Origin: Candidatus Eiseniibacteriota bacterium
GTDB lineage: Bacteria > Eisenbacteria > RBG-16-71-46
Assembly: GCA_038231135.1 (NCBI GenBank)
Contig: JBBRLX010000042.1
Location: forward strand, 1 to 28,705
Length of the DNA stretch: 28,705 nucleotides
Direction: 5' to 3'
Position numbers and translations under genes: made by a program. The notes below the pieces were generated by a model. It did no database searches and had not been told where the DNA came from. It saw nothing but the letters and a program-made list of their open reading frames with translations. This document shows, in pieces, positions 1-28,705 of the stretch (positions within the stretch are counted from its first letter, which is position 1; the number at the start of each line of letters is the position of its first letter).

Positions 1-114
1 CAGCTCACCAAAATCCGTCCACCCGCCAAGGACCACCCCTGGCGCAAGCCGTATGACCGCAGCCTCCTGCCCGCAATGGCAGAAGCGGGGGATGACAGAA
101 TCACTGCGGAGTAG
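1..114 (+). CDS. 3' end of a transposase (ISNCY/IS1202-like), truncated by window start
   Basis: Frame 1 reads QLTKIRPPAKDHPWRKPYDRSLLPAMAEAGDDRITAE* (TAG 112-114). A P-x-x-D-HPWR tail is, from recall, typical of ISNCY/IS1202-like transposase C-termini, and the stop lies within the terminal repeat array. Confidence 0.7.
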   Translation, partial: QLTKIRPPAKDHPWRKPYDRSLLPAMAEAGDDRITAE

Positions 115-141
115 GGGTGACAGAATCACTGCGGTGCTACA
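1..141 (+). mobile_element. Right end of an insertion sequence (IS1202/ISNCY-like) ending in ...ACA
   Basis: Two exact 17-bp direct repeats TGACAGAATCACTGCGG at 93-109 and 118-134, then TGCTACA ending at 141. TGT...ACA ends with iterated subterminal binding sites are the architecture of IS1202/IS481/IS21-type elements. Confidence 0.72.
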
Positions 142-268
142 ACGGCGAGCGGGACCGGCCGCCGAGCGCCGAACCCGCGGTTTGCCGCGCTGGTGCGGGG
201 ACAGGCGCGCGAATCCGGGCGCCGCAGTAGCGTGCGGCGCTCACGAGATCTTCGAGGAGAACGCCGCC

Positions 269-1405
269 ATGCCCGGACTCCGCCTGGTTCCTCCCCTTGC
301 CGTGTCGCCGCCCGACGGGCGGTCGAGCCCGGCGCGTCTCGTTGCGCGACACCTGGCTCCAGCCGCGTTCGGCGGGCTGGTGCTGGCGGCCATCCTGCTC
401 GCTCCGGGCTGCGCGAGTGCCGCGCGATCGACCCCTTCGATCGCCGCGCCGCCCGTGAGCGACTCCACCACGGTCGCCGAGCTGCAGCGCCAGGCGATCG
501 CGCTGCTGCCGCACCTCGATACCCCGCTGGCGCGCGAGTTCGTCGCGGCGACGGCGGGGCTGCCGCACATCGCGACACGCTTCGTCTGGTACGACTCGAC
601 GCGCACCCACTACTGGCGCGACGGCGAGGCGTTGGCGCTCGCCGACACCACGCGCGCGCGGCTGATCCGGCGCGAGCTGGACGAGCAGTTCTATTACGAC
701 ACCCGGTACGGCACGCCGCTCGCCTACGCCCGTCCGCTCGAACTGCTGGCACGCGCGGGGTTCACCGGGGTCGCCGGCAAACGCATCGCGGATTTCGGCT
801 ACGGCACGATCGGCCACCTCCGGCTGCTCGCGGCACTCGGCGCCGATGTGACCGGCATCGACGTGGACCCGCTGCTCGACCGGCTCTACGGCGAGCCCGG
901 CGATCGCGGGGTGGTGACGGGCGCGAACGGCCGGCAGGGCCGGATCACACTCGCGACCGGCAGCTTTCCCGGCGATTCCGCGGTCGCTGCCACAGTGGGC
1001 GGCGGCTACCAGTTGTTCCTGTCCAAGAACACGCTCAAGAACGGCTACCTCCACCCCGCCCAGCCCGTGAATCCGCGCATGCTCGTGCACCTGGGGGTGG
1101 ACGACACCACGTTCGTGCGGTCGATGGCCGGGGTGCTCGCTCCGGGCGGCCTGGCGATGATCTACAACCTGTGCCCGGCGCCGAGTCCGCCCGGCAAGCC
1201 ATACATCCCATGGTCCGATGGCCGGTGCCCGTTCTCGCGCGAACAATGGAACGCCGCCGGCTTCGAGGTGCTGCAGTTCGATCGCGACGATTCTCCCGCG
1301 GCCCGCGCGATGGCCCACGCGCTGGGCTGGGACCAGGGACCGCAGCCGATGGATCTCGCCCACGACCTGTTCGCCACCTACACGCTGGTGCGGAAACGCG
1401 GTTAG
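269..1405 (+). CDS. Class I SAM-dependent methyltransferase-fold protein, possibly exported/lipoprotein (378 aa)
   Basis: GAGGAG at 254-259 before ATG 269. Motif I-like RIADFGYGTIG then VTGIDVD, later LAPGGLAMI. Hydrophobic FGGLVLAAILLAPGC ends in a lipobox-like Cys. Start uncertain. Confidence 0.7.
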   Translation: MPGLRLVPPLAVSPPDGRSSPARLVARHLAPAAFGGLVLAAILLAPGCASAARSTPSIAAPPVSDSTTVAELQRQAIALLPHLDTPLAREFVAATAGLPHIATRFVWYDSTRTHYWRDGEALALADTTRARLIRRELDEQFYYDTRYGTPLAYARPLELLARAGFTGVAGKRIADFGYGTIGHLRLLAALGADVTGIDVDPLLDRLYGEPGDRGVVTGANGRQGRITLATGSFPGDSAVAATVGGGYQLFLSKNTLKNGYLHPAQPVNPRMLVHLGVDDTTFVRSMAGVLAPGGLAMIYNLCPAPSPPGKPYIPWSDGRCPFSREQWNAAGFEVLQFDRDDSPAARAMAHALGWDQGPQPMDLAHDLFATYTLVRKRG

Positions 1406-1414
1406 AATCGCGCG

Positions 1415-1894
1415 ATGGAATCTCGCGCGGCCGCCCTGATCCACGAGCTCCGCCTCGCGCCGCATCCCGAGGGCGGCTGGTATCGCGAGACGTTTCGCTC
1501 GCCGCGCACGGTGCTCGTGAACGACGTTTCGCGGTCGGCGATCACGACGATCCTCTACCTGCTGGCGCGCGCCGAGCTGAGCCGCTGGCACCGCGTGGCG
1601 CAGGACGAGCTGTGGCACTTTCTCGACGGCGATGCGCTCGAACTGCTCGTGCTGGCGGACGGCCGTGGATCGAGGGAGCGTTACGAGCTGGCGCGGGCCG
1701 GCGATGGCGGCGAGCCGCTCGCCGTCGTGCCCGCGGGCCACTGGCAGGCGGCGCGGGCGACCGGCGACTGGTCGCTCGTGAGCTGCACCATGGGTCCGGG
1801 CTTCGAATTCGAGGAGTTCACGCTGTTGCGCGACGACGCGCGCGCGCCGGAAATCCTCGCCGCGATGCCGGCGGACTGGCGCGAGCTGCTGTAG
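1415..1894 (+). CDS. DUF985 (Cupin_5) family cupin
   Basis: LAPHPEGGWYRETFRS, TTILYLL, WHRVAQDELWHF, VVPAGHWQAA, LVSCTMGPGFEFEEF match family signatures. Confidence 0.92.
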   Translation: MESRAAALIHELRLAPHPEGGWYRETFRSPRTVLVNDVSRSAITTILYLLARAELSRWHRVAQDELWHFLDGDALELLVLADGRGSRERYELARAGDGGEPLAVVPAGHWQAARATGDWSLVSCTMGPGFEFEEFTLLRDDARAPEILAAMPADWRELL

Positions 1895-1989
1895 CGCACG
1901 CACGGCCGCGGCCGCGGGGGACGCGGCGGGTGCTGCATTGCCGCGGCGTGCGCGGGTGCGGCGCGCCTGTGTGCTAACCTGCGGCACCC

Positions 1990-3831
1990 ATGCCCGACAT
2001 CCTCCGCATCGCGAACGCCGGCGGTTACTGGGGCGACGATCTCGGACAGTTCCAGCGGCAGCTCGAGCTGGGACCGGTCGACTGCATCACGCTCGATTTC
2101 CTCGCCGAAATCACCATGTCGATCATGCAGAAGCAGCGCGCGCGCGATGCACGCTCGGGGTTCGCGCGTGATTTCGTGGCGCAGGTCGAGGCCGCGCTGC
2201 CGCTGCTGGCTGCGAACGGCACGCGCGTGATCACCAATGCGGGCGGCGTGAACCCGCTCGCCTGCCGGATCGCGCTGATCGAGGTCACGCGTCAGCACGG
2301 CACCCCGCTCGAAGTGGCCGCGGTGGTCGGCGACGATCTGCTCGACCGGCTCGGCGAGCTGAACTCCGCGGGCGTCAGTCTCGACAACATGGACGACGGC
2401 GCGCGCTTCACCACGGTGCGCGACCGGGTGTCGTCGGCGAACGCCTACTATGGCGCGTGGCCGCTCGTGGAGGCGCTCGCGAGCGGGGCGCAGATCGTGG
2501 TCACGGGCCGCTGCACCGACACCGGCATCACGCTGGCGCCGATGATCCACGCGTTTGGCTGGCAACCCGACGACTGGGACCGCCTGGCGTCCGGCATCGT
2601 GGCGGGCCACATCGTCGAGTGCGGGGCGCAGAGCACCGGCGGCAATTTCACCGACTGGCGGACGGTGCGCGACTTCGCCGGCATCGGGTACCCGGTGCTC
2701 GAGGTGTCGCCCGACGGATCGTTCATCGTCACGAAGCACCCGGCGACCGGCGGCGCCGTCACCGTGCGCACCGTCAAGGAGCAGCTCGTCTACGAGATGG
2801 GCGATCCGCGCGGCTACATCACTCCCGACGTGGTCGCGGACTTCGGCAGCATCCAGCTCGAGCAGGCCGGACGGAACCGGGTGCGCGTGTGGGGCGTGCG
2901 GGGACGGCCGGCGCCGGCGTCGCTCAAGGTGAGCGCGTCCTACTTCGACGGGTTCAAGGCCAGCGGCACGCTGATCCTCTCGGGGCCCGACGCGGTCGCG
3001 AAGGCGCGGGCGTTCGGGGAGCTGTTCTGGAAGCGGCTCGGCGTGGAGTTCGCGGCGAAGCACGTGGAGTGGATCGGTCATTCGGCGTGCTGGGGTCCGC
3101 TGGCGCCGCCGGTCGATCCTCCCGAAGTGCTGTTGCGGCTGTCGGTGCGCGACCGGGACCGGGCGAAGATCGAGGCGTTCTCCAAGATGGTCCCCGCCGT
3201 GATCCTGTCGGGCCCGCCGAGCGTGGCGGTGACGGGTGGCAGGCCCCAGGCGCAGGAGGTCGTGGCGTACTGGCCGGCGCTGGTGCCGCGCGACCACGTG
3301 AAGCCGAGCCTGGTCACGAGCTCGGGCGAGCGCCGGCTCGAATGGCCGACCCCGATCGTGGCCCAGGTCCCGCCGCCGGCGCTGCCGCGGCAGAGCTGGC
3401 CGGCCGCGAAGGGCGGCGCGCGCGTGGTGGCGGTGCCGCTGTCGCGGCTGGCGCATGCCCGGAGCGGCGACAAGGGCGACACCGCGAACATCGGCCTCAT
3501 CGCCCGGGCCCCCGAGATCTATCCGTGGCTCCGGAAGACCGTGACCGCGGCGCTCGTGAAGCGGCGCTTCAAGGGAATCTGTCTCGGCCGGGTCGAGCGT
3601 CACGAAGTGCCCAACCTGTGGGCGTTGAATTTCCTGATGCACGAATCGCTTGGCGGCGGCGGCACCGTGTCGTTGCGCCTCGACGCGCAGGGCAAGACCC
3701 TGTCCCACGCGTTGCTGGCGATGGAGGTCCGGGTGCCCCGCAATCTGTTGAGCGCCGCCGAACGCGAGGATGCGGCCTCCGGCTCGTCAGGACCCGGCAA
3801 GGCTTCGCGGGCACATCCAGTTCGGCGTTGA
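1990..3831 (+). CDS. Acyclic terpene utilization AtuA family protein (DUF1446) with C-terminal AtuA-related domain
   Basis: RIANAGGYWGD, DFLAEITM, ITNAGGVNP, IVVTGRCTD, AGHIVECGAQSTGGNF, KEQLVYE-x-GDPRGYITPDV, HARSGDKGDTANIG, SLRLDAQGK. Confidence 0.92.
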   Translation: MPDILRIANAGGYWGDDLGQFQRQLELGPVDCITLDFLAEITMSIMQKQRARDARSGFARDFVAQVEAALPLLAANGTRVITNAGGVNPLACRIALIEVTRQHGTPLEVAAVVGDDLLDRLGELNSAGVSLDNMDDGARFTTVRDRVSSANAYYGAWPLVEALASGAQIVVTGRCTDTGITLAPMIHAFGWQPDDWDRLASGIVAGHIVECGAQSTGGNFTDWRTVRDFAGIGYPVLEVSPDGSFIVTKHPATGGAVTVRTVKEQLVYEMGDPRGYITPDVVADFGSIQLEQAGRNRVRVWGVRGRPAPASLKVSASYFDGFKASGTLILSGPDAVAKARAFGELFWKRLGVEFAAKHVEWIGHSACWGPLAPPVDPPEVLLRLSVRDRDRAKIEAFSKMVPAVILSGPPSVAVTGGRPQAQEVVAYWPALVPRDHVKPSLVTSSGERRLEWPTPIVAQVPPPALPRQSWPAAKGGARVVAVPLSRLAHARSGDKGDTANIGLIARAPEIYPWLRKTVTAALVKRRFKGICLGRVERHEVPNLWALNFLMHESLGGGGTVSLRLDAQGKTLSHALLAMEVRVPRNLLSAAEREDAASGSSGPGKASRAHPVRR

Positions 3832-3952
3832 CCGCGCCCCCTGTGCGGCGCATCGTCTGTCATCGCTCACACACTCGCGCGGGCGACGGCCGCTCCTCGA
3901 TGGATCCGCCGTTCCAGCAATGCCTGCGCGTATTTCCAGGAGGAGGCGGATC

Positions 3953-4477
3953 ATGATGAACCGGAACCAGCTCACCGAGACGTGGGACCTGCTGCGCCAG
4001 ACGCACGGCATCGGGCTGCGGGCGATCGCAGCGCTCCCCGCCGACAAGATCGACGCCACGGTGATCCCGAACATGCGCACGCCCAAGCAGCTCGTCGTTC
4101 ACATGTACGCCAGTGTGTTCCGCGAACTCGCCGAGGGCACGCTGCGCGGCAAGGTCCAGGAGATCGACGAGAAGCCGCTGTGCGATGGCATCAAGACGCA
4201 GGCGGAGCTGCTGCAGTTCGCGACGGCGCAGTGGCAGGCCGCCGACAAGGCGGTCTCGCAGATCACGGACACGCACCTCACGAACATGGTGTCCACCCCG
4301 TGGCAGTTCGAGGCGCCGGGTGCCGTGATCGTGGGATTCTGCCATGACGAGTATCTGCATCATCGCGGCCAGCTCTACGCGTACCTGCGCACGGTCGGCG
4401 CGGAGCCCCCGTTCCTGTGGGACTTCGAGCACAACGCGCCCGAGTACCAGCCGAAGCCGCAAACCGCCACGGCCTGA
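3953..4477 (+). CDS. DinB family protein (174 aa)
   Basis: Strong AGGAGGAGG RBS before ATG 3953. MRTPKQLVVHM and EYLHHRGQLYAYLRTVG carry the DinB His triad. Confidence 0.88.
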   Translation: MMNRNQLTETWDLLRQTHGIGLRAIAALPADKIDATVIPNMRTPKQLVVHMYASVFRELAEGTLRGKVQEIDEKPLCDGIKTQAELLQFATAQWQAADKAVSQITDTHLTNMVSTPWQFEAPGAVIVGFCHDEYLHHRGQLYAYLRTVGAEPPFLWDFEHNAPEYQPKPQTATA

Positions 4478-4506
4478 CCTCCGCGGCGCCTGACGCTGCC
4501 GGAACG

Positions 4507-4627
4507 TAAACAGAAACGGGATCCGCCTCGATGAGAAGCGGATCCCGTTTCAAATACGAGAGGGGGCTGTTGTCCGAGGATCGGGGGCCGCACCCAATAC
4601 CGTCGACGCAACCTCCCCCACTCTGAA
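4507..4627 (-). ncRNA. Candidate sRNA copy A (long irregular hairpin plus terminator)
   Basis: Shares an exact 33-mer (4563-4595) and 15-mer (4609-4623) with copy B. Folds as a ~65-nt rod with G-U pairs on the minus strand, followed by a terminator. Ends approximate. Confidence 0.55.
4513..4551. terminator. Intrinsic terminator hairpin, probably bidirectional
   Basis: Perfect 14-bp stem GAAACGGGATCCGC/GCGGATCCCGTTTC. Minus strand runs out through TTTCTGTTT; plus strand lies 35 nt after the DinB-family stop. Confidence 0.8.
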
Positions 4628-4734
4628 CTCTATTGATGTGTGGTTTCGCCGGAAGGGTCGGAGGTTCTTGCCGGGCGGCAATCCTTTGCAATTCCATGTG
4701 GAGCGATGTGTGTTTACAAATGTGGACACTTCGC

Positions 4735-4850
4735 GGAAATGCGAACGGGACCCGCCTTGCGATGGGTCCCGCCGGAAAATGAGAAAGGGGCTGTTGTCCG
4801 AGGATCGGGGGCCGCACCCGATTCCTTTGGATCAACCTCCCCCACTCATT
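4735..4850 (-). ncRNA. Candidate sRNA copy B (long irregular hairpin plus terminator-like stem)
   Basis: Exact 33-mer at 4787-4819 and 15-mer at 4833-4847, offset 224 nt from copy A. Downstream on minus is CGGGACCC...GGGTCCCG closed by a GCAA tetraloop. Ends approximate. Confidence 0.55.
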
Positions 4851-5050
4851 CATGTAGATGAGCGCATCCCCCGGGGAGTGCAGAAATAATTTGCCATCCA
4901 TGCATGTAGGTGGTTCCACGTAGGGAGTTCTTGGGTTGATCGATTCGCAACTTCCTTCGTCTAATAGAGCTGGCGCGGACCTGACACAATGCAATAATCT
5001 GCTGGCAATTTCGCACCGGGAGTCTGGCTCGTCATTCGAGGAGGTTTTCG

Positions 5051-5428
5051 ATGAACATGCGGCGTACGTGGATTGCAGCCGGCACACTCGGATTGCTCGC
5101 GGTTGTGGCCCTGATCGGCTGTTCGAAGAACAAGAGCACGAATCCGGGAGGTGGCGGCGGCACCGTGGAGCTCGGTTCGACGCTTCCTCCGGGCGGGTCC
5201 TTCAACCATCCGTTCGCCGCAGCCGGGTCGTTCCCCTATCACTGCAGCATCCATCCGATCATGACAGCCACGATCACGGTCGCCACCGGCGGCGCGGATT
5301 CCGCGGTCGTCAACATCACCGGTCCCACGGCGAACGGGTTCCAGCCTCAAACGGTCACGGTCAAGGTTGGCGGCTCGGTGCGGTGGACGAACTCCAGCAG
5401 CCAGACTCATACAGTCACCAGCAACTGA
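5051..5428 (+). CDS. Plastocyanin/amicyanin-like cupredoxin lipoprotein with permuted halves (125 aa)
   Basis: GAGGAGG RBS, lipobox LIGC (Cys24), YHCSIHPIM type-1 copper loop (C65, H68, M71), then FQPQTVTVKVGGSVRWTNSSSQTHTVTS (H120). Confidence 0.85.
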   Translation: MNMRRTWIAAGTLGLLAVVALIGCSKNKSTNPGGGGGTVELGSTLPPGGSFNHPFAAAGSFPYHCSIHPIMTATITVATGGADSAVVNITGPTANGFQPQTVTVKVGGSVRWTNSSSQTHTVTSN

Positions 5429-5449
5429 CATTCGCGGCTGCTGGACGCT

Positions 5450-5490
5450 GCGCCCCTGCCTCGGAGCCTGTGGCAGGGGCGCTACATTTT
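5450..5490 (+). terminator. Intrinsic terminator after cupredoxin gene
   Basis: 11-bp stem GCGCCCCTGCC (5450-5460) / GGCAGGGGCGC (5472-5482) followed by TACATTTT. Confidence 0.65.
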
Positions 5491-5589
5491 GTGGCGATCC
5501 CGACCCTCGAGACGCCGGGCTGTGGCGGCAACCTCGGCGTTTCCGCGCTGTTCGGGGCGTTTCGGCGGAATCGGCCTCGATGGCGCCCA

Positions 5590-5607
5590 CTGGCACCGGC
5601 CATGCAT
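5590..5607 (+). promoter_or_regulatory. Putative sigma54 (-24/-12) promoter
   Basis: CTGGCACCGGCCATGCAT has TGGCAC and exact GG-N10-GC spacing, about 50 nt upstream of ATG 5659. Confidence 0.6.
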
Positions 5608-5658
5608 ATGACCCCGGTGTCGGCCGGTCACCCCCGGCGTACTCAGTCTGGAGGAGCC

Positions 5659-6363
5659 ATGATCACGAATCTCGTCACCCGCCGCATCAGCACCGCGTTG
5701 GCGATGGCCGCAGTGTCGCTCGCGGCGCTGGCGCCCGCGGCGCACGCCGGTCACGCCAATGGCCATGACAAATGGCGGGGCTCCGAGTCCCGCAGCAGCG
5801 GCCACACGCGCGTGGAGTTCCGGGAACACTCGTCCGTGGGCCCGGCGCTCGCCGGCCTCGTGGGCGGCCTGGTGCTGGGAGCGGTGATCGGCTCGCATTC
5901 CGCGCACGCCCAGGAGCGCGTGGTGTACCGCGATCGCTACGTCGACGACGGCGGCGACGGGTACTCGCAGGATTCGCAGGATTCATACGGCGGCGATCCG
6001 GGCTACGACGACGGCAACTACTTCGCGGGCGCTCCGGACGGCTACTACGACCCGGATTCGGGCGTGCGGTATTCGACGCTGGACGCCTGCGGCGCGCAGC
6101 TCCGCCAGTCCCGGCACCCCGCTGTCGTGTACGTGATCCAGGTGCGGTCGGGCCAGTGCATCGACCGGTTCGGCTACAGCAACGGCGGCTGGCGCCGGTA
6201 CGGCATGTCGGGCGGCTACGCGATTCGCGGCCGGTGGGACAGCGGCAGCGACCGGACGTGGAACCGTAACGACCGCGGGAATCGCGATGACCGCGACGAC
6301 CGCCGGTACCGTGGCGATGACCGCCGCGACGACGGGCGTGGCGACCGTGAGGGCAACGAATAG
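5659..6363 (+). CDS. Secreted hypothetical protein with glycine-zipper-like segment and D/R-rich tail (234 aa)
   Basis: GGAGGAG RBS, signal peptide ending APAAHA, internal ALAGLVGGLVLGAVIG, two Cys, tail NDRGNRDDRDDRRYRGDDRRDD. Confidence 0.8.
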   Translation: MITNLVTRRISTALAMAAVSLAALAPAAHAGHANGHDKWRGSESRSSGHTRVEFREHSSVGPALAGLVGGLVLGAVIGSHSAHAQERVVYRDRYVDDGGDGYSQDSQDSYGGDPGYDDGNYFAGAPDGYYDPDSGVRYSTLDACGAQLRQSRHPAVVYVIQVRSGQCIDRFGYSNGGWRRYGMSGGYAIRGRWDSGSDRTWNRNDRGNRDDRDDRRYRGDDRRDDGRGDREGNE

Positions 6364-6561
6364 CGAGGCGTTCACCAGCGTGTGGGCCCGCCAGGCGCAC
6401 TCGGAGATTGGGGAGCGTCCGGAGTTGCGACAACGGGTTCACCGAAACGACGGGCGGTGTCGAAAGACGCCGCCCGTTCGTGATTCGGGATCGGGGCCGT
6501 ATCGCGGGCGGGCCCGGACCCGATCCTCCAAGCCCGTGGCGGCGGCGACCGGGCGGCGAAA

Positions 6562-8100
6562 TCAGGCCGCGAGCATCTCGGCGGTGGACTGCTGGTACTC
6601 GTCGGGCCGCAACACGCGCACGACGCGCTCTTCGAGCGGCATCGGCGTCCACAGCAGCGGCTCGTTCTCCGGCACCAGGCTGCCGTCGGGTCGCACCAGC
6701 ACCCGGCAATGCGGCCGCCGCAGGTCGTTCACATTGGGGGACAGCGACAGCACCATGTGTCCCGACTCGGTCTGGAGCATCGAACCCGCCGGATAGAGCC
6801 CGACCGCCCGCACCAGCGCCCACAGCACCGCGGGGTCGAACATGACCCGGTTGGGGCCGAGGAAGTACTGCAGGGCCTCGAACGCGGACAGTGGCCGCGA
6901 CTGGTAGGCGCGATGGGCCGTCATGGCGTCGAAGCAGTCCGCGACCGCCACGATCCGCGACAGTGTGGCCTGCCCCCATTCATGCGCGACCTCGGGGTAG
7001 CCGGTGCGGTCGAAATTCATGTGGTGCTCGAACGCGGCGCGCATGGAATCGAGCGTGAGGCTCGACAGCCCCGGCATGCGCACCATCATGCGGACGCCCT
7101 CGAGCGGATGCCGCTTCATCTGCGCCCATTCGGTCGCGCTGAGCTTGGCGGGCTTGCGGAGCACGTCGCCCGGGATCATCAGCTTGCCGATGTCGTGCAG
7201 CAGGCCCGCCACGCCCAGATCGGCCAGCGTCTGGCGCTCGAACCCCAGCACGTTGCCCATGCTGATCGACAGGATGCTCACGTTCACGCAATGGGCGTAG
7301 GTGTACTCGTCGTGATCCTTGAGCGCGGTGAGCCCGACCACCGAGTATTCGTTCTTCATGATGTTGTCGACCACCGGCTGCACGAGGCGCTTCGCGTGGC
7401 GCAGGTCCGGCCGGCCGTTCTGGCGCGCGCGCAGCACGATCTTCTTGGTGCCGAGCACCGCCCGCCAGAACACGCGCTTGGCGCGGACGCGCTCTGAGCC
7501 GGGGCCGTGAGAGTCGAGTTGCACCGCGCGCTCGTCGACGAGCGTCTGCTCGCCGAGCGGGATCACGTGGAAGATGCTGGCCTCTTCGGCGGCTTCGATG
7601 AATCGCGCCGCGAGCCCCGGGTCCTCGGCGGCCATGAACAACTGAAAGAATCGCTCGAACTCGGCACTGGTCACGCCCTGCGTGAACCGGATGCCGCCGA
7701 TCGAGCGGCGTTCGAATTCCACCAGCAGCGCGTGGTACACGGTCAGGTAGGACGATGTCGCGCGCACCCGCACGCCGTTCAGGTAGAAGTAGTCGGAGAT
7801 CGTGGATAGCGTGAGCTCCTGCTCGTCCTCGAGCGACTTGAGCACCAGCTTCATGAATTCGCCGAGCCGGCGCTGGAACGCCTGATTCGAGACGTCGTGG
7901 GTGCGCGCGATGCGGATCAGCGTGGTCAGGTGGATGACCATCGGCACGCCGGTCGCGGCGAGGAACGCCTCGTCGGAATCGCGCGGCGCGCGGGCCGGGC
8001 CGCCGCCCGCGGACGCGTGCGCCGCCGTGGGACCGGAATCTCCCGCGGACGCCGGGTGACCGTCCCCGGCGTTCCCCCGCGGGCGGGGTTCGTCGTTCAT
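6562..8100 (-). CDS. HD-GYP domain cyclic dinucleotide phosphodiesterase (about 512 aa)
   Basis: HDEYTYAHCVNV, LLHDIGK, MKRHP, HHMNFDRTGYP, VADCFDAMTAHRAY, FDP. ATG 8100 has a GGAGG RBS; alternative ATG 8124 overlaps the upstream stop. Confidence 0.9.
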   Translation of the reverse strand: MNDEPRPRGNAGDGHPASAGDSGPTAAHASAGGGPARAPRDSDEAFLAATGVPMVIHLTTLIRIARTHDVSNQAFQRRLGEFMKLVLKSLEDEQELTLSTISDYFYLNGVRVRATSSYLTVYHALLVEFERRSIGGIRFTQGVTSAEFERFFQLFMAAEDPGLAARFIEAAEEASIFHVIPLGEQTLVDERAVQLDSHGPGSERVRAKRVFWRAVLGTKKIVLRARQNGRPDLRHAKRLVQPVVDNIMKNEYSVVGLTALKDHDEYTYAHCVNVSILSISMGNVLGFERQTLADLGVAGLLHDIGKLMIPGDVLRKPAKLSATEWAQMKRHPLEGVRMMVRMPGLSSLTLDSMRAAFEHHMNFDRTGYPEVAHEWGQATLSRIVAVADCFDAMTAHRAYQSRPLSAFEALQYFLGPNRVMFDPAVLWALVRAVGLYPAGSMLQTESGHMVLSLSPNVNDLRRPHCRVLVRPDGSLVPENEPLLWTPMPLEERVVRVLRPDEYQQSTAEMLAA

Positions 8101-8116
8101 GTGCGCCTCCCCGCCG

Positions 8117-9862
8117 TCACTCATGCGGCGCCCAGCCCAGCAGGGCCTCTTCGCACACCCGGCGCACACCCGCGCGACGCGACTGGGCGCCGCGCTCGAG
8201 TGCCTGCATGGAGTGCACGGTCCCGATGCGTGCGAGACAGCGCGCCACCGCGACGCGGTGGTCGTCGCGCGTGCTCGAGAACCAGCCGCCGCGATGCAGG
8301 TCGGCCTCCAGATCCGGCACGATGTCGTCGTCCGCGCTGGTGGCGATCGTCTGGTAGATCGCGCGCCGCTCCGGCACAGGGCGCCGCTCGAACTCGGGTT
8401 GCTGCATCATGTCGAACATGCGGCGCGCGAGTTCCGAATCCCGCGCGCCGGCCAGCACCTGCAGAGCCGAGCAGAACGTGCGCGTGTCGGCGCCCTCGAG
8501 CATCGTGAGCAGCAGCGGCCGCGCCATCGCCGGCGGCACGCGGCTGAGCGACGCGACCACGGCGTAGCGCACCCGCGGTTCCGCGTGCCGGGCGACGCTC
8601 TCGAGCAGCCCGGTCACCGGCGGGCCGCCGATGGCGCCCAGCATGTGCACCACGTTGCGAACCACGAACCAGCGCGGATCCGCGAGCCACGGCGCGAGGC
8701 GCTCCGGATTCTCGCGGCACCGCTGCACGACCACCTCCGACAGCATGCGGCGGTTGCGGCGCGATTCGCTCTGCGCCAGCAGTCCCAGGAGCAGGTCGAT
8801 CTCGGTGTCGCCGAGCGCCCGGGCGAACTGGATGAAGTCGAGCACGCCCTCGGTGTCCTGGCCATCGACCGTGGCGCTCAGGCTCGCGATCGAGATCGGC
8901 TGCAGCAACTCCTGAACGAACGTCTGCTGCGACCACAGTTCGCCGCCGAAGCGGGCGAGCAGCGACACCGCCTCGGCGCATTCGATCCAGTTGCCGGACC
9001 CGAGCGAATCCCGCAGCACGCGCGGCAGGAACCGCCCCAGATCCTTGGTGTCGAGCGCGTCACCGCCCGCCGCGAGATAGGCCTGGACGACGGCGATCGC
9101 GGCCGTGGTGGCGGGCACGAGATGCTCCGCCTGGTATTCGGCATGGAACCGCCGCGTCTCGGCCGCCGACAGGCTCTCGAGCTCCGCGAATCCCGCCTCG
9201 ACCTCGGTCGTCAGCTCGCGCATCACCCAGTCGTCGGAACGAGCACGCGGGGCATCGGTGGAATTGTCCTCCTCGACGGTGATCACCTCGGCGGTGGACT
9301 CCGGCTGGGGATCGGGCCACGGCATCGGCTCGTCGTCGTCGACCTCCTGCCCCACACCGACGTCGCCCTCCGCGGGCACGTAGTCGAGATCCACGTGATC
9401 GAGATGCGATTCCCACAGCAGCGTGACGAGGTCGTCGTCGGTCGGCACCGGTGAGGTCACGCGCAGGATCGCCGCGATCACCGCCTCCACCTGATCCTTG
9501 GTGATGCCGGCGTTGAACGTCAGGCTGCGGATGCCGTCACGATAGAACGGCAGCGCCAGGTTGTCCTCGCGCGACCGCGCCAGGTAGAGCGACGCGTCTT
9601 CATGGCGCACGTCGTCCGACGTGAACCGCAGCGTCAGCGGCCCGAACTCGTCGTGGAACTGGGCGAGCGAGGTCGTCAGGTCCTCGAAGAACCGCTCGAC
9701 GGTGGTGTTCGTGCTCTGCTCGTAGAGCCGGCAGGTCTTGAGGGTGCGGGCGAGATGATTCACCCACTGCCGCGCGGCGCGATGCGCGGCGGTTTCGGGA
9801 GACGCGGCATCGCCCTGGTTGTTCGCCGGCTGGGTGCCGGACACACCGATGGAGTCGGTCAT
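8117..9862 (-). CDS. HEAT-repeat (PBS lyase-like) protein
   Basis: LADPRWFVVRNVVHMLGAIG, HAEPRVRYAVVASL, VAVARCLARIG repeats; immediately upstream of the HD-GYP gene. Confidence 0.85.
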   Translation of the reverse strand: MTDSIGVSGTQPANNQGDAASPETAAHRAARQWVNHLARTLKTCRLYEQSTNTTVERFFEDLTTSLAQFHDEFGPLTLRFTSDDVRHEDASLYLARSREDNLALPFYRDGIRSLTFNAGITKDQVEAVIAAILRVTSPVPTDDDLVTLLWESHLDHVDLDYVPAEGDVGVGQEVDDDEPMPWPDPQPESTAEVITVEEDNSTDAPRARSDDWVMRELTTEVEAGFAELESLSAAETRRFHAEYQAEHLVPATTAAIAVVQAYLAAGGDALDTKDLGRFLPRVLRDSLGSGNWIECAEAVSLLARFGGELWSQQTFVQELLQPISIASLSATVDGQDTEGVLDFIQFARALGDTEIDLLLGLLAQSESRRNRRMLSEVVVQRCRENPERLAPWLADPRWFVVRNVVHMLGAIGGPPVTGLLESVARHAEPRVRYAVVASLSRVPPAMARPLLLTMLEGADTRTFCSALQVLAGARDSELARRMFDMMQQPEFERRPVPERRAIYQTIATSADDDIVPDLEADLHRGGWFSSTRDDHRVAVARCLARIGTVHSMQALERGAQSRRAGVRRVCEEALLGWAPHE

Positions 9863-10059
9863 CGTCCCCGTGCGCCTCGCGATTCATGGGTAAACCTGCG
9901 GACTGCCGGGTTATCGGCAGCATTCCCGGCCGGGTTCACGCCGGAAGCCCTGGCGGACCGGACGCTCCAAACGGGGAGTCGGGGTGTGCGCACCCATGCC
10001 CCTGCGCGGCGCGAAGCTGCGCGGGGGACCCGCCGCCCGCGTGCCATGGGGCCGGGCGT

Positions 10060-11733
10060 TCAGCGGTGCAGGCGGCGGCGACGCCCGAGGGCGGCGAGCG
10101 CCACGAGGACGGCGGCGGCCGCGGCGAACCCGATCCACGCGCCGCCCCGGGCGCTGGCGCGCGAGTAGCCCAGAAAATCGAGGAACGGCACCCGGTTCAT
10201 GGGCCCCATGTACCAGAGTGCCAGGTACAGCACCTCGAACAGCGTGCCCCCGCCGCTCCAGGTCCCGAGCGCAATCGCGAGGGATGGCGCGAACGCGGCC
10301 CCGGTGCTCCACGCGGCGATTCCCGGCCCGTCCCCCGCGATCACCAGCCGCAACGCCACCGGGGCTCCGAGCAGGACCGCGAGCCCCGCGCCCGCGAGCC
10401 ATTGCGCCGGCAGCTGGCGCGCGAGCGGGTGCGGGGAGCTCATCAGGAGCGGCGCCGTGCCGTGACGTTCGTCGCGCGAACCGAGTTGCGACCACAGCAG
10501 CAGCGGCCACACCCACGCCACCGACAGCAGGACCCCGCGCGCGACCTCGAGCGGGGCGAACGCCTGCGCGACGCCAAGCCCCAGCGCGACCAGCCACCAC
10601 AGCTTCGGCACGCCCGCCGTCAGCAGCCGGAATTCCGCGCGCGCGAGGCGCAGCAGCGACGGGGCCCGCGCCGGAACGACGAGCCCGGCCGCGCTCGGAT
10701 ACCCGGTGGCGGACGGCGGTGCGACGATCCCGGCCGCGCCGGAATACGCGGCCGCCGGCGCGATATCGGGCGGCGCCAGGGTGCCGGTCACGTCCCGGCC
10801 CGGCCGGCGCGCACCGCGCGGTCTCGTCTCGCGCCGCCGCCGGCGCGCGGGATCGAACCGGTCGAACGGCACCGCGGCCACGAGGGCGATCCCGGTCGCC
10901 AGCAGCAGCCACACGCCGCGAACCGCGACGCCCGCGGGGTGCCACGCCACGCCGTCCCAGCGGAACGTCTTCAGGTCCCACGCATCCTTGCGGAAATTGA
11001 AGCCCATCGAGAACGATTGTCCGGTCGCCGCGTCGGCGGGGAACGCCCGCGCGTGAGCCGCGAACACGCCCGGCATCATGGTGCCGGTGCCGAGCAGATC
11101 GTTGCCGGGCCGCCCGTGCTCCAGCGCCAGCATCGACGGCAGCCACAGCACGACCGTGCACAGGAAGAAATACGCCGCGTTCCCGAGGCCGCCCGCCAGC
11201 CACGGCACGGTTTCGAACAGCACCGCGAGCGCGGCGACCACCGCCATCGCGGGCAGCGTGCCCACGATCGCGGGGCCGAACAGCGCGAGCAGGTCGAGGT
11301 GCCGGTCCTCGCCGCGGACGAGTTGCATGCCGCCGGCCGCGATCACGACCACGATCACGATCATGGCCAGCACCGCGAAGTTGCTCGCCGCCTTGCCCAG
11401 CGTGTAGAGCGGCCGCGAGACCGGCGTGGTGGCGAGGATCTCGCCCACCCCGGTCGTGCGGTCGCGCTCGACCGCGTTCTTCACCACGTAGAACCCGGCG
11501 ATCGACAGGAACGGCGCGGTCATCAGCGCGGCCACCAGCCCGACCCACGCGGAATTGTAGATGCCGCGCGCCCCGGCCAGCTGCATCGTGACGTAATGCG
11601 AATGATTCGGCGGCAGCGCGATGTAGGCGAACCACACCGTCACGCCCAGCGTGACGAGGAACGCGGGCCGCCGCACGCGCTCGAGCGTGTCGGCGCGCGC
11701 GAGCTGCCACCACGCCCGGAGCGCCGTGGTCAC
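10060..11733 (-). CDS. ABC-2 type exporter permease with two membrane domains (557 aa)
   Basis: GTG 11733 overlaps the ATPase stop (GTGA). Many TM segments; ERDRTTGVGEILATTP and RDERHGTAPLLMSSP are twin ABC-2 coupling motifs. Confidence 0.85.
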   Translation of the reverse strand: MTTALRAWWQLARADTLERVRRPAFLVTLGVTVWFAYIALPPNHSHYVTMQLAGARGIYNSAWVGLVAALMTAPFLSIAGFYVVKNAVERDRTTGVGEILATTPVSRPLYTLGKAASNFAVLAMIVIVVVIAAGGMQLVRGEDRHLDLLALFGPAIVGTLPAMAVVAALAVLFETVPWLAGGLGNAAYFFLCTVVLWLPSMLALEHGRPGNDLLGTGTMMPGVFAAHARAFPADAATGQSFSMGFNFRKDAWDLKTFRWDGVAWHPAGVAVRGVWLLLATGIALVAAVPFDRFDPARRRRRETRPRGARRPGRDVTGTLAPPDIAPAAAYSGAAGIVAPPSATGYPSAAGLVVPARAPSLLRLARAEFRLLTAGVPKLWWLVALGLGVAQAFAPLEVARGVLLSVAWVWPLLLWSQLGSRDERHGTAPLLMSSPHPLARQLPAQWLAGAGLAVLLGAPVALRLVIAGDGPGIAAWSTGAAFAPSLAIALGTWSGGGTLFEVLYLALWYMGPMNRVPFLDFLGYSRASARGGAWIGFAAAAAVLVALAALGRRRRLHR

Positions 11734-12611
11734 GTGGCGGCCGGCGCGGCGTCCGCCATCGCGAGCAGGTAGGCGTCCTCGAGCGTCGGCGCGACGCCGC
11801 GCGCGCCGGCGCCGGCCGGCGCATCGCCGACGACGCGGACCTGCACGCCGTCCGCGCGGCGCAGCATGCCGCTCACGCGATGCCGGCGGCGGAACTCGAG
11901 CAGCGCGTCGCTCGGCACGACGCATTCCCACACGCGTCCCGCGCTCGTGCTCAGCAGCGCCTCGGGCGTATCGGCGCGCACCAGCCGGCCGCTCGCGATC
12001 AGCGCGATGCGGGTGGCGGTGGCCTCGACGTCCGACACGATGTGCGTGGACAGGATCACGATGCGCTCGCCCGACAGGTCCGACAACAGATTGCGGAACC
12101 GCACGCGCTCCTCGGGATCGAGCCCGCCTGTCGGCTCGTCCACGATCAGCAGCCGGGGGTCGTTCAGCAGTGCCTGGGCGATACCGACCCGCTGCCGCAT
12201 GCCGCCCGAGAACCCACCCAGCGGGCGCTTCCGCACCTCGACCAGGTTCACGAGCTCGAGCAGTTGGTCGATGCGCCGGCGCGCGGTGCGCGCCTCGAGG
12301 CCGCGCGCGGCGGCCAGGTATTCGAGGAACTCGACGGCGTTGAGCTGGGGGTAGACGCCGAAATCCTGCGGCAGGTAGCCGAGCAGGCGCCGCAGCGTGT
12401 CCGGTGACCGGACGATGTCGGTGCCGTCCCACGTGACGTGCCCGGCCGTCGGGCGCGTGATCGTCGCCAGGATCCGCATCAGCGTGGACTTGCCCGCGCC
12501 GTTCGGACCCAGGAGCCCCAGCACGCCGGGGCCGAGCTCCAGGCTGAACTCGCGCAATCCCCAGACGTCGTGACCGTACTGCTTGCTCACTCCCGAGATT
12601 TCGAGCCGCAT
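11730..12611 (-). CDS. ABC transporter ATP-binding protein
   Basis: Walker A GPNGAGKS, Q-loop GYLPQ, signature FSGGMRQR, Walker B LLIVDEP, H-switch LSTH. Confidence 0.95.
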   Translation of the reverse strand: MRLEISGVSKQYGHDVWGLREFSLELGPGVLGLLGPNGAGKSTLMRILATITRPTAGHVTWDGTDIVRSPDTLRRLLGYLPQDFGVYPQLNAVEFLEYLAAARGLEARTARRRIDQLLELVNLVEVRKRPLGGFSGGMRQRVGIAQALLNDPRLLIVDEPTGGLDPEERVRFRNLLSDLSGERIVILSTHIVSDVEATATRIALIASGRLVRADTPEALLSTSAGRVWECVVPSDALLEFRRRHRVSGMLRRADGVQVRVVGDAPAGAGARGVAPTLEDAYLLAMADAAPAAT

Positions 12612-12708
12612 GCGGCCGAAGCTAGCAGAACGCGGCGCGCGACGCGGAGCGGGGCGCCAGGGACGCGGCCATAGCGTTCGCGGCGCGCAGCGCGGCCGCT
12701 ACCGGCCG

Positions 12709-12960
12709 TCAGTGATCGGAATCGGCGGGCACGGCGTCGGCGCCCGGGTTCTGCGCGTCCTGGCGATGCGCGCGGGCGCCCACGGTGTCCGACATGCGGA
12801 GCGCGCTGCGCACGACGCTCGAGCCATACAGGTCCGAGGCGCCAATCAGGCTGTCGCGCTCGCGCTCGCTGAGCTGCCGACGAGGTGCCGCGGGCTTCGG
12901 CGAGCAACCGAGCGCCACCAGCGCGGCGAGCACGGCGCAGCGGATCAGGATTCGTTTCAT
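12709..12960 (-). CDS. Small hypothetical lipoprotein (83 aa)
   Basis: GGAGG RBS before ATG 12960; MKRILIRCAVLAALVALGC lipoprotein signal. It is the 3' end of the 12709..13722 track ORF. Confidence 0.75.
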   Translation of the reverse strand: MKRILIRCAVLAALVALGCSPKPAAPRRQLSERERDSLIGASDLYGSSVVRSALRMSDTVGARAHRQDAQNPGADAVPADSDH

Positions 12961-13078
12961 GGTCTGCCTCCTCCCCATGGCGCCGCCGTGATGTGCGGGC
13001 GCCCCTGGAGTCATCGGCAAGTTGCGCTCCCGGCACCACGGTTCCCGGGTTCGCCGGTCCGGCGTGCTAGATTGCGGC

Positions 13079-14677
13079 ATGCGCGCTCCGTTCGTGATCC
13101 TCGCCGTGCTGTGTGCCGCGGTGCTGTTCACCGGGCTCGCCCGCACCGGATTCCTGGATGCCCGCGAAGCCCGGGACGCCGAGGTGGGCCGCGAGCTGGC
13201 GGCCGCGCGCGAGTTGCTGACCCCGCTGTTCGGCGCCGAGCCGCTGTTCGAGAAGCCCGTGGTGGCGTACGCGCCCGACGCCGTGATCCGGGTGCTGGCA
13301 CGGCGGCCGGAATTCGCGTCGCGGTTGTTCCGCGCGATCGTCGCGGTACTGCTGATCGTGGTGACCGGCTCGGTCGCGGCGCTGTACTTCGGCCCCCGCA
13401 GCGGCTGGTGCGCGACGGGCGTGCTGGTGACGAGCTTCGCGCTGCCGCATGCCGCGCGGGTGGACGGCACCCAACTGCTCGCCACGCTGTTCGCGTGGCT
13501 CGGGTGCGCGGGGCTCGCGGACGCGTTGTTCGTCGCGCACGGCGGCCGCGCGATGCGGCTCGTACTGGCGTATGCCGCGCTGGGGTTCGCGCTGATCACC
13601 GGCGGGCTGCTGCCCGCGGTCTGGCCGCTCGGCGCGGTCGCGCTATACCTGGCGCTCGCGCGCCGGCAGGCGTTGTGGCGCCGCCTGCAGCCGCTCGCGG
13701 GGCTCGCGATCATGGCCGGCATCGCCGCGCCGTGGTACGGCGCGATGATCGAGCGTTACGGCCGCGAGTTCCTCGTCCATGCGCCGTTCTTCCCGTACGC
13801 GATCGAGCCGCGCGGCCCGGTGTTCGCGGGGCCGGTCGTGCTGCTCAGCTTCCTCGTGATCGGCCTGTTCCCGTGGAGCACGCTGCTGCCGGGCGCGATC
13901 CTGCACGCGGCGACCTGGTGGCGCCATGGCAGCCCCGCGCCGGCGCTCGAACGCGCGCAGGAGAGCCGGGAGGAGAACGCCGCGCATTTCTTCATCGCGT
14001 GTCTGGTCGCGTCGCTGGCGCCCGTGCTGTTCTATCCCACGCCGCCGCTCACCGCGGTGCTGCCGGCCGCACCCGCCGTGGCGCTGCTGTGCAGCCGGCT
14101 GCTGTCCCATGCGTACGAGGACGATGAGCGCGTCGCGGCGCCGATTGGCCGCGCGGTCGCGATGCTCGCGCTCGTGGGCTCGACGACGTCGGTGTTGCTG
14201 GTGATGGCCGCGAACGCGCTGCGTGACGCCGCGCCCGAGTTGCGGCTGCTCGCGGCGGTGCTGTTCGTGACGTCGTGGGTGCCGCTGCTCACGAACCTCG
14301 CGCGCCGGCGGCGGCTCGCCGCGATGCTGATCGCGCTGCCCGTCGCGGTGTGCGCTCCGATTGTGAATTTGCGCCTGCTGCCGGGGATCGAATCGTACCT
14401 GAGCACCCGGCTGGTCGCGCGCGCGATGGCGCGCACGGCGCCGCCACTCGCGCCGCTGCTGCTGGTCGAGCCCGCGCCCGCGACGCTGCGGCTCTATGGC
14501 GAATACAACCTGGTCGTGGTGCCGCCGACCGCGGCGGCGTTCGCCGCCGGGCGCTCGACCGACGGCCATAGCTATCTGGCGTTCCGCCCCGGCCGCGAAC
14601 GCGACGTCGCGCGCGCCGCCGCCATGCCGCTCGAGATCTTGATGCGCACGCCGAGCCTGGTGCTGGCGCGGGAATAG
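13079..14677 (+). CDS. ArnT/PMT-like GT-C membrane glycosyltransferase, divergent (532 aa)
   Basis: LDAREARDAEVGREL, LTPLFGAEPLFEKP, EFASRL, PWY, GLFPWS and many TM helices follow the ArnT layout. Confidence 0.75.
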   Translation: MRAPFVILAVLCAAVLFTGLARTGFLDAREARDAEVGRELAAARELLTPLFGAEPLFEKPVVAYAPDAVIRVLARRPEFASRLFRAIVAVLLIVVTGSVAALYFGPRSGWCATGVLVTSFALPHAARVDGTQLLATLFAWLGCAGLADALFVAHGGRAMRLVLAYAALGFALITGGLLPAVWPLGAVALYLALARRQALWRRLQPLAGLAIMAGIAAPWYGAMIERYGREFLVHAPFFPYAIEPRGPVFAGPVVLLSFLVIGLFPWSTLLPGAILHAATWWRHGSPAPALERAQESREENAAHFFIACLVASLAPVLFYPTPPLTAVLPAAPAVALLCSRLLSHAYEDDERVAAPIGRAVAMLALVGSTTSVLLVMAANALRDAAPELRLLAAVLFVTSWVPLLTNLARRRRLAAMLIALPVAVCAPIVNLRLLPGIESYLSTRLVARAMARTAPPLAPLLLVEPAPATLRLYGEYNLVVVPPTAAAFAAGRSTDGHSYLAFRPGRERDVARAAAMPLEILMRTPSLVLARE

Positions 14678-14685
14678 ATCGGTCG

Positions 14686-15141
14686 CTATGCGGCCCGCCG
14701 CAGGCTGCCGGGCGGCGGCTCGTTCAACACCGCCCAGAACAGGCCGAGCGTCTTCACGGCCTCGATGAACTCCTGGAAGCCGACGGGCTTGACCACGAAC
14801 GCATTCACTCCGAGCCGATAGCCCTCGATGATATCCCGCTCCTCGCGTGAGGAGGTGAGCATGACCACCGGTATCATGCACAGGTTCGGATCCGCCTTCA
14901 TCTGCCGAAGCACTTCGATGCCGTCCACTTTCGGCATCTTGATATCGAGCAGCACGACGGCTGGTTGGCTGTCGGTGCGGCCGGCGAAGCTTCCGCGACG
15001 TTGGAGGTAGTTCAGGGCCTCGGCCCCGTCACGCACCAGGACCACCTCGTTGGCGAGGTGATGCTCGGCCAGCGCTGCCATCGTGAGTTCAGCGTCATTG
15101 GCGTTGTCTTCGGCGATCAGCACCCGGCTGAAGTGGCTCAC
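14686..15141 (-). CDS. Single-domain response regulator (Rcp1-like receiver)
   Basis: VLIAEDNAND, VLLDIKMPKVDG, MLTSSREERD, NAFVVKP; GTG start overlaps the kinase stop. Confidence 0.93.
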   Translation of the reverse strand: MSHFSRVLIAEDNANDAELTMAALAEHHLANEVVLVRDGAEALNYLQRRGSFAGRTDSQPAVVLLDIKMPKVDGIEVLRQMKADPNLCMIPVVMLTSSREERDIIEGYRLGVNAFVVKPVGFQEFIEAVKTLGLFWAVLNEPPPGSLRRAA

Positions 15142-16904
15142 TATGCTGCCTCCTGGACCTTGGGTATGGAGAAGTAGAATGCGGCGCCGCGATCGACCTG
15201 TCCTTCGGCCCAGGTGCTGCCTCCGTGGCGATGGACGATGCGTCGGACGTTTGCGAGGCCGATCCCGGTGCCTTCGAACTCCTCCGACCTGTGAAGGCGT
15301 TGAAACACGCCGAACAGCTTGTGGGTGTATTCCGGCTCGAACCCGACACCGTTGTCACGCACGAACACGACGTTGTCGTGGTCACGGGTCTCGGTCCCGA
15401 TCTCGATCCGGGCATTCGGACGGGTCCGGGTGTATTTCACCGCGTTCGAGATCAGGTTGACGAGCGCCAGCTTCAGCATGGCAGGGTCGCCATCGACCTC
15501 CGGTAACGGTGCGATATGCCATTCGATCACGCGGCCCTGGAGTTCGTTCTCCATGTCGTTCACCACCTGGGCGACGATCGTGCCCAGATGAACCCGGGTG
15601 TGATTCACGTGCGAGCGACCCATCAGCGAGAACATCAGCAGGTTGTCGATGAGCACCCCCATCTGCGTTGCGGCCTGGCGCATGGTGTCGAGATAGCGAC
15701 CGCTGACCGGGTCGAGGGCCGGGCCCACCCGCCGCTGGAGCATCTCGCCGAACCCCGCGATGTGACGCAGCGGCGCCCGCAGGTCATGAGACACCGAGTA
15801 GCTGAACGCTTCGAGTTCCTGATTGGCGGTTACCAGCTCCGCGGTCCGGCACTCCAACGAGGCGTTCAACGCCGCGGAACGTTCCTCGTCCCGCTTGCGC
15901 TCCGTGATATCCGTCGACACCCCGCACATGGCATAGGCGATGCCGTCTGCGCCTCGAAGTGCGCACTTGACCGAGACAAACGTGCGGGGCTCCCCATGCA
16001 TCGGGGCCACCTCCTCGAGGGTCATTGGACCGGGCGACGCCAGGATCGCGACATCGTGCGCGCGAATATCATCCGCGATGGTCTTCTCGAAGAGGTCGAA
16101 GGGTGACTTGCCCAGCAGCTCGGCGCCGTTTCGCCCGAGCATCGATTCGACCTGGTGATTGACGATCAGATAGCGGCTCTCGATGTCTTTCACGTAGATG
16201 AGCGTGGTGGTGTTGTCGAGGATCGCTTGCAGTCGCGACTGGCTTTCCTGCACGGCGGCCTCGGCTCGACGCAGCCGGCTCATGTCGTGCCGGAACATCA
16301 TCAACCCGAGACCGACGACGACCCAGGCCAGGACGCTGCCCAGGAGAATGAGCACGAGAGCCAGTCGGGCCCCGGCAGCGGTTTGCGCGGCGCGCTCACG
16401 AAGCAGCGTCCGCTCTTCGCGCTCCATGTTGCCGATCAGTCGCTCCAGGTTGGCCATCAAGCTCCTGCCGAGGCCCGATTGAATCATGACGATCGCGGCC
16501 GCGGACCCGGTAAGCCTTCTCGTCTCGACCAATCCCCTCGAGAATGCGAGCTTCGCCGCCAGCAGCGGTTCCAGGGCATCCAGGCTGCGCTGCTGATGAG
16601 GGTTGTCCGCCGTGAGCTTCCGCAGTTGCGCTTGAGCGCCGCGGAGTTCGGCGAGAGCGGCGCCGCTCGAGGCGATGAGTCGCTCGTCGCCAGTGATGAC
16701 GAACCCGCGGCCGTCGCTCTCGATGGCGTTGATGTCGGCCAGCGTGCGCTCCAGTTTCTCGATCACGATGTGGGTGTGGGTCACCCACTGCATGGCGCCG
16801 ATCAGGCCCTGCGTGCTGCGAAACGACACCACGCCGACAAAGACCAGGAGAACCAGCGCCACGCCGAATCCTGCCTGTGTCCTGCCTTCGACGGACCATC
16901 GCAC
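15141..16904 (-). CDS. CHASE3-PAS sensor histidine kinase
   Basis: TM, WVTHTHIV...ESDGRGFVITGD...LTADNPHQQ (CHASE3), TM, PAS ending DITERK, H-box FSYSVSHDLRAPLR, NLISNAVKY, DNGVGF, FQRLH, GTGIGLA. GAGGAGG RBS. Confidence 0.93.
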   Translation of the reverse strand: MRWSVEGRTQAGFGVALVLLVFVGVVSFRSTQGLIGAMQWVTHTHIVIEKLERTLADINAIESDGRGFVITGDERLIASSGAALAELRGAQAQLRKLTADNPHQQRSLDALEPLLAAKLAFSRGLVETRRLTGSAAAIVMIQSGLGRSLMANLERLIGNMEREERTLLRERAAQTAAGARLALVLILLGSVLAWVVVGLGLMMFRHDMSRLRRAEAAVQESQSRLQAILDNTTTLIYVKDIESRYLIVNHQVESMLGRNGAELLGKSPFDLFEKTIADDIRAHDVAILASPGPMTLEEVAPMHGEPRTFVSVKCALRGADGIAYAMCGVSTDITERKRDEERSAALNASLECRTAELVTANQELEAFSYSVSHDLRAPLRHIAGFGEMLQRRVGPALDPVSGRYLDTMRQAATQMGVLIDNLLMFSLMGRSHVNHTRVHLGTIVAQVVNDMENELQGRVIEWHIAPLPEVDGDPAMLKLALVNLISNAVKYTRTRPNARIEIGTETRDHDNVVFVRDNGVGFEPEYTHKLFGVFQRLHRSEEFEGTGIGLANVRRIVHRHGGSTWAEGQVDRGAAFYFSIPKVQEAA

Positions 16905-17226
16905 GATGCCTCCTCGCGGCCCCCTTGAGCCCCGCGATGGGCACCGGACTGGAACACGAATCGAATCACGAGGCTCCCGACAGCCGATGGCCGTCGACGC
17001 AACGAGATGCGTTGTTATCGGATGAACGGGGGGCGGACATGCGGCTTATCTTCCATCGAGGCTCAACCCGGCTGGCTGGGCGGCGCCGTGCCTCCGCGAT
17101 GGCGGTTTCGAGGGTCCCGCGCCCGCATCTCCTGTCCGCCTTGAAGTCATGAGTACGTGAATACCCGGTTGTTTCCAGTTCCGAAATCGTCCGACGCCGA
17201 GTGCCCGATCATGCGATCATGCTCGC

Positions 17227-18696
17227 ATGCCACTCGACGACAGTGCCTGCTATCGCGCGTTCGTGACCCGCGACCGGAGGTTCGACGGCCGGTTCGTGAC
17301 CGCCGTCGTGACCACGCGCGTGTACTGCCGGCCGGGCTGTCCGGCGCGCACCCCGGCGCGGCGCAACGTGCGATTCTACCCGCATCCGGCCGCGGCCGAG
17401 GCCGCGGGATTCCGGCCGTGCCTGCGTTGTCGCCCCGAGACCGCCCCCGGCTCGCCGGCGTGGGACGGCACGTCCGCGACCGTCGCGCGCGCGCTGCGGC
17501 TGATCGACGAGGGCGCAATGGACGGCGCCGGCGTCGAGGCGCTCGCCGGCCGGCTCGGCGTGACGTCGCGCTGGCTGCGCCGGCTGTTCGCCGAGCAGAT
17601 CGGCGCGTCGCCGCTCGAAGTCGCGCGCACGCGCCGGGTGCACTTCGCGCGGCGCCTGCTCGACGCGACCGACCTGCCGCTCGAGGACTTGGCGCAGGCC
17701 GCGGGGTTTGGCAGCGCGCGCCGGCTGCACGATGCGATCCGCGCCACGTTCCACCGGCCGCCCGGCGTGCTGCGCCGGCGGCGCGCGATTCCCGGCGCGC
17801 CGGCCGGGGACCTGGCGCCGGATGCGCTCGAGTTGCGCCTGCCGGCGCGTGCGCCGTTCGCGGCGGCGCCGATCCTGGCGTTCCTCGCCGGACGCGCGAT
17901 TCCCGGCGTCGAGCGGGTCGCGAACGGCGCGTACACGCGGTCGGTGCGGATCGGCGACGCGACCGGGACGATCCGCGTGCGCGGCATCCCGGGGGAGCCG
18001 GCGCTCACGCTCGGCGTGCGCATGTCGTCATCGCTCGCGCTGCTCGCGATCGCGACGCGAATCACGCGCATGTTCGATCTCGACAGCGACACGCGCGCGA
18101 TCGCCGCGCACCTGAGGCGCGACCCGCGGCTCGCGCGCGTGGTCCCGGCTCACGGGCTGCGGTTGCCCGGCAGCTGGGATCCGTTCGAGACCGGCGTACG
18201 CGCGCTGATCGGCCAGCAGATCTCGGTGGCCGCTGCGCGCACGATCATCGGCCGGCTCGTGGTTCGCTGCGGCACGCCGCTCGCGGAGCCGGCCGGCGGC
18301 ATCACGCACGTGTTCCCGCCGCCCGCGACGGTCGCGGCCGCGGAGCTGTCCAGCCTCGGCCTGCCAGGCGCGCGCGTGGCGGCGCTGCGGGCGTTCGCGG
18401 CGGCGATCGCGGACGGCACGCTGGCGTTCGACGGACTGTCCGATCTCGACACGATCGTGACGCAACTTACCTCGCTGCCGGGAATCGGTCCCTGGACGGC
18501 GCACTACATCGCGATGCGCGCGCTCGGCCAGCCCGACGCGTTCCCCGCCAGCGATCTCGGCGTGCTCAAGGCGCTGGCGGTGAACGGCCGGTTGCCCACG
18601 GCGCGCGAGGCGATCGCGCGCGCGGAAGCATGGCGACCGTGGCGCGCGTACGCGGTGATCGCAATGTGGTCTGCACCCAAACCCAGGGAGACATGA
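17227..18696 (+). CDS. alkA: Bifunctional Ada-type regulator / DNA-3-methyladenine glycosylase II (AdaA-AlkA fusion)
   Basis: RDRRFDGRF, YCRPGC and RPCLRCRPE Zn site, AraC HTH (AGFGSARRL), AlkA N-terminal domain, GQQISV, HhH LPGIGPWTAHYIAMR, DAFPASDLG, WRPWRAYA. Confidence 0.93.
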   Translation: MPLDDSACYRAFVTRDRRFDGRFVTAVVTTRVYCRPGCPARTPARRNVRFYPHPAAAEAAGFRPCLRCRPETAPGSPAWDGTSATVARALRLIDEGAMDGAGVEALAGRLGVTSRWLRRLFAEQIGASPLEVARTRRVHFARRLLDATDLPLEDLAQAAGFGSARRLHDAIRATFHRPPGVLRRRRAIPGAPAGDLAPDALELRLPARAPFAAAPILAFLAGRAIPGVERVANGAYTRSVRIGDATGTIRVRGIPGEPALTLGVRMSSSLALLAIATRITRMFDLDSDTRAIAAHLRRDPRLARVVPAHGLRLPGSWDPFETGVRALIGQQISVAAARTIIGRLVVRCGTPLAEPAGGITHVFPPPATVAAAELSSLGLPGARVAALRAFAAAIADGTLAFDGLSDLDTIVTQLTSLPGIGPWTAHYIAMRALGQPDAFPASDLGVLKALAVNGRLPTAREAIARAEAWRPWRAYAVIAMWSAPKPRET

Positions 18697-19247
18697 TGCT
18701 GGAACGAGGCAATTTCGAGAGCCCGATCGGCCCGATTGCGCTGTTCGCGTACGACGACCGGCTGGTGGGACTGGAATTCGCGGACCGCGCAGAGCGGATC
18801 GAGGCATTGCAGGCAAAGCTCGAGCAGCGTCTCGACACCCCGGCGATGCGGGACGTCGTGGATCCCGCGGGCGCGGCGACGCGGCTGCGCGCGTATTTCG
18901 ACGGCGACCGCGACGCGCTCGCGGGCCAGCCGGTGACGCTGTACGGCACGCCGTTCCAGCGCGCCGTGTGGGCCGCGCTGTGCGAAATCCCCGCGGGCGT
19001 GACGTGGTCCTACGCGCAACTCGCGGAGCGCGTCGGCTGCCCGGGCGGCCAGCGCGCCGCGGGTGCCGCGAACGGTCGCAACCCCGTGTCGCTGGTCGTG
19101 CCATGCCATCGCGTGATCGCGTCGAGCGGCGCGCTGCACGGCTACGGCGGCGGGCTCGAGCGCAAGGCGTGGCTGCTCGAGCACGAAGGCGCGCGGGTCG
19201 CCCGACGGACGCTTCCCGGCATCGTGAGCGAGACCGTAACGGTCTAG
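18693..19247 (+). CDS. ogt: Methylated-DNA--protein-cysteine methyltransferase (184 aa)
   Basis: ATGA overlap with the alkA stop; GTPFQRAVW, IPAGVTWSYAQLA, NPVSLVVPCHRVI, GYGGGLERK. Confidence 0.95.
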   Translation: MMLERGNFESPIGPIALFAYDDRLVGLEFADRAERIEALQAKLEQRLDTPAMRDVVDPAGAATRLRAYFDGDRDALAGQPVTLYGTPFQRAVWAALCEIPAGVTWSYAQLAERVGCPGGQRAAGAANGRNPVSLVVPCHRVIASSGALHGYGGGLERKAWLLEHEGARVARRTLPGIVSETVTV

Positions 19248-19256
19248 ACTGGCGGG

Positions 19257-20717
19257 ATGCGCATCCTGTTCTGGTTCCGGAAGGACTTGAGGCTCGACGA
19301 CAATACGGGGCTGAGCGAGGCGGTGCGCGACGCCTCGGGCGACGTGGTGCCGTTCTACGCCAGCGAGCCCGCGATGCTCGCGCGCGAGGACATGGCCGCG
19401 ACGCGCGTACGGTTCGCGCTCGATTCGCTCGCGGATCTGTCGGACGCGATCGAGCGATCGGGCTCGCGGCTCGTGCTCGATCACGGCGACCCCGTGGCGA
19501 CCGTGCCGGCGGCGGCGCGAGCGGCGGGGACGGACGCGGTCTACTGGAACGACGAATACGAACCCGCGCTGCTCGCGCGCGACGCCGAGGTGGAGCGGGC
19601 GCTGCGGCAATCGGGCATCCGCGTCCGGCGGTTCCACGACCGGCTGCTGGTACCACCCGGCATCGTGACCACCATGGACGGCCAGCCATTCGTGATGTAC
19701 TCGCCGTTCCGGCGGGCGTGCGAGCGGCTGCCGATTGGCGCGCCGATGCCGGCGGTGACACGGCTCGGTGCGCACGAACTGCCGCAGCGCTCGCTCGCCT
19801 CGCTGGAACGGCTCGGGTTCGTCACGCACCAGGAACACTGGCCGGGCGGCACGCGCGCCGCGCACCGCCGGCTGCGGCGGTTCGCCGGCGGCACCGGCGC
19901 CACGCCCGGGGGCGGACTCGCGATCTACGCCGCGCAGCGCGATCAGCCGGCCGCGAACGCGACTTCGGGGCTGTCCGCCGATCTCAAATTCGGCACGCTG
20001 TCGCCACGGCAGGTGGCGCGCAACATCCGGGACGCCGCGGCGGCGGACGCGCGCCTCGTGCCCTCCGCGGACAAGTATGTGTCGGAACTCCGCTGGCGGG
20101 ACTTCTACGCGCACGTGATGTTCCACTTCCCACATTGCGAGTACGCGCCGTTCCGGCCGCGGTTCTCCGCACTGGAATGGGAGGACGATCCCCGCCTCAT
20201 CGCGGCATGGCGCGACGGCCGCACCGGCTACCCCATCGTCGACGCCGGTATGCGCCAACTCGATCTCACGGGCTTCATGCACAACCGGGTGCGGATGGTC
20301 GTGGCGTCGTTCCTCACGAAGACACTGCTCGCCAACTGGCAGCACGGCGAGCGCCATTTCATGAGGCGGCTGGTGGACGGCGATCTCGCGAGCAACAACG
20401 GCGGCTGGCAATGGGCCGCGTCGACCGGAACCGATCCGCAGCCCTACTTCCGCATCTTCAATCCGGTGTTGCAGGGCGAGAAATTCGACGCCACGGGCGC
20501 CTACGTGCGCCAGTGGCTGCCCGCGCTCGCGAAGCTGCCCGCGCGCTGGATCCACCGGCCATGGGAGGCTCCACCGTCGGCGCTGGCCGACGCGGGCGTG
20601 ACGCTCGGTACGACGTACCCCGCACCGGTCGTGAACCTCCGCGAACGCCGCGAGCGAGCGCTCGCCGTGTTCCAGGCGGCAGCGGATCCCCGGTCGAACC
20701 GCGACTTCGGTCTCTAG
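19257..20717 (+). CDS. phrB: Deoxyribodipyrimidine photolyase
   Basis: WFRKDLRLDDN, TSGLSADLKFG, SELRWRDF, GRTGYPIVDAGMRQL, GFMHNRVRM, LVDGDLASNNGGWQW, PYFRIFNP. Confidence 0.95.
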   Translation: MRILFWFRKDLRLDDNTGLSEAVRDASGDVVPFYASEPAMLAREDMAATRVRFALDSLADLSDAIERSGSRLVLDHGDPVATVPAAARAAGTDAVYWNDEYEPALLARDAEVERALRQSGIRVRRFHDRLLVPPGIVTTMDGQPFVMYSPFRRACERLPIGAPMPAVTRLGAHELPQRSLASLERLGFVTHQEHWPGGTRAAHRRLRRFAGGTGATPGGGLAIYAAQRDQPAANATSGLSADLKFGTLSPRQVARNIRDAAAADARLVPSADKYVSELRWRDFYAHVMFHFPHCEYAPFRPRFSALEWEDDPRLIAAWRDGRTGYPIVDAGMRQLDLTGFMHNRVRMVVASFLTKTLLANWQHGERHFMRRLVDGDLASNNGGWQWAASTGTDPQPYFRIFNPVLQGEKFDATGAYVRQWLPALAKLPARWIHRPWEAPPSALADAGVTLGTTYPAPVVNLRERRERALAVFQAAADPRSNRDFGL

Positions 20718-21559
20718 TTGGCCGCCGGTTTCCTCGCGCGGATGAATGCGCTCATGAATTGCCCTGCGACCTGCTTCGCCGCCGCATCCGCATCGATGCC
20801 CTGGGCCGAGAGGAACTCGCGCGCGTCCCCAATGTCGTACACGCGGGTGGGCTCCACGCTCACCTGATCGAATCCGGCACTCAAGAGTTTCGCGACGTAC
20901 TCCGACTCTTCCATCGCACCCGCTACGCATCCGACCCACAGCTCGACGCTCTTCCGGATCTCGGCCGGGACGGGGCCACGAACCACGACATCCGACACCG
21001 CGAACCGGCCGCCTGGCTTGAGCACCCGGAACGCCTCGGCCAGGACGCGGTCCTTGTCGCCGGAAAGGTTGATGACGCAGTTCGAAATGATCACGTCGAC
21101 GGACGAGTTCGGCAGCGGAATGCTCTCGATCTCACCCTTGAGAAATTCGACGTTCGTGAGGCCGGCTTCGGCCTGGTTCTTCCTCGCCAGCTCCAGCATT
21201 TGGTCCGTCATGTCGAGGCCATACGCTTTACCGGTTGGGCCGACACGGCGGGCGGAGAGCAGCACATCGATGCCGCCGCCCGATCCGAGATCGAGCACGA
21301 TCTCGCCGGACCCAAGCTCGGCGAGTGCCGTCGGATTCCCGCAGCCGAGAGAGGCGCGAACCGCGTTCTCTGGAAGCGAGCCCCTCTCGGAGTCATTGTA
21401 GAGGTTCGAAGTGATCGGATCGCCGCACGACGACTCGGCCGTCCCGCAGCACGCGGACCCAGCGGAGCTGCCGCAACAGGAACTATTCTCGCCTCGGACC
21501 GCCCGCTTGGCCGCCTCGCCGTACTTCTCGCGTACCACGTCCTTCAGATTGGCGCTCAT
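20714..21559 (-). CDS. arsM: Arsenite methyltransferase
   Basis: Cys-rich N-terminus SSCCG...[39 protein letters not shown]; downstream of arsR. Confidence 0.95.
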
Positions 21560-21942
21560 GAAGTTCTCCTCTTCGGCCCGATGTCACACAGCTTGACCAC
21601 CGCATCTGCGTTGATTGCCTGGCTTCGTGAACAACACTCCGCGAACAGGAATCCCAACAACTCCTCCAGCGCCACCGTATTCGCCGTGTAACGGAGGAAC
21701 GTGCTCTCGCGCTGGACCATCGCGAGTCCCTCGGCTTTGAGCTTCTCGAGGTGGTGCGAGAGGGTCGAGGCCGGGATGCCGAGTTCGGTTTGGATGTCGC
21801 CGACCACCATGCCGTCGGGATGGGCCGACAGCAGCAGGCGAAGGATCTGCAGCCGGACTTCGGTGCCGAGGGCCGCGAACATGTCGGCGTAGCGTGCCGT
21901 CTGGGCCGGAGTCGGCCTGGATGATTCGGTCCTTGATCGCAT
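21556..21942 (-). CDS. arsR: ArsR/SmtB family repressor with C-terminal CC pair
   Basis: [37 protein letters not shown]-coupled to arsM. Confidence 0.9.
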
Positions 21943-21977
21943 ACTTCGATTATCGTAGAATCATCGAAACAACTCAA
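21933..21977. promoter_or_regulatory. Overlapping divergent sigma70-type promoters with probable ArsR operator
   Basis: Plus: TTGATC(21933-38)-N17-TAGAAT(21956-61). Minus: TTGAGT(21977-72)-N17-GATAAT(21954-49)-N6-ATG. Imperfect palindrome TTCGAT-N12-ATCGAA at 21945-21968 covers both -10 boxes. Confidence 0.7.
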
Positions 21978-22017
21978 GCGGTTTCTTTCGACGCAGCCCC
22001 GGTTTGAAGGTAAGTCC

Positions 22018-22188
22018 ATGAACGGCACGCCGAAGCGTCTGGCGTTCTTCGAACGCTATCTGACCCTGTGGGTAGGTCTCTGCATGGTACTGGGCGTTCT
22101 GCTCGGCAAGTTCCTACCTGGCGTGGTCACGGGCGTGCGGGTTACGTCCTGCTCTCGATTGGCGACGGCAAACCGCACTCGGAGTTGA
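22018..22188 (+). pseudogene. acr3: 5' fragment of Acr3 arsenite efflux pump
   Basis: [35 protein letters not shown] matches the Acr3 N-terminus; similarity ends near 22140, stop at 22186-22188. Too short for the ORF track. Confidence 0.82.
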
Positions 22189-22280
22189 TCCGTGTCGACT
22201 ACGAAATCGAACGTGTGATGCAAGCCATCCGCGAGAGCGAGTTGCCCGATGAGTTCGCCGAGCAGCTTCGAAACGGCGGA
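22134..22280 (+). pseudogene. 3' fragment of a metallophosphoesterase-family gene
   Basis: RAGYVLL...[32 protein letters not shown] resembles the C-terminus of calcineurin-like phosphoesterases; no catalytic N-terminal part present. Confidence 0.6.
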
Positions 22281-22349
22281 ATGCCTGGCTCACCTCTGGA
22301 GTACAAGACGGTTCCGGAAAACGGCGAGCCAGTCGTCTGGGGAGGACTC

Positions 22350-23120
22350 ACGGATCCCTTTGACGTCCCGCCCGCGCCGGGCCTGCACCTGTGGACCAGC
22401 CATCACTACCCGGTGCCGCTGCCGCCCGGACACCCTTTCACCGCGTACTCGCAGGAGAGCTGACCGCGGACGAACTCCGCATGCTGGGACTAACGTGGTC
22501 GCCGTAGCTGGCGCTGCGCGCACGCGCCGCGGTGGTCGGCACCGTGATGGCGGCTCGCACAGCGCTCGTCCACGGCATCGCGGGGAATCTCGCGGGCGGC
22601 TCGCATCACGCGTATCGCGACCGGGCGGAGGCGTTCTGCCTGTTCAACGATCTCGCGATCGCGGTCCTGCTGCTGCGCGCGGCCGGCTGCGTGCGACGGC
22701 CATTCGTGCTCGACCTCGACGTGCACCAGGGCAACGGCACGGCGGCGTGGTTCGAGACCGATCCCGACGTGTTCACGTGCTCGATCCACGCCGGCCGCAA
22801 CTTTCCGCTGCGCAAGGAGCGCGGCTCGCTCGATGTCGAGCTGCCCGACGCCTGCGACGACGGCGAGTACCTGGCCACGATCGATGACGTGGTGCCGGCG
22901 GCGCTCGACCGGCACGTGCCGGACCTGGTGCTCTACCAGGCCGGCGTCGACGCGCTCGTGAACGACCGCTTCGGCCGGCTCGCGCTCACGCTGCCCGGCC
23001 TCGCCGAGCGGGACCGGCGGGTGTTCGAGTGGTGCGAGGCGCGCAACATGCCGGTTGCGGTGACGCTCGGCGGCGGGTACGGCCGTCCGCTCGAGACCAG
23101 CATTGCGGCGCACGCCGCGG
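22350..23120 (+). pseudogene. Histone deacetylase-family pseudogene
   Basis: HLWTSHHYPVPLPPGHPF in one frame, then RVLAGELTADELRMLGLTWSP*LALRARAAVVGT in another (TAG 22505-22507), then GGSHHA, FCLFND, DLDVHQGNG, QAGVD, LGGGY. Apparent deletion/frameshift near 22440; no clean stop. Confidence 0.8.
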
Positions 23121-23410
23121 GTGTGGCACGCCCCGCTCCCCGGTGGAGCGCCGGACCGGGGCCGCGCACTCCCAGCGCGACGGCGAACGATCCTGACAAC
23201 GCGCGGGGCGTGGTGACGCCGCCGTGGTCGCTCGCCGCGGCGGCCGGCCGCGGCCAACAACCCCGCCCGCGTCTGCCGCGGCGTCGATCCCGGCCGCATG
23301 CCATGCGGCGATGCTGCGTTGTCGCCCGCCGTGAATCACCAGGACGGCCGAATGTGCACGAGTTTCGCATCCACCGCGCCGACCCCGAGCGATCGAAACG
23401 GAGGATACCA

Positions 23411-23809
23411 ATGCGTTCGATGCGAGTTCTGGTGGCGGCAGGCGTGCTGATGGCGTGTGTGGCGGGAAACCTGGGGGTGGCGCGGGCGGCGGGCGGTGCG
23501 AAGGTGGCGCGGAGCGCCGACGCACCGCGGGCGGCGAAGCCCGCGGGCACCCGGCAGTTCACGGGCTGGGTGACGGCGTTCGACAACACGTCGCTGACGG
23601 TGGAACGGCGTGGCAAGCAGCCGAAGACGGTGGTGTTCACGAAGCACTCCGAGATGAAGACCCAGGGCGACGTCGAGAAGGATGCGCGCGTGACGGTGTA
23701 CTACCGTGACGAGGGCGGCCAGCTCACGGCGCATCGCGTGGTCGTGAAGGCCGCGGCCACGCGGGATGCGGCGGCACGGCCGGCAGGCGGAGCACGCGGG
23801 CGGCACTGA
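23411..23809 (+). CDS. Secreted small protein, probable OB-fold (DUF5666-like; 132 aa)
   Basis: GAGGA RBS, signal peptide ending VARA, FTGWVTAFDNTSLTV...RVTVYYRDEGGQLTAHRVVV beta pattern. Confidence 0.75.
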   Translation: MRSMRVLVAAGVLMACVAGNLGVARAAGGAKVARSADAPRAAKPAGTRQFTGWVTAFDNTSLTVERRGKQPKTVVFTKHSEMKTQGDVEKDARVTVYYRDEGGQLTAHRVVVKAAATRDAAARPAGGARGRH

Positions 23810-23925
23810 CGGTTCTGGCGGCGCGTGACAGGGGCGGGGGCTTGGGATGCCCCGCCCGCTTGAACTCGACCGCTCCGAGCGGCGATGATCGGGTCTCCCC
23901 GACCCACGCTCTGCAGGAGGAACTG

Positions 23926-24999
23926 TTGCGACTGCCCTCGAATCGACTCCGGCCCGCGCCGGCAACGTCCGGGCCCCGCGTTGCGCCGCCGAATTCACTC
24001 GCGCGCCGCTGGGCGCTGCCGCTGCTGATGTTGCTGGCACTGCCGGCGGGACCGCTGCGGGCGGCCGCTTCCGGCGATGCCCCGCTGCCGCCCTACCATA
24101 CGCCGTTTCCGCTGCCGGAGCCGCGGCTGTTGAGTGATGGGTTCCTGTGCACGGGCGACTGGGAGTCGCATCCCGTGTTCTCGCCGGGCGGGCGCACGCT
24201 CTATTTCGTGAAGAGCAGCCCGTCCAACGATTTCACGGCGATCGTGTATTCGCGTTTCGTGGATGGCGGTTGGACGATCCCGCACATGGCGTCGTTCTCG
24301 GGCAAGTACCAGGACACGGATCCGTTCATCACGCCCGACGGCTCGAAGCTCTACTACTCGTCGAATCGCCCGCCGCAGGACTACATCGGCGCCGAGGCAC
24401 GCGACAACATGGATCTATGGGTGTGCGACCGGGCCACCGACACCACCTGGTCGGAGCCGCGCAACCTCGGCCCGCAGGTGAACGGGGCCGCCAACGAATG
24501 GTTCCCGACCGTCGCGTCCGATGGCACGCTGTACTTCGGCTCGAACCGGCCGGGCGGCCGGGGCGGCCTCGACCTGTGGCGCAGCCAGCTCGTGAACGGC
24601 GCCTACGCCCCCGCCGAGAACCTCGGCGATTCGGTGAACACCACGGCGAATGAGTCCGAGCCGCTCATCGCCCCCGACCAGAGCTGGATCCTGTTCACGT
24701 CGAGCGGCCGGCACGACAGCCGGGGGGGGACCGATCTGTACGTCACCTACCGCCGCGGAACCTCGTGGTCCGCGCCGCGCGATCTCGGGGATGTCGTGAA
24801 CTCGAAGCAGGACGAGTCGTCTCCGCACGTCTCGCCCGATGGCGAGTACTTCTTCTGGATGAGCCGGCGCAGCTTCACCGACACGCCGCCCGATCATGCG
24901 CTGAACTACGCCGAGCTGCTGTCGAGCCTGCGGCGCACGCGGAACGGGCTCGGCGACATCTATCAGATCGACCTGAAGGCGCTGGGACTCGCGAGATGA
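23926..24999 (+). CDS. Secreted TolB-like PD40 beta-propeller protein (about 357 aa)
   Basis: AGGAGG before TTG 23926. Repeats PVFSPGGRTLYF, PFITPDGSKLYYSSNR, PTVASDGTLYFGSNR, PLIAPDQSWILFTS, PHVSPDGEYFFW. Confidence 0.88.
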   Translation: MRLPSNRLRPAPATSGPRVAPPNSLARRWALPLLMLLALPAGPLRAAASGDAPLPPYHTPFPLPEPRLLSDGFLCTGDWESHPVFSPGGRTLYFVKSSPSNDFTAIVYSRFVDGGWTIPHMASFSGKYQDTDPFITPDGSKLYYSSNRPPQDYIGAEARDNMDLWVCDRATDTTWSEPRNLGPQVNGAANEWFPTVASDGTLYFGSNRPGGRGGLDLWRSQLVNGAYAPAENLGDSVNTTANESEPLIAPDQSWILFTSSGRHDSRGGTDLYVTYRRGTSWSAPRDLGDVVNSKQDESSPHVSPDGEYFFWMSRRSFTDTPPDHALNYAELLSSLRRTRNGLGDIYQIDLKALGLAR

Positions 25000-26708
25000 C
25001 CCGGCGGGGCCGCGCGGAGCCGGCGGCGCGCGCGCTCGCCCAACTCGAGCGCCTGAAGGCCGAGTTCGGAACCGGCCTCGGGCCGCGCAAGCTCGCGCTG
25101 CTGCGAACGCTCGACCGCTCGCGGTTCGCGACCCCGGCCCGGCTGGTGCGCTACCACGAGCTGCTGTGCTTCGCGCACGCCTACCCGGACGATGCGGCCG
25201 TGGAGGCATGGGTGCGGCGCTCGCTCGCTCGGTTCCAGCACCGCGCCGACCTGTGCCGGCATGCGGCAGCGCTCGCGAGCTCCGGCATCGCCGGGACCGC
25301 GATCGACTACCGGTTCTACTACCCCATGGCGCGCTGGCTCGCCGCGCGCTGGCCGGCGGCGCTGCGGCTCGAGTGGGACGAGTTCGAGAACGCGTCGCGC
25401 CTCGACGGCCTGCTGGCGTCGCTCGCGCTGCCGGCGGAGGCGCCCGCGATCGACGAGCTGGAATGGTCCGCCCGCGCCTGGCTCGCGCGCATGAAGCGCC
25501 CCGGCGAGACCGACGCGGCGTTCCTGGCGAACCGCGTGGCCGCGCTGCCGATGGCGGACCGTGCGCGCGAAACGCTCTACGACGAGCTCGACGTGCCCGT
25601 GCGGATCGAACCCGGGCCCGGCACGCCGGCGCGCACGACCGCGCGCACCGAGCTGTGCGGCCCCACGCGGCACGTCACCGCCCCGCTCGATCGCACGCGG
25701 CCCGATCTGATCGCGACGCTGGCCGGCCCGCCGCTGCCATTGCGCGCGCTCGGCCGGCGGGCCGGAGCCGAGCTCGTGGACCTCGCTCGCACGTCGATGG
25801 TCACCCGCCAGCGCGATCTCGACGCGTTCGCCTATGCCGACCCCGCGAACGTATGGCTCGTGGACGCCGGCCAGGGCGTGCAGTTCGCGTGGATGGGGAT
25901 GCTCGCCGAGCGGCGGCTGCTGCTCGAGTCGGTGCACGGCTGCCTCACGCTCAAGAACGGCGTGCCGATCGGCTACGTGCTCACGAGCGCGCTGTTCGGC
26001 TCGTCCGAGCTGGCCTACAACGTGTTCGACACCTACCGCGGCGTGGAGGCCGCGCGGATCTACGCCGCAATGATCGCGACCACGGCACGGCAGTTCGGCA
26101 GCGACACGTTCGCGATCGATCCTTACCAGCTCGGCCACGAGAACTCGGAGGCGCTGGAGTCCGGTGCATGGTGGTTCTACTGGAAGCTCGGGTTCCGCCC
26201 GCGCGACGCGGGCGTGAGCCGGCTTGCGCGCCGCGAGGCCGCGCTCAATGCCGCGCGGCCGGGGCGGCGCTCGACGATCGCCACGCTGCGACGGCTCGCG
26301 AGCCGTCCACTGTTCCTCGACGCCGGCCCCAGGCGGGACGACGTGCTGGGCGTGATGTCGCTCGCAAACGCCGGGCTCGCCGTGACCGATTCGATCGCGC
26401 AGCGATTCGGCTCGGATCGCGCACGGGCCGAGATGGTGTGTGCCCGTGAGGCCGCGACACTGCTCGGCGTGCGCTCGACACGCGGCTGGAGCGCCGGCGA
26501 ACACCTGTGGTGGCGACGCTGGGCCCCGCTCGTGCTCGTGCTCCCCGGGATCCGGCGCTGGAGCCCCGCCAGCCGCACCGCGCTGGTACAGGTGATTCGC
26601 GCCAAGGGCGGGCCACGGGAGTCGGACTACGTGCGGCTGTCGTCCGCGCATGCACCGCTGCGCGCCGCGCTGACGCGTCTGATGGAGCGAGCCCCGCGGC
26701 CGCGCTGA
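24996..26708 (+). CDS. Hypothetical protein with probable central GNAT-like domain (570 aa)
   Basis: ATGA overlap with the PD40 gene. LKNGVPIGYV, NVFDTYRGVEAA, AWWFYWKLGFRP resemble GNAT motifs. Confidence 0.78.
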   Translation: MTRRGRAEPAARALAQLERLKAEFGTGLGPRKLALLRTLDRSRFATPARLVRYHELLCFAHAYPDDAAVEAWVRRSLARFQHRADLCRHAAALASSGIAGTAIDYRFYYPMARWLAARWPAALRLEWDEFENASRLDGLLASLALPAEAPAIDELEWSARAWLARMKRPGETDAAFLANRVAALPMADRARETLYDELDVPVRIEPGPGTPARTTARTELCGPTRHVTAPLDRTRPDLIATLAGPPLPLRALGRRAGAELVDLARTSMVTRQRDLDAFAYADPANVWLVDAGQGVQFAWMGMLAERRLLLESVHGCLTLKNGVPIGYVLTSALFGSSELAYNVFDTYRGVEAARIYAAMIATTARQFGSDTFAIDPYQLGHENSEALESGAWWFYWKLGFRPRDAGVSRLARREAALNAARPGRRSTIATLRRLASRPLFLDAGPRRDDVLGVMSLANAGLAVTDSIAQRFGSDRARAEMVCAREAATLLGVRSTRGWSAGEHLWWRRWAPLVLVLPGIRRWSPASRTALVQVIRAKGGPRESDYVRLSSAHAPLRAALTRLMERAPRPR

Positions 26709-26804
26709 ACCAGGCATCGTGGCGCCAGAATTCATTGCCGTGTGCCGTCCGTGTGAAAGCCTGCCGAGGTCTTCCGACGCAGTCTTGGTTTCCCCTCCAC
26801 CGAT

Positions 26805-26924
26805 CAGTTTGCGGAAAACGGCCGAGTGCAAGGCGGCGAGGAGCGAGGAGCGAGACGTATCGTTAGATACGTCGCAGCGACGAGCGACGAGCCAACGCAG
26901 CAATCGGCCGTTTGCCGCAAACTG
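26805..26924. mobile_element. 120-bp MITE-like palindromic element
   Basis: 25-bp terminal inverted repeats (26805-26829 / 26900-26924, 2 mismatches) and central GACGTATC-GTTA-GATACGTC hairpin. No target duplication seen. Confidence 0.6.
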
Positions 26925-27070
26925 CAGCGGGCCCGGGCCTTTCGGCCCGAGCCCTTCCACGCACGGGGTCGGTGCGGGCTGCATTTCTCGTACAGCGTCC
27001 TGATGTTTTGCAGCCGGCCCGGGCCTTGCGGCCCGGACCGCTATCGCGCACCGGGGTCCGTGCGGCTGCG
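26923..27070 (-). repeat. Two tandem ~61-nt structured elements (three-way junction)
   Basis: Copies at 26923-26983 and 27009-27070, each with outer GCAGC/GCTGC stem, CGCAC/GTGCG hairpin with GACCCC loop (minus) and an 11-bp GNRA-capped hairpin. Confidence 0.65.
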
Positions 27071-27096
27071 TACTCTGCGCGCCAGACTGCGGCGCG

Positions 27097-28704
27097 TTAT
27101 TCCATCACCACGAACCGTCCCACCCGCACGCCTTCCGCCGCACGCAGACGGTAGAAGTAGGTGCCCGTCGACAGCCGGGTCGCACCGCTGTGCGTGTCGA
27201 GCGCGACGCCGTGATGGCCGGCCGGCACGAACGCTTCATCCACCGGCTGGCTCACCAGTCGCCCACTCACGTCGAACACCTGGACCTTGACGGCTCCCGG
27301 CTTCGTCGTGGTGAACAGCAGCTCGCCCTGCAGGCGGACCGGATTTGGCGTCATGCGGGCGCCGAACACCATCGGCTGGTCGGACGCGACCAGCGACTGG
27401 GACAGCAGGCCCGGAGCCGGCGACGTCTTGATGTAGCTGACGTCGTCGAGCAGGAACACCTCCCCCGCGACCGCCGGGGTATCGATGATCTGCATGTCGA
27501 GCGAGCTGCCGGAACCCGTCGTCGTGAAGCTCACCGTCATCTGCTGCCAGGTCGTCGACAGCGTGACGACCGGGGACAGCTTCGTGGTGCCGATCTGGGC
27601 GCCACCGCCCGCCGCGTACTCGCGGATCTTGATCTGCGCCGCGCCGTGATGAGCGACCGAGCGCACCCAGGCGGTGACCGTGTAGGCCGTACCCACCGCC
27701 GGGGTCGAGGTCACCACGTTCGGCGTGTCGTTGATGCCGGCCGCCGCCGTGCCCGTGGCAGGCAGGGCGAGCTGGGCGGCGAATCCGCCCGAATGCCCGC
27801 CCGACACCTGCGTCAGGACCGCACTGCTGTAGCCGTTCCACCCGGCGGTTCCGGACTCGAAGCCCGGGTTCGTCACCAGATTCGCGGCGGACGTCGAGTT
27901 CACCGTGATCGCGGTGGTCGCCGCCGGGCTCGACAGCGCGTTCGACGCCGTGAACGACACGTTGTAGGCCGCCGCACGCGCATCCGCCGCCTGCGGGGTC
28001 CACGTCAGCGTGCCCGAGGTCTTCGAGGCGTTCGGCGTGAACACCGCGTTGTTGCCGGCCGGCAGCCCCGTCAGGTTCGCCGTCAGCGACGTGATCGCAT
28101 CGCCGTCGGGATCCGACGCCGTGACGGTCACCGTCACGATCGCTCCCGCCGTCACCGTCGCCGTCGAAGGCGCGACCGCGACCGGAGCACGATCGACGTT
28201 GTTCACCGTGACCGCCGTCGTCGCCGAACCCGACAGGGCGTTCGACGCCGTGAACGTCACGTTGTACACCGCCGCGCGGCCGTCCGCGAACGTCGGCGTC
28301 CACGTCAGCGTGCCCGCCGTCTTGTTCGCGTTCGGCGTGAACACCGCGTTGTTGCCCGCCGGCAGGTTCGTGAGATTGGCCGTCAGCGACGTGATCGGGT
28401 CGCCGTTGGGATCCGACGCCGTCACGTTCACCGTCAGCACACCGTTCTCGCTCACCGACGCCGTCGCCGGCGCCGCGACCGCCGGCGGCGCATCCGCCGA
28501 CGTGACCGTGATCGAGGTGCTCGCCGAGCCGCTCAGCGCGTTCGTCGCCGTGAACGTCACGTTGTACGGGCCCGCGCCGACCGCCGGCTGCGGCGTCCAG
28601 GTCAGGGTGCCCGCCGTCTTGTTCGCGTTCGGCGTGAACACCGCGTTGCTGCCCGCGGGCAGGTTCACGAGATTCGCCGTCAGCGACGTGATCGCCTGGC
28701 CGTC
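27097..28704 (-). CDS. Large secreted protein, 5' truncated: tandem ~100-aa Ig-like repeats, CBM4/9-like domain, C-terminal FlgD-Ig/T9SS-like domain
   Basis: Frame open to window end. Repeats VTASDPxGDxITSLTANL...GTLTWTP...YNVTFTASN; NLVTNPGFESGTAGW...FLLDDVS; tail PNPVR...VQVFDVSGRLV...STGTYFYRL...FVVME. Confidence 0.9.
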   Translation of the reverse strand, partial: DGQAITSLTANLVNLPAGSNAVFTPNANKTAGTLTWTPQPAVGAGPYNVTFTATNALSGSASTSITVTSADAPPAVAAPATASVSENGVLTVNVTASDPNGDPITSLTANLTNLPAGNNAVFTPNANKTAGTLTWTPTFADGRAAVYNVTFTASNALSGSATTAVTVNNVDRAPVAVAPSTATVTAGAIVTVTVTASDPDGDAITSLTANLTGLPAGNNAVFTPNASKTSGTLTWTPQAADARAAAYNVSFTASNALSSPAATTAITVNSTSAANLVTNPGFESGTAGWNGYSSAVLTQVSGGHSGGFAAQLALPATGTAAAGINDTPNVVTSTPAVGTAYTVTAWVRSVAHHGAAQIKIREYAAGGGAQIGTTKLSPVVTLSTTWQQMTVSFTTTGSGSSLDMQIIDTPAVAGEVFLLDDVSYIKTSPAPGLLSQSLVASDQPMVFGARMTPNPVRLQGELLFTTTKPGAVKVQVFDVSGRLVSQPVDEAFVPAGHHGVALDTHSGATRLSTGTYFYRLRAAEGVRVGRFVVME

Positions 28705-28705
28705 G
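27895..28705 (-). repeat. Intragenic ~300-bp tandem repeats (two full, one partial)
   Basis: GCGTTCGGCGTGAACACCGCGTTG recurs near 28028, 28328 and 28625, with CCGTCAGCGACGTGATCG near 28080, 28380 and 28677. Confidence 0.9.

Follow-up and report, generated by a model that had tools for sequence, protein, structure and literature searches.

A nearly invariant loop on tandem hairpin units marks a family of predicted small RNAs in an uncultured family of Candidatus Eisenbacteria

Two hairpin units beside a DinB-family gene

The window (the whole stretch of 28,705 nucleotides that was analyzed) is contig C42 of the source genome, G000, which amounts to 4.09 Mb. Two repeat units of 61 nt each, at 4563-4623 (unit A) and 4787-4847 (unit B), sit in the gap between a gene encoding a DinB-family protein (3953..4477, + strand; Pfam DinB, E 1e-10) and one encoding a small cupredoxin-like protein (5051..5428, + strand; Pfam Copper-bind, E 4e-4, just below the cut-off). 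Read on the minus strand, the units converge on the first gene and diverge from the second, and both genes serve here as context only. The DinB-family gene is also the neighbor in genomes G001, G013, and G025, and the place of the cupredoxin-like gene is taken in relatives by a gene of the DtxR/MntR family (Fe_dep_repress in locus L002). At that place the window has an AT-richer stretch, 4880-5050, running from the promoter of unit B to the cupredoxin-like gene. Farther along, positions 17227-21942 carry an Ada/AlkA repair gene, a DNA photolyase, and a methyltransferase with an ArsR-type regulator. No tRNA or tmRNA was found in the window.

The preliminary description of this DNA presented the units as paralogs 224 nt apart, sharing an identical 15-mer and an identical 33-mer on either side of a variable 13-mer, and sequence comparison bears this out: the units are 89% identical (BLAST E 1e-15) and differ in the 13-mer. 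The identity of the 33-mer probably reflects recent duplication or gene conversion in the lineage of the window. Neither BLAST nor nhmmer found further significant copies in the 4.09 Mb of G000. A degenerate third copy, at G000:C30:11742-11807 on the plus strand (L467:3743-3808), scores 21.9 bits with an E value of 0.004 in 41 kb, which is borderline genome-wide; it lies directly 3' of a DUF5131 gene. The surrounding island, next to tRNA-Glu, also encodes a DNA methylase and an integrase of the phage type. The units are thus not a high-copy dispersed repeat, genomes having one to five copies and G000 two plus the degenerate one. G000 does have a dispersed repeat of about 100 nt, unrelated to the RNA family, in at least nine intergenic regions (on contigs C43, C37, C31, C30, C28, C25, C2, C16, and C15).

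On the minus strand, both units form a long hairpin with imperfect pairing, and a second hairpin resembling a terminator comes after it. The minus strand, proposed from the outset as the RNA strand, folds better than the plus strand in both cases (z of -6.0 versus -4.8 for unit A and -4.4 versus -3.3 for unit B). The conserved imperfect hairpins, supported by folding, alignment, and covariation, take up about 57 nt each, at 4563..4619 (unit A) and 4787..4843 (unit B), and by themselves they are only modestly stable relative to shuffled sequences (z of -1.2 and -2.4). The predicted transcripts, with ends inferred from promoter spacing and terminator, are more clearly so: small RNA A (4505..4626, minus strand, about 120 nt) has a fold z of -6.88 and small RNA B (4737..4849, minus strand, about 113 nt) one of -4.05 (-6.9 and -4.1 when rounded), and none of 200 shuffles was as stable. 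The two score 47.6 and 58 bits, respectively, with the covariance model R2 described below.

Each unit had been described as possessing its own terminator-like hairpin. Such a hairpin does follow both; a scan for U-tails passes only that of unit A, an intrinsic-terminator-like hairpin of 17 bp with a U-rich tail (4513..4551, minus strand). The hairpin of unit B (4744..4773, minus strand) has a weak U-tail, was missed by the scan, and was identified from the fold. The single site found by the scan compares with 1.0 expected by chance.

Upstream of each unit is a predicted promoter, again on the minus strand. The hexamer common to both units and offered earlier as a possible -10 element is real and turns out to be the -10 half of a two-part motif. 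For unit B, the predicted -10 element (4855..4860) is separated by a 16-nt spacer from a predicted -35 element of the ECF type (4877..4881), with a score of 12.5 on a position weight matrix (PWM) built from 73 other copies. For unit A, the predicted -10 element (4633..4638) has the same spacing from a degenerate -35 element (4655..4659), with a score of 10.1. No sigma-70 promoter was found for the units.

A coding function was considered and rejected. A minus-strand ORF of 269 amino acids (4278-5087) covers both units, but the gene caller passed over it, and the homologs of the units have indels and occupy varied contexts. In soil metatranscriptomes (two runs of equal size, possibly a single data set), only contigs with a depth of 2 run over 4332-4612, from the DinB end into unit A; the same two runs gave nothing over a second family member.

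A family of covarying hairpins

The preliminary description did not recognize the units as members of any family, and they remain outside those of Rfam 15: at the gathering threshold, there was no match in the window, in the region, or over the hairpins of 20 + 10 homologous loci. The best score, 22.6 bits against a threshold of 39 (BjrC68), lay over the terminator. Identity with 6S or SRP RNA was also rejected, both genes having been located elsewhere in G000.

Relatives of the units are nonetheless easily found. When 61 genomes were searched at the DNA level, G001, from the same genus, proved to have three copies in tandem and G013 a single one, at the same DinB-side place. A first covariance model, from six copies, matched weakly in 64 of the 89 genomes of the window's family within Candidatus Eisenbacteria. 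The second, R2, built from 46 copies, matches in 73 of the 89, in 39 of the 44 of high quality, and in 26 of 28 genera, with one to five copies per genome and a single copy in most. Beyond the family it found nothing in the genomes sampled: none of 95 from other families of the class and, in a draw at the level of the phylum that brought up the same family labels, none of the 86 from outside the family (counts for sister families include an unpublished genome, G038).

A fixed-length pattern, searched for in 185,579 species with one genome apiece, turned up 74 loci, and R2 scores 73 of them, the exception being a lone actinobacterial locus. By their titles, 51 of the 74 belong to Candidatus Eisenbacteria, 14 carry no taxon, and nine are assigned to other groups. 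Of these last, all but one score with R2, and identical or syntenic flanks suggest that the eight come from the same family under different labels. The same pattern gave at least 120 loci in metagenomes. The first pattern hit in G074 (L009) proved to be a chance match within coding DNA. A phage origin was rejected: there were no exact viral hits, and 19 looser ones yielded one weak partial match and none of full length.

If the hairpin matters as RNA, its two arms should change together, and the preliminary description had called for such a check among homologs. Covariation was found in two alignments, by our own counts of pairs in place of R-scape and with relatedness uncorrected. In a MAFFT alignment of 46 sequences (A5), two-sided changes occur at 11 of 17 pairs, pairing extends to 88.7% of cells, and the 5-bp apical helix is paired throughout (100%); none of 500 shuffles reached the observed measures, and slid controls gave 64.5% at most. 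The second alignment (A8), gapless, consists of 66 metagenome copies (65 distinct) from outside the training of the model, selected with a pattern in which a portion of the apical helix is fixed, and many of them close kin of the training genomes. There, 94.3% of cells are paired as opposed to at most 55.7% in slid controls, and 41 cells have two-sided changes as opposed to 13.7 in shuffles. Two-sided changes affect 6 of 11 pairs, a number reached by 19 of 500 shuffles. The basal helix shifts in sequence and register between sub-groups. In sum, the sequence of the stem is free to vary, while the loop and the length of the helix are constant.

This pattern does not fit the idea that the 3' arm of the hairpin, with a particular hexamer in it, acts as an invariant seed. 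The arm is paired and variable and forms part of a covarying helix, and by a count made by eye, the hexamer occurs at that place in 2 of the 46 rows of A5 (the window's own two only) and in 3 of the 66 rows of A8. The broader proposal, that these are duplicated stand-alone sRNA genes, fares better without its seed: the units are paralogous, they read on the minus strand, each has its own -10 element and terminator-like hairpin, and their homologs covary.

The units very probably belong to a real family of structured RNA genes. The family is uncatalogued; its members are likely genes for small RNAs whose general type is familiar and whose loop is unexplained. In the portions of the literature covered, no description of an sRNA from Candidatus Eisenbacteria was found, and Eisenbacteria together with sRNA gave work on CsrA only. 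The main text of a 2026 preprint on a genomic language model (10.64898/2026.10.21.760802) names neither the taxon nor the motif.

Promoters, contexts, and multiplication

The two-part motif is a property of the family. Of 90 contexts examined 5' of hairpins, a motif could be assigned in 81, and in 66 of these the spacer is 16 nt. The motif scores at least 10 in 94 of 116 metagenome copies and in none of 117 control regions. A downstream fold of -15 kcal/mol or lower follows 116 of 118 metagenome copies, an energy figure without a control set. The motif has the form of a promoter for an ECF sigma factor, as predicted from its sequence, and resembles the sigma-E elements of Fusobacterium in the part of that account available (PMC9546586).

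Which sigma factor might be responsible? An operon encoding an ECF sigma factor, a zinc-finger anti-sigma factor, and an HtrA-like protease is present in 69 of 70 genomes (in G000 at C5:24983-27416, L254; elsewhere L270-L299). It has its own conserved motif just 5' of the start of the sigma gene, in all 30 of the loci printed, with a -35 element of the same type as that of the RNA motif but a different -10 element, and none of the 30 scores 10 or more with the RNA matrix. For this lineage there are now two consensus motifs of ECF promoters, each distinct from the other. In G000, 18 of 2072 upstream regions score at least 12, against 2 controls, and secA and surA are among them; surA has the motif at 4 of 28 loci, against 1 control. 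A sigma-E envelope-stress regulon is thus not supported, because the rpoE-like operon lacks the RNA motif, having another -10 element, and the motif of surA is not conserved. Nor did any of 19 sigma-region-4 hits in G000 have a strong copy of the motif (best score 7.2). The ECF sigma factors of G000 number about 13.

A few divergent copies appear to have been placed under different control. Four of them (L468-L471, from G014, G013, G025, and G108) lie head to head with a gene for a sigma-54 activator and lack the ECF motif. Three of these four have a motif of the sigma-54 type, as do 2 of 90 other contexts, judged against the general sigma-54 consensus.

The family recurs in at least three unrelated contexts: between a deoxynucleoside kinase gene and the gene for a sigma-54 response regulator, between a putative rho (read as such from an ATP-synt_ab hit) and efp, and between a DtxR/MntR gene and the DinB-family gene. 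Further sites are represented once. The downstream neighbor is nearly always on the opposite strand. With neighbors mostly opposed in strand and contexts unrelated, the pattern fits a stand-alone gene that would act in trans. The two sites most often occupied in relatives, between the kinase/regulator pair (C3:84028-84099) and the rho/efp pair (C33:15992-16020), exist in G000 as well, the gaps being too short to hold a copy. A functional link to the DtxR/MntR neighbor was considered and dropped; the association is confined to one sub-lineage, and G000 has a distant match, 32% identical, elsewhere.

Units have multiplied in two ways. Tandem genes may each have a promoter, as with the two in G000, three in G001, and four in L396, or several hairpins may lie behind one promoter and before one terminator, as with four in L085, at least three in L389, four in L413, and two in L435. 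L378 likewise has a series of hairpins served by a single promoter, and in L413 the units are separated by small additional hairpins. For the four-hairpin RNA of L085, the minimum-energy fold pairs neighboring units with one another, and the centroid keeps two local hairpins.

Might the units instead be a repeat acting at the level of DNA, a pair of terminators, or a cis-acting leader, with no separate RNA gene? Transcription at this locus is predicted, and a few divergent copies (L127, L453, and L082) do lie 5' of genes on the same strand and lack the ECF motif. Against this are the strand-specific G-U pairs and the two-sided changes, the promoter motif and downstream hairpin that accompany the units, the low copy number, and the downstream neighbors that are nearly always on the opposite strand. 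All told, such an explanation seems very improbable.

The apical loop and its closest counterparts

The apical motif of 9 nt, consisting of a closing G-C pair and a 7-nt loop (4585..4593 in unit A, also recovered by a scan for motif sites, and 4809..4817 in unit B, both on the minus strand), occupies nearly invariant columns of the alignments. Most of the sequence sets were selected on this motif, and its invariance is thus partly built in; in 20 full-length hits of the covariance model, which weights the motif without requiring it, the motif was unchanged in 19 and had a single change in one. The loop is also the most accessible conserved stretch. It lacks the CsrA triplet, judging from alignments A5 and A8, and in the same alignments it is not a C-rich anti-Shine-Dalgarno sequence of the sort described in the available parts of two reports (PMC4615179, PMC5880928). 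No match to the loop motif on a bacterial RNA was found in the literature among the matches listed. Partial copies at L128 (G015) and L087 (G104) consist of the apical stem and loop only; they are intergenic and lack the promoter motif.

Loops of small RNAs may bind protein. In the Csr/Rsm RNAs, the loop binds and titrates a protein. We tentatively favor a function of this kind, with somewhat less than even confidence: the units would be tandem copies of a lineage-specific hairpin whose loop titrates an RNA-binding protein. A predicted ECF-sigma promoter would drive a small RNA that stands alone and measures about 115-120 nt; its long stem would present the invariant loop at its tip to the protein, and more copies, or more hairpins per transcript, would supply more binding sites. 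A rise in the number of hairpins and the adoption of a second type of promoter are what a dose-dependent decoy would show, and they point to titration. We also count in its favor the spread of the family, the covariation, the combination of variable stem and fixed loop, the promoter motif, the contexts, the amplification, and the sigma-54 copies, along with the finding of no Hfq in G000 (93% complete).

Several observations count against titration. No partner protein was found, most genomes have a single copy (a modest dose for a sponge), and the array of L085 is predicted to cross-pair. Copies of the hairpin in mRNA leaders were looked for in G000 and not found: among 169 motif sites, eight have at least four pairs in the stem, compared with 3% when control loops are used, and units A and B account for two of these eight. 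Also, known multicopy sRNAs with invariant loops that are not CsrA targets act by pairing, or are proposed to, in the portions of the reports at hand (PMC5880928, PMC4615179).

Pairing between the loop and mRNA is accordingly a close rival. The RNA would be an sRNA independent of Hfq, its 7-nt loop a seed for one or a few mRNAs, and within an ECF stress response it would supply the repression, in the manner of FoxI. We consider this a substantial possibility, if a less probable one. Its anatomy and the behavior of its copy number are those of LhrC1-5 and the cuckoo RNAs; loop A of LhrC pairs with a Shine-Dalgarno site of 7 nt, and for the loops of the cuckoo RNAs, RNA pairing is proposed (PMC5880928 and PMC4615179, each in the part available). 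FoxI, driven by an ECF sigma factor, represses mRNAs without Hfq, according to the accessible part of its description (PMC9546586). Pairing would also employ the most accessible conserved part of the molecule, and the full 9-nt complement occurs within -60..+40 of the start codon in seven G000 genes, in one of them directly before the ribosome-binding site.

The loop, however, is no anti-Shine-Dalgarno sequence, and its 7-nt complement ranks 21st of 140 heptamers of the same composition around 3039 start codons of G000. Sites complementary to the loop beside the ribosome-binding site are not enriched across genomes, which counts as well in favor of titration: there are 610 in 61 family genomes (10.0 each) as opposed to 83 in nine sister-family genomes (9.2 each) that have no copy by covariance model, and in most genomes the number falls below that of a reversed-pattern control. 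Among 20 gene families with at least five members in the fetched loci, none has a conserved site (1 of 5 and 3 of 29 at best). These tests of pairing are negative but weak, and tests of enrichment are blind to one or two conserved mRNA targets. A single 7-nt complement in 16S rRNA, at position 912 in G000, was taken to be due to chance, because the region is, we presume, folded and widely conserved.

Perhaps the protein is CsrA after all, its specificity in this lineage having shifted to the new loop, with the RNA as its antagonist. CsrA is core to the order (96 of 102 genomes; in G000, csrA is at C1:164849-165007, L222), searches of G000 turned up neither FliW nor flagellin, and the multi-hairpin forms recall the Csr/Rsm RNAs. 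A published model, in the part of the report available, predicts that few CsrA proteins of Eisenbacteria act on the standard target (PMC13443453). The loop has no CsrA triplet, though, and the same CsrA is found in 13 of 13 genomes of two sister families, with the RNA in none of the nine of these that were scanned. The leader of csrA in G000 still has several canonical triplets. This makes a shifted CsrA quite improbable; a scan of G000 for a separate CsrB-like RNA gave no clear candidate.

Finally, the loop might serve neither titration nor regulatory pairing but the assembly of RNA with RNA, through kissing loops, or a structural role or that of a nuclease decoy. Its last four bases are self-complementary, and the degenerate copy of G000 lies in an island with an integrase. 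Four-base palindromes are common by chance, however, the island copy scores only 21.9 bits, and the 19 viral pattern hits came down to the one weak partial match. Anticodon loops of tRNA carry conserved bases, and the 5-bp stem with its 7-nt loop lacks them. Such functions seem quite improbable.

Returning to titration by the loop, a more ambitious version may be drawn. The small RNA, core to this family of uncultured bacteria, would sequester a regulator that binds RNA and is yet to be described, by means of a loop that resembles no Csr, anti-Shine-Dalgarno, or 6S signal. This would be a new system of protein titration, tuned by duplication and multi-hairpin arrays, rewired in some lineages to sigma-54 activators, and possibly mimicked by an integrative element. 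In this full form, the proposal is on the doubtful side. The loop fits neither of the two customary accounts of multicopy loop RNAs, CsrA titration and anti-Shine-Dalgarno pairing, so its partner is likely to be either an RNA-binding regulator not seen before or a target site of an unusual type. A near-core, covarying family with a sharp promoter motif and one invariant loop makes experiments in vitro possible without culture of the host.

The comparisons with known systems that follow hold for the available portions of the reports cited. Among the closest are the cuckoo/CcsR RNAs (RSs0680) of alphaproteobacteria, which also have an invariant loop on stems that vary in a compensatory fashion, two to four hairpins per RNA, clusters of paralogs, a promoter for an alternative sigma factor, and a terminator after the cluster (PMC4615179). 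Their loop, however, is a C-rich anti-Shine-Dalgarno sequence, and RSs0680a binds Hfq and is co-transcribed with the upstream gene (PMC4615179). The RNA of Eisenbacteria has no anti-Shine-Dalgarno loop, a stem of about 25 bp, and no sequence match to them, and Hfq was not found.

LhrC1-5 of Listeria monocytogenes are likewise multicopy siblings whose loop carries the function, each with a stress-induced promoter where the units of Eisenbacteria each have a predicted one (PMC5880928). LhrC differs in having three CU-rich regions directed at Shine-Dalgarno sites and in its dependence on LisRK, as against one G/C-rich loop and an ECF-type promoter (PMC5880928). Pxr of myxobacteria is similarly restricted to a lineage, about 110 nt long, and mostly single copy, with tandem paralogs that each have a promoter; it too adjoins a gene for a sigma-54 response regulator, and a base of its first loop is essential (PMC5568312). 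Unlike the RNA of Eisenbacteria, Pxr is transcribed from a sigma-54 promoter and folds into three stem-loops (PMC5568312). The RNA of Eisenbacteria has no Rfam match, and its main copies have ECF-type promoters and are convergent with the gene for the sigma-54 regulator.

FoxI of Fusobacterium nucleatum shares the ECF-sigma type of promoter, with similar -35 and -10 elements, and a genome without Hfq, but its membership in a sigma-E envelope regulon is proven, and the mRNAs it represses are those of membrane proteins (PMC9546586). In Eisenbacteria, the rpoE-like sigma gene has a -10 element other than that of the RNA. The same holds for comparison with sigma-E-dependent sRNAs in general (MicA, RybB, FoxI): the two-part ECF-type promoter is common to all, and the sharing of a promoter with the rpoE operon and envelope genes is not seen here.

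CsrB and RsmY/Z are sponge RNAs of the Csr/Rsm systems, with repeated hairpin loops and several paralogs. They differ from the RNA of Eisenbacteria, whose loop lacks the CsrA triplet and most of whose members have one hairpin, in a lineage where CsrA itself is encoded (as in G000). What the two have in common is the repetition of loops, the existence of several paralogs under different signals, and, as proposed here, titration.
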